The position numbers were made by a program, and so were the translations under genes. From a bacterium (lineage in GTDB: Bacteria; Zhuqueibacterota; Zhuqueibacteria; Residuimicrobiales; Krinioviventaceae), in assembly GCA_963675755.2 (NCBI GenBank), contig CAXXMD010000002.1:2336001-2400000 (forward strand): a stretch of DNA of 64,000 nt, written 5' to 3'. The notes under the pieces are model-generated. The model ran no database searches. It saw nothing but the letters and a program-made list of their open reading frames with translations, and had not been told where the DNA came from. Shown here one piece after another: positions 1 through 64,000 of the stretch. Each line of letters begins with the position of its first letter. Position 1 is the first letter of the stretch.

Positions 1-2796
1 GGGCAGGATTTGGGATTGTTGTTCAGTCTTTTCCGCAAATACCACAAACATGGATCCATATGGAGGGAAATACAGGGGCACTGTAGTCAATCCATTTTCA
101 ATACTGTACGAAGCAGGACTGCTCTCTCCGGTATCAGAATCCCATAATTCAGGCAGCTTGCCGTCAACCCGGAACCGGACATGTATGTCCTGCGCCTTGT
201 CGGATTTGTTAAAGAGATAATAAATGTCCACATCATCACATTTACGATGGATCCACGCCAGTTCCATATCCAGAGGTTTGCTGTATTCCACATCTGGAGC
301 TACTTTTAATTGATCCATCACAGACGCAATGGGCAACCCCCAAATCACCCGGCCTTTTTCATAGCGATGCTTGTTGCGGCTGATGCCATCCAGATCTCCC
401 CATATCGCATTTGCAAGGGCTGCTAATTCAGTCTCACTCTGGGGATACCCGCTCAAACCCGGTGTTGTTGTGGGTTTGGGTCCCAGAATGGCGGCACCAT
501 CTTTAACAAGTTGTTCAATCTTTTTTATTACCGGCAGGGTCATTTTATCAGTTTGCGGCAAGACCAGCAAGCGATAGCTTGTTCCATCAGGAAGAACCAA
601 CTTGCCCTCGTCATCAACAGACAAGCGATTGATCAGTGCATCTGCATTGATATAATCATAGTCGTACCCCTCTGGTGAGGATGGCAGCAATCCTGCTCCC
701 CAAATGGGCATACTCGAGGGAGCGCCTTCATTCAACAAATACAGTAAATCCGCTACAGGTTTTCCCTGCTGCAGCATATAGCTGTTGCGGGCCATATAGG
801 TCATCATGGGTTTGGCCAGTTCCGCCCAGGTGATATTGCGATGAATGTGTGCTCCCACCATGGTATTACCGGGAAAAGTATCCAGCGGTTGGTGTGCCGA
901 GGTGTGAAATACCAGCCGGTTGATGCCCTGAGCCATCCAGTAATCGCTAACCCGTTTCAGGGTAAACGGCGATTCATAGCCGCCACCGGTAAAAGCCTCT
1001 GCTGCAACAACGGGTTTTCCATATACATGCGCGGCAGATGTGGCCCCGCGAACATCCTGAAAATACATGGGTGACGGATGAAGGTCCCGCACCCAAAACT
1101 CGCCCATGGGTATGTCCATAAACTTTTTGCACAACAATGCATCTTCCAGGATTTCCAGCGATACGCCCGAGGCCTCTCCATAGGTACCTATACCCCGTTC
1201 ATGCAGATACTCTGAAACAACACCATAATGGTTTTCAGCTACCATATCTGCAAGTGTGCGTCTAAAATCCCATAAAAAGCGGTCACTCTTTTCCGCGCTG
1301 CCAACAACGCGCCCCGCCAGAACAGGCATAAATGGAGTTGGATCGTACCCCCGTCTTTTTTCAAATTCTGCGGTCATATTGTCGGTCCAGTTCTGGCTGC
1401 CGGCCTCCCAGCTGTCCATCATGGTATATTGCAGTGCCTTGCCAAACAGCGGACCCAGTTTATCTTTGATGGGGCCGAAATAATGCTCCAGATACGACAG
1501 GGTATGTTCACGACTGAGCTTGTCCACCTCATACCCCAATCCAGCGGCTGTAGCAGGACGGTTTTTGGCGCCGGTTAATGAATATCCAAATCGCAATATA
1601 GTCCAATTACCATCAGGCACCTGCCAGTCCAGACTTCCATCTGTATTCATTTTAGATGTTAAATCAATTACTCCTTCTGCCGGAATTACCAGTTCATCCG
1701 GAATATCTGGCGTAGGTACAGAATCATATTCAAACAATAGCCGGAATCCTGCCTTTTCCTCCCATCTGTGCACACGCGCCTGCGAATGTAAAACAATTTC
1801 ACTCAGTTCGTACTTTTCCGGAACCGTCGGGTCCGGCTGGTTCATGGTTGCATCAGGATTCAAAGGCGCGCCGGTCATTTCTACACGATAAAATCGTGCT
1901 TTACATTCAGGTACAGCAAACGTCCTGAGCCATCCCTGCCGGTAGAGCTGAGTGCCCGGCAATTCAACCAGCGTTTTAAATACAACGCCATCATTACTTG
2001 CCTGCAGCCGGCCAATGGGTACACCTCTGCTGCCGCGAATAGTAAACGCCCGCACCGTGAACGGCTCATCAAACTCGAATTGAAGCCAGGTGGGTCCGTT
2101 CTGTACTGCGGGTATGCTGATACCGGAATTCAGGTCCCCATCCATTAACGCAGAAGCATCAATCTCGCCGGCATTTGTACTGGTTTTGGGATGCAGTGTT
2201 GCCATTTCTACTCCACCATCGGGAGTGCGAAAAGCCAATACCGCAGCATCACCATAAAAAGTGGGATCCGGATTTTCCGCGCTGCCGCGTCCCAGATTCT
2301 GGATCAACCCGTTATTCGATGGCGGCTGCTCCAGTTTACCGGCAAACTTTTGTGGTCCGCTAATTCGTGTTTCACTCCACACCAGTTTTTTCATGGCCTG
2401 TTCGGGTTTCACCCAGGGACCTCCGGTCAGGCTCCAGCCCGCCGAACTGAAAATCGTCATTTCCAGACCCAATCGCTCCGCTTCTTCAGCAGTATGTTTT
2501 ACAGCGTCATACCATTCCGGGCTTGCAAAATCAATCTTTTTGTCAATTTGCTGGCCATTGCCATAGTTTACATCCGCAAGATGAAATCCACTAATGCCAA
2601 CACGTTTCATCCACTCCAGATCTTTGGTAATACCCGCTTTCGTAATATTACCTTGTGTCCAATGCCACCATGTGCGGGGTTTGGCATCGTCCGGAGGATT
2701 GGTAAAATTCTGTTTTAATTCAGAATAATCCCTGGCCAATCCTGAAACAGAAATGGATATTAAATAAATTATGATGAGGTTCTTGAGATACTTCAC
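1..2796 (-). CDS. GH106 alpha-L-rhamnosidase-like glycoside hydrolase, secreted (3' end runs off window)
   Basis: Absent from the ORF track (no stop in window). Manual translation from GTG at 2796 (RBS GAGGG): MKYLKNLIIIYLISISVSGLARDYSELKQNFTNPPDDAKPRTWWHWTQGNITKAGITKDLEWMKRVGISGF; same frame gives HRNITWAELAKPMMTYMARNSYMLQQGKPVADLLY near 750-840. Both are typical GH106 segments. Confidence 0.85.
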   Translation of the reverse strand, partial: MKYLKNLIIIYLISISVSGLARDYSELKQNFTNPPDDAKPRTWWHWTQGNITKAGITKDLEWMKRVGISGFHLADVNYGNGQQIDKKIDFASPEWYDAVKHTAEEAERLGLEMTIFSSAGWSLTGGPWVKPEQAMKKLVWSETRISGPQKFAGKLEQPPSNNGLIQNLGRGSAENPDPTFYGDAAVLAFRTPDGGVEMATLHPKTSTNAGEIDASALMDGDLNSGISIPAVQNGPTWLQFEFDEPFTVRAFTIRGSRGVPIGRLQASNDGVVFKTLVELPGTQLYRQGWLRTFAVPECKARFYRVEMTGAPLNPDATMNQPDPTVPEKYELSEIVLHSQARVHRWEEKAGFRLLFEYDSVPTPDIPDELVIPAEGVIDLTSKMNTDGSLDWQVPDGNWTILRFGYSLTGAKNRPATAAGLGYEVDKLSREHTLSYLEHYFGPIKDKLGPLFGKALQYTMMDSWEAGSQNWTDNMTAEFEKRRGYDPTPFMPVLAGRVVGSAEKSDRFLWDFRRTLADMVAENHYGVVSEYLHERGIGTYGEASGVSLEILEDALLCKKFMDIPMGEFWVRDLHPSPMYFQDVRGATSAAHVYGKPVVAAEAFTGGGYESPFTLKRVSDYWMAQGINRLVFHTSAHQPLDTFPGNTMVGAHIHRNITWAELAKPMMTYMARNSYMLQQGKPVADLLYLLNEGAPSSMPIWGAGLLPSSPEGYDYDYINADALINRLSVDDEGKLVLPDGTSYRLLVLPQTDKMTLPVIKKIEQLVKDGAAILGPKPTTTPGLSGYPQSETELAALANAIWGDLDGISRNKHRYEKGRVIWGLPIASVMDQLKVAPDVEYSKPLDMELAWIHRKCDDVDIYYLFNKSDKAQDIHVRFRVDGKLPELWDSDTGESSPASYSIENGLTTVPLYFPPYGSMFVVFAEKTEQQSQILP

Positions 2797-2977
2797 AGCA
2801 GTCCCTCTCTGAATATTGTGATTTAGTATGATATAAAAGAAATGTTATCTGAAAATAAAAAACACGAATCACAAGTACAATTCATTTTTTCAAAAAATAC
2901 AGGTAAAAACAATCAACATTATAAATAATAAATGAAATATCACTATTCTGCAAACATGTTTTATATATAAATTTAAA

Positions 2978-3006
2978 TTGCTTAAATACTATTAATATCT
3001 TATATT
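2978..3006 (+). promoter_or_regulatory. sigma70-type promoter of the GNAT-C39/RimK pair
   Basis: TTGCTT-17 nt-TATATT ending 24 nt before the ATG at 3031. Confidence 0.55.
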
Positions 3007-3030
3007 CATCGTTTTTTATGGATAGTATGA

Positions 3031-4149
3031 ATGATTGAACAAGCGGACATTAAAGACCTTGATGAGTTGACCCGTATTGAGAAACGCTCATTCGAGTCTG
3101 ATCAGCTTTCACGCCGTAACCTGCGCTATTTATTATCAAAAGCCAATGCCACTACACTGGTTGACAGGGAGAATACTGTCATACGCGGATATGCCATGGT
3201 ATTATACAATACCGGCACATCGTTGGCCCGGTTATATTCTCTGGTAGTCGACACTCCCTATCGCGGATTAGGAGTGGGTTCTGCCCTTCTCAAAGCTGCT
3301 GAACAGGATACATTTGAAAACGAATGTGTTACTTTGCGTCTCGAAGTCCGCAAGGACAATAAAACGGCTATCCATCTTTATGAGAAACATGGCTACAAAC
3401 TGTTCGATGAAGTGCCGGACTATTATCAGGACCATACATCAGCCTTGCGTTATGAAAAGAATCTTGCCCCACACATAGAACCGGATATCGTCCATGTCCC
3501 CTATTATCAGCAAACCTGTGATTTTACATGCGGTCCATCATCGTTAATGATGGCCATGAACACCCTGGATCCGGACCTCGGTTTTAATCGCAAAACCGAA
3601 CTGCTCATCTGGAAAGAATCCACAACGATATACATGACCTCCGGACACGGAGGCTGCAGCCCATATGGACTTGCATTATCAGCCTATGAACGCGGATTTG
3701 ATGTGGAACTCTATGTAAACCATCTCGAAGCACTGTTTCTCGATTCAGTTCGCAGTCCTGAAAAAAAAGAGGTCATGCGCATTGTTCAGGAAGACCAGAT
3801 TAACGAAATTCATAAACGTCAAATCCACATGGAACACAATATTCTAAGCGTTGACCAGATACAAAATATTTTCCAAAAAGGTCATGTGCCCATTGTATTG
3901 ATCAGTTCTTATCGTATTTACCACGAAAAATCACCGCACTGGGTAGTGGTAACCGGTTTTGATGAACGTTTTATCTATGTTCATGATTCATTTGTAGATT
4001 CACACAATGCCAAATCCGCATCAGATTGCATCAATATGCCAATCCTGAAAAAAGATTTTGAACGCATGTCAAAATATGGTAAATCCGGTCAAAAAGCGGT
4101 GCTCATAATTAAAAACCGCGATTTTAATCAAAATAATCAAGAGAGGTAA
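3031..4149 (+). CDS. GNAT (RimI-like) acetyltransferase fused to peptidase C39-like (DUF3335-type) domain
   Basis: N-terminal YRGLGVGSALL acetyl-CoA motif and LRLEVRKDNKTAIHLYEKHGY; C-terminal YYQQTCDFTCGP...PHWVVVTG...HD Cys-His-Asp. Confidence 0.88.
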   Translation: MIEQADIKDLDELTRIEKRSFESDQLSRRNLRYLLSKANATTLVDRENTVIRGYAMVLYNTGTSLARLYSLVVDTPYRGLGVGSALLKAAEQDTFENECVTLRLEVRKDNKTAIHLYEKHGYKLFDEVPDYYQDHTSALRYEKNLAPHIEPDIVHVPYYQQTCDFTCGPSSLMMAMNTLDPDLGFNRKTELLIWKESTTIYMTSGHGGCSPYGLALSAYERGFDVELYVNHLEALFLDSVRSPEKKEVMRIVQEDQINEIHKRQIHMEHNILSVDQIQNIFQKGHVPIVLISSYRIYHEKSPHWVVVTGFDERFIYVHDSFVDSHNAKSASDCINMPILKKDFERMSKYGKSGQKAVLIIKNRDFNQNNQER

Positions 4150-4158
4150 TAAACAGGA

Positions 4159-5670
4159 ATGTCTTCCCAGTTAGTAATTGTAGAACAGCGGAGCGATTGG
4201 AAACCCAATTATCCCGATATTGAGGTTGTTACAGCAGGAGAATATATTAGCGATCCCAAATACGCAAAGCTAAAAAACCTGCGCATATTCAACCTTTGCC
4301 GAAACTATCGCTACCTCAGCCTGGGGTATTACTGTTCTCTGTTGGCAGAAGCCCGTCAACATAAAATATTACCCACGGTCAAAACCATAACAGACCTGAG
4401 CAGCAAATCCATATACAGTTTAAACATTGAAGACCTGCATAACATTATTCAAAAAAGTCTGAAAAGTAAAAGCACTCTTGACCAGAACGCCTTTACGCTG
4501 TTTATTTATTTTGGTCAGTGCGATGACCCCGATTTTTCTGAACTTGCCCGGCAGTTGTTCGATATTTATCCCAGCCCGGCATTACGTGTGGAATTTAAAC
4601 TACAAGCGGACTGGCAAATCTCTGCAATCCGGTCCGGACATTTTACAAACTGGCCGGAAGAGCAGGTAACGCAATTTATTCAGGCCTTTAATGCCTATTC
4701 TACCAAGCGCTGGCTCAGACCCAAAGAAACGAAACATCAACGTTATGATCTGGCTATACTGGTCAACCCGGAAGAAACATTACCTCCGTCCAATAAACGC
4801 GCTCTGAAAAAATTCGAAAAAATTGGTAAAGAGCTGGGCCTGGCAGTGGACTTTATTACCAAAAAAGATTTTTCTCGTCTTGCGGAATATGACGCATTGT
4901 TTATCCGTGAAACCACCCAGATTGATCACCATACATTTCGATTTGCAAGACGCGCGGAAAGCGAAGGACTTGTTGTTATTGATGATCCCACATCCATTGT
5001 CAAATGCACAAATAAAATTTTTCTATTCGAACAATTGACAGCACAAAAGATCCCCATACCGGTTACCCGATTGCTAAAAAAAGAAGATCCCAAAGATATT
5101 ACTGCATTGGAAAAGGCCATCCCCTATCCCATTGTTCTGAAAATGCCGCAAAGTTCTTTTTCACGAGGGGTGCACAAGGTCAAAGATCATGATGAATTGA
5201 TACAAATGACCACACAATTGTTTACCGAATCAGATATTCTACTAGCACAGGAATACATGTATACTGAATACGACTGGCGCATCGGCGTTCTCAATGGAGA
5301 ACCTTTATATGCATGTCAGTATTTTATGTCCCGCCACCACTGGCAGATTGTAAAACACACCAAATCCGGTAAATTCAGTACAGGGCAATATAAAACCTGG
5401 CCAATTGACCAGGTAGACCCCAGAATTATTGAAACCGCGTTACAATCCACACAACATATAGGAAACGGCTTGTATGGCGTGGATTTAAAATTTATAAACA
5501 ACACGGTCAAAGTCATTGAAGTGAATGACAATCCCAATTTAGATGCCGGTGTAGAGGATGCATTTTTAAAAAACGAGTTGTACTATAAAATTCTGGGAGA
5601 ATTTACAAGAAGACTCGACAATAACAAATCCGGTAATGGCAACGGCTGGAATCCAGGTAACCAGGCTTGA
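4159..5670 (+). CDS. RimK-family ATP-grasp ligase with N-terminal RLAN domain
   Basis: NLCRNYRYLSLGYYCSLLAEARQH (RLAN); SSFSRGV, DWRIGVL, GLYGVDLK, IEVNDNPN ATP-grasp motifs. Confidence 0.88.
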   Translation: MSSQLVIVEQRSDWKPNYPDIEVVTAGEYISDPKYAKLKNLRIFNLCRNYRYLSLGYYCSLLAEARQHKILPTVKTITDLSSKSIYSLNIEDLHNIIQKSLKSKSTLDQNAFTLFIYFGQCDDPDFSELARQLFDIYPSPALRVEFKLQADWQISAIRSGHFTNWPEEQVTQFIQAFNAYSTKRWLRPKETKHQRYDLAILVNPEETLPPSNKRALKKFEKIGKELGLAVDFITKKDFSRLAEYDALFIRETTQIDHHTFRFARRAESEGLVVIDDPTSIVKCTNKIFLFEQLTAQKIPIPVTRLLKKEDPKDITALEKAIPYPIVLKMPQSSFSRGVHKVKDHDELIQMTTQLFTESDILLAQEYMYTEYDWRIGVLNGEPLYACQYFMSRHHWQIVKHTKSGKFSTGQYKTWPIDQVDPRIIETALQSTQHIGNGLYGVDLKFINNTVKVIEVNDNPNLDAGVEDAFLKNELYYKILGEFTRRLDNNKSGNGNGWNPGNQA

Positions 5671-5689
5671 AAAATTATAAGGAAAAGCA

Positions 5690-5723
5690 TTGAATAAAAA
5701 ATAATTTGTTATTATAATAACAA
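5690..5723 (+). promoter_or_regulatory. sigma70 promoter with its -10 inside a perfect 18-bp palindrome
   Basis: TTGAAT(5690)-17-TATAAT(5713); palindrome TTGTTATTATAATAACAA 5706-5723. Confidence 0.55.
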
Positions 5724-5919
5724 TCTGAAAATTCGACACATCGTAAACAAGTTATGATGGATTAATGTGTTACAAATGCAATAATTTACCGTATATAGCT
5801 GGGAACTCTAATATTTACAAAGAACACGGCAACGTTTGGCTGAATCCCATGAAATAATATTCCCTGGTATTGTGTTGATTTAACAACCCGGAAATAAATA
5901 ATAGCAAAACAGGTACCGC

Positions 5920-6792
5920 ATGTCAAAGGAATCACATAAACTCACATTACTCTCTGGCTGGATATCGATAATTGGTAACATTCTTTTATTCATAGTCAAA
6001 CTGTGGGCAGGTTTGGTAACCGGCTCTGTAGCCCTTATTGCTGATGCGTGGCATACGCTTTCAGATTCTGCATCTTCTCTGGTTGTAATAATCAGCGCCA
6101 ATTTCTCCATAAAACCCGCAGACAAGGAACATCCCTTTGGTCATGGTAGAATTGAATTAATCTCGTCCATTATTATAGGCGTTATGCTGGCATTTGTTGC
6201 CTTTGATTTTTTCATTCAAGCCATAGATAAATTAAGACACCGCGAAACGGTTGTATTTGGCACTTTTGCCATTGTAGCGACGGTTTTGTCCATTATTGTC
6301 AAAGAAGCCATGGCGCAATATGCTATCTGGGCTTCAAAAAAAGTAGATTCCCCCATGCTTCGCGCAGATGCCTGGCACCACCGTTCAGATGCCCTTTCTT
6401 CAGTTATTATTCTAATAGGTATCTTTCTGGCCCCCTTCTGGTGGTGGATTGATGGTGTTCTGGGTATTGTTGTATCCCTTTTCATCATACATACTACCAT
6501 TACATTATTCAAAGAGAATATCAACCCCCTGTTAGGTGAGGAACCTGACAAAGCCATGATAAATTCAATCCACCAGATTTGTGATGACCAGTTTGAACAG
6601 CATGTAAACGCACACCACTTTCACCTGCATCGTTACGGCAGGCACAAAGAACTGACATTTCACATCAGATTGCCGGGAAATATGGATCTGCAAAACGCTC
6701 ATAAAATTGCCTCAACCATTGAACGTTCCGTAGAAAAGAATCTAAATGTCATTGCAACCATACACATGGAACCCATGGAATCAAAAAAATGA
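5920..6792 (+). CDS. Cation diffusion facilitator (FieF-like) transporter
   Basis: SVALIADAWHTLSD, HPFGHGRIE, DAWHHRSD motifs; multiple TM helices; C-terminal IHMEP. Confidence 0.9.
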   Translation: MSKESHKLTLLSGWISIIGNILLFIVKLWAGLVTGSVALIADAWHTLSDSASSLVVIISANFSIKPADKEHPFGHGRIELISSIIIGVMLAFVAFDFFIQAIDKLRHRETVVFGTFAIVATVLSIIVKEAMAQYAIWASKKVDSPMLRADAWHHRSDALSSVIILIGIFLAPFWWWIDGVLGIVVSLFIIHTTITLFKENINPLLGEEPDKAMINSIHQICDDQFEQHVNAHHFHLHRYGRHKELTFHIRLPGNMDLQNAHKIASTIERSVEKNLNVIATIHMEPMESKK

Positions 6793-7643
6793 TTACAGTA
6801 CAAAATCTGAATTTCACCTACCCGGGTAATAAAACACAAACTTTACATGATTTGAATTTTAAAATCCCCCCGGGTGAAATATTCGGATTTTTAGGGCCAA
6901 GCGGCGCGGGAAAAAGTACAACACAAAAACTACTCATCGGTCTTTTAAAGGGATATTCCGGCACCATTGAGGTCAATGGAACTGATATGAAACATATCAA
7001 ATCCAACTTTTACGAATCCATTGGTGTCATGTTTGAATTTCCAAATCTCTACACCAAATTCAGTGCGATTGAGAATCTGTTATTTTTCAAAAAATTGTAC
7101 AAATCCGCAACAACAGATCCATATGAACTGTTGTCCAAAACCGGACTGGAAAAAGATGCCAATACTCGCGTTGCAGAATTCTCCAAAGGTATGAAAGTAC
7201 GTTTAAACTTTTGCCGCGCCTTGCTCAACACACCCAAACTCTTATTTCTGGATGAACCTACATCCGGGCTTGATCCAACCAACACCCGCAACATGATCAA
7301 TCTCATCCGCGAGCTTGCTGACAATGGCACAACTGTCATTCTCTCTACCCATAACATGCATGTTGCCGATGTGCTTTGTCACCGGGTAGCCTTTATTGTT
7401 GATGGCAAATTGCCGCTGATCAATTCGCCCCGCGAACTGAAACTTGAACACGGCAAACGCCTGTTAACGGTTGAATTCCGCCAGAATAATCATTTGTTAA
7501 AACAAAACTTTCAGCTTGATGGTTTGGCAGAAAACCCTGAATTCCATACACTGCTTCAGGAAAAACATGTGGAAACCATGCACACACAGGAAGCCACGCT
7601 TGAAGACATTTTCATCAAGACCACCGGCAGGGCACTGCAATGA
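6789..7643 (+). CDS. ABC exporter ATP-binding protein
   Basis: Walker A GPSGAGKST, FSKGM signature, LFLDEPTSGLD; ATGA overlap with CDF stop. Confidence 0.92.
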   Translation: MITVQNLNFTYPGNKTQTLHDLNFKIPPGEIFGFLGPSGAGKSTTQKLLIGLLKGYSGTIEVNGTDMKHIKSNFYESIGVMFEFPNLYTKFSAIENLLFFKKLYKSATTDPYELLSKTGLEKDANTRVAEFSKGMKVRLNFCRALLNTPKLLFLDEPTSGLDPTNTRNMINLIRELADNGTTVILSTHNMHVADVLCHRVAFIVDGKLPLINSPRELKLEHGKRLLTVEFRQNNHLLKQNFQLDGLAENPEFHTLLQEKHVETMHTQEATLEDIFIKTTGRALQ

Positions 7644-8341
7644 GACTCCTGGCAGCGTTCAAGCATGATGTGGTCTTTCAATTCCGACATGGATTTTATT
7701 ACGCGTATCTGGTACTGACAATCATCTATATTCTTGCATTAATGCCGCTCAAAGGTTTATTGCAGCATACCATTACAACCCTTGTCCTCATTACCGATGT
7801 CGGTATGATTGGGTTCTTTTTCGTAGGAGCCATCGTCATTTTGGAAAAAGGACAAAACCTGCTGGAATCTGTATTTGTTACGCCGCTAAGATTAAACGAA
7901 TATCTGCTTTCCAAAGTAGCCTCACTTGCACTATTGGCCTTGCTTTCCGCGCTTGTCATTGCTTCGAGTGTTTATGGGTTTTCAGTTTTTTTCTTGTTGT
8001 TTATACCGGGTATGGTACTGGGAACTGCTTTTTATACATTGTTCGGTATTTGGGTGGCAATTCGCTCCAAAAACGTGAACGATTATTTTGCAAAAGCATT
8101 GGGATTGGGACTATTTCTCTCCCTACCCCTAATAGATTACCTGAACATATTGAAAAGTTCGCTGTTCCATCTGTTCCCTGCAAATGCCATGCTGGTATTT
8201 TTCGATTCCCTGTACAATCCCCAGCCGCTTTCTGATATTTTAATCGCTTTTGTCACATTAAGCATATGGACAGCAGGTGCTGCGTTGCTGGTTCAACGGG
8301 ATTTTAAAAAGTACATTATCCTCCAAATGGGGGTTAAATGA
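7640..8341 (+). CDS. ABC-2 type permease (fluoroquinolone-export Rv2686c/2687c-like)
   Basis: Hydrophobic, GFFFVGAIVILEK...VTPL...YLLSK motif; coupled to ATPase. Confidence 0.75.
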   Translation: MRLLAAFKHDVVFQFRHGFYYAYLVLTIIYILALMPLKGLLQHTITTLVLITDVGMIGFFFVGAIVILEKGQNLLESVFVTPLRLNEYLLSKVASLALLALLSALVIASSVYGFSVFFLLFIPGMVLGTAFYTLFGIWVAIRSKNVNDYFAKALGLGLFLSLPLIDYLNILKSSLFHLFPANAMLVFFDSLYNPQPLSDILIAFVTLSIWTAGAALLVQRDFKKYIILQMGVK

Positions 8342-9066
8342 TCAAACAAACACTTGCATTTTCATTTACTGATATGAAAAACATTCTCAGGGACTCTACC
8401 CTGTTGTTAATGGCATTCGGCACATTGGGTATTTTGTTAATCTTACGTCTCGGCGTACCCACGCTTGGCGCGTTTCTCTTTCAACAATATAATTTCAAGC
8501 TTGATGCTTATTACCCTTACATTGTCTGTTTTATGGGATTCGTTCCGCCTCTTTTGTTTGGTATGATCAGCGGATTCATTATTCTTGAAGAACGGGATCA
8601 AGAGATCATTACCTTCATAAGCGTTACTCCCCTGGGTAGAACCGGCTATATCGCTTACAAGTTGTTATTTGCCATGCTGACCGGTTTTATATTTTATTAT
8701 CTGATCATCTATTCTACAGGCTTGTTGACTCTGCCCTTAATACAAACCACCGCACTGGCTGCAGGCGCCATGTTTATTGCACCTGTCACTGCTTTAATTC
8801 TGGCTGCTTTTGCAGAAAATAAAGTTCAGGGACTGGCACTGGCAAAAATAACAGGAATCCAGTTACTGGCCCCCCTTGCTGTTTTTTTTGTACCCGGTCA
8901 CTGGCAATATATTGCAGCAATGTTTCCCACCTTTTGGCTGACAAAAGCCTTTTTAGCGGCAATATCACATCAGCATTCTTTTGCAATATTAATCCTAATA
9001 GGATATTTGCTTTATTTGATTTTCTTGATTATATTTATGAAATGTTTTACTTCCAGACAGCGTTAA
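8338..9066 (+). CDS. ABC-2 type permease, second subunit
   Basis: Hydrophobic, ILEERDQ...VTPL...YK and ENKVQGLALAK motifs; ATGA overlap. Confidence 0.75.
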   Translation: MIKQTLAFSFTDMKNILRDSTLLLMAFGTLGILLILRLGVPTLGAFLFQQYNFKLDAYYPYIVCFMGFVPPLLFGMISGFIILEERDQEIITFISVTPLGRTGYIAYKLLFAMLTGFIFYYLIIYSTGLLTLPLIQTTALAAGAMFIAPVTALILAAFAENKVQGLALAKITGIQLLAPLAVFFVPGHWQYIAAMFPTFWLTKAFLAAISHQHSFAILILIGYLLYLIFLIIFMKCFTSRQR

Positions 9067-9192
9067 GTTAAAAATCACTGTCTATCCCGTCAAAGCTATA
9101 ACCAATTAGATAAAAAATTACAGGAAATGTATGACGCTGCATGATATCATACAATTTTTCACAGAAACCGGAATTTAACAAGGGGAATTTAA

Positions 9193-9876
9193 ATGCCAAA
9201 CCAGCACATGCAGTCAAAAAACAAAAAGTACAGCATGCAGTTTTTTGCATTCCTGATCATTACGCTAACATTGACATCAAGTACCATTTATTTTATCAGG
9301 CATTACACCAAAAACAAGCAGGCAAACTCTACAATGCTGCAATCCATGACCGTATTTGAAGGAAGATTCAAAACCACGGGTACATATACGGACCTGTTCT
9401 CCTGGTTTTTAATTTTCAACCAGATACAAGAGCATTATCACAACTATCAGGGCCGTTATCTGGATATCTCAGAGATAGATAAAGAAAAAATCATTGCCAT
9501 TGATCCATCCAAAGTTGTTAACAACGTAAGACAGACCTTTTGGGATAATAGTGTATTTATGGATAGTTTTGTTCCTCCCGATACCCTCAAAAGCCACCTC
9601 TACACGATTTACGGGAAATATTACGCAGATTTTTTATCACGTCTTGATCCGGAATATTATACAACCGAATTCAAGCTGGATAAAGATAAAAGCAATTATG
9701 AAATTTCTGTTTTCGAAGTCAAAGACATTACACTTGACCAGGATGCTCAGGACAATTGGGTATTCAGCAGCAAAGACAGTCTCTTTTTATTTCATGATCG
9801 AGGTAATAAGTTATCGACCGATGAACGCATTAGTGCCTATACCGATATCATGTTTGAAAACCTGGATAAAAAATAG
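9193..9876 (+). CDS. Hypothetical protein with N-terminal membrane anchor
   Basis: 227-aa ORF, RBS AAGGGGA, hydrophobic stretch FFAFLIITLTLTSSTIYFI. Confidence 0.6.
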   Translation: MPNQHMQSKNKKYSMQFFAFLIITLTLTSSTIYFIRHYTKNKQANSTMLQSMTVFEGRFKTTGTYTDLFSWFLIFNQIQEHYHNYQGRYLDISEIDKEKIIAIDPSKVVNNVRQTFWDNSVFMDSFVPPDTLKSHLYTIYGKYYADFLSRLDPEYYTTEFKLDKDKSNYEISVFEVKDITLDQDAQDNWVFSSKDSLFLFHDRGNKLSTDERISAYTDIMFENLDKK

Positions 9877-9974
9877 TTTTGAACCCTGGTGCGGCATACG
9901 AGTATAACAATCAATATAAAAACGGAACAAACTCTGAAAACAACAAAAAACAATCATAGAGCGGAGTAAAAAAT

Positions 9975-10667
9975 ATGGATGAAAAATCCCGGGAATCTCT
10001 CCGGCACATCCGTGTACTCATCAACGACCTGGAACAACTGATTCCTAAATCCATTGACAGTGGATCCATAACACCTGCTGAACGTATACCTATTAAAACT
10101 GAACTGTTAATGGGTGTTTACTCGTGCCGTATTTATGAATTATCTCTATCGGCCTATAACCTGTTCCAAGACAGCAGGCACCTGCCTGCAATTATTATGA
10201 TTCGGGCAATTATGGAAACCACAGGTATGCTGAACTGGCTGCGTAAAAAGATCCATTATATTGTAAACCATGATGAACTTGGCAGTATGGATAATTTCCT
10301 CATGCGCATGATCTTTGGTAGCAGGTTGAATCCCGGTCTCAAAAAATCATACAATATTCTTGACGGTATAGACAAAATTAACAAAGAGACACCGGGTTTC
10401 CGCAAAGCCTACGATATTCTTTGTGAATACACACATCCCAACAGCGCAGGCACCTATTTCTCATATGTCACCCGGGACGATGAAAACGGCAAATTCCATT
10501 TACGCTTTAATTCGCACCACAATCCGGTTGATATCGGATTAGGGACCTTGAATAGCTGTCTTGAAATTGCAATTTTTTCTCTGAAACATATAAATGATAA
10601 TTTTAAAACATACATAGAAATCTGTGAAAATACTATTGGAGCAGAACCAGATACTGAGGACAAATAA
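9975..10667 (+). CDS. Hypothetical all-helical protein, DUF5677/HEPN-like
   Basis: AIIMIRAIME and YDILCEYTHPN motifs; RBS GGAG; TAATG overlap with next gene. Confidence 0.55.
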   Translation: MDEKSRESLRHIRVLINDLEQLIPKSIDSGSITPAERIPIKTELLMGVYSCRIYELSLSAYNLFQDSRHLPAIIMIRAIMETTGMLNWLRKKIHYIVNHDELGSMDNFLMRMIFGSRLNPGLKKSYNILDGIDKINKETPGFRKAYDILCEYTHPNSAGTYFSYVTRDDENGKFHLRFNSHHNPVDIGLGTLNSCLEIAIFSLKHINDNFKTYIEICENTIGAEPDTEDK

Positions 10668-11395
10668 TGAGATTACACTATTTTCAACATGTACCTTTTG
10701 AAGACCTGGGCAGTATTAAAGACTGGGCATTGAATAAGAATATGGAAATTACAAGCACCCGTTTTTACAAAGGAGAAACACCCCCCGAACCGGAAGAGTA
10801 TGACTGGCTGGTTGTAATGGGCGGTCCTATGGGGATTTATGATTACGAACTGTATCCCTGGCTCAAATCGGAAAAAAGGGCCATACGCAAGGCCATCAAA
10901 GACAACAAAACTATACTGGGTATTTGCCTTGGCGCCCAGCTTATTTCAGATGTATTGGGCAGCCAGGTAACCCAAAATCCCGAAAAAGAGATTGGCTGGT
11001 TTCCTATTATCAAAAATGAAAAAGCGGACCAATCTCCTATCGCTGCTTTTTTGCCTCAAGAGACAATTGCGTTTCACTGGCATGGAGACACATTCCCCAT
11101 TCCCGAAGGTGCTGTGCCCCTTGCTTCGAGTGAGGCTTGCAAAAACCAGGGATTCATCTACAATGACAGAATCGTCGGGCTGCAATTCCATCTCGAATCA
11201 ATTCCTAAAAGTGTGCAACTATTAATCGACAATTGTCGTAACGAGCTGGTTAAAGCTCCATTTATCCAATCGGTGAAAACATTACAAACCGATGAATATT
11301 TTCCCCATATCAATGCCATTATGGAATCACTTTTGGAAAAATTGTATGCAAACATAACCATTGATGTTCAAGAATCCCCCAATACTCGTGAATAA
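10667..11395 (+). CDS. Type 1 glutamine amidotransferase (GATase1)
   Basis: MGGPM, GICLGAQL nucleophile, WHGD, GLQFHLE. Confidence 0.9.
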   Translation: MRLHYFQHVPFEDLGSIKDWALNKNMEITSTRFYKGETPPEPEEYDWLVVMGGPMGIYDYELYPWLKSEKRAIRKAIKDNKTILGICLGAQLISDVLGSQVTQNPEKEIGWFPIIKNEKADQSPIAAFLPQETIAFHWHGDTFPIPEGAVPLASSEACKNQGFIYNDRIVGLQFHLESIPKSVQLLIDNCRNELVKAPFIQSVKTLQTDEYFPHINAIMESLLEKLYANITIDVQESPNTRE

Positions 11396-11453
11396 TTGTT
11401 ACTCGTAATTTGTTCACTAACAAAAGCAAATGACAAATTACATTGAGGATGAT

Positions 11454-12095
11454 ATGATTGTTAAACAATTTCGCACCGGAGGAGACCGGAATTTTGGTTA
11501 TCTGATTGCCGATGAAGAATCCAAACAGGCGGTTATTATTGATCCGTCTTACTCTCCGGATATGCTGGTAGATTATGCTGAGGAAAATAATTTAACAATC
11601 CGTTATATTTTCATCACTCATGATCACTATGATCATACAAACGGTAACCAGGCAATTTACAAGCGAACCGGAATCAAACCTCTTTTGTATGGGAGTCAGG
11701 AAGAACAAAGCGGCAAAAAAATCTCGGACAATACTGAACTGCCGCTGGGCAGCCTGACAGTAAAAATAATCCATACTCCCGGGCATACACATGAATGTAT
11801 GTGTATATTGGTTGGAGATGCTCTATTTACCGGAGATACATTATTTGTGGGCAAGATTGGTGGTACCGATTTTGGCAAAGCGGCAAAAGTAGAATATGAA
11901 TCTTTGCATAATAAACTTTTGGTTCTGCCTGATCACATTCGCGTCTTTCCGGGACATGATTATGGTACAGATCCGGAATCCACAATAGGACATGAGAGAA
12001 AAACCAACCCCTTTCTCATACAACCGGATTTTAACTCGTTTGTGGAACTAAAGCGCAATTGGGGCGCGTACAAGGCAAAACATGGCATTAAATAA
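11454..12095 (+). CDS. MBL-fold metallo-hydrolase (glyoxalase II-like)
   Basis: THDHYDH, HTPGHT, FTGDTLF, PGHDY; start moved to ATG 11454 after GAGG. Confidence 0.88.
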   Translation: MIVKQFRTGGDRNFGYLIADEESKQAVIIDPSYSPDMLVDYAEENNLTIRYIFITHDHYDHTNGNQAIYKRTGIKPLLYGSQEEQSGKKISDNTELPLGSLTVKIIHTPGHTHECMCILVGDALFTGDTLFVGKIGGTDFGKAAKVEYESLHNKLLVLPDHIRVFPGHDYGTDPESTIGHERKTNPFLIQPDFNSFVELKRNWGAYKAKHGIK

Positions 12096-12124
12096 AAAAA
12101 GCCGTGGTATTTAACCACGGCTTT
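12094..12124. terminator. Bidirectional intrinsic terminator
   Basis: AAAAAAAGCCGTGGT-ATTTA-ACCACGGCTTT between convergent genes. Confidence 0.8.
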
Positions 12125-12129
12125 ATTGT

Positions 12130-12984
12130 TTAAAAGAAACTGTAACTCAGCCCAACAGCAAGCGCCTGTTTTAACTGCCGCTTTTTGGAAACATCCTTGT
12201 CATATATCATTTTAACATTAAAATTCATATTCACATATTGAGATACCTTGGCGGTTAAAACCGTATCCCAGTTTACATCAATCTCGTCAAAAGCAACCAG
12301 ATTGGAAAACAGTTCCAGCTTTGATGTAAGTTTACTGGTTTTGGTAATATTGATATCCAGATCAGTAACCGATTCCATACCATACTCGAAACGGTTCTTT
12401 TCTATCTTGTCCGTTGCAGGATCATCTGCAAAAGGTACAGGATAGTCATTAGTAATGGTCTGTTTTAACGACGCACCCAAACGTGTACCAATTGAGGGTT
12501 TGGGTTTAAATCCAAATCCTATACTTTCTCTAAAATAAAGTGGATCAATAAGATCAGATATTTGTACTTTGGGGTCTTTTTTATAATTATATCCCGGCGC
12601 AAACTGGGTTTCACCCGTTGCCGCAACAAAGGGATCAATTGCAATACCCAGTTTACAGGTGTAAACTGACTCGAGTTTTATTTCGTCAATGGACTTTTTC
12701 ATCTCATCATCATTGACCTTGTTCATACCATAATTCAGTTTTCCGCTGTTAACCCAGTTATGATGTTCCTGATCATTTTCAAATTTAAAATTGTAATTTA
12801 ATTGCCAGGCCAGAGTATTTTCACCACCCTGTACATAATTGTCAAAACTGGTTTGGGTTAAATTTACGCCCACTGCCATCTCTTTTTTCCAGCCATATTT
12901 GTTTGCTGTAGAGTCAGCATCCTGAGCGATTAATGATGTGGACAGCAATAAAACTGCTGCTACTGCAATAATATACTGTTTCAT
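12130..12984 (-). CDS. DUF3078-like outer-membrane beta-barrel protein
   Basis: Signal peptide, NLTQTSFDNYVQGGEN, KSIDEI, C-terminal aromatic GLSYSFF. Confidence 0.75.
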   Translation of the reverse strand: MKQYIIAVAAVLLLSTSLIAQDADSTANKYGWKKEMAVGVNLTQTSFDNYVQGGENTLAWQLNYNFKFENDQEHHNWVNSGKLNYGMNKVNDDEMKKSIDEIKLESVYTCKLGIAIDPFVAATGETQFAPGYNYKKDPKVQISDLIDPLYFRESIGFGFKPKPSIGTRLGASLKQTITNDYPVPFADDPATDKIEKNRFEYGMESVTDLDINITKTSKLTSKLELFSNLVAFDEIDVNWDTVLTAKVSQYVNMNFNVKMIYDKDVSKKRQLKQALAVGLSYSFF

Positions 12985-13062
12985 ATGTTCTCCATTTATT
13001 GTTTTATAATATTAGACAAAAAAATGTAGCAAACATTCCATTTTTTTATTTTATTGAAAAAA

Positions 13063-14235
13063 TTAAAACAAATTCCCAAATGTAGCATAGATTGCAAAAG
13101 ATCGATATTTGGAATATCCTATATCCAACGCTCCCACAAAATCCTTATTCCATTTAACATGGAGGCCCATACCCCGGGTAAAATGAAAATCAGAAATCGT
13201 TTTCTTTTCTTCATTCAACCAGATTCTTCCCGCATCCACAAAACCATGAATATAACTTGTAAAATCTTGTTTTAAAATTGTCACTTTTAAAACTCTGCAA
13301 CGCAATTCAAAATTCCCCATAAATTTATTGGGTCCTATCAGAAAAAAACGCGGCAGCCCACGCAGACTATAACCTCCGCCCAAGCCTTCTCTGCGTTGAT
13401 AAGAACTGCTGAAAAACGACATTTCATAAAAAGGAGGATCACCCGGCATGGTCTCGAACATGAGTCGCTGCGCGTAAACCAGACGGGGATGCAAAGAAAA
13501 GTATCTACGGTCAGTAAAAGTTGCCCGCCAGTACGAATACTCACCACCCAATGCTTTAACGGATTTTTCAATCAAAAATTCTGTCCAAAATCCTTTACTG
13601 GGTACAGATTCGGAGTCACGCTGATCATACACAACACCTAGTTGGAAATAATTGGAAATACCTCCCTCTATCCCAAAAGGACTTTCTTCATCATAAAGAG
13701 TAGTTCCTTCATGGTTTGCAACATCAGTATCATAGTATCCTAATCCGGCTAATCCTTTTAATCCATCCCTGAACAATGGAAACTGCAACTTGGCCATAAC
13801 CGCCAGCCACTTGCGCTTGTACTTGTAATAATTTTCATCAATAAACAATGCATCATCCGCTTCTTTAAACTCGCGGTGATAATCAATATCATTCCCAATT
13901 CCAAGATAATCATCATAGACGAACCGCTTGGAATCAAAAAAAATATCAAAGCGTGAATTGGGACCTATAATTTCTGGTACATCCCAAAAGACGAAAATAT
14001 CACGACGCTGTTCAGTGGTTACACTGTAATTCATAACCAGGTTCCACTTGTAGGGTTGAACACTGCCATCGCCATATTGATACAAAAAGGCTCTGCCGCC
14101 ATATTGCAAACCTTCACCACTGCTGTATGCCAGCGTTGGTAATCCCGCAATACTGAGCCCAGTTGAATTCGATTCAGCTTCCAATGCAACACAATACATT
14201 AATAGCACAAGAATAAATACTACTTTTCTTTTCAC
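13063..14235 (-). CDS. Omp85/BamA-superfamily barrel without POTRA domains
   Basis: Signal peptide, YDQRD...PSKG, GLGGGYSLRG lid motif, C-terminal GNLF; only 390 aa. Confidence 0.8.
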   Translation of the reverse strand: MKRKVVFILVLLMYCVALEAESNSTGLSIAGLPTLAYSSGEGLQYGGRAFLYQYGDGSVQPYKWNLVMNYSVTTEQRRDIFVFWDVPEIIGPNSRFDIFFDSKRFVYDDYLGIGNDIDYHREFKEADDALFIDENYYKYKRKWLAVMAKLQFPLFRDGLKGLAGLGYYDTDVANHEGTTLYDEESPFGIEGGISNYFQLGVVYDQRDSESVPSKGFWTEFLIEKSVKALGGEYSYWRATFTDRRYFSLHPRLVYAQRLMFETMPGDPPFYEMSFFSSSYQRREGLGGGYSLRGLPRFFLIGPNKFMGNFELRCRVLKVTILKQDFTSYIHGFVDAGRIWLNEEKKTISDFHFTRGMGLHVKWNKDFVGALDIGYSKYRSFAIYATFGNLF

Positions 14236-14246
14236 ACCTTTACCCG

Positions 14247-15050
14247 TTATTTTTGTATAGTGACTGATAAAAAGGAATCCAGATTGAACCGGTTCGCGAT
14301 GATTTTAACAAAAGATTTGGCTGGATTATTCTGCCCCGGATATTGAATGTGTAAATTTTCTACAATGCTGAATCCAGCCTTGTTCGCCATATGGCACAAC
14401 GAAGACATTGTAAAAAAAGACAAATGGTAGCGGGGATGATTACCCCCCTGCCATTTATTCTGCATAGGTGATATTTTAAATTTCAGACTGTTCAGATTGG
14501 GGACTTCAATAAATATAATCCCATTATCATTCAGCATGCCATAAAGGGTTTCCAATACAGACAAAGGATCATAAAAATGCTCAAGTACATGCCACATTAC
14601 AATAATATCAAAAGTTTCATCGGGTTGCGGCATTTTCTCAAAGTCAGAAACTGCTACATCCAACTTGTAATGCAGTCCTGCATAGTGAGCGGCTTCAGCA
14701 GAAATTTCAATACCTTTTACCTGGTAACCTGCTTGCCTGGCAATATTTAAAAAATATCCCCTTCCGCAGCCAAGTTCCAACAAAGAACCGTTTTTTCGGT
14801 ACTGTTTCAAAGTATCCAGGCGTGTCTGAAAAATATCAAATGACTGCTGGTCTTGAACATCCGTGCAGGTTTCTGTCACAATCTCAGAATTGTGATGATA
14901 TTTTTCATATACATCGGCATCAACAGAATCCTGTGAGGGACTCAGGGTATATACAAATCCACAGGATTTGCATCCCACAACACTCAATTCATCTGCAGTG
15001 TATTTTAAGTTATATTTTTTATGATGACACAGTGGACAATGACGTTCCAT
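14247..15050 (-). CDS. Class I SAM-dependent methyltransferase with N-terminal CxxC zinc ribbon
   Basis: CPLC...CKSCG, LLELGCGRG, MWHVLEH, IEVPN. Confidence 0.85.
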   Translation of the reverse strand: MERHCPLCHHKKYNLKYTADELSVVGCKSCGFVYTLSPSQDSVDADVYEKYHHNSEIVTETCTDVQDQQSFDIFQTRLDTLKQYRKNGSLLELGCGRGYFLNIARQAGYQVKGIEISAEAAHYAGLHYKLDVAVSDFEKMPQPDETFDIIVMWHVLEHFYDPLSVLETLYGMLNDNGIIFIEVPNLNSLKFKISPMQNKWQGGNHPRYHLSFFTMSSLCHMANKAGFSIVENLHIQYPGQNNPAKSFVKIIANRFNLDSFLSVTIQK

Positions 15051-15062
15051 ACTTTTTCCCTA

Positions 15063-16589
15063 TCAGGGTATTGCTGCTTTCATGATTGTTTCTTCAGTAG
15101 CTTCTTTTGCAGAGAATTCTGCTGTTTTGCAGCCCTCTGCCATAACCAAAATTCTGTCCGAAATCCCCATAATTTCCGGTAATTCGGATGATGCCATGAT
15201 GATACTCAATCCCTCTTTTACCAGATCGTCAATCAGGGCATAAATTTCACGTTTTGCATTTACATCAATTCCGCGGGTAGGTTCATCGAGCAGCAGGATT
15301 TTGGGATTTGTTGCCAGCCACTTGCCCAAAATAACTTTTTGCTGATTGCCGCCACTCAGATTGTCTACCATTTGCCGCAATGACGGTGTTTTTATATTAA
15401 GCTTTTCGACATATTCTTTGGCTTGTTTGTCTTGCAAGCGATTCTGTAAAAACAAAGCACGTTCGGATTTTTTCAAACTGGCAAGATTGATATTGTCCAT
15501 CACACTCATAATCCGTACCAGTCCACGGGTTTTTCTATCTTCCGGTACAAAACCAATTCCCGAATAAATGGCTTGTTTGGGGTTCCGGATTTTCACCGCC
15601 TCATTATCGATAGAAATATCTACCTGCGACGCTGTAGGATGAAGCCCAAACAGGGTTTCCAGCATTTCTGTTCGCCCGGCTCCCATCAGTCCAAAAATCC
15701 CAAGAACCTCTCCCTTGTTGACGTGAAAACTCACATCTTTGACAGAAAATTTATTCTTGATAGTAGGATGACGCAAAGAACAATTACTGACAGTCATCAT
15801 TTTATCCTGATTGACTGTATGGGTACGAGGATATAAATCTTTTAATGGCCGACCGACCATATTCTGAATGACTTCATCAGCAGTCACATTTTCCGTATCA
15901 AAATTCTTGACCACCTTGCCGTCACGTAGTACGGTTATACGATCAGAGATGCGGAACAATTCATCCATCTTATGGCTGATATAGATCACGGTTACGTCCT
16001 GTTCGGTCAACTGCCGGATCAATTTAAACAATAGCTCTACTTCTTCATCACTAATCGCCGATGTAGGTTCATCCATGATCAGGATACGGGATTGCATGGA
16101 CAGCGCTCTGCCAATTTCAATGATCTGCTGCTGACCAACCCTGAGAAAAGAAACCCGTGTTCGCGGATCCAGATCGAGGTTCAAGGTTTTCAAAATCTTT
16201 TCGGTTTCCTGGTACATGTGGCGATAGTCCAGCATGCCCAGAGGTTTCAAGGGCTCACGCCCTAAAAAAATATTTTCAGCAATACTGAGATTAGGCACCA
16301 GGTTCAGCTCCTGGTAAATAATGCCAATACTGCTCTTGTGGGCTTCTTTGGTATTTGAAAAACGGATCGGTTTACCATCCAGGAAAATATCTCCCTCATA
16401 ATCAGTATAAACCCCTGAAAATATCTTCATCAATGTGGATTTACCGGCACCATTCTCACCGATCAATGCGTTCACCTTGCCGCGATGGACCTGAAAGCTC
16501 ACATCATCCAGCGCAACTACCCCCGGAAATTTCTTGGTTACGTTACGGGCTTCTAATATAATTTTGCCGTTAACTGGTTCTCGTGTCAT
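15063..16589 (-). CDS. Monosaccharide ABC transporter ATP-binding protein (RbsA-like, two NBDs)
   Basis: GENGAGKSTLMK, MDEPTS, SHKMDE, LSGGNQQKV, DEPTRGID, SSELPE. Confidence 0.92.
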   Translation of the reverse strand: MTREPVNGKIILEARNVTKKFPGVVALDDVSFQVHRGKVNALIGENGAGKSTLMKIFSGVYTDYEGDIFLDGKPIRFSNTKEAHKSSIGIIYQELNLVPNLSIAENIFLGREPLKPLGMLDYRHMYQETEKILKTLNLDLDPRTRVSFLRVGQQQIIEIGRALSMQSRILIMDEPTSAISDEEVELLFKLIRQLTEQDVTVIYISHKMDELFRISDRITVLRDGKVVKNFDTENVTADEVIQNMVGRPLKDLYPRTHTVNQDKMMTVSNCSLRHPTIKNKFSVKDVSFHVNKGEVLGIFGLMGAGRTEMLETLFGLHPTASQVDISIDNEAVKIRNPKQAIYSGIGFVPEDRKTRGLVRIMSVMDNINLASLKKSERALFLQNRLQDKQAKEYVEKLNIKTPSLRQMVDNLSGGNQQKVILGKWLATNPKILLLDEPTRGIDVNAKREIYALIDDLVKEGLSIIMASSELPEIMGISDRILVMAEGCKTAEFSAKEATEETIMKAAIP

Positions 16590-16779
16590 GTATTTCCTAA
16601 ATCTGGTTTCTTTTGCATAAATAAACGCATAATTTATGAAAAAATAAACAATAATCTTTATTATAAAAGATTAATGATCCCAAATTGAATTTATTTTTTG
16701 ATTTTCAATCCCTTTTTTAGTACATTCACTTATTATCATGAAAATCGTAGTAAATTCATTATAGTATCGGAGGTGAACA

Positions 16780-17914
16780 ATGAAATCGCATTTGTTTAAA
16801 ATAGCGGTTTTTGTTTTTTCATGTTTTATTGTTTCATGCACCACTAACCAGAAAGGCGGATCCATGATCACATCAGAACCATTTGGCACAACCCCGGACG
16901 GCCAGTCCGTTGAATTATATACCTTGAAAAACGATAATGGTATGCAAGCCACTGTCATGACGTATGGCGCCACTCTGGTTTCACTGACTGCACCGGATAA
17001 AAACGGCGAGTTTATTGATGTATTGCTGGGTTATTATGATCTGGACAATTTTGTAAAAAGAGGCAGTTATTTTGGAACAGTTGTAGGACGCTATGGCAAC
17101 CGAATTGCTAATGGTAAATTCAGCATCGATGGCACCGAATACACCCTGGCTGTCAATAATGGTCCCAACCATCTGCATGGCGGATTAAAAGGCTTTGATA
17201 AAAAAGTATGGGGTGGAAAAATTGTAACCACGGATGAAGGTGAAGCAGTTCAACTGCATTATCTCAGTAAAGATGGTGAAGAAGGGTATCCCGGTAATTT
17301 GGATGTTACCGTGACCTATTCGCTTTCTAATGACAATGCGATCAAGATAGCATATTATGCAACTACGGATAAAAAAAACCGTAGTAAACCTGACCAACCA
17401 CGCCTATTTTAACCTGCGCGGTTCCGGCCAGATTCTGGACCATGTAATGATGATCAATGCTGATAAATTCACTCCGGTTGATGACACCCTCATCCCTACC
17501 GGCGAACTGCGTCCGGTCAAAGGCACTCCCTTTGATTTTCTTACTCCTACAGCAGTGGGCGCTCGAATTGACGCAGATTATGAACAGAATCAATTCGGTG
17601 GCGGTTATGACCATAATTTTGTTCTCAATAAAGACGGTGAACAACCCACGCTGGCAGCGCGAGTGTATGAACCTGAAACCGGTCGTGTGATGGAAGTCTA
17701 TACCGATGAACCGGGTGTTCAGTTCTATACCGGCAACTTTTTAGATGGCACTATTACCGGCAAAAACGGTACGGTTTATGAACGTCGCAGCGGTCTTTGT
17801 CTCGAAACCCAGCACTATCCGGATTCACCGAACCAACCCGATTTTCCGTCAGTCATCCTCGAACCGGGTCAGGAATACAATACCCGCACTATTTATAAAT
17901 TCAGTGCAAAATAA
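16780..17914 (+). pseudogene. galM: Aldose 1-epimerase (mutarotase), lipoprotein signal; split by a +1 frameshift at an A8 run
   Basis: First frame GRYGNRI, NHLHGG, EEGYPG; second frame [25 protein letters not shown]8 at 17371-17378 where A7 restores [12 protein letters not shown]. Confidence 0.85.
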
Positions 17915-17932
17915 TTTTCATACCAAATCATC

Positions 17933-17965
17933 AAAAAAAAGCGGGCCTTTGGGTCCGCTTTTTTT
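17933..17965 (+). terminator. Intrinsic terminator after galM
   Basis: A8-GCGGGCC-TTTG-GGTCCGC-T7. Confidence 0.85.
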
Positions 17966-18149
17966 ATTCTCATAATTGCTTTAAATAACAACATATATTA
18001 CAAATCTCTCCTTTTCCTGTTGATATTCATATTAAATATTAATAAATATAAAATTATTTTTTCACCCACATTACATATTTATAAATTAACAAACAGAAAT
18101 TCACAACAATAGCAATTGGGGTACTGTTGATTTTGGAAAGGGGTAACAA

Positions 18150-20318
18150 GTGAAACGCTCGAACATCCGTATAGCAGTATTGTTTTCAAGTTTATTTTTT
18201 ATTTTTTCTGTCTTTGTTAATTGCTCTGATGATCCTGTTTCACCTCAAGAGACGGATACAGATAAAGCAATTGCCAGCGAAACCATCGGCGCTTCTGGTG
18301 GCAAAATTGAAACAGAAAACATATCAATAGAGGTTCCCGCCGGGGCTCTTGAGCAAAGTAATACTATCAGCATTTACGAGCACCAGGATGACGATATATT
18401 TGCCGAAAACGGCAATTCGATGGTCATGGAAATTCAGGGACTACCGGAGACAATCAAGATTCCCCTTACAATCAAGATGAAAACCGATGACACCCTTGAT
18501 GAGAACTGTTATCTCGCTTTTGGCAGATTGTCAATTAATGAATCCATTCTGGATTCATCTCTGGTTTACGATTTGTACCCAGCCCGGGATTCTTCCGGTT
18601 ATCTCATTGGAGAATTACCGGCGACCTCTAAAAATGGATTGTCCAAATTAAATAAAACCGATTTTGGGATTTATGATCCTGCTTCGTGGCTTGTCAAAGC
18701 TGTCATTCAAACACATATTAGAACGACAGAACATTTTGAAATTTATTACCCGATCTCGTTAAGCGATAAAGTAAATGTTCTTGAGCAGGAACTTGAAAAA
18801 GTTTACGATTTATTTGACCAGGACCTGGGGTTGTCATTGGATCTCAACAATAATCGCTGGAAAATATGGATCAAAGTACAACAATCCACAATCTTATCCT
18901 ATTTCGGTAATGATGTTCCTTTATTAAATATCAGTCGAGACAAATTAAACAAAAGTGAATTTGAATCTATCCGCAAATCTTTGGCTGCCAATTTTGTTCA
19001 TTTTTGTGCAAGGCAAAGCCTGCCTGTAGCAATAAAAAATGATATTGCCAGCCATTATTGGCTGGAAGCTGCCGTATCCGCGTGGATACAGGAATTTTTA
19101 ACAGAAAGCACATTTACCCAACCGGATGAGCTTGTTGAAAATGCAATGTCCCCCTTTAATGGATTACGAGCAGGTGCCGGCACACTACCGGATGTTGAAA
19201 AAATCCATAATCATGGTGTGGGCTTGGCTACGTTGATTAAATTTTTGACAGAGCATGATAAAGCAGGAATATCCAGTATTGCACAATTATATGCGAATGT
19301 AAATGATGGTTTTAATCCCGCGGGTGCAGTACACTATTATGCCAGTGAAAAGCTTGGTGAACTATGGTGGGCAGAGTATCTCCAAGCCCTTTTGGAAGGA
19401 GAAATTTATGAAATGGATTTCAACTATTTTTTAAACAATGCGCATGGAATAGCAAATATAAACACTTTTCCTGTCACCAAAACATTTTCTTCAACAGATG
19501 CTTCAATCGGTCCCTATCCTGATATATCTGCCAAAATGTTCAAAATCAATCTGAGCTCTGGTGAAATTGATCCGTCGTATCGCATGCTGTTGAGTGCAAC
19601 CGGCCCCGCCGATAACTCTCACCTGGCATTCATAGTCTATGCACTCAAGGGCTCAAATTATGAATATCTTGGAACAGCTTATGAACAGGATGTAACAATC
19701 CCGGATTTGAAACAGTATTATGATGAGGGTTTCACACAGTATTTGGTTGTGGTTGTGAACAATAACGCATTAACATCTTTTCTTGGTGAAACCAATATCG
19801 ATTTTACCATTGATGTTGGTCCAGCCGGAGGAGGCGGCGGTGGAAACGGTAATGACCTGACATATAACCGATGTATTGTTGACGCCCATTTTTACGGTAC
19901 CTATGAATCAACCCGAAATGGACCGGTTGAGACGTATACCGATTATAAACAATTCGGATCGATTAAAATTGAGGGTGGATTTATGGGAAACACCTTTTCC
20001 GGAATTCATGATGATGGATACGGGACCACCGAAACAGTTCTGGTAACCTTGAACGATGATCACACAATGGTAACATCCGTGAGTTGGGTAAAAGAATATA
20101 AATATGATGATTTGGGTCTCTATGAGATTTTGGGTTTTACAGCTTCCAATATCCCCATTAATCCAGATGACGAAAATAAATTCGAGATCAGAGGCAATAG
20201 TGCATGTGATGAATTTACCGTATATGACAACTGGACTTCAGATGACAGTTATATCAAAATGACTGATCATTATTGTGATGAAAATAGTTTGATCTATATT
20301 TCATTTTCTGAAGAATAG
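18150..20318 (+). CDS. Large lipoprotein: ZU5-like N-domain, degenerate zinc-peptidase-like middle, Gly linker, C-terminal beta domain
   Basis: GTG start with AAGGGG RBS, lipobox FVNC, ETIGASGGKI...IEVPAGAL, GGGGGG linker. Confidence 0.65.
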   Translation: MKRSNIRIAVLFSSLFFIFSVFVNCSDDPVSPQETDTDKAIASETIGASGGKIETENISIEVPAGALEQSNTISIYEHQDDDIFAENGNSMVMEIQGLPETIKIPLTIKMKTDDTLDENCYLAFGRLSINESILDSSLVYDLYPARDSSGYLIGELPATSKNGLSKLNKTDFGIYDPASWLVKAVIQTHIRTTEHFEIYYPISLSDKVNVLEQELEKVYDLFDQDLGLSLDLNNNRWKIWIKVQQSTILSYFGNDVPLLNISRDKLNKSEFESIRKSLAANFVHFCARQSLPVAIKNDIASHYWLEAAVSAWIQEFLTESTFTQPDELVENAMSPFNGLRAGAGTLPDVEKIHNHGVGLATLIKFLTEHDKAGISSIAQLYANVNDGFNPAGAVHYYASEKLGELWWAEYLQALLEGEIYEMDFNYFLNNAHGIANINTFPVTKTFSSTDASIGPYPDISAKMFKINLSSGEIDPSYRMLLSATGPADNSHLAFIVYALKGSNYEYLGTAYEQDVTIPDLKQYYDEGFTQYLVVVVNNNALTSFLGETNIDFTIDVGPAGGGGGGNGNDLTYNRCIVDAHFYGTYESTRNGPVETYTDYKQFGSIKIEGGFMGNTFSGIHDDGYGTTETVLVTLNDDHTMVTSVSWVKEYKYDDLGLYEILGFTASNIPINPDDENKFEIRGNSACDEFTVYDNWTSDDSYIKMTDHYCDENSLIYISFSEE

Positions 20319-20327
20319 ATATAAAAA

Positions 20328-20353
20328 GGGCGGACACTCAATTCCGCCCCAGT
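20328..20353. repeat. REP-like palindrome copy 1
   Basis: GGGCGGA-CACTCAAT-TCCGCCC-CAGT. Confidence 0.65.
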
Positions 20354-20426
20354 TAATAGTTACAAAACAATTGCTGTATTGGTAATATATAATTATATTA
20401 ACATTATTATAAAAATCTTTAAGAAA

Positions 20427-20699
20427 ATGAAAAAATACAAAAAAATACCTGATTTCAAATCAGAAAAAGAAGAACAGAAATTCTGGTCAACGCACGATTC
20501 AACAGAATTTATCAACTGGGACAACGCAGACCAGGTAACGTTAACAAATCTCAAACCGAGTACAAAAACCATATCACTACGTTTACCTGAACATATGTTG
20601 GACCAACTTCGAACTCTGGCAAACAAAAGAGATGTACCATACCAATCTCTGATCAAGATATTTCTTAAGGAACGTATTGACCGCGAATTTGAAAAATAA
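20427..20699 (+). CDS. BrnA/CopG-family (RHH) type II antitoxin
   Basis: KIPDFKSEKEEQKFWSTHDS...TKTISLRLP...LANKRDVPYQSLIK; start set at ATG 20427. Confidence 0.85.
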   Translation: MKKYKKIPDFKSEKEEQKFWSTHDSTEFINWDNADQVTLTNLKPSTKTISLRLPEHMLDQLRTLANKRDVPYQSLIKIFLKERIDREFEK

Positions 20700-20748
20700 T
20701 TGATATACTGTAAAATGGGGTATCTAACATTTTAGACAGGAGGGGATC

Positions 20749-21303
20749 TTGGATTATATTGGATGGATTATATTTATTATCGTCTTTGGTGAATTGGCAC
20801 TTTATTTTATCAAATTTTTCCCATTTATCCACTGGAACAAAAACAAACATTTAAAATTTCTATATTTTTATGGTATTCCACTAAAAAGACATCTTTTTAA
20901 CAGTAAATACCAAAAAGATGAAATCATTCAATATATCAACAATTATATAAAACCGTTAAAAAAACTGGACGAGTCTGTTTTTGTAACCAGAAGAAAATAT
21001 TTAAAAATCTTGCAATGGTATACACCTGTTTTTATTGAAGCCAGGTTAACCATTTCTCAGGACATAGAGCTTGGTACTGTAATTGATACGGAATTTAAAA
21101 TGATATATTTTCCATGGATAGCAATATTGGCAAGTATTCTTATGAGTTTCGGGTTACCTGCTATAGAAATAGCATCAAATATTTTTGCCAGTCTATTTAC
21201 AATACTCTTTTTTTATTTATTTGCTTTGCTGGAAAGGTACGTATTGATCAAAAAGCTTGAAAAAATTAAAAATATGGATACAACATATTATCTTTTCGCC
21301 TAA
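20749..21303 (+). CDS. Hypothetical AT-rich membrane protein
   Basis: TTG start after GGAGGGG; one N-terminal and two C-terminal hydrophobic helices. Confidence 0.55.
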   Translation: MDYIGWIIFIIVFGELALYFIKFFPFIHWNKNKHLKFLYFYGIPLKRHLFNSKYQKDEIIQYINNYIKPLKKLDESVFVTRRKYLKILQWYTPVFIEARLTISQDIELGTVIDTEFKMIYFPWIAILASILMSFGLPAIEIASNIFASLFTILFFYLFALLERYVLIKKLEKIKNMDTTYYLFA

Positions 21304-21315
21304 TTAGAACAATAT

Positions 21316-21340
21316 GGCGGACACTCAAGTCCGCCCCAAC
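21316..21340. repeat. REP-like palindrome copy 2
   Basis: GGCGGAC-ACTCAA-GTCCGCC-CCAAC. Confidence 0.7.
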
Positions 21341-21350
21341 ATTTACCATC

Positions 21351-24300
21351 TTACTTGCAAACAAACTCGTATTGTCCCGAGCCCACCTCGTGCGTTGATC
21401 CATCCGGCATGAGAATATCTGCCGTACTGTTTGGCGGAATTGAAACGTTCAGCACAAACTTTCCGTCATCAATCTTCCACTCACTTTTGATCTCTCCATA
21501 CAAAGAACGGGTTGATGCTTTAACAAAAGTCAAATCGCTAACCGGTTTGGGTTGAATGAAAATATGTTTGAATCCCGGATTTTCCACATCCGGATTTATG
21601 CCCGCCAGTTCACGGTAAAACCAGGTTACAATATCCCCAAACATCACATGATTGAGCGATCCCTCCGTATCAGTCCAATCCTCCCATATGGATGTGGCGC
21701 CTTTGGCGATCCAGTCACCAAAGCCCGGAAAGTCCGGTTGTGTGGCAACTGTATAAGCCAGTTCATGCTGTCCATTGAGCGTCAGTGCTCTGAACAAAGC
21801 CTTTGCGCCCAAAATCCCCACATCCACGTGGTCATTGCCGGCATGCACCGCATTTACAAGCTGGGCAATGGTGGCATCTCGTTCAACTTCCGGCACCAAT
21901 TCGTTAAACAAGGATATCGCCTGTGAGGTTTGGCTGCGCAGATCATAGATGCCGTCACCTTTATAAAATTCATCATTATAAGCCTTTTTAACTTTTTCTG
22001 CCAGTCTACTATACTTATCCGCATCACTGGTCTTACCCAGTACGCTGGCCATTTCCTCAAGCACCTTGATATCATTATAATAAATAGCCGTAGAGGTTAC
22101 ACGGCCCGGAGTTTTGGTTTTAAAATAACACCAGTCGCCCCGCCCCATTTCCACAATATGATCAGGAAACCGCTGATTGAGAAAATTCACATATCCACTG
22201 GCAAGTTCATAATGGTTATCCAGTATCTTTGCGTCACCGGAATACAAGTACATATTCCAGGGGACCATCACAGCCGCAGAGCCCCAACCGGGACCGTTAC
22301 TGTCACTGTATCCCCAGCCCGGAGTCGGCGCTATACCCGGCAGATCGCCTGTGGGTGTGCGGGCATCCAGTAAATCATAGGCCCATTTGTTGTATGCCGG
22401 GATATTGTTATAATTCAACATTCCCAATTCAGATGCCAGTTGCGCGTCTCCGGTCCAGCCGTTTTTCTCGCGTTGGGGACAATCTGTAGGGTACCCCACA
22501 TAATTACTCTGATAAGAACGCTCGGTGAGTTTATAGATTGTATTGAGCAGATCGTTCGAGCATTCAAAATGACCAATCGTTTCAAAATCCGTATTGGCAA
22601 CTCGTCCCTGTATCATATCTATTGTCAGTTTATCCAGCCCCGTCACCTCGACATAGCGAAAGCCATGATAGGTAAAGCGCGGCTCCCAAACCTGGGTAAA
22701 GCCGTCTTTGGCGATATAGGTATCGGTTTGAAAGGGCCCCTGAAACACATACCTGGCATTACGGCGCTGATTAATCATTCCACGTTCATCCAGACGCTCA
22801 CTATAACGCACTTTAATGGTATCTCCCTTTGCTGCATCAACCAGCAACCGTACCCATCCTGCCATATTGGTTCCCATATCCACCACAAACACACCGGTTT
22901 TCGGTTCTGTTACGGACACCGGCACAAGGGTCTCTACCACCCTTACCGGCGGCATGGTCTGTGAATCCAGGATACCTTTGGGAGCAGGTACAATTTCCGG
23001 GGTATGCCATGCCGAATCATCAAATCCCGGTTGGTCCCAGCCGGGCTGTTCCTGGCGGGCATCATACATTTCGCCATTACGAATGCCATCATGTATTACA
23101 GGACCGGTAGATGCCTTCCATGAGAGATCACTGACAATCGTCTTTTGTGTTCCATCATTGAATGTGATTTGCATCTGCGCCATCATTTTGGGTTTGTCAC
23201 GCCAGGTCGCCCCGTCAAAATCCCAGGTTGCGCGGGTATGCATATCGAACCAGCCGCTGCCCAGCATTACACCCATGGCATTCTTACCTGGTTCAAGATA
23301 ATCTTTCAACTCGTAACAGGTATAAAGTACTCGCTTGTTATAATTTGTAAAAGCAGGGTCCAGACGGTGGTCACCTACTTTTTTTCCATTGCAATAAAGT
23401 TCATAATATCCCAGTCCGGATATCGCAATTTTTGCAGAGACAATCTCTTTGTCGAGACTAAATTCTTTGCGAAATACGGGCGAAGGTTCGGTTTGACGCC
23501 AGCCCGGGGTACGTCTCCATTTATACGAGGCAGGCGCAACCTCGTCTGCCGCTTCATATTCACCATTACGTTCAACAGCTGCCAGCCACTGTTCGGTTGT
23601 CTCAATGGTTTCCACATCCCCGTTTTTCTTTACGAATTTTACCACACCAATCAAGCCGGCAGGATCAGGAACATCATATTTCCAGCCTTGAATGAGGATC
23701 TCGTTCTCACCATTTTTCAAATACGGTTTGATATTATATTGCGGAGCAGGTGCTTCCGGGCGATAAGAAACAATCCCGGATACCTGTTGATCATTCACAA
23801 AAAGCTGAAACGCATCATTCGCGCACAAAAGGATTTCGGCTTGCTGCAGCGCTGAAAGATTTGATACAGATACACGGGTCTTGAAAAATCGACTACAATT
23901 TTTGAGATCTTTGTCTTTATCTTCCGGGTGCCAGATCCATTTGGCATTTTCATACCAGTCCGGAGCAAAAATATTCTTTTCAGATTCGGCTACAAATCCC
24001 AGCCATTTTGCCTGCCATTGAGAGGCATCCAAAATGCCCATTGCCCAGTACGCGGAATCACTCCAGGGTTGTTCTGTACCGTTCTCGTCCCATAGTTTTA
24101 CTTTCCAGTAACAATCCTGAAAACTGTTTAATGCTTTGCCAGCATAAGAAATGAGCACAGGACGGTCACCGGTTACCTTGCCGGAATCCCACAGGTCACC
24201 GGTATCGTTGTCCAATACAGATTTTGAGGAAGCGACCAGAATCCGGTATGCGCTTTCACGCTGGCCTTGGGTACCATCAATCTGCTGCATACGCCAACCC

Positions 24301-24461
24301 AGTCGAGGTGCAGAACGATCAATGCCTTCAGGATTCACCATAAACTCGCAGCGCAGGTCCACAGCTTTTGCCAATGGCTGGGAATAAATCAAAACAGTAA
24401 TCACAAATAATAAAACAAATACAACTGAAATGAATTTTTGAAAACCGGTATAATCAGTCAT
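21351..24461 (-). CDS. GH78 alpha-L-rhamnosidase
   Basis: DLWDSGKV, GLGYYELY, FTYHGFRYVEV, PTDCPQREKNGWTGDA, GATSIWEDW, SLNHVMFG. Confidence 0.93.
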   Translation of the reverse strand: MTDYTGFQKFISVVFVLLFVITVLIYSQPLAKAVDLRCEFMVNPEGIDRSAPRLGWRMQQIDGTQGQRESAYRILVASSKSVLDNDTGDLWDSGKVTGDRPVLISYAGKALNSFQDCYWKVKLWDENGTEQPWSDSAYWAMGILDASQWQAKWLGFVAESEKNIFAPDWYENAKWIWHPEDKDKDLKNCSRFFKTRVSVSNLSALQQAEILLCANDAFQLFVNDQQVSGIVSYRPEAPAPQYNIKPYLKNGENEILIQGWKYDVPDPAGLIGVVKFVKKNGDVETIETTEQWLAAVERNGEYEAADEVAPASYKWRRTPGWRQTEPSPVFRKEFSLDKEIVSAKIAISGLGYYELYCNGKKVGDHRLDPAFTNYNKRVLYTCYELKDYLEPGKNAMGVMLGSGWFDMHTRATWDFDGATWRDKPKMMAQMQITFNDGTQKTIVSDLSWKASTGPVIHDGIRNGEMYDARQEQPGWDQPGFDDSAWHTPEIVPAPKGILDSQTMPPVRVVETLVPVSVTEPKTGVFVVDMGTNMAGWVRLLVDAAKGDTIKVRYSERLDERGMINQRRNARYVFQGPFQTDTYIAKDGFTQVWEPRFTYHGFRYVEVTGLDKLTIDMIQGRVANTDFETIGHFECSNDLLNTIYKLTERSYQSNYVGYPTDCPQREKNGWTGDAQLASELGMLNYNNIPAYNKWAYDLLDARTPTGDLPGIAPTPGWGYSDSNGPGWGSAAVMVPWNMYLYSGDAKILDNHYELASGYVNFLNQRFPDHIVEMGRGDWCYFKTKTPGRVTSTAIYYNDIKVLEEMASVLGKTSDADKYSRLAEKVKKAYNDEFYKGDGIYDLRSQTSQAISLFNELVPEVERDATIAQLVNAVHAGNDHVDVGILGAKALFRALTLNGQHELAYTVATQPDFPGFGDWIAKGATSIWEDWTDTEGSLNHVMFGDIVTWFYRELAGINPDVENPGFKHIFIQPKPVSDLTFVKASTRSLYGEIKSEWKIDDGKFVLNVSIPPNSTADILMPDGSTHEVGSGQYEFVCK

Positions 24462-24486
24462 AAACTTTTCCCTTTAAATATGAATC

Positions 24487-24512
24487 GGGTGGACATATAG
24501 GTCCACCCCAAC
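24487..24512. repeat. REP-like palindrome copy 3
   Basis: GGGTGGAC-ATATAG-GTCCACCC-CAAC, with a compensatory C-G to T-A change versus copy 2. Confidence 0.65.
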
Positions 24513-24585
24513 AATGGTTAAATTTACCTCTTACGCTTGTCCGCCCGCTGGCGAAGTTTCATCTTATGTCTGACATTTGACGTCT

Positions 24586-26064
24586 TTATATTTTCGTTTC
24601 AAATCTCTCTGTATGCACAAGGTTTCCATCCACATCATGATGTTCAAATATCAGCTTAATCAATCCTTTTTCACGATACACTTTACCCAGCAGATATCCG
24701 CCCTTGACGCGCAGGAAACGATGCTCTGGCATCAGGTCCTCTTGCTTCCAACCGCCTGCATGTATATCCGAACCGGCGCCTGTGCTGAATTCCCATAAAT
24801 TGGTATTGTCCCAGTGTGTCACATACTGCCAGTGCCGGTCACCATTGCAGATAAATACATTTTTTTGCGAATTGATAAAGTCGCGTATCTCATCACCCTC
24901 GTACTCGAACCCCTTGTTTGCATAATTGTCGTTCTTGTTCTCCCGGTCAGGCCCCAGAATGGGAGTAGCCGAGATCAAAAGTTTGTACGTTGCATCAGAC
25001 GCACGCATAGTTTTGAACAACCATTGTTTCTGCTCCTCACCCCAAATGGTCTTTTCAGGTCCATCAGGCATCTGGTTACTGCTTCTAAAATGCCGACCTT
25101 CCATAATCCAGATTTGCAGGTCTTTGCCCCAGCGAATGGTTTTATACAGGCTGTCATTGGTAGGGAATTGTTCTTTTTCAAAGATCTCCAGTCCCCGTTC
25201 AAAGGTCACGGTACCATAGGTTTGTCCCGCCCAGCAATCATTTTTCAAAGCATCATGATCATCTTTGATAAAATAGGTGGTAATTTGTCTGTAAAAATCT
25301 CTTTGATATGGCAGTGCAAACAACCGGTCCCATTTGAATCGCATCAAAGGTTCGGTCATGGCCCAGGGATCGGGTTTATCATAATATTCAATATCTCCGG
25401 TATGGACATAAAAATCAGGACGGTTCCTGAGCATTGCCGGATAGATCTTGTGGCCATTTTTCGGATCATCACGACGAATATAATCATGACAGGTCACAAT
25501 TGTGAATGTAATATCCTGTATGGTTTCAGTTGCAGGTGGTGTTTTAAAGGTACCGCGAATGGTGTCCGAAATTGCAGACGAAGCATTCTTGCGGGCATAT
25601 AGTGTTATATCATACAAAGTATTTGCATTCAGATCGTCAAGCTGCCACTGGTGGGTGTAATTCTTGCTGGTATCCACCGCAACCCAATCACTCTCTACAA
25701 TCTCACTGCTTCCGTAGGGCTTATAAACCATCTTGACTTGTCCAGGTGCTCCGGGGCATGCGCCTTCCATATCATCCAATGTCAGTCCTTTGGGGATCTG
25801 GGCATTGTGCATGGTATCCTGGCCTGCCATACGGCTCAGCAGTCTCTGCTGGTCTCTGGTCAGTGAAATAAAAGGCTCACCATTATAATTCATATCAGGA
25901 TTTTTTGTCAAACGTGTCCAGATCACGATTGAATGCTGGTCCGCCCAGCCATTATGGAATCCATTCCCAAAATACGGGCCGGTATCAACATTACTTTTTG
26001 TACATGAAATCCCGGCAATAACCAACAGAACGCCAGCAAGCCAAATCCAGCGCAGACCTTTCAT
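24586..26064 (-). CDS. Alkaline phosphatase D (PhoD) family lipoprotein
   Basis: Lipobox GISC; HTGDIEYYD, DDHD, GEEQKQWL, GDRHWQY. Confidence 0.85.
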   Translation of the reverse strand: MKGLRWIWLAGVLLVIAGISCTKSNVDTGPYFGNGFHNGWADQHSIVIWTRLTKNPDMNYNGEPFISLTRDQQRLLSRMAGQDTMHNAQIPKGLTLDDMEGACPGAPGQVKMVYKPYGSSEIVESDWVAVDTSKNYTHQWQLDDLNANTLYDITLYARKNASSAISDTIRGTFKTPPATETIQDITFTIVTCHDYIRRDDPKNGHKIYPAMLRNRPDFYVHTGDIEYYDKPDPWAMTEPLMRFKWDRLFALPYQRDFYRQITTYFIKDDHDALKNDCWAGQTYGTVTFERGLEIFEKEQFPTNDSLYKTIRWGKDLQIWIMEGRHFRSSNQMPDGPEKTIWGEEQKQWLFKTMRASDATYKLLISATPILGPDRENKNDNYANKGFEYEGDEIRDFINSQKNVFICNGDRHWQYVTHWDNTNLWEFSTGAGSDIHAGGWKQEDLMPEHRFLRVKGGYLLGKVYREKGLIKLIFEHHDVDGNLVHTERFETKI

Positions 26065-26218
26065 ACAACCTCCTGATATATAAAAATTTTGCTATTCAAT
26101 CCATATATTACCAAAGTAGAAAAATATATCATAAAATCAATATAATTATCATTATTGGACAATTCCTTACAATCCAAATAGATTTTATGGCAATTATTCA
26201 ATCTATGGCAGTCTTTGC

Positions 26219-26247
26219 TTGACATTTTCAACCAGATCAATTATTTT
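26219..26247 (+). promoter_or_regulatory. sigma70-type promoter
   Basis: TTGACA-17-TATTTT upstream of ATG 26322. Confidence 0.55.
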
Positions 26248-26321
26248 AATTGGCTGTAAAATCCATTAAAAAAAATTCTTTCATTTGTCACATTTCATTC
26301 TCATCAGACCCGGGAGTTACT

Positions 26322-27764
26322 ATGAAGCGTTCAAGAGTTATAAAGTCCATGCTCTTCCTGGCATTGGCGGTTCAAATCACACTGTTCAATGGATGCACTT
26401 TAAATCAGCAAAAAGCTGTCAAAGCCAATCCAATGAAGCAGTACGCTGCAGATACCAAATCAGAATACTCTTATGAATTTTACAAAACCATAGAGGGAGA
26501 TGGTTATACCACTCACATTCTACGCATGGTATCGGGACAGTGGTTGTCTACCAAAGAAGTAAAAGATCCTGAATGGTGGCACTGGGTAAAAATCGTAGTA
26601 CCGGATTCTCTGGCAAGTGATATCAGCCTGCTGTTTATCAGCGGTGGTGACCGGGATCCTGAAGAGCCGGGTGACGCGGACAAGATCATTCGCGCGGCAG
26701 CAATCAATACCGGTGCGTTGGCAATTTACCTGCACAATGTTCCAAACCAAAAAACCAACTTTGTGGGCGACGATTATGGTCCACGCGTTGAAGATGAGCT
26801 CATAGCTTATGGCTGGCGGAAATTTCTTGAAGCTGGTGGCGGAGATGAAAGTCTTGAATGGCTGGCACGCTTACCCATGTCACGCGCCGCGGTACGCACA
26901 ATGGATACGGTAACCGAATACGCGCAAAAAGAATTAAATCACAAAACCGATAAATTTGTTGTAGCCGGTGCTTCAAAACGCGGATGGACTACCTGGGCAA
27001 CAGCCATTGCCGATGATCGCGTTGTAGCCATTGCACCGATTGTAATCGATGTGCTCAATGTTGTACCATCGTTCATGCATCACTGGCGCGCATATGGCGC
27101 CTGGTCTCCTGCTGTGGATGATTATGTACATGAACACATTATGGAATGGATGGGCTCTGTAGAATATCAAAAACTCTTGGATGCGGTTGATCCCTATTCT
27201 TATCGTGAACAACTTGATTTGCCCAAAATGATGATTAACGCATCTCAGGATGAATTCTTTTTACCGGATTCATGGCAGTTTTACTGGGATGATCTGGAAG
27301 GCGAAAAAAATATCCGTTACGTACCCAATACCGGTCACTCGCTCAAAGATACTGATGCAGCCAATACACTGGTCTCATTCTTTCACGACATTGTAACCAA
27401 TACACCCCGTCCGGTAATGGATTGGAAAGTCGTAGATGGTAAGATCCATGCGCAAACCGGCCCCAACTCTACACCTACTGCCGTTAAATTGTGGCAGGTG
27501 TATAATCCCGATGGCCGCGATTTCCGTAATCAGATGACCAACGTAAAATGGACTTCCACTGACATTCCAATTGCTCCCGATGGAAAATATGTTGCGAGTG
27601 TTGATATACCTGAAAAAGGCTGGAAAGGTTTTATGATAGAGTTTGAATTTGAGGGTGAAAAAGTGCCTATAAAACTGACCTCAGGCATTGTAGTCGTTCC
27701 GGATACATACCCCTTTTCAGATTATAAACCCGAAAAAACATTCGGCACCCCGTTGACAAAATAA
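26322..27764 (+). CDS. PqaA (PhoPQ-activated pathogenicity-related) family alpha/beta hydrolase
   Basis: WWHW, VPNQ, EDELIAY, GASKRGWTTW, DEFFLPD, PNTGH; start at ATG 26322 after GGGAG. Confidence 0.85.
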   Translation: MKRSRVIKSMLFLALAVQITLFNGCTLNQQKAVKANPMKQYAADTKSEYSYEFYKTIEGDGYTTHILRMVSGQWLSTKEVKDPEWWHWVKIVVPDSLASDISLLFISGGDRDPEEPGDADKIIRAAAINTGALAIYLHNVPNQKTNFVGDDYGPRVEDELIAYGWRKFLEAGGGDESLEWLARLPMSRAAVRTMDTVTEYAQKELNHKTDKFVVAGASKRGWTTWATAIADDRVVAIAPIVIDVLNVVPSFMHHWRAYGAWSPAVDDYVHEHIMEWMGSVEYQKLLDAVDPYSYREQLDLPKMMINASQDEFFLPDSWQFYWDDLEGEKNIRYVPNTGHSLKDTDAANTLVSFFHDIVTNTPRPVMDWKVVDGKIHAQTGPNSTPTAVKLWQVYNPDGRDFRNQMTNVKWTSTDIPIAPDGKYVASVDIPEKGWKGFMIEFEFEGEKVPIKLTSGIVVVPDTYPFSDYKPEKTFGTPLTK

Positions 27765-27775
27765 GAGTCTATACC

Positions 27776-27798
27776 CCCGGTTCCCTTTGGGAACCGGG
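27776..27798. terminator. GC-rich hairpin between convergent genes
   Basis: CCCGGTTCCC-TTT-GGGAACCGGG; no clear U-tract. Confidence 0.55.
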
Positions 27799-27808
27799 AG
27801 ATTATATC

Positions 27809-28297
27809 TTATAATACTTTTCTATTCAAATAATCGGTATAGTCTTTTAACATGGGCTTGTATGATTCGTGTATCAATTGTGAGGAAATCACAAAATCCG
27901 CAGTTGCCCGGTTACACGCAATGGGGATATTATAAACCACAGCAATTCTGAGCAAAGCCTTCACATCCACGTCATGGGGCTGTGGTTCCATAGGGTCCCA
28001 AAAGAATATCAAAACATCAATATTACCCTCTACAATCAAAGCACCCAGTTGTTGATCTCCACCCAACGGACCTGATTTTAATTTTATTATGGATTTTAAT
28101 GTCTCATTTTTTTCTTTCTGACCCAGTTTTTCTTTTTCAATTTTCTCTGTAATTACTTTTTCAATCATTTTGCCGGTTGTACCTGTGCAAATCAAATTGT
28201 GATCAAGCAATAATTGATAATTCCATTCAACCCATTCTACCAGATCTTTTTTGCGATTATCGTGAGCAACCAGTGCAATATTTTTTAATTTTTTCAT
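27809..28297 (-). CDS. mgsA: Methylglyoxal synthase
   Basis: IALVAHD, TGTTG, SGPLGGDQQ, FFWDP, PHDVDVKALLR, NRATAD. Confidence 0.95.
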   Translation of the reverse strand: MKKLKNIALVAHDNRKKDLVEWVEWNYQLLLDHNLICTGTTGKMIEKVITEKIEKEKLGQKEKNETLKSIIKLKSGPLGGDQQLGALIVEGNIDVLIFFWDPMEPQPHDVDVKALLRIAVVYNIPIACNRATADFVISSQLIHESYKPMLKDYTDYLNRKVL

Positions 28298-28454
28298 ATT
28301 ATCCCTCTTGTTTCCTACATTCTTAATGATGATATTTCATTCATCTATTTATTGTTATAAATAGACTACAAAGACAGGAAACCGATCCGGTTTATTCCCA
28401 ATTTCAATGACACCCGTATTAACTATACGTTAATTTTATGGGTATTTTTTAAGC

Positions 28455-29885
28455 CTATGATGGCCTGTATTCCGGATTCATTTCAGTCGGCACAGGTGCT
28501 TTTATTCCTTTTCTCCAGTTTAACAACAACTGGTGCAGTTCTCTAACTTTATCAGGTTTCTTGTTAACAAGATTAATTTTCTCACCAATATCCGTTTTCA
28601 AATTGTACAATTCAAAGCCGCCATCTTCAAAATACTCGTGCAATTTCCAGTCACCCAATCGCACAACCGAGCCGGGACGGGTCCTGAATTTGGGATCACG
28701 GGTTTCGCATGGCTCACCCGGTTTAACATAAGCCTGCAAATAGATGGGAAAGTGCCAGAATAACGGTCGTTTTTCAATATTTACCTTTTTCAGTAAAAGC
28801 GGCATCAGACTCACACCATCCAAAATCTTGTTTTCCGGAACAGGTACACTTGCAGCCTCTAGAAAAGTTGGCATAAAATCGATTCCACTAACCGGCTCAT
28901 CGCAGCGAGTTCCGGGCTTGATTTTCTCCGGCCATTTGACAATCAGGGGTTCACGAATTCCCCCTTCATAATACGAGCCCTTACCTGCACGCAACGGCCA
29001 TTGCTTACTGGTTGCCCAAACGCCGCCATTGTCAGAGGTGAACAAAACCAGGGTATCTTTATCCAGTCCTTCATCTTTTAACGCTTTCATCACGCGTCCA
29101 ACACCTTCATCCATGCTCTTGATCATGGCGGCATACACAGCATGATGCTGCGCTTCGGTACCTTTTTTCGAATCAAAATAGGCCGCATACTCTGCCTTTG
29201 CCTGTAAAGGACTGTGAACCGTATAAAAAGCAAGATATAGAAAAAAGGGCACATCTTTGCTGTTTTGAATAAACCCAACAGCCTCTTTTGACAAGCGATC
29301 GGTAAGGTACTCACCCTCTTGCTCCTGCACGCAATTGGGATACTCGTATGGACTGTGATATCCCCGTTGGCCCGGAGAACCCCAGGGACCGCCAGCAATA
29401 TTGACATCAAATCCGTTTTGCAATGGATCATCACTAATGTGCCATTTGCCAACTGCACAGGTGCGGTATCCGTTTGATTTCAATATCTGTGCGATGGTCA
29501 AATTATTCTGTCGGATATGTAATGTGTTCTTGACCGGTATCAACATACGATCTTTGGATTCACCTCGCTCGGAAGACCCAACCGTATAAACATGATGCCT
29601 GGGTGTGTATTGCCCTGTCATACAGCTTGCCCGACTGGGAGCACAATTTGCCGCGGGAGCATAAGCCTGCGTAAACACCATACCTTCTGAGGCAAGCCGG
29701 TCTACATTCGGCGTTTCGTAATAGGTACTGCCCTGAAATCCCAGATCAGCCCAACCCAGGTCATCGATATTGATGTAAATTATATTGGGACGTTTAGTAC
29801 TGCCGCACCTTAAACCGGTGACAGCGCCGGCAAGCGCCAAAGTACCAATGGATTTCATAAAAGAACGTCGGTCCTGTTTTCCCAT
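28455..29885 (-). CDS. Cys-type (formylglycine) sulfatase with Tat signal
   Basis: RRSFMK Tat motif, DDLG, CAPSR, GKWH, SDNGG, KGSYYEGGIR. Confidence 0.93.
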   Translation of the reverse strand: MGKQDRRSFMKSIGTLALAGAVTGLRCGSTKRPNIIYINIDDLGWADLGFQGSTYYETPNVDRLASEGMVFTQAYAPAANCAPSRASCMTGQYTPRHHVYTVGSSERGESKDRMLIPVKNTLHIRQNNLTIAQILKSNGYRTCAVGKWHISDDPLQNGFDVNIAGGPWGSPGQRGYHSPYEYPNCVQEQEGEYLTDRLSKEAVGFIQNSKDVPFFLYLAFYTVHSPLQAKAEYAAYFDSKKGTEAQHHAVYAAMIKSMDEGVGRVMKALKDEGLDKDTLVLFTSDNGGVWATSKQWPLRAGKGSYYEGGIREPLIVKWPEKIKPGTRCDEPVSGIDFMPTFLEAASVPVPENKILDGVSLMPLLLKKVNIEKRPLFWHFPIYLQAYVKPGEPCETRDPKFRTRPGSVVRLGDWKLHEYFEDGGFELYNLKTDIGEKINLVNKKPDKVRELHQLLLNWRKGIKAPVPTEMNPEYRPS

Positions 29886-29917
29886 ATACCTTCCTTTTCT
29901 ATTTTAGCTGATAATTG

Positions 29918-29946
29918 ATTATATAAAATCTAATGTTCATTGTCAA
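29918..29946 (-). promoter_or_regulatory. Consensus sigma70 promoter for the sulfatase
   Basis: Minus strand TTGACA-17-TATAAT, perfect consensus. Confidence 0.75.
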
Positions 29947-29967
29947 CAAAGAGTATTAGAATTTATC

Positions 29968-29996
29968 TTGACATTATCCCTTTCATTCAATATCAT
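29968..29996 (+). promoter_or_regulatory. Divergent sigma70 promoter for the deacetylase
   Basis: TTGACA-17-TATCAT. Confidence 0.65.
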
Positions 29997-30026
29997 AATT
30001 TATCAGGGTAAATCAGGAGAATTCGA

Positions 30027-30848
30027 ATGAAAAATATCTACGTATTAACAATTCTACTCATCTTTACAGGATTCAATATGCTCATGGCCCAATATGAATC
30101 AAAAGGTAAACAAGCAGAGTCATCATACCCCTGGCCGGATGGGAAACGCTGTGCAGTGAGCTTTACATTTGATGATGCGCGCTTGAGTCAGGTAGACAAG
30201 GGTGTTGCGTTGCTTGACAAATTCAATGTAAAAGCAACCTTTTACATCTCACCGGGGAATTGTATGAAACGCATCGACATGTGGAAACAAACAGCCGCCA
30301 ACGGGCACGAGATTGGCAATCATACAGCAAGTCATCCCTGCTCCGGCAACCTGAGATTTTCCCGCAACAATGCGCTTGAAAATTATACTCCTGATATGAT
30401 TCATACAGAATTAACAGACGCAAACGACTTTATTAAAGAACAATTTGGCGTTACTCCAAAAAGCTTTGCATACCCGTGCGGACAAAAATTTACGGGAGTT
30501 GGCTCAGAATGCCAAAGCTATATCCCCATGATTTCTGAAATGTTTACCAGTGGCAGAGGCTGGCGAGATGCACATACAAACAATCCCTACATCTGTGATC
30601 TTGCACAATTGCTCGCAATGGAAAGCGATGGCAAATCCTTTGAGGAATTGAAAACCCTGATCGACACTGCCATAGAAGAAGGTACCTGGCTGATTTTTGC
30701 AGGTCATGAAATGGATACCGGTGGCAGACAAACCACGCAACTCAACAGTCTTGAACAGCTGTTCCAATATCTGGATGATATATCGGATAAAGTTTGGGTA
30801 GATACAGTTGGTAATATTGCGGATTATATTCAGATTCAAAGAAAATAA
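30027..30848 (+). CDS. Polysaccharide deacetylase (CE4/NodB-like), secreted
   Basis: SFTFDD, HEIGNHTASHP, FAYPCG; signal peptide. Confidence 0.85.
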   Translation: MKNIYVLTILLIFTGFNMLMAQYESKGKQAESSYPWPDGKRCAVSFTFDDARLSQVDKGVALLDKFNVKATFYISPGNCMKRIDMWKQTAANGHEIGNHTASHPCSGNLRFSRNNALENYTPDMIHTELTDANDFIKEQFGVTPKSFAYPCGQKFTGVGSECQSYIPMISEMFTSGRGWRDAHTNNPYICDLAQLLAMESDGKSFEELKTLIDTAIEEGTWLIFAGHEMDTGGRQTTQLNSLEQLFQYLDDISDKVWVDTVGNIADYIQIQRK

Positions 30849-30858
30849 TGATGTAAAA

Positions 30859-32118
30859 TCAACCCTGAAAATCTTTACGATTGATGACTTTGTACAGCTT
30901 GTCGTTACGACGGACTTTTTCAGTCATTTTCAATGTGGGAGCATCTCCCTTTTGTGCAGATTCTGCAGGGGCATCATTCACAAAAATGCTTTCCACAGTT
31001 GCTTCAACAATACCGGTTGTGGGACCGGTTATCATCAAAGCATCACCTATGTTAACATCGCCTGTTTCAATTAGAAATTCAGCTACACCCGCTTTGCTGA
31101 AATAGTGTTTAACATAACCCAGATACACCTTTTGCTGAGTAGCCCGGGATCCGTACGAAGCGCTCCACTCGTCCCAGTGTCTTCCCATATAATAACCGCC
31201 ATGCCAGAAACCACGATTAAAAACTTTTTCAAGCTGCTGTTCCCATTCAACAGCTTTTTCATGGTCAAATGTACCATTTTGTACATGGGCAACGGCTTCT
31301 TTATACGCTTTGGTAACCCGATAAACATATTCTTCGCGTCTGCCCCGGCCTTCTATCTTGAAAACTGATGCACCGGTTGCAACAAGCTGATCTACAAACC
31401 GGATTGTGCAAAGGTCCCGTGGAGACATGACATACTTGTTGTCAATTACCAGTTCTTCATCAGTGGTCTCGTCAATCACCCGGTAACTGCGGCGACAGGT
31501 CTGAAAGCAATCCCCGCGATTTGCCGAGTGCCCGGTATTGGCAAGGCTCATATAGCATTTGCCGGATACAGAAACACAAAGCGCGCCATGAACAAACAAT
31601 TCAATCTGGACCAGCTCACCCTTGGGGCCGCGTATATTTTCGTTTTGGATGGTATCCACTATATGTCTTACCTGCTCAACGGTAAGTTCACGGGCAAGCA
31701 CAATGACATCGGCGAATTGAGAATAGAACCGAACTTCTGCAACATTGGAAATGTTCAACTGGGTGGATAAATGTACTTCAATCCCTATTTCTCTTGCATA
31801 TTGAATAACTGCAATATCACTGGCAATAATGGCGGTTACTCCTGTTTCCAGAGCGCTTTTACACAGAGACCGCATATCGTCCAGCTCGTAATCATAGAGG
31901 ATGGTATTCAGGGCAAGATAGCTTTTGATATGATGTTTCTTACAAATTTCAGTTATTTTGGCAAGATCTTCAAGTTGAAAATTTTTTGCTGAACGCGCAC
32001 GCATATTCAACTTGCCTACACCAAAATAAACAGAATCCGCGCCAGCCTTGATCGCTGCCATCAGCGACTCAAAAGAACCGGCTGGCGACATAATTTCTAC
32101 AGATTTATTATCAATCAT
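30859..32118 (-). CDS. Peptidase U32 family Fe-S protein (TrhP-like RNA hydroxylation)
   Basis: GADSVYFG, LARELT, HGALC...GKC...NRGDCFQTCR, KIEGR, C-terminal beta-barrel. Confidence 0.88.
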   Translation of the reverse strand: MIDNKSVEIMSPAGSFESLMAAIKAGADSVYFGVGKLNMRARSAKNFQLEDLAKITEICKKHHIKSYLALNTILYDYELDDMRSLCKSALETGVTAIIASDIAVIQYAREIGIEVHLSTQLNISNVAEVRFYSQFADVIVLARELTVEQVRHIVDTIQNENIRGPKGELVQIELFVHGALCVSVSGKCYMSLANTGHSANRGDCFQTCRRSYRVIDETTDEELVIDNKYVMSPRDLCTIRFVDQLVATGASVFKIEGRGRREEYVYRVTKAYKEAVAHVQNGTFDHEKAVEWEQQLEKVFNRGFWHGGYYMGRHWDEWSASYGSRATQQKVYLGYVKHYFSKAGVAEFLIETGDVNIGDALMITGPTTGIVEATVESIFVNDAPAESAQKGDAPTLKMTEKVRRNDKLYKVINRKDFQG

Positions 32119-32300
32119 TCACTTTTATTGCTTCTATAAAATTGCATCAACAATTCAGATTCCATAGGATTCAGATCAAATTTGGTTATGGCTTCTTCAA
32201 TCAGCTTCCATTTATCTTGTCCACTGTTTTCTTCCAGATTCGCTGAAATCCATTTAACAGCTCTTCGGCTGTTATCTCCTTTTGGCATAGCATCTGACAT
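32115..32300 (-). CDS. Small hypothetical helical protein
   Basis: 61 aa, RRAVKWIS...LIEEAITKFDLNP; ATGA overlap with U32 gene. Confidence 0.6.
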   Translation of the reverse strand: MSDAMPKGDNSRRAVKWISANLEENSGQDKWKLIEEAITKFDLNPMESELLMQFYRSNKSE

Positions 32301-32333
32301 GGTACGCCCTTTCGGTTAATCTAACTGTCCAAG

Positions 32334-33368
32334 TTATAAAGATTCAACCAGCTCTTTATAATTATATTCTTTTTTCAGTTGTTCTCTCAGCTCTTCTTCT
32401 GCGTTATGTCTGGCTCTAAATTCCAATGCCTGCTGCAACCGGTTTTTCACATCTTTAAAATCTCTTTTTTCCTTTTTCCGTTCAATCACCTTTATAAAAT
32501 GGTATCCCTGTTCGGTTTCAAAAACATCACTAAACTCACCGACTGGAGTACTGAAAGCCACATTTTCAAAATCTTCAAGCATAATACCACGTGACACATT
32601 CGTATAAAGTCCGCCTTTATCTTTGGAGCGATTATCCTCAGAATTATTTTTTATGAGCTCGTCCAAATCTTCACCTGCTTTGGCGCGTTGTAACAGATCC
32701 TGCATTTTAGCATAAATCTCTTTTTTCTCTTCATCTGTTTTACCGCCGGTTTTCATCAACATTTGTTGAAATGTAGCCGTCTTTTCTTTATTATATTCAG
32801 CTAAAAGTTGTTCTTCTGTGGGTTCCGGAATTTTGCCATACACATATTGATCAAGAAAATTCTTGATCATCAGACTTTCGTTAACATCTTGAAGAAAAAA
32901 TTCTTTGGTCATGCCCCGATAGTTCAGATCTTTATAGAAAGCCTCTTCTGTACCCATCGATTTATAGTATGCATTCAACACAGAATCAATCGCTGCCTGT
33001 TCTACAGTAATCTTTTTTGATTTGGCTGCATTAACAAAAACCTGCTTTTCAGCTAAAAATCTGGCGGTCTTTATTACAAGATCATGGGCATATTTTACTT
33101 CCAGCATATCTGTGTTGGTTTCATAGCGTTTCAATTTAGGATAAATAAACGGAATCACCTGACCTGAATAAATGCTGAATTTTTTGGTTGAAATAATTTC
33201 AGTATTTACATCGGGATCCAAAAGTATTGTCTTGTCTTTAATTGAAGACAAGTATTCATACTCTTCTGATCCTTTTTCATAGGGCATTGGCGGGGGTGCA
33301 CTCTTTTTCGAACAGGCACTAAAAACTATCATGATTGCGAATAAAAGAAAAAGAATACGTGATTTCAT
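32334..33368 (-). CDS. SurA/PrsA-like parvulin peptidyl-prolyl isomerase lipoprotein
   Basis: Lipobox FSAC; SEDNRSKDKGG, FENVAF, ETEQGYHFIKV; start at ATG 33368 after AGGAG. Confidence 0.85.
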   Translation of the reverse strand: MKSRILFLLFAIMIVFSACSKKSAPPPMPYEKGSEEYEYLSSIKDKTILLDPDVNTEIISTKKFSIYSGQVIPFIYPKLKRYETNTDMLEVKYAHDLVIKTARFLAEKQVFVNAAKSKKITVEQAAIDSVLNAYYKSMGTEEAFYKDLNYRGMTKEFFLQDVNESLMIKNFLDQYVYGKIPEPTEEQLLAEYNKEKTATFQQMLMKTGGKTDEEKKEIYAKMQDLLQRAKAGEDLDELIKNNSEDNRSKDKGGLYTNVSRGIMLEDFENVAFSTPVGEFSDVFETEQGYHFIKVIERKKEKRDFKDVKNRLQQALEFRARHNAEEELREQLKKEYNYKELVESL

Positions 33369-33496
33369 AAAAACAACTCCTGTCAAAATTTACAATTTAT
33401 AAAGGTATAAAAAAATAACAGCAAAGCCTACTTTTTTTTGTATTTTTTAAACACATCAGGCTTTAATCGGTTCCCATAAAAAAATAATACTGTATA

Positions 33497-33525
33497 TTGA
33501 CAAATACACTTGAAATACCTAAATT
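33497..33525 (+). promoter_or_regulatory. sigma70-type promoter
   Basis: TTGACA-17-TAAATT. Confidence 0.55.
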
Positions 33526-33580
33526 TAAGCAAATTGAAAGATTAATAGATCATGACTCGCTCATACATGGGAAAACATGA

Positions 33581-35749
33581 ATGAAAAATATTCAATTGTT
33601 ACGCATCACCAGTAAAACGCTACTCGTACTCTTGATGGTATTCCTGATCAATTATGTGTCAGCAGCCGTTCTGCAAAAAATCCCCTATACCTGGGACAAT
33701 GTTGCGATTGGAGGCGGAGGCTCTGTTCCGGGATTGATTATACATCCTCAAATAAGAAACCTGGTTTATATCCGTACTGATATGGGCAGCATGTATCGCT
33801 GGGAAGCCCAATCAGCCAAATGGATTCCAATATGGTTATGGCCCTCACTGGATGAATGGAACCTCACTTCCGTAGCAAGCTTTGCTATTGCTCCATCTGA
33901 TACAACCGGAAATATTATATATGCGGCAGCCGGCAAATATGCAGACAATAATGCCACACCCAAACTGGGTGAAATTTACAAATCTACAGACCGGGGAGAA
34001 ACCTGGAAAGCAACAGGCTTGAAAGCCCATATTGCTTCCAACTGGGATCAGCGATTTGGTGAGCGACTCAATGTCGACCCTCATAATGCTGACCATGTAT
34101 ATTTTGCGTCAAGAATGGACGGACTTTTTAAAAGTGAAAACGGTGGAAAAACTTGGAACAAAATCCAGGAAGCCCCAAACGGCAACAATTACGAAGCCAG
34201 TGCGCAAAACCAGCGCGGCCTGACCTTTCTGGTATTTGACTCCCGTTCAGGAGAAAAAGGGCTGTGTTGTAAAATGCTGTATCTTGGCGCCTGGCGCAAT
34301 GGCGTTTACCGAAGCACTGATGGTGGCGCTACCTGGTCAAAACTGCCCGGAAGCCCTGAGCGTTCTTTTAGAGCAACTGTAGATTCAAAAGGAAGATTAT
34401 ATGTAACGCACCGTTATGGACTGGCAAAATTTGACGGTGCCAAATGGACTGACATAACTCCAACAGCTTTTAAAGATAAACGGTTCGCTGCTGTTGCGGT
34501 AGATCCATCAAACGCCGACCATTTATTAACAGCTCCCAATGAATGGGCGCACAATATGCCTATTTTTCGCAGTACGGATGGGGGTACAACCTGGACAAAA
34601 ATTAAATTCAAAGTGGTTAATGATGTACCCTGGCGCCCCAAAGATCACTGGGCATCGGCAGTGTTTACCCTCACTTTTGATCCACACGATCCCAAAGGAG
34701 CAGGGTATTCGGATTGGTATCATTCATGGATGACTCCGGATATAACCGCAGATGTAACAGAATGGTATACATTTGAAAGAGGCCACGAAGCGTTAACACC
34801 TGTAGCCATGGCATCTCCTTCAGACGGGAATGTAGTGCTTTATACAGGAATTCCTGACATTGGAGGTTTTGATCATACCTCTGTAACCGAGTTTCCCAAA
34901 CAAACCATTCGCAGTAAAGGCCTTGAACGGACATCAACAACCAGTATCGATTTTGCAGCTAATGATCCCGAGTTTGTTGTACGCGCAAATGCCAAAGATT
35001 GGGGTGATTTTGGCGAAATTGGTTGTGCCTTCACCTATGATGCAGGTGCAACATGGGAAGTCATGCCCACAAAACCTTTTGAAGAGGCTACCGGGGGCAG
35101 GGTTGCGGTTTCTGCAACCGGAGATCGTGTTGTTTGGATGCCTCAGGAATCCTGCATGTTTTACACCAAAGACCTTGGCGAAAACTGGCGCGAAACCTAT
35201 GGTGCACCGGAAAATCTGGTAAACCAGTTTACATCTACACGACTGCCTTTGGCATCAGACCGGGTATTGAACAATGTTTTTTATGTATATGCGAATGGCA
35301 AGTTTTATCGCAGTGACAATGGGGCCGAGTTATGGGAACAGGTTGGAGTCGTAATAGAAGGTGAAGATCAGCACCCCATTCTTCGTGCCGCCCCCTCCAT
35401 GCCGCATGAAGTCTGGATCAGTCTCAACAAAGACGGATTATGGCGTTCTAACGATGGTGGTGAAACCTTTGAAAAAATACCGGGCGTTACCCAATCCATG
35501 TTGTTTGATTTTGGTAAAAATCCTCCCGGTAAAATGCATCCTACAGTATATGTTTTTGGGAAAATTTATGACAGAGAAGGTATTTATCGTTCAGATGATA
35601 TGGGTAAGAATTGGCACAGAATCGATACATTTCCGAATCCCGCATTAGGCGCACAGCCAAACACATTATGTGCAGATCAACAGGTTTATGGACGTGTTTA
35701 TATTGGGACCAATGGTACGGGTATTTTCTATGGAGAGCCGGTAAAATAA
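33581..35749 (+). CDS. GH74-like (xyloglucanase fold) BNR-repeat glycoside hydrolase
   Basis: WDNVAIGGGG, YIRTDMG and PDIGGF catalytic Asp motifs, repeated S-x-D-G-G-x-T-W Asp boxes, VYIGTNG. Confidence 0.85.
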   Translation: MKNIQLLRITSKTLLVLLMVFLINYVSAAVLQKIPYTWDNVAIGGGGSVPGLIIHPQIRNLVYIRTDMGSMYRWEAQSAKWIPIWLWPSLDEWNLTSVASFAIAPSDTTGNIIYAAAGKYADNNATPKLGEIYKSTDRGETWKATGLKAHIASNWDQRFGERLNVDPHNADHVYFASRMDGLFKSENGGKTWNKIQEAPNGNNYEASAQNQRGLTFLVFDSRSGEKGLCCKMLYLGAWRNGVYRSTDGGATWSKLPGSPERSFRATVDSKGRLYVTHRYGLAKFDGAKWTDITPTAFKDKRFAAVAVDPSNADHLLTAPNEWAHNMPIFRSTDGGTTWTKIKFKVVNDVPWRPKDHWASAVFTLTFDPHDPKGAGYSDWYHSWMTPDITADVTEWYTFERGHEALTPVAMASPSDGNVVLYTGIPDIGGFDHTSVTEFPKQTIRSKGLERTSTTSIDFAANDPEFVVRANAKDWGDFGEIGCAFTYDAGATWEVMPTKPFEEATGGRVAVSATGDRVVWMPQESCMFYTKDLGENWRETYGAPENLVNQFTSTRLPLASDRVLNNVFYVYANGKFYRSDNGAELWEQVGVVIEGEDQHPILRAAPSMPHEVWISLNKDGLWRSNDGGETFEKIPGVTQSMLFDFGKNPPGKMHPTVYVFGKIYDREGIYRSDDMGKNWHRIDTFPNPALGAQPNTLCADQQVYGRVYIGTNGTGIFYGEPVK

Positions 35750-35803
35750 CAATTAAAGGATTGCAATAAAGCAGAGTTGTTAAATAAATTAAAAACATAG
35801 AAC

Positions 35804-35835
35804 AAAAAAAAGGCCTGATCTCTCAGGCCTTTTTT
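35804..35835. terminator. Bidirectional intrinsic terminator
   Basis: A-run-GGCCTGA-TCTC-TCAGGCC-T-run between convergent genes. Confidence 0.85.
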
Positions 35836-35839
35836 ATAA

Positions 35840-36757
35840 TTATCCCAGCTTTGCCTGGGCTTTTGCAATCATTTCATTAAACAGTGCAAGCTGTTCCTGC
35901 ATTGCCACTACCCTATCAGCGGGTTCGGTACGGGCTTCTAACAAAAGATAACCTTTATAATCCATGGCAACAAACAGATCCATCAACTGCTGGTATGGAT
36001 AATCACCCACGTTCAGTTCACGGATATGTACAGTATCACCAAAATCTTTTTTCAACAGGTTGAAATTATATTCCAGGCCCTGTCCTTCAAGATCTTGCTC
36101 ATTACAATTCCAGCACATGAAAACATTGGGTTGATCCACATGATCAAAAATTGCTCTCATGTTTACCGGTTTTTGAGTCAAACGACCATGTACTTCAACA
36201 CGGATTTTCTGTCCATAATCAGCAGCATATTTACCGATATTATTCAGAGATTTGCCAATTTGTTCAATTGTTTTCTCAGCAGGTACTTCTTCGGGTAAAA
36301 AGTTGGGTTTAACTTTAACACCGGTTGCGCCTATATCATGACACAATTTGATCAATTCATATGTACCTTCAATATTTTCCTGTAATTTGGCAGGATCAGG
36401 TGAATGATATTCCTGATTAGAACCATAACCTACACATACAACCGGACTGTCTGCAAAACGTTTTTTCACTTCTTCTCTTTCAGCCGCAGATAATGTAGGT
36501 TCAACACCATGTGCATGATGAGTGCGCAATTCAACTGATGAAAAATTTGCTTTTTCACAATTTGCAATCAAAGTGGGTAAATCCCAATCTTTACCCCATT
36601 GATAAGTTACAAGGCCCAACTCCATACCTGCACCCGGTTTAACGATAGTTTTTGTAGAACATGCAGTCAAAGAGCCGGCAGCTACCATACCCAATCCGGC
36701 AATAGAAGTCTTTGCCAGAAAATCTCTACGTGACAATGAATCCTTTTTGTTGATCAT
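35840..36757 (-). CDS. Tat-exported sugar phosphate isomerase/epimerase (xylose isomerase-like TIM barrel)
   Basis: SRRDFL Tat motif, VEVHG, VHI, LLE; start at ATG 36757 after GGAGG. Confidence 0.8.
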   Translation of the reverse strand: MINKKDSLSRRDFLAKTSIAGLGMVAAGSLTACSTKTIVKPGAGMELGLVTYQWGKDWDLPTLIANCEKANFSSVELRTHHAHGVEPTLSAAEREEVKKRFADSPVVCVGYGSNQEYHSPDPAKLQENIEGTYELIKLCHDIGATGVKVKPNFLPEEVPAEKTIEQIGKSLNNIGKYAADYGQKIRVEVHGRLTQKPVNMRAIFDHVDQPNVFMCWNCNEQDLEGQGLEYNFNLLKKDFGDTVHIRELNVGDYPYQQLMDLFVAMDYKGYLLLEARTEPADRVVAMQEQLALFNEMIAKAQAKLG

Positions 36758-36854
36758 CCTTTCCTCCATAAAAATTTTCAGCCTTTATAAATAAAATCTT
36801 GTATTCAAACACTAAATTAATATAATAAAAAAAATAATAAATGCATCATTTTTT

Positions 36855-36866
36855 TGAACCGGTTCA
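36855..36866. promoter_or_regulatory. Candidate LacI-family operator
   Basis: Perfect palindrome TGAACCGGTTCA with central CG, about 100 nt upstream of the epimerase gene. Confidence 0.35.
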
Positions 36867-36879
36867 GAAAAAATACTTG

Positions 36880-38325
36880 TCATTTTTCAAATTTAAAAGA
36901 GTATATATCTGCATCCTTGAAAGCAAATCGTAATCGAATTGGTTTTCCCTGCAGTGTTTTTAATTGCGCATCACCCTTCCAGCTGATTGTTCTGTTTATT
37001 TCATTCCCAATAATGGTCTGACAATCATCCAGTGCGAGCCCTTGAATAGCATTCCCGCTTTCATCCTGAATCTCTATCCGGATCTCTCCTGCCGCCGATG
37101 TTGAATAATTTAACAACAATTTGCTGCCCTCAAATATTAGAGACTTTGTGATAAATTCTGCCCCCGCATATGGGGCCTGAATTGAACTGAAACCATCCAG
37201 ACGCATAGAATACCGATGTATATTTGCTGTGGGTTGAGCATAATTTTGGTTCACATACACAGACATTTCATTATCACCGGTTTGAACGATATTTAAAACA
37301 GGATAATTGGAACGAGACACCCAATTCTCAAAACCAATTCCGGGACGAATAAAAGATTCCATAAATGTGCGGTCATATATACTCCCGCCACGCGAAGTCA
37401 TGAATATTGCATCGGAACAGTCTTTATAATATTTGGGATCCACATTGAATGCCTGTGCCTGTTCTTGTGTCAAAACCTGTTTATCCGGCATAAAGCGCGC
37501 ACCAATGGCAACATAAAGATGCGGTGCTCTGAAATATGGACTTGTTTGCTGGGTATAAAGATGCTCATATGGTGTATCTCCAAAAGTCATGGCAACCGGT
37601 TCGGTCCAATTGATAAAGTCTTTTGATGTGGTACGGCTCACAGACCTAAAACCTTTATAGCCATCACCTGTCCATTCACGAAAATAGAGTATATAACACT
37701 GTTCACTTTTAGACCAAAACACAACATTCTGAGAATCAAACTTGCCGTCACTGAAAACCGCTTCATTTTGCATTTTTTGCCAATGGATTCCATCCTTTGA
37801 TACATAAGGAATCATACCGCTTTTGCTGGTTCCACCCAGGGCTTTATAACGCTGATTTTCATCGCAATTGGGATTGGTATCCCAAAAGGGACTAAAATTA
37901 TGTGTCACCGGTGCGGCATTAAACAAAATCACATTATTCTTTCGGGTGCCATGAATTTCATAAATCCCCAGATCCGGTTTGGTCCAGTTAATACCGTCTT
38001 TAGATTCCGCATAACAGGTGGTCTCAAGATCAGACCCATCTTTTCCGGCTTTTGGCAGGCCCCTGTAATACAACTGATACAAATCATCATGATGGATGAT
38101 TGTGCAATACCCGCAAAACGCACCTTCCCAGGGATAATCAAATTGCAGTACCGGCCCTTCATCACGGGGAGTATGCATTACTAACCGGCAGTTGTCCATC
38201 TTTTCAATGAGATAATGATCTACAAACAATTCACGGTGATCCAGAATATTCAAGGGCTGGGCCGTTAAATTATGGATTAAAGTGAAAAATAGTAGAATGA
38301 TTATACGACGAGCAGACCGAATCAT
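36880..38325 (-). CDS. Secreted beta-propeller glycosidase-like protein (GH32/43-like fold, family unassigned)
   Basis: Signal peptide, RELFVDHYLI, ESKDGINWTKP, SKDGIHW, SKDFINW, RLDGF; start ATG 38325 after GGAGG. Confidence 0.65.
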   Translation of the reverse strand: MIRSARRIIILLFFTLIHNLTAQPLNILDHRELFVDHYLIEKMDNCRLVMHTPRDEGPVLQFDYPWEGAFCGYCTIIHHDDLYQLYYRGLPKAGKDGSDLETTCYAESKDGINWTKPDLGIYEIHGTRKNNVILFNAAPVTHNFSPFWDTNPNCDENQRYKALGGTSKSGMIPYVSKDGIHWQKMQNEAVFSDGKFDSQNVVFWSKSEQCYILYFREWTGDGYKGFRSVSRTTSKDFINWTEPVAMTFGDTPYEHLYTQQTSPYFRAPHLYVAIGARFMPDKQVLTQEQAQAFNVDPKYYKDCSDAIFMTSRGGSIYDRTFMESFIRPGIGFENWVSRSNYPVLNIVQTGDNEMSVYVNQNYAQPTANIHRYSMRLDGFSSIQAPYAGAEFITKSLIFEGSKLLLNYSTSAAGEIRIEIQDESGNAIQGLALDDCQTIIGNEINRTISWKGDAQLKTLQGKPIRLRFAFKDADIYSFKFEK

Positions 38326-38517
38326 TAAACATCCTCCCAACAAAAAAGTATGGTTTTGTAAATAAATAATATCAGTCTAGTATAACTACAAGGTGTGAAC
38401 AAATCAAGCAGAAACTGGGTATTTCAATCAATTTTAATTCAATCCCTTGAAATAAATATCAAAATCAAAATTGTTGTATGTAGACTAAAGTAATAGAATC
38501 CCGTACAGGAGCAATTT

Positions 38518-39627
38518 ATGAAAAAACTAGTGTTCATTTTATCTCTTTTTATTATATATGGTCACTCTCTTGCTCAAGATATTATCAAACCCCTGGCCAT
38601 AGGCTCCTCTGCACCGAGTTTTTCACTGCAGGGTATAGATGATAAAACTTGGTCATTAAAAGATTTTGACCAGTCTGACATACTGGTTGTCATATTTACC
38701 TGCAATCACTGTCCTACTGCACAGGCCTATGAACAGCGGATTATCAATCTGGTAAATGATTACAAATCCCAAAACGTTGCCTTTGTTGCCATCTCTCCCA
38801 ATGATCCCCTTGCCATCAGGCTCGACGAGCTCGGTTATACCGACCTGAATGATGATTTTAAAGCTATGAAAATCCGTGCAAAGGAACGCGGATTCAACTT
38901 TCCCTACTTGTATGATGGAGATGAGCAAAGAGTATCCAAACAGTTTGGCCCCACGGCAACACCGCATGTATTTATTTTCAACAAATCCCGCAAATTGGTT
39001 TATCAAGGGCGGATAGACGATTCAGAAAAATCTGAAAAAATAACCACCCGTGATACGCGCAATGCGCTTGACGCGTTATTAAAAGGCAAATCCGTTCCGG
39101 TAGAAAGCACAAAAACATTTGGGTGTTCTATAAAATGGGCAGACAAGCGTGCATCTGTTACAAAAGCACAACAGGCATGGGAGCAGGAAATAGCAGAAAT
39201 AACCCCAATATCGCTTCAAAATATTACCGATCTAATGAAAAATCCTTCTGAGAATTATATTCTGCTAAACATGTGGGCAACCTGGTGTGGCCCTTGTGTT
39301 GTGGAATTGCCTGAATTGGTAGATATTCACCGCATGTACCGCAACCGTAATTTTAGGTTAATTACGATTAGTGTAGATGACATGAATAACCGGGAAAGGG
39401 CACATAGATTTCTACAGAACAGACAGGCATCTATGACAAATTACATATCAGAATCTGACAACATTTATAAATTGATTGAAATTGTTGATCCCCAGTGGCA
39501 GGGTGCCATACCCTATACCGTACTCATAGCTCCCGGAGGAGAGATTGTATACAGACATAGCGGTATAATAGATGAAACACTGGAAATAAAACGTGAAATA
39601 GTAAACAGGTTGGGAAGAACCTATTAA
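38518..39627 (+). CDS. Secreted tandem thioredoxin/redoxin-domain protein
   Basis: CNHCP and WATWCGPC motifs, YQGRIDD, GCSIKW. Confidence 0.85.
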   Translation: MKKLVFILSLFIIYGHSLAQDIIKPLAIGSSAPSFSLQGIDDKTWSLKDFDQSDILVVIFTCNHCPTAQAYEQRIINLVNDYKSQNVAFVAISPNDPLAIRLDELGYTDLNDDFKAMKIRAKERGFNFPYLYDGDEQRVSKQFGPTATPHVFIFNKSRKLVYQGRIDDSEKSEKITTRDTRNALDALLKGKSVPVESTKTFGCSIKWADKRASVTKAQQAWEQEIAEITPISLQNITDLMKNPSENYILLNMWATWCGPCVVELPELVDIHRMYRNRNFRLITISVDDMNNRERAHRFLQNRQASMTNYISESDNIYKLIEIVDPQWQGAIPYTVLIAPGGEIVYRHSGIIDETLEIKREIVNRLGRTY

Positions 39628-39719
39628 ACCTGCATAACAGACTTGGATTATTTATAAAAATTTTTATATTTCAAACTGAAAGAGTAATCAACAAACAAAA
39701 AAATAAACTTGGAGTAAAC

Positions 39720-39935
39720 ATGTCAAACGGTAATGTATACGGAAAAATGGAACTTACAGGTACTTCCCCTGAAGGTATTGAAAAAGCTGTTCAGGTAGCA
39801 CTAGATAAAGCAGCAGAAAAAGTAAAACATATCCGCTGGTTTGAAGTAGTAGAAACACGCGGCTATGTTGAAGAAAACAATGTGGCTTACTGGCAGGTAA
39901 CAATCAAGGTTGGCTACAATTTGGAAGATTTCTAA
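39720..39935 (+). CDS. Dodecin (flavin-binding)
   Basis: ELTGTS, RWFEVVETRG, WQVTIKVG. Confidence 0.9.
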   Translation: MSNGNVYGKMELTGTSPEGIEKAVQVALDKAAEKVKHIRWFEVVETRGYVEENNVAYWQVTIKVGYNLEDF

Positions 39936-39937
39936 AC

Positions 39938-39969
39938 AAAAAAGCCCCGGGTGCTTGCCCGGGGCTTTT
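39938..39969. terminator. Bidirectional intrinsic terminator
   Basis: AAAAAAGCCCCGGGT-GCTT-GCCCGGGGCTTTT. Confidence 0.85.
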
Positions 39970-39970
39970 A

Positions 39971-41317
39971 TTATTTTCTCTCATTCAAGGGAACATATTT
40001 GTGAAATTCCCCGACATGTTTATATGCGGGACGAATAATACGATTTCCATTCATCAATTCTTCAATACGGTGCGAGCACCAGCCCACTACCCTTGCCATA
40101 GCAAATAGAGGTGTATAAATTTCTTTTGGGAATCCCAAAAGATCATATACAAAGCCAGAATAAAAATCCACATTGGGTGAAATAACCTTTGATGATCCTT
40201 TCAACTCCTGGAATAATGCGGGTGTTAATTGTTCAATGGCATCATAAAGATAAAACTCATCACTTCTGCCTTTGGCCTCAGCAAGCTCTTTGGCTTTTTG
40301 TTTTAGTATAATAGCACGGGGATCGGATTTTGTATATACAGCATGTCCCATACCATAAACCAAACCTTGGCCGTCGTGTGCTTCTTTATTAAGTATCTTT
40401 GTCAGATAGGCTTTCACCTCATCCTGATCATCCCATTTTTTTACATTCTCTTTAATATTGTTCATCATATCCATAACATATGAATTCGCAGCACCGTGCA
40501 GAGGGCCTTTCAAAGAGCCAACAGCCGCAGAGATTGCAGAATATGTATCAGTATGGCTGGAAGTAACCACATGGGTAGTAAAAGTTGAATTGTTACCACC
40601 ACCATGGTCAGCATGAAGCACCAGGGCCAGATCCAGTAAATCCGCTTCAAGCTGGGTATAAGATTTATCTGGACGAAGCATGGATAAAAAGTTCTCCGCA
40701 CAACACAAATCAGTATTTGGCGGATGAACAATCAAAGTCTCTCCATGAAGCTTGTGACGAAGAGCCTGATAAGAATATGCAATAATAACTGCAAATTTTG
40801 CGATTAAATTGATAGACTGATAGATCACGTTAGGGATGGATATATCATCAGGATTTTTATCTAATCCATAAAGTACCAGAATCACACGCTGCAATTTATT
40901 CATCACACTGGGACTCGGGAATTGCAAAATGGTCAATTCGTTCAATCTTGGAGGCAATGGTACAAGGGGATTTATGACTTCCCGAAATGCAGCCAATTCT
41001 TCTTCATTTGGTAAATAACCAAATAATAATAAATAAGCAACTTCGGTAAAACCATGGCGTTTTTCCTGCTGTATTCCATTAGCAATATCTTGAATACTGA
41101 TACCCCTATAATACAATTCACCATCAACAGGAACAACTTCTTCATCTACTACTTTGAATCCAATAACACTTGAAATCTTTGTCAAACCAACAAGAACACC
41201 AGAACCATCGTCATTTCGTAAGCCACGCTTTACAGAAAATTTGGTATACAAATCTCTGTTAATAAGCACGTTATCTTCGATTTTCTTGGAGACATGTTCA
41301 ATAAAATCTGTTTTCAT
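39971..41317 (-). CDS. gltA: Citrate synthase
   Basis: LHADHGGGNNSTF, GPLHGAAN, YGMGHAVY...DPRA, PNVDFYSG, IIRP. Confidence 0.9.
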   Translation of the reverse strand: MKTDFIEHVSKKIEDNVLINRDLYTKFSVKRGLRNDDGSGVLVGLTKISSVIGFKVVDEEVVPVDGELYYRGISIQDIANGIQQEKRHGFTEVAYLLLFGYLPNEEELAAFREVINPLVPLPPRLNELTILQFPSPSVMNKLQRVILVLYGLDKNPDDISIPNVIYQSINLIAKFAVIIAYSYQALRHKLHGETLIVHPPNTDLCCAENFLSMLRPDKSYTQLEADLLDLALVLHADHGGGNNSTFTTHVVTSSHTDTYSAISAAVGSLKGPLHGAANSYVMDMMNNIKENVKKWDDQDEVKAYLTKILNKEAHDGQGLVYGMGHAVYTKSDPRAIILKQKAKELAEAKGRSDEFYLYDAIEQLTPALFQELKGSSKVISPNVDFYSGFVYDLLGFPKEIYTPLFAMARVVGWCSHRIEELMNGNRIIRPAYKHVGEFHKYVPLNERK

Positions 41318-41431
41318 GGTTTCCTCCCAATGATTTATCCCTTTTATATCAATGTATTATAGATTGCCATACAAAGCAATATTAAAATTAAAAAATTGCA
41401 GAAAAAACGAAAAGTGAGTAAAACCACTCTG

Positions 41432-41460
41432 AAAAATGGACCCGTTTTTCACGGGCCCAC
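41432..41460 (-). terminator. Intrinsic terminator after lpdA
   Basis: Minus strand TGGGCCCGT-GAAAA-ACGGGTCCA-TTTTT. Confidence 0.7.
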
Positions 41461-41469
41461 TATATTTTT

Positions 41470-42888
41470 TTATTTTCTCTTGGGTCGATAGACATGAGTA
41501 CTGGTACCAAACAGCATCTCTGCTGTTTCCATTACCGTCTCTGAAAGTGTAGGATGTGGATGTATGCTGAGTTTCAAGTCTGTTGCGTTTGCGGCCATTT
41601 CAATTGCAAGAACGCCTTCTGCAATCAATTCACCCGCTCCGGCCCCAACAACGCCCATTCCAAGCACACGCTCGGATTCGGGATCAACAATCAACTTTGT
41701 CATACCATCAAGCCGGTCCATGGTTAGCGCCCTTCCCGAGGCAGCCCATGGAAAACGAAAAACCTGAACATCGCGTTTTTGTTCTTTGGCTTGTGTTTCA
41801 GTCAAACCTGCCCACGCCAGCTCAGGATCTGTAAAAACAACGGCAGGTATGGCACGTGGTTCAAAAGTGGCTTTATGCCCGGCAATGGCCTCTACAGCCA
41901 CATGTCCCTCATGCGAGGCTTTATGAGCAAGCATAGGTTCTCCGGCTATATCACCAATTGCAAAGATATTGGGTTCGTCGGTTCTGCGTTGTAAATCTAC
42001 TTTGACAAATCCGCGTTCATCCAGCTGAATTTTTGTATTTTCAAGTCCCAGGTTCTCATTATTGGGCCTGCGACCGATTGTCATTAGTACACGATCAAAT
42101 TTCTGTTCAGGATTTTCGAGTTTTTCACCTTCAAATTTGACAGAAATCTGATTTTTCACTTCTTTCATCTCAACAACTTTGGTGTTCAGCAAAATGGATT
42201 CAAATTTTTCGTCTAATCCTTTTTGCAGAATCCTTACCATGTCGCGATCAGCTCCCGGTAGCAATCCGGATGTCATTTCAACTACCGTAACTTTGCTGCC
42301 TAATGCGGCATAGACGGTACCCATTTCAAGGCCAATATATCCTCCACCAATTACCAACAGTTTCTCAGGCACGTCTTCAAGTTCAAGTGCACCGGTAGAA
42401 TCCATCACTCTTGGGGTATCGAGCGAAAGCGATGGAATACTTACAGGCCGTGATCCGGTGGCAAGTATTGCATATTCAAAATCCATTTTGGATTTTTTAC
42501 CATCATTATCAGTAATTTCCAGAGTCGTATTATTTACAAAAACAGCACGACCCTGAACATGATTAATCTTGCGTTGCTTAACCAGTTGGCCCAGCCCGCC
42601 GGTAAGTTTATCTACAACACTTTGTTTCCAGGTTCTTAATTTATCTATATCAATTTTAGGCGGTTGGAACTCTATGCCCCAGGCCGACGACTCTTTTGAT
42701 TCGTTTATCAGTTTGGCCGTATGCAGCAATGCCTTTGAAGGGATACATCCTCTGTACAGACATACACCTCCGGGATTCACTGCGGGGTCTACCAATGTAA
42801 CATCCATACCCAGATCAGCAGCCATAAATGCCGCTGCGTAACCACCGGGTCCGCCTCCAATTACTACAACACGTTTGGTGTCACTCAT
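41470..42888 (-). CDS. lpdA: Dihydrolipoyl dehydrogenase (E3)
   Basis: GGGPGGY, GGVCLYRGCIPSK, GGGYIGLE, MLAHKA, HPHPTLSE. Confidence 0.96.
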   Translation of the reverse strand: MSDTKRVVVIGGGPGGYAAAFMAADLGMDVTLVDPAVNPGGVCLYRGCIPSKALLHTAKLINESKESSAWGIEFQPPKIDIDKLRTWKQSVVDKLTGGLGQLVKQRKINHVQGRAVFVNNTTLEITDNDGKKSKMDFEYAILATGSRPVSIPSLSLDTPRVMDSTGALELEDVPEKLLVIGGGYIGLEMGTVYAALGSKVTVVEMTSGLLPGADRDMVRILQKGLDEKFESILLNTKVVEMKEVKNQISVKFEGEKLENPEQKFDRVLMTIGRRPNNENLGLENTKIQLDERGFVKVDLQRRTDEPNIFAIGDIAGEPMLAHKASHEGHVAVEAIAGHKATFEPRAIPAVVFTDPELAWAGLTETQAKEQKRDVQVFRFPWAASGRALTMDRLDGMTKLIVDPESERVLGMGVVGAGAGELIAEGVLAIEMAANATDLKLSIHPHPTLSETVMETAEMLFGTSTHVYRPKRK

Positions 42889-42912
42889 TACACTAAATCT
42901 CCAGGTTTCAAA

Positions 42913-44574
42913 TTATCCTTCTAAAACGATCTTGAACGGTTGCTCAATTGCTTCAGCCAGCCAGCGTATAAACCGGGCTCCGTCAGCGCCATCAATCAAA
43001 CGATGATCATAAGACAGAGACAACGGCAGCATCAAGCGCGGTACAAACTCACCATCCTTGTAAACAGGTTCATAGCTACCACGTGAAACGCCCAAAATGG
43101 CAACCTCGGGTGCATTTACAATAGGTGTAAACGCAGTACCACCAATGCCGCCCAGATTCGAGATTGTGAAATTACCACCCTGCATTTCATCGAGCGATAA
43201 TTTCCCATCTCTTGCCTTGACTGCAATTTCTGTCAATTCGACTGAAAGATCAACGATATTCTTTTTATCAACATCGCGAATTACCGGAACTAAAAGTCCA
43301 CGATCCGTATCCACAGCCACGCCAAGATTGATGTATTTTTTGTAAACAACCTGTTTATTTGCCATATCTACACTGGCATTAAACTGCGGGAACACTTTGA
43401 GTGCAGATGCACAAATTTTTAATAGAATAGCAGTCATGGTCAATTTGCCACCGGCAGCTTCTGCTTTTTTTCCAAATTGCTTGCGCAAAGCTTCAAGTTC
43501 GGTAATATCGGCTTTATCAAACTGGGTTACATGTGGTATTGTTGCCCAGGCCGAACTAAGGTGCTCTGCGGTTTTTTGTCTTACTTTGGACATGGCCTGA
43601 CGATCAACCTCGCCCCATTTACTGAAATCTGGTAAAGGAGGTGCAGCAATAGTACCACTGGGGGCAGCAACTCCACCCTCACGGTATTTCTGATGCAGGG
43701 CTTTTGAATGTGCCTTGACATCTTCAACAGATATCCGTCCGCCTTGTCCTGAACCTTTTACCTCATTGATATTCACACCAATTTCACGTGCAAAACGACG
43801 TACAGAGGGTGCGGCAGGAGCAGGAACACCTGAAGCCGATGGTGAAAATTCCGGAGTCAGTGATTCAGCTGATTTTGCTTCAACCGGAGCGGGTGCAGGC
43901 GCCGGGGCTGCTTTGGTTTCCGCTTTGGATTCTGATGCAGGCGCCGCTTTTGCTTTTGCAGGAGCAGCAGCAGGTGCGGGCGCTCCCGTTGACGAAACTA
44001 CTAGCAATGCTTGTCCAATTTTCACTTCATCACCGGCTTTAACATTTACAGAAGTAACTTTACCGCTGGCATCTGCGGGAACTTCAACAACAGCCTTGTC
44101 GGTTTCCAACTCTACAATCGGTTGTTCATTTTCAATCTCATCACCCACGGCAACCAATACATTAGCTATTGTTCCCGAGGTAATACCTTCTCCCAGGTCC
44201 GGCACTTTGATCTCTACATCACTTGCAGGACCACCAGCGGGTTTAGCTTCAATCTTTTTCTCTGCGGGTTTTTCCGGTTCAGGTGCTTTTTCCTTTTTTG
44301 GTGGGTCCGGTTTTTCTTCTTTTTCCACAGGTGCGGCATCTCCGGACAATTTTATAATGACCTGACCTACTTTGACTTCATCACCAGCTTTGGCAAGTAT
44401 GCTTTCAACAGTACCTGCAATTTCACTGGGCACCTCAACTACCGCCTTGTCCGTCTCCAATTCCAATACCGGCTGCTCAACCTCAACGGCATCACCAACT
44501 GAAACCAAAAAGTTGGCAACCGTACCTGATGCAATACCATCACCTAAATCAGGAATTTTAATTTCTAAAGACAT
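42913..44574 (-). CDS. aceF: Pyruvate dehydrogenase E2, two lipoyl domains
   Basis: Two ETDKAVVEVP lipoyl motifs, PSVRRFARE binding domain, DHRLIDG. Confidence 0.94.
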   Translation of the reverse strand: MSLEIKIPDLGDGIASGTVANFLVSVGDAVEVEQPVLELETDKAVVEVPSEIAGTVESILAKAGDEVKVGQVIIKLSGDAAPVEKEEKPDPPKKEKAPEPEKPAEKKIEAKPAGGPASDVEIKVPDLGEGITSGTIANVLVAVGDEIENEQPIVELETDKAVVEVPADASGKVTSVNVKAGDEVKIGQALLVVSSTGAPAPAAAPAKAKAAPASESKAETKAAPAPAPAPVEAKSAESLTPEFSPSASGVPAPAAPSVRRFAREIGVNINEVKGSGQGGRISVEDVKAHSKALHQKYREGGVAAPSGTIAAPPLPDFSKWGEVDRQAMSKVRQKTAEHLSSAWATIPHVTQFDKADITELEALRKQFGKKAEAAGGKLTMTAILLKICASALKVFPQFNASVDMANKQVVYKKYINLGVAVDTDRGLLVPVIRDVDKKNIVDLSVELTEIAVKARDGKLSLDEMQGGNFTISNLGGIGGTAFTPIVNAPEVAILGVSRGSYEPVYKDGEFVPRLMLPLSLSYDHRLIDGADGARFIRWLAEAIEQPFKIVLEG

Positions 44575-44622
44575 TTTCATTTCCTTATATTTTTTACCCG
44601 TTAATCTTTTACCTGCGCAAAC

Positions 44623-47307
44623 CTAGCTGATCATTGGATCTGCTTTATCCGGTTTAATATTCAGGTCTTTAATAGCAGATTTCAGGGTATCCAGTTTTAT
44701 TTTTCCCTCTTTGAACAACATGTATAATGCAGCAAATGCGATATAATTTTCATCCACTTCAAAAAACTCGCGCAAGTGTCGGCGACCATCACTGCGGCCA
44801 AATCCATCAGTTCCAAGTGTCAGCATGGAAGCAGGTATCCATTTGGATACAGATTCAGGAATCGCACGCACATAATCGGTTGCAGCGACTACTGGCCCTT
44901 CAACACCTTCAAATGCCTGGGTGATAAAAGGTACCTTGGCCTTTTTATCAGGATGAAGCATATTCCAACGGTCAACAGAAATAGCATCCTTGTGCAATTC
45001 TTTATAACTGGTAACACTCCAAATATCAGAAGCGATTTTATATTTCTTGGCCAGAATTTCCTGCGCCTGAATGGTTTTGGTCAAAATGGTTCCACTACCC
45101 ATCAGTTGAACAGTTGCTTTTGCATCTTTGGGTTTTTTGGAATTAAATTTATAAATACCTTTAATAATGCCTTCTTTGACATTTTTGCCTTTTGGCATTG
45201 CAGGTTGGACATAATTTTCATTCATAACGGTAATATAATAAAATCCGGGTTCCTGTTTTTCGTACATGTGCTTGATTCCATCACGAATAATGACGGCAAG
45301 CTCGTAAGCAAACGCAGGATCATAAGCGCGAATAGTAGGATACGGATATACCAAAAGATGACTGTTTCCATCCTGGTGCTGTAATCCTTCACCGGCAAGG
45401 GTTGTTCGCCCTGCGGTACCACCTACCAAAAATCCTCTTACACGCATATCAGCGGCCAGCCAAACAAGATCACCAATTCGCTGAATGCCAAACATGGAGT
45501 AAAAAATATAAAATGGTATCGTATTGATATTATGGGTTGAATACGCTGAACCCGCAGCAACAAAAGATGCCATAGAACCGGATTCGGTAATACCTTCTTC
45601 AAGAATCTGGCCGTTTTTGGCTTCTTTATAATACAACAAGCTTTCACGATCCACTGGCTCATACAATTGTCCCTGATGCGCATAAATACCAATCTGGCGG
45701 AACAATGCTTCCATACCAAAGGTACGGGCTTCATCCGGCACAATGGGTACTACAAGATTGCCAATGGTTTTATCTCTCAGCAATTTATTCAATACACGTA
45801 CAAAAACCATGGTTGTAGAGACTTCACGGTCATCTGTGCCCTGGTAAAATTCTTCAAAAACAGATTCAGCAGGCGTTTTAACCGTTTCGCTCTGTTGTCT
45901 GCGCTGAGGTACAAATCCATTCAACTGTTCTCTACGCTCAAGTAAATATTTCATATCCGGGCTATTTTCATCAGGACGATAGAATGGCAAAGTATCAATT
46001 TCTTCATCAGAAATCTGGATGCCAAAGCGAGAACGGAAATGACGCAGTTCCTGCTCATTCAGTTTCTTTTGCGAGTGGGTAATATTCTTTCCTTCACCGG
46101 CTTCACCCAAACCATATCCCTTGATTGTACGGGCAAGGATTACTGTGGGGGCTCCGGTATGCTCGGTTGCAGCCTTGTATGCAGCATAAACCTTACTTGG
46201 ATCATGACCACCCAGTCGCATTTTTTCAAGCTGTTCGTCAGACAAATGTTCAACCATCTTTAACAACTGTGGGTATTTTCCATAAAAATGTTCACGGATA
46301 TAGGCTCCGCCGCGAACAGCGTAATTCTGGTAATCACCATCAACAACTTCATCCATACGTTTTTGCAGCCAGCCTTCATCATCTTTTTCGAGTAAAGCAT
46401 CCCAATCGCTGCCCCAAATCACCTTGATGACATTCCAGCCAGCTCCACGAAAGACCTGTTCAAGCTCTTGTATGATCTTGCCGTTACCACGGACAGGGCC
46501 GTCAAGACGTTGCAAATTACAATTGATCACAAAAATAAGATTATCCAGTTTTTCACGTACTGCCAAAGAAATTGCGCCAAGGGTTTCGGGTTCGTCTGTT
46601 TCACCATCTCCTAAAAAAGCCCAAACTTTTTCACCGGTAGAGGTTTTCAAACCACGATCTTCAAGATAGCGGTTAAAACGGGCCTGGTAAATTGCAGTAA
46701 TGGGTCCCAATCCCATAGAAACGGTTGGAAACTGCCAGAAATCGGACTTTAACCAGGGATGCGGATACGATGGCAGTCCACCGCCTTCATGCACTTCATG
46801 TCTAAAGTTCTTCAAATCTTCAACTGAAAGCCGGCCTTCAAGAAAAGCACGCGAATAAATTCCCGGTGATGCATGGCCCTGGAAATAGATCTGATCTCCA
46901 CTAAAATCCTCTTTGGGTGCACGGAAAAAGTGGTTAAATCCTACTTCGTACAGGGTAGCTGCAGATGCATAAGTTGATATATGCCCGCCAATACCGTTTT
47001 CAATCCGGTTGGCCCGAACAACCATAGCCATGGCATTCCAGCGAATCATACTCTTGATTCGGCGTTCAATTTCCCGGCTGCCGGGATAAGGAGGCTGTTC
47101 CTGAACAGATATAGTATTAATATAGGGAGTATTTGCAGTAAATGGCAGTTTAACACCTGCCTGGTAAGCACGCTGCTGTAATTCATGTAATATTTTTTTA
47201 ACCCGCTCCGGGCCGCCTTCCTGAATCACATAATCCAGCGATTCAAGCCATTCTAATAATTCAACATCAGTCACATTGTCTAAATTTGGAATATCTTTGT
47301 CACTCAT
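44623..47307 (-). CDS. aceE: Pyruvate dehydrogenase E1, homodimeric type
   Basis: GGHISTYAS, SYPHPW, TVSMGLGP, GDGETDEPE, NLQRLDGPVRGN, GEGLQHQDG. Confidence 0.96.
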   Translation of the reverse strand: MSDKDIPNLDNVTDVELLEWLESLDYVIQEGGPERVKKILHELQQRAYQAGVKLPFTANTPYINTISVQEQPPYPGSREIERRIKSMIRWNAMAMVVRANRIENGIGGHISTYASAATLYEVGFNHFFRAPKEDFSGDQIYFQGHASPGIYSRAFLEGRLSVEDLKNFRHEVHEGGGLPSYPHPWLKSDFWQFPTVSMGLGPITAIYQARFNRYLEDRGLKTSTGEKVWAFLGDGETDEPETLGAISLAVREKLDNLIFVINCNLQRLDGPVRGNGKIIQELEQVFRGAGWNVIKVIWGSDWDALLEKDDEGWLQKRMDEVVDGDYQNYAVRGGAYIREHFYGKYPQLLKMVEHLSDEQLEKMRLGGHDPSKVYAAYKAATEHTGAPTVILARTIKGYGLGEAGEGKNITHSQKKLNEQELRHFRSRFGIQISDEEIDTLPFYRPDENSPDMKYLLERREQLNGFVPQRRQQSETVKTPAESVFEEFYQGTDDREVSTTMVFVRVLNKLLRDKTIGNLVVPIVPDEARTFGMEALFRQIGIYAHQGQLYEPVDRESLLYYKEAKNGQILEEGITESGSMASFVAAGSAYSTHNINTIPFYIFYSMFGIQRIGDLVWLAADMRVRGFLVGGTAGRTTLAGEGLQHQDGNSHLLVYPYPTIRAYDPAFAYELAVIIRDGIKHMYEKQEPGFYYITVMNENYVQPAMPKGKNVKEGIIKGIYKFNSKKPKDAKATVQLMGSGTILTKTIQAQEILAKKYKIASDIWSVTSYKELHKDAISVDRWNMLHPDKKAKVPFITQAFEGVEGPVVAATDYVRAIPESVSKWIPASMLTLGTDGFGRSDGRRHLREFFEVDENYIAFAALYMLFKEGKIKLDTLKSAIKDLNIKPDKADPMIS

Positions 47308-47520
47308 TCTGAATTTTCCTTTATTCTAGCAATTTATTATTCTTTCACAGCCTATAACGGCACACTATTTTCTTATATTCCAGTTTCCCCCGGACATATT
47401 GTTATGCAGAGATTTACAAGATAACTCTAGCGGTAAAAATAGAACAGATTTAAAATCCGTTTCATTTCTTTTTTATTAATAGGATGTCAATCAGGGGAAA
47501 AAGATTCCAAATAACATCCT

Positions 47521-48459
47521 TTATTTATATAAATTTACACCATTTTTCAAGGCTGTTTGGCGTAAATATGAATAAGCCTCTCTATATTCTGTTTCAGAGG
47601 CAAGATGTTCTATCATCAGCGGGGCATCCAGCTTGCTCAGGTTTTTCAAAAACACGCCATAATCTAAATACCCCTTGCCGGGCAGAATTTCGTCCAAATG
47701 TGTAGACAAGCTGTTGTCTTGAAGAACAATATCTTTGGCATGACAGCTTTTAATATACGGCCCCAGCTTTTCAAAACATTCATTAATTAACGCAGCATTG
47801 TTAAAATATCGTTGCGGAGAATTTACAATATTTACAGGATCCAAATGCACTGCAAACCGGTCCCGGTCTATGGCTTTGATCAACTGCAAATAAGAATCAG
47901 GAGAATCCGGATACAACCAGGGCATCATTTCCAGAGTAAAAAAAGTGCGTTTTGGCTTTACAGTGTCAATGATTTTGCGGTATGTTTCAACAATAAGATC
48001 AAAGGTATCATCCGTCAGGTTCTCAGGATGAATTCCATACCACAATGATTCACTTTTTGATCCTGAAACATTCACACAGCAACGTGCACCAATGCGGTCT
48101 GCAAGAGCCAGACTGCCAACACATTTTTCAAAAGCTTTTTTACGCTCATCATCATTGGGACTCAGTGGATTGCTCCACGCGCCAACCTCAGCAATCACGA
48201 TATCTGATCTCTGTGCGGCTTTTTCGTATGCGATCACTTCATCATCCGCGCTGCCTATCGAAAGCGGACAATAAGAGGCAGTGTATCCCATATCCTTAAC
48301 CGATGCAACCCAGCTTTCGGGATCAGTCCACTTTTTGTATATATTGCCACCAATACGAACGCCTGCTTGCTGCGCTGGGTACAGCTTTGGTGACATCGGT
48401 AAAGATGCCAGCAGCGGAACAGCCACAGTTTTTGTTAGAAAAGATCGTCTGTTCATCAT
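47521..48459 (-). CDS. Tat-exported sugar phosphate isomerase/epimerase (AP-endonuclease-2 fold)
   Basis: NRRSFL, LEMMP, HLDPVN, CHAKD, MIEH; ATGA overlap with topA stop. Confidence 0.8.
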
Positions 48460-51092
48460 GATTTTGCTTTAGTTTTTGTTTTCTTTTTGGTTGTTTTTTT
48501 CTTGGTTTCCCATTCCCATTTATTGTTTTTGTATAAAGCTTCCCAACCGGTTTTCTTGCCGTCTACTTCGGTCATGAGATATTGTATTTTTTCTTTACGT
48601 TTAAAACGAATTTGTGCCGGAACACCATCCGGATCGGTTGCTGGTGCATCCGCAAGATAATAAAATTTCGGGTCCAGTTCTTCCCGGTGCCTTGCCAGAT
48701 CTTCAACTAATGGGCTGCGGGTTTCCCGGGATTTGGGAAAAGTATGTGCCGCCAGAAACAAGCCCGAGGCTCCATCACGAAGTAAAAAATACGCATCCGA
48801 TTTTTCACATTTCAGTTCGGGCATGGGTACAGGTTCCGCCTTGGGTGGCGCGGCCTCACCGTTGCGCAAAAGTTTTCGGGTATTGCTGCATTCAGGGTAT
48901 TTGGTACAGGCAAAAAATTTACCAAACCGTCCCGTTTTTAATACCATATCGCTGCCGCATTTATCACACTCTAACACCGGTCCTTCATATCCTTTGATAC
49001 GGAACTCGCCACTTTCAATTTCCGTACCGCTGCAATCCGGATTATTGCCGCAGACATGCAAACGTCGTTTTTCGTCAACCAGATAAGCATCCATAGCCGT
49101 ATTGCATACAGGACAACGACGTTTATTCATTAATGCCATGGTTTCTTCATCAATATCGGCATTCTTGCTGACAGCTTCTGATTCTTCACCGGGAATCAGG
49201 TTAATGGTCTGCATGCAGCGTTCCTTAGGAGGCAGATCATAGCCCGTACAGCTAAGAAAAACACCGGTTTGCCCATTTCGTATCATCATGGGTTTTCCGC
49301 ATTCAGGACAGGTAATGCCCTCAACAACAACCGGTACATTGTCTCGCATACCGGTTTCTCCGGTTCGGAGCTGATTCTCAAAATCATGGAAAAATTCATC
49401 CAATAGATTTTTCCACTCTTGATCACCTTGCGATACTTTATCCAGATCGGTTTCCATGTTGGCGGTAAAATCATAATCCATCAAGTCGATAAAATTCTCC
49501 ATCAACCGGTCTGTAACAATATCACCAATCTTTAACGCATAAAATCGTCTTTTTTCAAGTTTCACATATCCACGGTCCTGTATAGTAGAAATAATTGACG
49601 CATAGGTAGAAGGGCGGCCAATCCCTCGTTTTTCAAGTTCTTTTACCAGGCTGGCCTCAGTATATCTTGGGGGTGGCTTGGTAAAATGCTGACTGGGATC
49701 CAGCTTTAATAATTTCAATATATCTCCGACTTTTACTTCCGGCAAGACGGCATCATCGGTATCTCTTGAGGGCATAATCTTGAGCCAACCATCAAACCGC
49801 ATGGTGCGACCAGTTGCACGCAGATCAAAATCACCCGCTTTAATATTAATGGTTGTACTGTCAAATTCTGCAGGCGGCATCTGGCAAGCTACAAACCGGC
49901 GCCAGATCAAATCATACAATCTCAACTGATCACGTTCAAGACGTATCATGCGTTCAGGGGTTTTGTTTACATCTGTGGGGCGGATAGCTTCATGCGCCTC
50001 TTGCGCTGAAGCTTTACTTGCATAAAAATTGGGTTTCTCTGGCAGATATTTTTCACCAAAATTGGTTTTAATAAACTCACGGCATCCCATAATAGAGCCC
50101 ATACTGAGATTTGTCGAATCAGTACGCATATACGTAATATGTCCGGCCTCATACAACCGCTGAGCCATCATCATGGTCTTTTTAACACTGAATCCCAACT
50201 GGGTGCTTGCAGCAGCTTGTAACGATGTGGTAATAAAAGGTGCATAGGGACGCTGCCGGGTAGGTTTAAGCTTGGCTTCATCAACACGGTATTCGGCCTC
50301 AGTCAGCAATGCCAAAGCTTCAAACGTTTCCTCTTCATTCACAGGCTTAAAGGTCTTGTTTTTATATTTCAAAACCTTGGCTTTAAAAGGAGGCTCTCCA
50401 TCAAGGTGAGCAAAGACTTCCCAAAACTCTTCGGGCACAAAAGCGCGTATCTCACGTTCACGTTCAACAATCAATCTGACTGCTACTGACTGCACCCGTC
50501 CTGCCGACAAACCACGCGCAACCTTTTTCCACAACAGGGGTGACACCATAAAGCCTACAACACGGTCCAGAAAACGTCTGGCCTGTTGAGCATTTACCCG
50601 GTTCATATCCAGTTCACCGGGTTCACTGAATGCTTTTTGGATTGCGTTTTTGGTTATCTCGCTAAAGGTAACCCTCTTATAACGTTTATCATCACCGCCA
50701 ATAGATTCCCGCAAATGCCACGCAATAGCCTCCCCTTCACGGTCAAGGTCAGTTGCCAGATAAATTTCATTAGACTCGCCGGCAAGCTTTTTCAACTGTC
50801 GTACAACTTTTTCTTTACCGGGTATAATCTCGTAACGTGCTTTCCATCCATTATAGGGATCAATGGCCATAGTACGCACCAGATTTTCTCTTGATCGATT
50901 TTTCTTAAATTCCGCTTTTTCCTGGTCAGAAAGGCCCTTGGGCATCCGATTAACGGTTGCTTTTCCACTGCTTCGTACCGGCAAATCGCGCACATGACCA
51001 ATACTGGAGACCACTATATATTCATCACCCAAATATTTATTAATCGTCTTGGCTTTGGCCGGAGATTCTACAATAACTAACGCTTTTTTCAT
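48456..51092 (-). CDS. topA: DNA topoisomerase I (type IA)
   Basis: [45 protein letters not shown], three C4 zinc ribbons. Confidence 0.97.
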
Positions 51093-51203
51093 GAGTATCC
51101 GTAATAATAAATAGTAAAATTGAATTTGATAAAAATAACATCCTGCGGCAACGAATGCAAGTTATATCTTGAATAAGGAGAGAAATTTCTGGTAGAAATG
51201 AGA

Positions 51204-51575
51204 TTAGGCCAATACTTGTTCCATTGCATTAAACAAACGTTCATCTACAATGGGTTTTACAAGAAAAATGGATTCGGAATCTTGTTCAAGCCTGTCTAAT
51301 GTACGCTTGTCTGAATTACCGGTAAGGTATATTATTGGAATTGAAAATTCCTTACGGATGTTTGTGGCCGTTTCAATTCCATCCATGTCCCCTCGTAAGC
51401 CAATATCCATAATAACAATATCTGGCCCATATTCTTTGACACTCTTTAAACAATCTTTACCTGAATTTACAACAGCAACAACATTGTATCCTTTTTCATT
51501 CAGCTTTAATTCAGTATCCAAAGCAATAATTGCATCGTCTTCGGCAATAATTACCCTAGCTTTATCGTTGTTCAT
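51204..51575 (-). CDS. Single-domain response regulator (REC)
   Basis: AEDD, DIVIMDI, LTG, KP. Confidence 0.9.
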   Translation of the reverse strand: MNNDKARVIIAEDDAIIALDTELKLNEKGYNVVAVVNSGKDCLKSVKEYGPDIVIMDIGLRGDMDGIETATNIRKEFSIPIIYLTGNSDKRTLDRLEQDSESIFLVKPIVDERLFNAMEQVLA

Positions 51576-51674
51576 CGATCACTCCGTATTATTTCTATCT
51601 TAAAACTTAAAAGTACAGATGTCTATTCCATAAAAAATCAACAAAAAACATCATATTCAAGCTTACATGACATC

Positions 51675-51745
51675 GAAATAGGAATTTCCTTACAACAAAA
51701 TACGTAATTTTCCCTATTTCATTTTTGAAATCAGTGTGTTATATT
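51675..51745 (+). promoter_or_regulatory. Promoter of candidate sRNA plus upstream imperfect palindromes
   Basis: TTTCAT(51717)-17-TATATT(51740) with TG extended -10; TAGGAATTTCCTTA 51679-51692 and TACGTAATTTTCCCTA 51701-51716. Confidence 0.5.
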
Positions 51746-51750
51746 TAATC

Positions 51751-51915
51751 AGTTAGTTAACGCAAGCAGTAATGCTTATATGTCACCCCCGGTACTGGCG
51801 ACCCCCCTAAGCTGGTACTGAGACATCTTTTATGCGTTAACGACTTAATGCCAAGCGTCATCCCCGGTACCGGTGACCCCCCTAAATCGGTACTTAGACG
51901 GCTTGGCATTTTTTT
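51751..51915 (+). ncRNA. Candidate structured sRNA with two covarying C-rich-loop hairpins
   Basis: 43-nt units 51782-51824 and 51857-51899 (36/43 identical, all stem changes keep pairing), enclosing stems, GUAA tetraloop, terminal U7; G-U pairs work only on + strand. Confidence 0.75.
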
Positions 51916-51930
51916 ATTATATGCAATTTT

Positions 51931-53442
51931 TTAATAAATTGCCTCACCAATTTCAAGCACAATATCAATCCTACGATTTTTACGGCGACCATCTTCTGTT
52001 TCATTACTGGCTATCGGTTTACTTTTTCCATAACCAATGCTCTGTATTTGTTCAGAAGGCAAGCCCATATTGGCTATTAAATAAGATTTGACAGCATTTG
52101 ATCGCTGTTCGGAAAGTTTCTGGTTTGCGGCATCGTGCCCTCTCGAGTCGGTATGACCTTCAATAACAATAGGCGCATTGGGGAACTCTCGTATTGCTCG
52201 CTGTACCTTGGTCAGCAATCCAAAATAACCGGGCTCAATAACACTCTTACCTGATGCAAAATTCAAACCCACCAAACGAATAACAAGGTTGGTGCCTTCG
52301 CGTAGAACAACCGCTTCCTGAGGCGCGTACATATCTTCAATTCGTTTAATCTTGGCTTCCTGACGTTTCTTGGCTTCAAGTGTCTCTTTCAGGCCCGCTT
52401 CCTGTTGTTTGCTTACATCCAGTTCAGCGGTAAGCTTGCGATTTTTTGACATGCTTTCATCGAGCTCTTTGTTAACCCGTTCCAATTCTTTGCGCAATTC
52501 AATTTTATCATCAAGGGACGCAGCAATTGCCAGATGGAGCGATTCCATCGCCGGTTGCATACCATTGTCGTACTGTACATCCAGCTTCATGGTATTAGAA
52601 ACGGTTGAAAGATTGTCTTCAAGATCCAGAAATATCTTTTCCCAACTGTCTTCTTCTTTCCGGTTTTTTTGAATCAAATCCGAAAGAAAAATAGCATGAT
52701 TGGCTTCGTATTCCGCTTCTTCGGCTTTTTCTCTGGCTGTAGACTGGGCGCTGCGGTCGGTATTGAGAATATTCTCAGCCTCTTGCAGTAATACTTTGGC
52801 CCGGTTGTAGGTTCGGGGGGCATAACGATCTGCTTTGGTTTCTTTGGCCTTGTCCAGGAGTAAATGCACCTTGCCAATAATGCTGGCCTTGATAGCATTT
52901 AATTCAGCTTGACGATAACGATCTTCACCATCTTTGGCTTTTTTAATTGCGTTATTGATATCATTATCTTCAATCTCTTCCATTGCATCTTTAAAACTGC
53001 GTTCTGCCTGTTCGTACAATTCTAAAGAAAATTCAGGGGCATTGGCAATCAATGCATCATCACGCGCCTGAATTAAAAAAGGAAGCTGTTTTTTAGCTTC
53101 TTTGGCATTACCAATTGCTTTTGCAAGATACTCTTCAGCACGATTTAAATTCTTTTGGATGCTTTTCACATCCCTGCCACGCTCAAGATCCAGTTTGGCT
53201 TCATCAAAATGCCGTTGGGCCCGTTCAAAATCATTCGGTGACAATACATGAACCTGGAGTGATTGAGCATCTTCAAGGACGTGCTCAATGTCAACCAATT
53301 TTTGGTTCATTTGAGCCAATATACCCTGCTCACCAGCCTGCGCAAAAACAGAACCAGGAGCAGAAACCAGCACAATGAACATGATCAACATAAAATAATA
53401 AACAGGCAAGCTTTTGCTGCCATTTCTCAAGACTAAAGACAT
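51931..53442 (-). CDS. OmpA-family peptidoglycan-binding protein with long helical/coiled-coil N-terminus
   Basis: Signal peptide, IEGHTDSRG...NQKLSEQRS...GYGKSKP...NRRIDI; RBS AAGGAGAGGGGAGG. Confidence 0.88.
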   Translation of the reverse strand: MSLVLRNGSKSLPVYYFMLIMFIVLVSAPGSVFAQAGEQGILAQMNQKLVDIEHVLEDAQSLQVHVLSPNDFERAQRHFDEAKLDLERGRDVKSIQKNLNRAEEYLAKAIGNAKEAKKQLPFLIQARDDALIANAPEFSLELYEQAERSFKDAMEEIEDNDINNAIKKAKDGEDRYRQAELNAIKASIIGKVHLLLDKAKETKADRYAPRTYNRAKVLLQEAENILNTDRSAQSTAREKAEEAEYEANHAIFLSDLIQKNRKEEDSWEKIFLDLEDNLSTVSNTMKLDVQYDNGMQPAMESLHLAIAASLDDKIELRKELERVNKELDESMSKNRKLTAELDVSKQQEAGLKETLEAKKRQEAKIKRIEDMYAPQEAVVLREGTNLVIRLVGLNFASGKSVIEPGYFGLLTKVQRAIREFPNAPIVIEGHTDSRGHDAANQKLSEQRSNAVKSYLIANMGLPSEQIQSIGYGKSKPIASNETEDGRRKNRRIDIVLEIGEAIY

Positions 53443-53466
53443 AATACCTCCCCTCTCCTTCTTTTT

Positions 53467-53862
53467 TTAATGAGGTAATGTAACTTTTGTCAAAGCTTCT
53501 CTCAAGTTTTCAGGTGTTACCGGCTTTGTTAAATACCATTCACACCCTTCATTAAATGAAGACATGATATCTTTGACATCATTTTTAATTGTAATCATTA
53601 AAATCTTGGCTTCCTGAGAAAACTTTACCTTATTATCAGTTTCCCATTTGCGGATATGATGAACCACCTGCTGTCCTGACATATCTGGCATTTCGATATC
53701 CATAGTAATCAAATTATAGGGGTCAGAATCTTTATGTGCTTTTTCAAACATAGACAGAGCTTCTTCACCATTCGGAACCGCGTCACACGTGCCATACTCA
53801 GACAATAACGCCTGCAATTTTGTACGGCTCACGTAATCATCATCCACAACCAATATCCTCAT
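53467..53862 (-). CDS. Single-domain CheY-like response regulator
   Basis: ILVVDDD, LITMDIEMPDMSG, KP. Confidence 0.9.
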   Translation of the reverse strand: MRILVVDDDYVSRTKLQALLSEYGTCDAVPNGEEALSMFEKAHKDSDPYNLITMDIEMPDMSGQQVVHHIRKWETDNKVKFSQEAKILMITIKNDVKDIMSSFNEGCEWYLTKPVTPENLREALTKVTLPH

Positions 53863-53885
53863 TGCTTACTCCTTTCAGTTGGAAA

Positions 53886-56147
53886 TTATTTTTTATTATT
53901 GATATATTCTGTTAAATTATTTGCTTCAGTCTGAAAGGACTGAAAATAATCTTGCATATTCATTGTGTTATTTACCAGCGCACTCTCTTCAATTTTTTCT
54001 GCCCAACTTGCAAGTGGCATTGCCGTAAGATTGGCTGCACCGCCTCTAATTTTATGAGCTTCTGCAGCAAGTTTTTTCAAATCATTCTCTGCCAACGCCT
54101 GTTCAAACCGGGCTAACTGGTTTTTCACATCAACTAAAAAATGTTCCAAAACATTATCAAGGACCGTTTGGTTTCCACCAAATTCTACAATGGCTCGCTC
54201 ATAATCAATAGGTTTATGATTATTGGCGACTGGTTGTTCTTGATCTATTGGAACACTATTGTTTTCTATAATTATTTCATCATTTCCGGGCATCCATTTT
54301 TTTACCTGGTATACAAATGCTTTTCTTCGCAAAGGTTTTACCAGTACATCACTCATACCCAATTCTTTACACTTTTGTCTCGTTGCAGAATCTGCATGAG
54401 CCGTTATGGCCAGAATAGGCACATTTTTATAATAGCTAACTGAATTACGTATTTTTTGTGCTGCTTCATAACCACTCATTTCCGGCATTTGCAGATCCAT
54501 TAATACCAGGTCATATTGGTTGTTTTTGCACAATTCTATTGCGTCTTTTCCATTGTCAGCAGTATCAATCTTGTAATCTGATTCATTCAAATGCTGCAAT
54601 GCTACCTGCATGTTGGGGTAATAATCATCTACAATTAAAATCCGTCCCTGTCCTGAACCGGCCGCAAGCGGCATTATCACTTTTTCTTCTATATTTTCAA
54701 CCGTATTAGTATATACTTCCATTGGAAGTACAAACCAAAAGTGACTCCCTTTTCCTGGTTCACTTTCCAGAAAAATTTGGCCGTTCATCAAATCCACAAG
54801 TTGATAAGCAATTGTAGTACCCAGACCTGTACCACCATATTTTCGGGTAATACTTCCATCTGCCTGTGTAAAACTTTTGAAAATATCTTTTTGTTTATTT
54901 TTAGGAATACCTATACCTGTATCATGAACGTGAAATTCAATACTATGCAGTTGGTCATTAATGTTTTCAAAAGCTACAATAACCTTTACATAACCAGATT
55001 CAGTAAATTTCACAGCATTACTGCACAGATTCATTAAAATCTGAAGCAGGCGAAGTTCATCTCCCAGGTATACCAACTGATTTTTATTATTAATTTCAAT
55101 TTCAAATTTCAAATTTTTAGCATCTGCAAGTATTTTAACACTCTTGCTCAGCTTTTCCATTATATGCCTTAAACTGAACGGTCTTTTTTCAATCAGCATC
55201 TTTCCGGCTTCAATTTTTGCCAGGTCCAAAAGATCACTGATTAATAAAAGCAGCATTTCAGATTGTTCCAATACTGTTCCAGCATGATCATAAATATGAT
55301 CAAGCGAATTTGAATTCAATATAGATTCAGAGAATCCAATAATCGAGTTCAATGGAGTACGCATTTCATGAGACATATTGAAAACAAACTGCGACTTTAA
55401 TCGGTTCGCATCTTCTGCTACCTTTTTTGCATGCCTTAGATTCTCTTCTGCCTGTTTTCGTTCAATATATGCACCCAGCATTTCACTGGCTGTCTGTAAA
55501 ACTCTCAAATCCACTGAACGCCATTTTTTCTCACGATTATTGTCAACAAAACAAATCATACCATACCACTCTTTGTTAACAAAAATAGGAATTACCAACA
55601 AAGATTCAATTGATAACTCTATTAAAAATTGCCTTTCAGTTTCATTAAACTCGCCTGTCACACCAAATATGGGATTCCGGGAACTCAATTCAGTTTGCCA
55701 TCTCTGCAATCCTTTTGAATAACGCAAGGGAGACAATAATTTGTTTTTCACCTGACTGTGAAAGCCTCGGGAACAACGTTCGTTTGTTACCCTTGCACCC
55801 AAGCCCCATTTATAATTATGGTTTTTTAATACCCATACACGGCTAACACCAACTGACTGTTGCAAAAATTTGAGTCCCGTATCAACTGAATCTTTTTGAG
55901 TTACCAGCAAAGCCTTTGAAAAATTCGCAAGTCCTTCTTCATAACGAAGACGGATCGCAAGCGCGTTTTGAGCACTTTGCTTTTCTTCAATTTCCTGATT
56001 CAACTGCTCGTTAATATTGGCAAGCTTTGTATAGATCTCGTAATAATTTTTACGGGCAGTTTCGTATTCTTCCTGGGTCAACTGGAGATCATTATTCAGG
56101 TGCTTAATTTCTGTTTCCAGTAAATGTATCTTTTGTTTGTGTTCCAT
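53886..56147 (-). CDS. Cytoplasmic hybrid histidine kinase (coiled coil-GAF-HisKA-HATPase-REC-Hpt)
   Basis: MSHEMRTPLN, NLCSNAVKFT, DTGIG, GGTGLG, MDLQMP, AHKIRG; no TM segment. Confidence 0.92.
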   Translation of the reverse strand: MEHKQKIHLLETEIKHLNNDLQLTQEEYETARKNYYEIYTKLANINEQLNQEIEEKQSAQNALAIRLRYEEGLANFSKALLVTQKDSVDTGLKFLQQSVGVSRVWVLKNHNYKWGLGARVTNERCSRGFHSQVKNKLLSPLRYSKGLQRWQTELSSRNPIFGVTGEFNETERQFLIELSIESLLVIPIFVNKEWYGMICFVDNNREKKWRSVDLRVLQTASEMLGAYIERKQAEENLRHAKKVAEDANRLKSQFVFNMSHEMRTPLNSIIGFSESILNSNSLDHIYDHAGTVLEQSEMLLLLISDLLDLAKIEAGKMLIEKRPFSLRHIMEKLSKSVKILADAKNLKFEIEINNKNQLVYLGDELRLLQILMNLCSNAVKFTESGYVKVIVAFENINDQLHSIEFHVHDTGIGIPKNKQKDIFKSFTQADGSITRKYGGTGLGTTIAYQLVDLMNGQIFLESEPGKGSHFWFVLPMEVYTNTVENIEEKVIMPLAAGSGQGRILIVDDYYPNMQVALQHLNESDYKIDTADNGKDAIELCKNNQYDLVLMDLQMPEMSGYEAAQKIRNSVSYYKNVPILAITAHADSATRQKCKELGMSDVLVKPLRRKAFVYQVKKWMPGNDEIIIENNSVPIDQEQPVANNHKPIDYERAIVEFGGNQTVLDNVLEHFLVDVKNQLARFEQALAENDLKKLAAEAHKIRGGAANLTAMPLASWAEKIEESALVNNTMNMQDYFQSFQTEANNLTEYINNKK

Positions 56148-57029
56148 TTAAAAGATGCCCATCTCTTCCATTTTTTTCAATTCAGCTTGCATATTCTTGG
56201 CTATCAGATCAAGCGCCTGCTCAGATAAACTCAAACGTTCCAGGGCGATTTCAAACTCTACATGATCTACATACGGAGCGTCTCCAAAACCCACCTGATT
56301 CACCTGACAATAATAATCTGCAATATAAATTGTATTACATAATCGTACATGGTCTTGATCATTTCTTGCAGGATTATGATGATTACCCACAGCGCGTGCA
56401 TATTCATTTGGCAAGTTCCAGCTTTCTATAAGCGCTTGGCCAACACTTGAATGATTGAAACCCAGGATTTCGGTTTCAACAACGTCCAGATTTCTTTGTT
56501 GTTGTTCAGTTACAATAAGTGCCTGTTTAAATTCATCCTGCATAAACTGGTCCATTGCAATGATACCAATATCATGCAGCATGCCGGCAACATAGGCATT
56601 CTCACCCCGTTCACCAAATTCACGTCTATAGATCATTTTGGCAAGTAAAGCTACAGCAAAACTATGACGCCACAAAGCAGGTCTTGAATAGGCACCAATA
56701 CAAACCTCTTTTTCAAAAATTTCACATACTTTTTGACTTAGCACAATTTCCTTAACCGTGTTGAATCCCAGCCAGATTACAGCCTGATCAATTTCTCTGA
56801 TTTTATTCTGTGGTGAATAGTAGGCAGAATTTGCTACTTTTAAAACCCGTGCGGTCAATGGAGGATCAACTTCTATGATCTCTTCGAGGTCCTTTGCAGT
56901 AGAATCCGGATCATTTATAATCTGAATAATCCGGGTAACTACACTTTTAATTGTAGAAATGTTGGATTGGTTAATATTTTCTATTAACTCTATTAAACGT
57001 GTATTTTTCACTTCCGTGTTTTCAGTCAT
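56148..57029 (-). CDS. HDOD-domain protein
   Basis: DPPLTARVLKVANSAYY, LWRHS, GMLHDIG, GFNH, WNLP, HH; likely start ATG 57029. Confidence 0.9.
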   Translation of the reverse strand: MTENTEVKNTRLIELIENINQSNISTIKSVVTRIIQIINDPDSTAKDLEEIIEVDPPLTARVLKVANSAYYSPQNKIREIDQAVIWLGFNTVKEIVLSQKVCEIFEKEVCIGAYSRPALWRHSFAVALLAKMIYRREFGERGENAYVAGMLHDIGIIAMDQFMQDEFKQALIVTEQQQRNLDVVETEILGFNHSSVGQALIESWNLPNEYARAVGNHHNPARNDQDHVRLCNTIYIADYYCQVNQVGFGDAPYVDHVEFEIALERLSLSEQALDLIAKNMQAELKKMEEMGIF

Positions 57030-57666
57030 TCTTTTTCCTGCTTTTTTAATTTTTCTTTTTACCATCCTGCTAACATTCAATTGAATCAGAGAATGCCTCA
57101 AATACATGTTTTGTTCAATATATTTATATCCCCAAAGCCTGCTTATAATATCAATCCATCTGAATTGGGATTGACAATATAAATCTATCATATAAAATTT
57201 ATTAAAAAACTTGCAATAACTTGATCATTTCCTCCCTTTTGTTTGCCTGCATTTCATGGTTTACATACAGATTTTGTAATTGCGAGAATCAAGTACTATT
57301 AAATATCAAACATTATGAAAAATGTCAAGATAACCAATAACTATTTAACACAAAAAACAGACTCAACATTCAATGTTATATGATACAATAAGAATTTAAT
57401 GTTAAGCTTTGCCAGCATAATAATCGCAAAAATTACATTATAATATTTAAAAACTTGAGTAAAATAAATTCTTTTTTCTAGAATATCCAGTAATTATTTA
57501 AAAAAAATGCAATTTTATTCAACATGTACATAAAATAAATAATATTAATACTCCAAACTTATAAATTAATGCAAAAAAAATGCCCAAGATTAGTTATTTG
57601 GAAAAAAATATGATTTTTATGTGTTATATGTAATTCAAAATATATCAAGTCCATTTTCTCAACAAA

Positions 57667-57683
57667 TGGCATGTAATTTGAAT
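57667..57683 (+). promoter_or_regulatory. sigma54 -24/-12 promoter (GA variant at -12)
   Basis: TGGCAT-GTAAT-TTGAAT. Confidence 0.55.
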
Positions 57684-57887
57684 AAATAGAAGTGAAATGG
57701 ATGAAAAAACTAGTGACAGATGCAGTTAAAACCAATAAAATAAACGACTTGATCAAGATGACAAGTAAAAAAACAGAAAAAATGAATTACAAAATGAGAC
57801 ATAAAAGCAACAATTTTTGTAATTTAACTCAAAGAATGTCACAGTTTATTGTATACTTATATTTAAGAACCACCACGGAGTAATATT

Positions 57888-60800
57888 ATGGAAAAGAGAC
57901 ACACAATCTTGTTGTTTGCTGTAGCAATATTGATTGCTTTTGGAGGAAAAGTATTTTCCGCCAAAACGGCACCTGTGTGGGTACCCTCTTCGATCGATAC
58001 ACAATCCCTGCTATCACAGGTAAGCCCATATAATAGTATGACAGATACACAATTACGAAGCTTGTTAACTACTGAAGGTAAAACCAATTCAAAAAATATT
58101 GATATGGTTGATATTGTTTATGCATATGCTTTGCTTTATCAGGCAACAGATGATATTGAATATGCAAGAAAAGCAACCGTATTATTAGATAGATATGCTG
58201 AAGTTTTCCCCAGTTGGCCCACTGATTACGGCGGTAGCCGGGGTTACTGGATGTGGTGGGATAACTGGTTCCACAGAGATCTGGGATGGGTAGCAAAACA
58301 TTTAGCCCAGGCTTTTGATATGACCCGTTACAGTTCTGTCTATGATTCTTTCGCATCAGGTACAGAGACCGACATTTACAACCTTTTAAAAGAAATTGTC
58401 AAAGTTGATATGGGTTACACTTTGTACATGTTTAACTCTTCAGGTTCAAGACCCATGGGATATATCATTTTTGGTCGTGTTCTTGAAGATCCTGAACTGG
58501 TTCACTTGGGATACTGGTACTATAACAAAATGTTACACCAGAGTTTTGGCCCTGACGGTTACTGGTATGAGGGATGTTATGGATATGGCAACATTGCTTA
58601 TTGGGAACTGTCTAATGATGAATATAAATACTATCTTGACGGCTATTCTGATCCCGATGGTTATACCCATGTTCCATTTGAAGAAGGTTTAGACCCGATT
58701 CGACTAGACAATGTAGATTATGATGCTGAATTTGGCACTTTATTTTCAAGAATAGATGATATACTCTGGTCTACCGCCCTTCCTGATGGCAACTGGCCAA
58801 TCATGAACGAAACTGAAGCATTCCCGGATGGTTACAACGGAACCAACCCCAGAGATATTAAGGTTATTTTGCCTGAATCCAGATTGTTCCATGGTGTGGG
58901 ACATTCAGCAATGGCTTATGGCAGCGGCAGTACTCAAACCCAGGCGCGCCTCGATTTCAGTCACGCTGCGGCACACGTGCATGATGATGCTCTGCATTTA
59001 ATTTATTACGCAAAAGGCGAAGAAGTTCTTGGTGGTACCGGTTATGTTTATCAGGACCGTACCTGGAACGCAGATGTTCGTAATCAGAACCTGGTAATTG
59101 TAAATAATTCTGATCAAAAAACAGGTTACTGGACAGATTATACAAATTCTCCCTATATACCCGATGAAGGCAGACAGTCTGGCTTACCAACTACCAGACC
59201 GTTCCCCACATCAACAAATATGCACAATAACATTTTACTATTCGAGCCCGGCTACAAGGGTAATAAAGCAATTCAGATTACCGAAGTAGACGCTCTCGAT
59301 GCATATGATCATATCGGTGTAGACAGATATCAGCGTATGCTGGCCATGGTTAATATTAGCGGAAACGATACCTACCTGGTTGACTTTTTCCGCCTCAAAG
59401 GTGGTACCCAGTATGATTGGGCATTACATGGCGGCCATGTTTCAACAATCGCTCCGGTCCATCCGGGCTACTCTGCATCTACCAGTCTCAGCATGAGCAG
59501 TACATCTGGTTCATTTGGCAGTATCAGTTTTCAATCCAGTGCAACAACAGATAAAAACTGGTATGGAGAGTTTAATTACAATGGTGTAATCAATCGTTTT
59601 TCAATGATTGGCAATTCAAGTACAACCGTATATAAAGGTAGAGCACCACAATCCGGTAAAACCTCTTCAGGTGATCAGGATTATATTGTAGCAAGAAGAT
59701 CTGCAAGTTCTTCTTCCGATGAAAACTTTATGGTAATACATGAAACCTATACCGGTTCTCCACGAGTTCAGTCCATTGAAGAACTCACATTCGATGGTGA
59801 TCCCGGAACTGCTATAGGTATGAAAATCACTATCGACAATAATACAGTAGATTATATTATTCATACGCTTGACGAAGGCCCCAGTTATCCTGAACATGTA
59901 GTATCTCAGGAAAACAACCTTTCCATGACTGGTAAATTTGCTCACATCAGAGTTACCTCAGGTCAGGTCACCTGGATCCAGCTGGTACAGGGTGGTTCCG
60001 CATCATTTGGCTCGCAATCAATAGCGTCAGAAGATGGTGACTATTCATGGCGTGGTACTGTAAATTCAGTGTCTCGAATTGAAAATGGAAGCAGTGAAAA
60101 CAGTTTTGTTGTTAACCAATCATTACCCTCCAATGGTGAACTGGATGGAAAAACCGTCATTGTAACCTGGGGCAATGGATGGAAATGGGGTTACAAGATC
60201 AAATCTGTTAGTGGTAATAGAATTATTACCGATGACGAACCGGGTTTTGATTACAGCGGCGGTTCAGTACAAATGAAATTTTTCCCGGCAGGCACTTATT
60301 CAGGACCTGTAACGTTTATCATCCCGGGAACAGCGATTCTCGATGAAAACGGAACCATTACTTCTACAGAAGGTAATGCTCAATTGGCAGACACTACACC
60401 CCCTTCAATCGCAAGTACTACACCTGCGAGCGGTGCGGAAAATGTTCCAATGAATAGCCAGATTTCCATATCTTTTAACGAGTCCATGAATACTTCAAGT
60501 GTAGAATCTGCCGTTTCTATTTCTCCATCAATTACGTTAAATAAAAGCTGGAGTGGTAATACCTTGATATTAACACCCGCTATTGACTTTAACGAGACAA
60601 CAAGCTATATTGTAACTGTTGGCAGTAGTGCGCAGGATGTCTCCGGAAATCCCCTGGATGGAAACGGAGACGGTACAGGTGGAGATGCTTTCCAGCTCAG
60701 CTTTATTACAAGTTCACCACCTGAACCTGTTTATCTTTATATAGAAGCAGAAACAGCTACCGTAGTTGCACCTATGCAGGTCCTAAGCGATGCAAATGCA

Positions 60801-61745
60801 TCAGGCGGACAATATGTCGGTGTACCCGAAGGTGGAGGCAACAACAGCGGTACAGCCAGCATTACTTTTCAGGTACCTTTTTCAGACACATATTATTTAT
60901 GGGGCTTGGTAAACGCCCCAACAAGTAGTGAAGATTCATATATCATCAGTATTGATGGCGATAGAGACAGAATTTGGGATGTATTATACGAATCACATCC
61001 TGCTGAATGGACATGGGACCAGTTTGCAGAAAGAGGAACAGGTGCATTCGATGCTCCACAATATGATCCTGCAACGTTCCCGCTCTCAGCTGGTAGTTAT
61101 ACTTTGCAGATTACCAACCGTGAAGACGGCACATTGATCGATCAGATATTGATCACAAACGATCCGGATTTTGATCCGTCAAACACCAATCAGTCTGTAA
61201 GTTATACTGTTCCGGCAGGTTATAGTACCATTGCGGTTCCACTCAAAAATACAGAAATTGTATATGCCAGCGATCTGGCTGTAGCAATAGAAAGTCAGTT
61301 GGGTGATAATACAGTAAACGGATTGTCATATTGGGATTCAGGTATGCAGCGATATGTCAGCTTTGCTCCACATCTCCCATCATTTTTACAGGGAACCAAT
61401 TTTGAAATTCCATGTGGCATGCCTGTACTGGCAAACACAACTGTAAGCGGCACCTGGAACCTTGAAGGAGCATTAGAAGATATCTTTTATTCCCTTAGCG
61501 AAGGATACAACCTGATTGCACTTGAACTGGATAAAGTGGATATAACAAATGCAAGTGAACTTGCAGCAGCAATTGAATCACAATTGGGTGAAAATACTGT
61601 TAATGGTTTATCATATTGGAACGCAGAAACACAAAGGTGGGTAAGCTTTGCCCCACACTTGCCATCGTTCCTGCAAGGCACAAATTTCTCTACATCTCCC
61701 GGCCAATCATTCCTGGTGAATGTTTTGGTCAGTGGACAATTCTAA
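57888..61745 (+). CDS. Secreted heparinase II/III-like lyase with SbsA-type Ig domain, CBM-like jelly roll and tandem C-terminal domains
   Basis: Signal peptide; DGYWYEG..GY, HVHDDAL..IYY; DTTPPSI...ISFNESM Ig domain; YIEAE...ASGGQY...IDQILIT; 2x 95-aa C-terminal repeat. Confidence 0.75.
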   Translation: MEKRHTILLFAVAILIAFGGKVFSAKTAPVWVPSSIDTQSLLSQVSPYNSMTDTQLRSLLTTEGKTNSKNIDMVDIVYAYALLYQATDDIEYARKATVLLDRYAEVFPSWPTDYGGSRGYWMWWDNWFHRDLGWVAKHLAQAFDMTRYSSVYDSFASGTETDIYNLLKEIVKVDMGYTLYMFNSSGSRPMGYIIFGRVLEDPELVHLGYWYYNKMLHQSFGPDGYWYEGCYGYGNIAYWELSNDEYKYYLDGYSDPDGYTHVPFEEGLDPIRLDNVDYDAEFGTLFSRIDDILWSTALPDGNWPIMNETEAFPDGYNGTNPRDIKVILPESRLFHGVGHSAMAYGSGSTQTQARLDFSHAAAHVHDDALHLIYYAKGEEVLGGTGYVYQDRTWNADVRNQNLVIVNNSDQKTGYWTDYTNSPYIPDEGRQSGLPTTRPFPTSTNMHNNILLFEPGYKGNKAIQITEVDALDAYDHIGVDRYQRMLAMVNISGNDTYLVDFFRLKGGTQYDWALHGGHVSTIAPVHPGYSASTSLSMSSTSGSFGSISFQSSATTDKNWYGEFNYNGVINRFSMIGNSSTTVYKGRAPQSGKTSSGDQDYIVARRSASSSSDENFMVIHETYTGSPRVQSIEELTFDGDPGTAIGMKITIDNNTVDYIIHTLDEGPSYPEHVVSQENNLSMTGKFAHIRVTSGQVTWIQLVQGGSASFGSQSIASEDGDYSWRGTVNSVSRIENGSSENSFVVNQSLPSNGELDGKTVIVTWGNGWKWGYKIKSVSGNRIITDDEPGFDYSGGSVQMKFFPAGTYSGPVTFIIPGTAILDENGTITSTEGNAQLADTTPPSIASTTPASGAENVPMNSQISISFNESMNTSSVESAVSISPSITLNKSWSGNTLILTPAIDFNETTSYIVTVGSSAQDVSGNPLDGNGDGTGGDAFQLSFITSSPPEPVYLYIEAETATVVAPMQVLSDANASGGQYVGVPEGGGNNSGTASITFQVPFSDTYYLWGLVNAPTSSEDSYIISIDGDRDRIWDVLYESHPAEWTWDQFAERGTGAFDAPQYDPATFPLSAGSYTLQITNREDGTLIDQILITNDPDFDPSNTNQSVSYTVPAGYSTIAVPLKNTEIVYASDLAVAIESQLGDNTVNGLSYWDSGMQRYVSFAPHLPSFLQGTNFEIPCGMPVLANTTVSGTWNLEGALEDIFYSLSEGYNLIALELDKVDITNASELAAAIESQLGENTVNGLSYWNAETQRWVSFAPHLPSFLQGTNFSTSPGQSFLVNVLVSGQF
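61200..61742 (+). repeat. Two tandem 285-nt (95-aa) intragenic domain repeats
   Basis: AIESQLG[DE]NTVNGLSYW...VSFAPHLPSFLQGTNF twice; AGC TTT codons at 61359 and 61644. Confidence 0.9.
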
Positions 61746-61763
61746 ATATCACCTCCCCGGTAG

Positions 61764-61811
61764 GGCCAGTCGCAAAGTCGTTTTTTTCGATAGCGTGACT
61801 GGCCTTTTTTT
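61764..61811 (+). terminator. Large-loop intrinsic terminator
   Basis: GGCCAGTCGC...GTGACTGGCC followed by T7. Confidence 0.75.
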
Positions 61812-61939
61812 ATATCAAATTACAACATTGTAATTACAAAACCGAAAACAAGCTAAATTGTCCATCAAAATCGTTATAAAGCTGCACTTAAACCCAAAAA
61901 CAAGCCCTAAAGTCAATAATTAAATAGATTTATACCAAA

Positions 61940-62052
61940 TGTCCATAATAATGGACAAATAATAATAAGAATTTAATAAATTACTTGAAATTTTAAATAA
62001 ATTGACCACAAAAATGGACTTTGCATTTCATTTTTGTCCCCCAGAATGGACA
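61940..62052. promoter_or_regulatory. Three phased palindromic sites TGTCCA-N6-TGGACA (candidate enhancer/UAS)
   Basis: 61940 TGTCCA-TAATAA-TGGACA; 62003 TGACCA-CAAAAA-TGGACT; 62035 TGTCCC-CCAGAA-TGGACA. Confidence 0.7.
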
Positions 62053-62184
62053 AAAAATACATCATTTTAACATCAAGTCGATTAAAAACAATCACTTAGG
62101 CAATTCCCGGGTAGCACAAACACCGCCACCACCGTAAACCTTTTAAAAACAACATATTGCAGCAAAAATTTTTCCTCTTATTTT

Positions 62185-62201
62185 TGGCACACAAGTTGAA
62201 T
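62185..62201 (+). promoter_or_regulatory. sigma54 -24/-12 promoter (GA variant at -12)
   Basis: TTTTGGCAC-ACAAG-TTGAAT ending about 50 nt before ATG 62250. Confidence 0.7.
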
Positions 62202-62249
62202 ATAGAGATAGTGAAAGCAACAAGAACCATCAATAAAGAGGAAATTGAA

Positions 62250-63266
62250 ATGTTTGCATACAATATGAAATCGACTAAAACCTGGCTCTTAATCAGCCTG
62301 ACACTGCTTATCGTTATGAGTGGTTTTGCAAATGCACAAGTTGCAAAAAATGTTTGGATGTATATTTATAATTCAGATGGCTCCGCACCTTCCACTGGCG
62401 ATATTAAAATCACTGCATACCTGCAAAAAAATCCATCGGACAAACTGATCTCATCCAATAGCGAAAATGGCTGGATTTATGACATTAACACCAAATGGGG
62501 TTTTTACCCAAACCCGGAAGATGCCGGCTCAACCAATGCAACTGTTGGTGACATTCTGGTTATTGAATGTCTGAATACCAGTGGCAATCAGTTTGATGGT
62601 GAATTCAAAGCAATATCGGGAACCTTGAACGAAAACATGACACAACAATTTGGTAGCAATAATTTTTCACTTCCCGTTGAATTGGCAAATTTTAAAGCAA
62701 ATGTTGATCAGGGTATTGTTAACCTTGAATGGAGCACCGAGTCTGAAACTATCAACCTTGGCTTTAACATTTACCGCAGCGAAGCTGGAAAAAATGATTA
62801 TCAAAAAATTAATACCACACTGATTCCAGGATCAGGCACCACCACAGAAAAACATTCTTATTCTTATAATGACGAAACTGCAGAATATGGAAAAACATAT
62901 AGCTACAAAATCCAGAATGTAGACTCTGACGGAAGCCAAAAATTCTACTCTTCACTTTCAGTAGAAATTGATTCTGAACAAGTACCAGCAAAATTTGATT
63001 TGTCACAAAATTACCCAAATCCTTTTAATCCGGTAACTACTATTAATTACAGTCTTGCTGAAAACAGTGATGTTACTCTCACTATTTTCAACACCCTGGG
63101 TGAAGTAGTAAACGTACTGGTAAATGAATCTCAAACTGCAGGCAGCTATAACGTAACCTGGAACGGCCTTTCAAGTGCCGGCACCAAAGTAGCTTCAGGA
63201 ATGTACTTTTACCAGATTCAGGCTGGTAACTTTAATCAAGTTAAAAAGATGATGTTGTCCAAATAA
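62250..63266 (+). CDS. Secreted protein with unknown N-domain, LPVEL/FN3-like segment and FlgD-Ig/T9SS-type C-terminal domain
   Basis: Signal ANA-Q; LPVELANF...WSTESETINLGFNIYRS; LSQNYPNPFNP...GMYFYQI...KKMMLSK; start moved to ATG 62250 after AAGAGG. Confidence 0.85.
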   Translation: MFAYNMKSTKTWLLISLTLLIVMSGFANAQVAKNVWMYIYNSDGSAPSTGDIKITAYLQKNPSDKLISSNSENGWIYDINTKWGFYPNPEDAGSTNATVGDILVIECLNTSGNQFDGEFKAISGTLNENMTQQFGSNNFSLPVELANFKANVDQGIVNLEWSTESETINLGFNIYRSEAGKNDYQKINTTLIPGSGTTTEKHSYSYNDETAEYGKTYSYKIQNVDSDGSQKFYSSLSVEIDSEQVPAKFDLSQNYPNPFNPVTTINYSLAENSDVTLTIFNTLGEVVNVLVNESQTAGSYNVTWNGLSSAGTKVASGMYFYQIQAGNFNQVKKMMLSK

Positions 63267-63297
63267 TTTTGCATAAAATATTAAATTTCATTCCTCT

Positions 63298-63331
63298 ACC
63301 CCTCACAGTTGCAATTGTGAGGGGTTTTTTT
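63298..63331 (+). terminator. Intrinsic terminator
   Basis: ACCCCTCACAGT-TGCA-ATTGTGAGGGGT-T-run. Confidence 0.85.
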
Positions 63332-63416
63332 ATTTATATCAAAAACTGCTTTTCTCTTTATATTAATTATTATACATTTCATTATATATCTCTTTTACCA
63401 AATTTTCAGGTTTGTT

Positions 63417-64000
63417 ATGATTAATATAAAATATATATATGTACTCGTATTATTCCTGTTTTTCATCTCATCTTTTTCCAACCTTTATTCACAATCTCAC
63501 CCTATATGGCAACCTCCGGATGAATTTCAGGCAGTTAGTCCGGATTTTGACGACTATGTGAACCTTTCAGAAACAGAACTACGAAACTATATAGACACAC
63601 GGGGTATTCAAAATTCTACCAATGCAGATATGGCGTATGTGGTATACGATTTTGCAGCACTCTATTATATTACCGGTGATATGGATTACGCTTACAAATC
63701 AGCAATATTGTTGGATGAATACGCAAATGTATTTTCACAATGGCCCCGAAACATTGGTGTTACCCGGGGATACTATATGTGGTGGGATGACTGGTATCAT
63801 CGTGATTTGGGATGGGTTGCAAGGTATCTCCCCCAGGGATATGACATTATCGCAAACAGTGGTGTTTATGAACAAAACGCATCATTGAGCAAAACTAAAA
63901 TCCTTGAATTATTTAGAGATATAATAAATGTTGATTTGCAATATCCAATATTCATGTTTAATTCAGCCGGTACAAGACCATTGGGATTAATGATATTTGC
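63417..64000 (+). CDS. Second heparinase II/III-like secreted protein, paralogue of 57888 (runs off window)
   Basis: Absent from ORF track; manual translation MINIKYIYVLVLFLFFISSFSNLYS...RGYYMWWDDWYHRDLGWVA...MFNSAGTRPLG matches RGYWMWWDNWFHRDLGWVA...MFNSSGSRPMG of 57888. Confidence 0.85.
   Translation, partial: MINIKYIYVLVLFLFFISSFSNLYSQSHPIWQPPDEFQAVSPDFDDYVNLSETELRNYIDTRGIQNSTNADMAYVVYDFAALYYITGDMDYAYKSAILLDEYANVFSQWPRNIGVTRGYYMWWDDWYHRDLGWVARYLPQGYDIIANSGVYEQNASLSKTKILELFRDIINVDLQYPIFMFNSAGTRPLGLMIF

What the first reader, a model, noticed from the sequence alone, without database searches (positions are those of the whole stretch)
51751..51915. Candidate novel sRNA: two covarying hairpins displaying four C-rich single-stranded motifs
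Seen: unit 1 GUCA-CCCCC-GGUACUGGC-GACCCCCCUAA-GCUGGUACU-GA-GAC (51782-51824); unit 2 GUCA-UCCCC-GGUACCGGU-GACCCCCCUAA-AUCGGUACU-UA-GAC (51857-51899). The 11-nt loops are identical; all five stem substitutions keep pairing (one C-G to U-A double change, three G-U/G-C swaps). Unit 1 sits in a three-way junction (GUUAACGCA 51756/UGCGUUAAC 51833; AGCA-GUAA-UGCU tetraloop); unit 2 is closed by AAUGCCAAGC/GCUUGGCAUU running into U7, so it doubles as terminator. An extended -10 lies just upstream and no credible same-strand gene follows. Known: exposed C-rich loops pair with G-rich/SD sequences in RNAIII, RsaE, RepG and CJnc190; repeated loops in CsrB/RsmZ titrate a protein. Inference: independently transcribed multivalent RNA, either an anti-SD base-pairing regulator or a sponge for a C-rich RNA-binding protein. 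I do not recognise the family.
Basis: partly seen in the sequence, partly recalled or inferred. Interest (0 to 1): 0.85.

Follow-up and report, generated by a model that had tools for sequence, protein, structure and literature searches.

The report
New C-rich-loop small RNA family, KSB1
The two hairpins are real and belong to a previously undescribed small-RNA family of one group of uncultured KSB1 bacteria, with its own conserved promoter and often a two-component sensor system beside it, but what the RNA binds is still unknown.

Summary
The + strand folds as described (-59.9 kcal/mol, z -4.75).

The two hairpins belong to a real RNA family. A covariance model built from relatives finds 67 units, 49 of them distinct. 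All 21 modelled pairs show compensatory changes, and 0 of 500 shuffles reach the observed values. The apical loop contains ACCCCCCUA in 44 of 49 distinct units.

The family is close to universal in one order of the window's phylum: 35 of 36 sampled genomes, 1-5 units each. It is nearly unseen elsewhere in that phylum. Named records that carry it are mostly titled candidate division KSB1. Rfam 15 has no match.

About 29 promoter regions share an ~80-nt promoter with an upstream palindrome. That promoter occurs only once in the 6.5-Mb genome. In 16 of 30 loci the RNA gene sits directly downstream of a PAS/HisKA_3 kinase and a NarL-type regulator.

The function is inferred, not shown. My best guess is an Hfq-independent regulator that pairs with G-rich mRNA sites, like the 6C, RsaE and cuckoo RNAs. 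A Gac/Rsm-like protein sponge is a close rival. Target searches gave only weak or negative results, and no RNA-seq data were available.

The parts
51678..51693 (+). Distal imperfect palindrome (ATAGGAATTTCCTTAC), the putative binding site of a dimeric transcription factor
   Evidence: It aligns with the most conserved upstream block of the promoter alignment, consensus tAGGgaatTTCCTtAC. Clearer palindromes occur in relatives, such as GTAAGG-N5-CCTTAC and GTCAGG-N5-CCTGAC. Binding is inferred, not tested.
51698..51720 (+). Proximal promoter block: AAATAC, then N4, then ATTTTCCCTATTTC. It holds a half-site-like TTTCCCTA and the upstream promoter box
   Evidence: These are the highest-information columns of the 29-hit promoter alignment. 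In the own genome the whole promoter profile hits only this place: E 8.1e-14 against 0.15 for the next best.
51737..51749 (+). Downstream promoter box TGtTATATTTAAT (extended -10-like)
   Evidence: TATaTTaa is conserved about 20-22 nt after the upstream box in the promoter alignment. The sigma-70 consensus scan did not call it.
51753..51915 (+). Predicted ~160-nt small RNA. The start is inferred from the promoter box; the end is the U-tract
   Evidence: Fold on the + strand, the conserved promoter and the terminator-like unit 2 with T7. The ends have not been mapped experimentally.
51756..51841 (+). Three-way junction: P1 (51756-51764 with 51833-51841), a GNRA-capped hairpin (51765-51776) and unit 1
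   Evidence: Minimum-free-energy and centroid structures. This arrangement was seen only in the window and in the same-genus genome, which is 98% identical and has GTAA changed to GCAA in the tetraloop.
51782..51824 (+). Unit 1: GTC/GAC clamp, CCCCC internal loop (51786-51790), 9-bp stem, loop GACCCCCCTAA (51800-51810). It has no outer terminator stem
   Evidence: Model R1 hit at 51778-51834, 44.5 bits, E 1.1e-8.
51848..51915 (+). Unit 2, the canonical family unit: outer stem, TCCCC internal loop (51861-51865), 9-bp inner stem, loop GACCCCCCTAA (51875-51885), G bulge at 51900 and a U-tract
   Evidence: Model R1 hit at 51848-51915, 82.7 bits, E 9.3e-19. Covariation is shown.

Best explanation
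The region encodes a trans-acting regulatory small RNA of a new family restricted to one order of the uncultured phylum KSB1 (Zhuqueibacterota).

**The unit.** The basic unit is a ~70-nt hairpin that also serves as the intrinsic terminator. It displays two single-stranded C-runs: a 5' internal loop CCCC(C) and a nearly invariant apical loop [G/A]ACCCCCCUAA. The window carries a genus-specific fusion of two units in one ~160-nt transcript, so it shows four C-runs.

**Control.** Transcription starts from a dedicated promoter. Its upstream palindrome and half-site are most likely bound by a NarL-type response regulator. That regulator is paired with a cytoplasmic GAF/multi-PAS HisKA_3 kinase, and in many genomes the pair lies directly upstream of a copy of the RNA gene.

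**Action.** Once made, the RNA most likely acts without Hfq, by G-C-rich pairing of its exposed C-runs with single-stranded G-rich stretches of mRNAs. Some of these stretches would be G-run ribosome-binding sites. Pairing would block translation or change mRNA stability.

**Shown:** the structure, its conservation, the strand, the promoter conservation, the synteny with the two-component system, and that Hfq was not found.

**Inferred:** transcription itself, binding of the regulator to the palindrome, and the pairing mechanism and its targets.
For: **Structure and family.**
- 24-unit alignment: 95.3% of cells paired, 16 of 21 pairs with double changes, 0 of 500 shuffles as high, and collapse when partners are slid by 1-3 columns.
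- 49 distinct units: 93.0% paired and 21 of 21 pairs with double changes.
- 44 of 49 units hold ACCCCCCUA in the loop. 47 of 49 have a C-run of at least 4, or CCUC, in the 5' half.

**Strand and independent transcription.**
- A conserved promoter gives 29 hits at E up to 1e-4 among 51 distinct upstream regions.
- In the own genome the promoter profile has one significant hit, E 8.1e-14.
- Downstream genes vary and are often convergent.

**Link to the two-component system.**
- REC+GerE regulator and HisKA_3 kinase genes lie directly upstream on the same strand in 15 and 14 of 41 distinct loci.
- 14 of 28 loci of regulator orthologues in other genomes have the RNA just downstream, as do the own and the same-genus genome.
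- Regulator matches of 50% identity or more come only from the order that carries the RNA.
- The own kinase is a 1509-aa GAF/PAS/HisKA_3 protein.

**Pairing idea.**
- No Hfq was found in a 98% complete genome.
- In the own genome TTAGGGG precedes long-ORF starts in 16 of 202 cases, against a background of 0.012.
- G-run ribosome-binding sites occur in 19 of 269 type IX secretion cargo ORFs against 76 of 3182 other long ORFs, odds ratio 3.1, p 9e-5.
- Precedent: the 6C sRNA uses C-rich loops on G-rich sites such as the panD AGGGGGG ribosome-binding site, without chaperones (PMC6486639, passages). The cuckoo family has 2-4 hairpins that each carry the same C-rich loop motif (PMC4615179, passages).
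Against: **No conserved target was found.**
- In the 30 loci fetched around perfect 9-nt complements of the loop, only 6 had an ORF start close by, and none of these ORFs were homologous to each other.
- TTAGGGG-N3-9-ATGAA is not more frequent than its reversed control in the 37 genomes of the order: 60 against 73.
- The perfect complement is depleted relative to its reverse, but equally so in genomes without the RNA: ratio 0.166 against 0.213, both medians 0.2, Mann-Whitney p 0.54. There is therefore no RNA-specific avoidance or enrichment signal.

**The own-genome signals are weak.**
- The main Shine-Dalgarno is AAGGAG, which the C6 loop pairs with only through a mismatch.
- The enrichment in type IX secretion cargo is inflated by paralogues. 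In one paralogue array the number of G in the site varies from 2 to 5, and that gene family is genus-specific.

**Other points.**
- An invariant whole 11-nt loop and arrays of 2-3 directly adjacent units fit a protein-binding site at least as well.
- Three genomes of the window's own family carry the RNA but gave no regulator match at E up to 1e-40.
Confidence: 0.42

Rival explanations
1. It is a protein sponge in the manner of the Gac/Rsm pathway. The two-component system has the RNA genes as its almost only direct targets. The RNA's repeated, invariant C-rich loops titrate a global RNA-binding protein that prefers C-rich single strands, for example the KH-domain KhpA-like or the RRM protein encoded in the genome.
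For: - The whole 11-nt loop, the GUC/GAC clamp and the internal loop are conserved across an order while the stems drift.
- Several lineages carry 2-3 units fused or directly adjacent in one array, as does the window.
- The promoter profile is unique in the own genome.
- The upstream palindrome has GTAAG...CTTAC-like half-sites in some members. It therefore resembles the GacA upstream activating sequence printed for rsmY and rsmZ (PMC4353343, passage). [quoted passage not shown]
- The neighbouring regulator has the same domain type, REC+GerE.
- Candidate partners exist in the genome: one RRM_1 protein and one KhpA-type KH protein.
Against: - No partner protein has been identified. None is encoded next to the RNA in the 41 loci clustered.
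- The RNA-binding proteins found belong to widespread families (controls), so they are not specific to this order.
- The loops hold no GGA, so the CsrA present in the genome is not the expected partner.
- Single-unit genes with only two C-runs are the commonest form, and that is few sites for a sponge.
Confidence: 0.3
2. It is mainly a cis element: an elaborate intrinsic terminator or 3'-UTR structure of the upstream two-component operon or other upstream genes, with no trans function.
For: - The unit ends in a U-tract.
- In 15 of 41 loci it lies directly after the regulator gene on the same strand.
- The own genome's second copy lies about 70 nt after that gene's stop codon and lacks the full promoter motif.
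Against: - A terminator needs no invariant 11-nt loop or internal loop.
- The window copy and many others have no upstream same-strand gene but do have their own conserved promoter.
- Copies occur in unrelated contexts, for example after GroEL or convergent with metH and tyrS.
- Tandem copies each carry their own promoter in several genomes.
Confidence: 0.08
3. It is a mobile or selfish repeat (MITE-like), or a chance pair of similar hairpins.
For: There are several copies per genome, and some are in tandem.
Against: - Each genome has only 1-5 units, and the own genome has 3 loci.
- Synteny with the two-component system is conserved across two families.
- Compensatory changes preserve the structure.
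- The strict pattern gave 0 matches in the viral contig collection.
- I saw no terminal inverted repeats or target-site duplications in the sequences read.
Confidence: 0.02

Closest known systems
6C sRNA of Actinobacteria (Rfam 6C; Mycobacterium B11)
   Same: It has hairpins whose loops expose runs of C and pair with G-rich single-stranded mRNA sites, including an AGGGGGG ribosome-binding site. It acts without Hfq or ProQ and is conserved across a large taxon (PMC6486639, abstract and passages).
   Different: - There is no sequence or structure match: the Rfam scan gave no 6C hit at E up to 10.
- The phylum is different.
- Here each unit is itself the terminator and carries a second C-run in an internal loop.
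- Units are multiplied as separate or fused genes.
- A dedicated promoter and an adjacent two-component system are present.
Cuckoo RNA family (CcsR / RSs0680 / alpha-r14) of Alphaproteobacteria
   Same: It has a modular build of 2-4 adjacent hairpins, each loop carrying the same C-rich motif. Stems vary freely, there are several copies per genome, and the genomic context is partly preserved (PMC4615179, abstract and passages).
   Different: - The cuckoo loop motif is CCUCCUCCC, an anti-Shine-Dalgarno-like sequence. The motif here is ACCCCCCUAA.
- Cuckoo RNAs in Rhodobacter are co-transcribed with a small protein gene from an RpoHI/HII promoter, and one member is bound by Hfq (same passages). 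Here there is an own promoter with a palindromic site, and no Hfq gene was found.
- There is no Rfam match.
RsaE/RoxS of Firmicutes
   Same: It is a conserved small RNA with C-rich motifs that act on G-rich mRNA sites (PMC6158497, start of abstract only). From recall, not from a call: it is controlled by two-component systems.
   Different: It is an unrelated sequence with no Rfam hit. From recall: its C-rich motifs are UCCC-type and do not sit in the terminator loop.
GacS/GacA with RsmX/Y/Z (and CsrB) sponge RNAs
   Same: It shares the regulatory layout. A REC+GerE-type regulator has a palindromic upstream activating sequence located upstream of small-RNA genes (PMC2375449 and PMC4353343, passages). 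The RNAs carry repeated identical loop motifs.
   Different: - Rsm and Csr RNAs display GGA motifs for CsrA/RsmA. The apical loops here have none.
- The kinase here is a cytoplasmic PAS/HisKA_3 type. From recall: GacS is an unorthodox membrane kinase.
- In the clearest members here 7 nt separate the GTAAG and CTTAC half-sites; in the printed GacA sites it is 6 nt.
- Binding has not been tested.

Membership tests
Any Rfam 15 family (including 6C, RsaE, CsrB/RsmY/RsmZ, Chlorobi-1 and other motif RNAs) | Covariance-model score at or above the family's gathering score | tested here: not met
   - 0 matches at gathering score in the 64-kb window.
- At E up to 10 in 51500-52100 there were only four rows (SpR18, TD-1, NEAT1_1, AfaR), at 15-22.5 bits against gathering scores of 50-100.
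- 0 matches at E up to 0.1 in 12 relatives' loci.
CsrA/RsmA-titrating sponge RNAs | Multiple GGA motifs exposed in hairpin loops | tested here: not met
   All 49 distinct apical loops are C-rich variants without GGA (loop list). The window RNA, 51753-51915, has no GGA at all (read).
CsrA/RsmA-titrating sponge RNAs | A CsrA-family protein is present | tested here: met
   PF02599 hit of 84.2 bits at G000:C2:1007752-1007910. This only shows that the protein exists.
C-rich-loop base-pairing sRNAs (functional class: 6C, cuckoo, RsaE) | Conserved single-stranded C-runs in hairpin loops | tested here: met
   Loop and internal-loop conservation, with covariation support for the flanking stems.
C-rich-loop base-pairing sRNAs (functional class: 6C, cuckoo, RsaE) | Complementary G-rich sites in target mRNAs, conserved across species | tested here: inconclusive
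   The own genome gives a modest enrichment. Coarse pattern tests found no conserved or order-specific signal. No proper CopraRNA-type analysis was possible.
C-rich-loop base-pairing sRNAs (functional class: 6C, cuckoo, RsaE) | Expression as a discrete small transcript | not testable with these tools
   No RNA run was listed as holding the stretch.
MITE / dispersed repeat | Many dispersed copies with terminal inverted repeats and target-site duplications | tested here: not met
   The own genome has 4 units at 3 loci at E below 1e-6. Other genomes have 1-5 units each.
Intrinsic terminator | G+C-rich hairpin followed by a U-tract | tested here: met
   Unit 2 has an outer stem followed by T7, and the U-tract is conserved in the alignment. 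This feature coexists with the conserved loops.

The most novel reading that the evidence does not exclude
This is the output RNA of a Gac/Rsm-like signalling pathway in the FCB superphylum. A cytoplasmic GAF/PAS kinase and a NarL-type regulator have a palindromic site that is essentially private to these RNA genes. They switch on multi-copy hairpin RNAs whose invariant ACCCCCCUAA loops and CCCCC internal loops sequester a so far unknown poly(C)-binding global regulator, a KH or RRM protein. That would be a CsrA-independent counterpart of the Csr/Rsm system.
Probability: 0.25. Interest if true: 0.8.

Novelty: new variant of a known kind. Interest (0 to 1): 0.55.

Why it matters
- KSB1/Zhuqueibacterota is an uncultured phylum of the FCB superphylum (PMC11683472, abstract and passages). 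I found no paper on its RNA regulators. One search for 'KSB1' with 'small RNA' returned only an unrelated paper. One search for the loop sequence listed 10 of 14 papers, none of them about a bacterial small RNA.
- The family gives a well-supported, order-wide regulatory RNA with a defined promoter, a candidate cognate two-component system and a very simple functional motif.
- It could serve as a marker in metatranscriptomes and as an entry point into post-transcriptional control in Hfq-less FCB bacteria.
- If the sponge reading is right, it would show that the Gac/Rsm logic evolved independently with a different RNA motif and a different protein.

Tried and rejected
**Pattern and expression searches**
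- My first window pattern for the unit was mis-specified and found nothing. It says nothing about the finding.
- Expression: no RNA holder was listed among 19 runs for 51650-52000. Two rows hold the whole stretch (kind not recorded) and the partial holders are mostly DNA.

**Target hunting in the own genome**
- I listed the G-run sites that lie 0-14 nt ahead of starts.
- Of 10 candidates chosen for long ORFs, 7 were type IX secretion cargo, 1 a TonB-dependent receptor-like protein, 1 PorZ-like and 1 had no family. I chose long ORFs, so this is biased.
- The unbiased comparison gave an odds ratio of 3.1, but it counts paralogues.
- The PKD/type IX secretion paralogue family is genus-specific, and the G number in its site varies. 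I rejected it as a conserved target.
- A TTAGGGG ahead of a TTG in the kinase gene is internal to the 1509-aa ORF. I rejected it.
- Several TTAGGGGGA sites lie after tRNA genes and repeated tRNA fragments and are unrelated.
- Candidate small exported proteins were not followed up.

**Cross-genome pattern tests**
- They gave no support. In one search I left the two genomes flagged as unpublished (G115, G149) out of my tally: 149 of 151 rows were used.
- The depletion of the perfect complement is phylum-wide. I attribute it to composition, not to the RNA.

**Promoter and regulator**
- Promoter profile against regulator presence: loci from three genomes without a close regulator match (G007, G015, G046) lack the promoter motif. 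So do the loci held from five genomes that have the regulator (G002, G012, G024, G027, G028). I draw no conclusion from this.
- The sigma-54 and ECF promoter readings of the upstream block were rejected by eye only.

- No supplementary files were opened. The supplements of PMC11683472 (genome lists) and PMC6486639 (target tables) might bear on the taxonomy and on the 6C comparison.

**Genomes I may not publish from**
- include G115 and G149 in their tallies.

Full report
**1. The observation**

- There are two 43-nt units, 51782-51824 and 51857-51899, with identical 11-nt loops GACCCCCCTAA.
- Five stem substitutions all preserve pairing.
- A closing helix (51756-51764 with 51833-51841) and a GNRA-capped hairpin (51765-51776) surround unit 1.
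- A 10-bp outer stem around unit 2 runs into seven T.

The + strand of 51745-51920 folds into exactly this shape: -59.9 kcal/mol, z -4.75, 0 of 200 shuffles as good. The - strand folds less well (z -2.22).

Both neighbours are on the - strand: a 123-aa receiver-domain protein and a 503-aa OmpA-family protein. Topoisomerase I, another receiver protein and a hybrid kinase lie further out. Rfam 15 has nothing at gathering score in the window and only four chance-level rows at E up to 10 around the site.

**2. It is a family**

BLAST of the 176-nt stretch found a second, single-hairpin copy in the same genome (read). It also found matches in 20 of 41 related genomes.

In all of them the matching part is unit 2:
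- an outer stem that ends in a U-tract;
- a GUC/GAC clamp;
- a 5' internal loop of four to six C;
- an 8-9-bp inner stem;
- the same 11-nt loop.

On a 24-unit MAFFT alignment, 95.3% of cells of the 21-pair structure are paired. Sixteen pairs show changes on both sides. None of 500 shuffles reaches the observed values, and sliding the partners by 1-3 columns drops pairing to 25-49%. RNAalifold found the two helices on its own.

Frequent G-U pairs fix the strand. For example, the first inner pair has 15 G-U and 8 G-C.

A covariance model (R1) then found 67 units in 54 sources, 49 of them distinct.
- On these, 93.0% of cells pair and all 21 pairs have compensatory changes. This alignment was fitted to the model, so it leans towards the structure.
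- The loop holds ACCCCCCUA in 44 of 49 distinct units. Four have C7 and one has UC5.
- 47 of 49 have a C-run of at least 4, or CCUC, in the 5' half.

**3. Distribution**

In a sample of 151 genomes of the phylum, 41 have a hit at E up to 0.001.
- Within the window's own order the counts by family are 16 of 16, 12 of 12, 6 of 7 and 1 of 1.
- Elsewhere in the class they are 3 of 4, 1 of 18 and 1 of 5.
- The remaining 18 families have none.
- These are samples of MAGs, so 'not found' does not mean absent.

Copy number is 1-5 units per genome. The own genome has four units at three loci.

Several genomes carry two or three units as tandem genes about 160-260 nt apart. Others have them directly fused. 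The three-way-junction fusion seen in the window occurs only in it and in the same-genus genome, which is 98% identical.

A strict pattern scan of 185,579 species' genomes gave 24 stretches. Their record titles were:

| Title | Records |
|---|---|
| candidate division KSB1 | 8 |
| uncultured Cytophagia | 6 |
| 'bacterium' | 5 |
| Desulfobacterales, Calditrichota, Actinomycetota, Gemmatimonadota, Nealsonbacteria | 1 each |

I passed 15 of these 24 to the model (for the scan, for the model). Thirteen matched. The Gemmatimonadota and Nealsonbacteria records did not, and I take those two as chance pattern matches.

I take the odd labels of the matching records to be MAG labelling noise and infer KSB1, that is Zhuqueibacterota. 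This is an uncultured phylum of the FCB superphylum (PMC11683472, abstract and passages). The same pattern has no match in the viral contig collection.

**4. A dedicated promoter and a neighbouring two-component system**

Aligning the 90-130 nt upstream of all units revealed a conserved ~80-nt block.

A profile built from 18 sequences recovers 29 hits at E up to 1e-4 among 51 distinct upstream regions. One of the 29 lies on the opposite strand of a region that also has a forward hit. The consensus is tAGGgaatTTCCTtAC - N5 - AATAC - N4 - TTTTCCctATTG - about 20 nt - TATaTTaa.

In the window these elements lie at 51678-51693, 51698-51720 and 51737-51749, so transcription should start around 51753-51757. 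The distal element is a palindrome, clearest as GTAAGG-N5-CCTTAC or GTCAGG-N5-CCTGAC in some members. The proximal element repeats its right half and overlaps the upstream promoter box. From recall, not tested: the two-box layout resembles the promoter type described for Bacteroidetes.

In the own 6.48-Mb genome the profile has a single significant hit, the window's (E 8.1e-14; the next best is 0.15).

Clustering the ORFs that flank 41 distinct RNA loci gave two recurrent neighbours:
- a ~218-aa REC+GerE (NarL-type) response regulator directly upstream on the same strand in 15 loci;
- a HisKA_3 kinase before it in 14 loci.

In the own genome that kinase is a 1509-aa GAF/multi-PAS/HisKA_3/HATPase protein with no other domains detected.

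Matches to the regulator with 50% identity or more come only from genomes of the order that carries the RNA. With filters off, 14 of 28 such loci have the RNA immediately downstream. With the own and the same-genus genome that makes 16 of 30.

The link is not perfect.
- One family of the order never shows the adjacency.
- Three genomes of the window's family, and the out-of-order family that has hits, gave no regulator match at E up to 1e-40.
- That the regulator binds the palindrome is an inference from synteny and from the dimer-like site.

**5. What it does: tests and their limits**

*Genome background.*
- GC content is 39.5%.
- The genome uses a canonical AAGGAG Shine-Dalgarno.
- It has no detectable Hfq.
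- It has one RRM_1 protein, one KhpA-type KH protein and a CsrA.

*Support for pairing within the own genome.*
- TTAGGGG, the complement of the loop's 3' part, precedes long-ORF starts in 16 of 202 occurrences, against a background of 0.012.
- G-run ribosome-binding sites occur in 19 of 269 type IX secretion cargo ORFs against 76 of 3182 others, odds ratio 3.1.
- Many of the best candidates are secreted or surface proteins.

*Results against or neutral.*
- The cargo paralogues inflate the count. Their G-run length varies, and that gene family is genus-specific.
- Across the 37 genomes of the order, TTAGGGG-N3-9-ATGAA is no commoner than its reversed control: 60 against 73.
- The perfect 9-nt complement is depleted equally in genomes with and without the RNA.
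- In the 30 loci fetched around perfect complements, one per genome, only 6 had an ORF start close by, and those 6 ORFs were not homologous to each other.

The mechanism therefore rests on anatomy and analogy. I put pairing with G-rich mRNA sites first (0.42) and a protein sponge second (0.30). A purely cis terminator role (0.08) and a mobile repeat (0.02) are unlikely, and the rest is unknown.

**6. Comparison with known systems**

By function the RNA looks most like the following.
- **The 6C sRNA.** Its C-rich loops bind G-rich sites without a chaperone (PMC6486639).
- **The cuckoo/CcsR family.** It has 2-4 hairpins with one shared C-rich loop motif, variable stems and several copies per genome (PMC4615179).
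- **RsaE/RoxS.** I saw only the search listing and the start of the abstract.

By regulatory layout it recalls GacA with RsmX/Y/Z, which have a palindromic site upstream of the small-RNA genes (PMC2375449 and PMC4353343).

It is a member of none of these. The Rfam models do not match, the loops carry no GGA, and both the motif and the phylum differ.

**7. Verdict**

The feature is real and well supported, and it is not in Rfam 15. One search pairing the phylum's name with 'small RNA' and one for the loop sequence turned up no paper about it.

It is a new RNA family of a known functional kind, with two unusual traits. The functional loops sit in the terminator hairpin itself, and the family has a private promoter linked to a PAS/NarL-type two-component system. 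Its partner is unknown, and the organisms are uncultured, which limits how soon it can be tested.

Interest is 0.55.

Noticed in passing
window 53467-56147 (- strand) and 51204-51575 (- strand): A cluster of signalling genes surrounds the RNA. It comprises a 753-aa hybrid kinase (GAF, HisKA, HATPase, REC, Hpt), a 131-aa receiver protein and a 123-aa receiver protein that is divergent from the RNA promoter. The palindrome at 51678-51693 lies between the RNA and this divergent gene, so it could serve both.
   Followed up: no
G000:C2:1933246-1957604 and G000:C3:43251-50121: Tandem arrays hold about ten paralogous ~1100-1190-aa proteins with PKD and type IX secretion sorting domains. They share a conserved 5' leader and a ribosome-binding site whose G number varies from 2 to 5. 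The family is found only in this genus at high identity.
   Followed up: partly
G000, whole genome: The type IX secretion cargo repertoire is very large. 269 of 3451 long ORFs carry a C-terminal sorting domain by an iterated profile.
   Followed up: partly
G000:C2:1688500-1689400 (- strand); also G000:C3:1554400-1554600 and G000:C3:1940000-1940600: tRNA genes are followed by terminator hairpins and repeated partial tRNA-like copies. This looks like the trace of elements integrating at tRNA genes. One site holds a small GIY-YIG-like ORF, judged by eye from the sequence only.
   Followed up: no
L168, L180, L182 (loci from three genomes of the same family): Further, more divergent units have a C7 loop (GACCCCCCCTAA). 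They turned up as antisense matches in the search for loop complements, so the family is somewhat larger than model R1 reports.
   Followed up: no
phylum sample: TTAGGGGGGV is about five times rarer than the same letters read backwards in nearly all families of the phylum. The ratio is 0.17 in genomes of the order and 0.21 in the others. It is probably a composition effect, such as rarity of TA or TAG.
   Followed up: partly
record titles: Public MAG records that carry confirmed family members have discordant phylum labels (KSB1, Cytophagia, Calditrichota, Desulfobacterales, Actinomycetota). Yet the genome search groups the carriers in one order. The labels of these MAGs look unreliable.
   Followed up: no
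G000:C3:1615458-1615531 (- strand), locus L038: The third RNA locus of the own genome scores 42.7 bits. It has the same loop, but its internal loop contains CCUCC, an anti-Shine-Dalgarno-like core. It lacks the conserved promoter block.
   Followed up: partly
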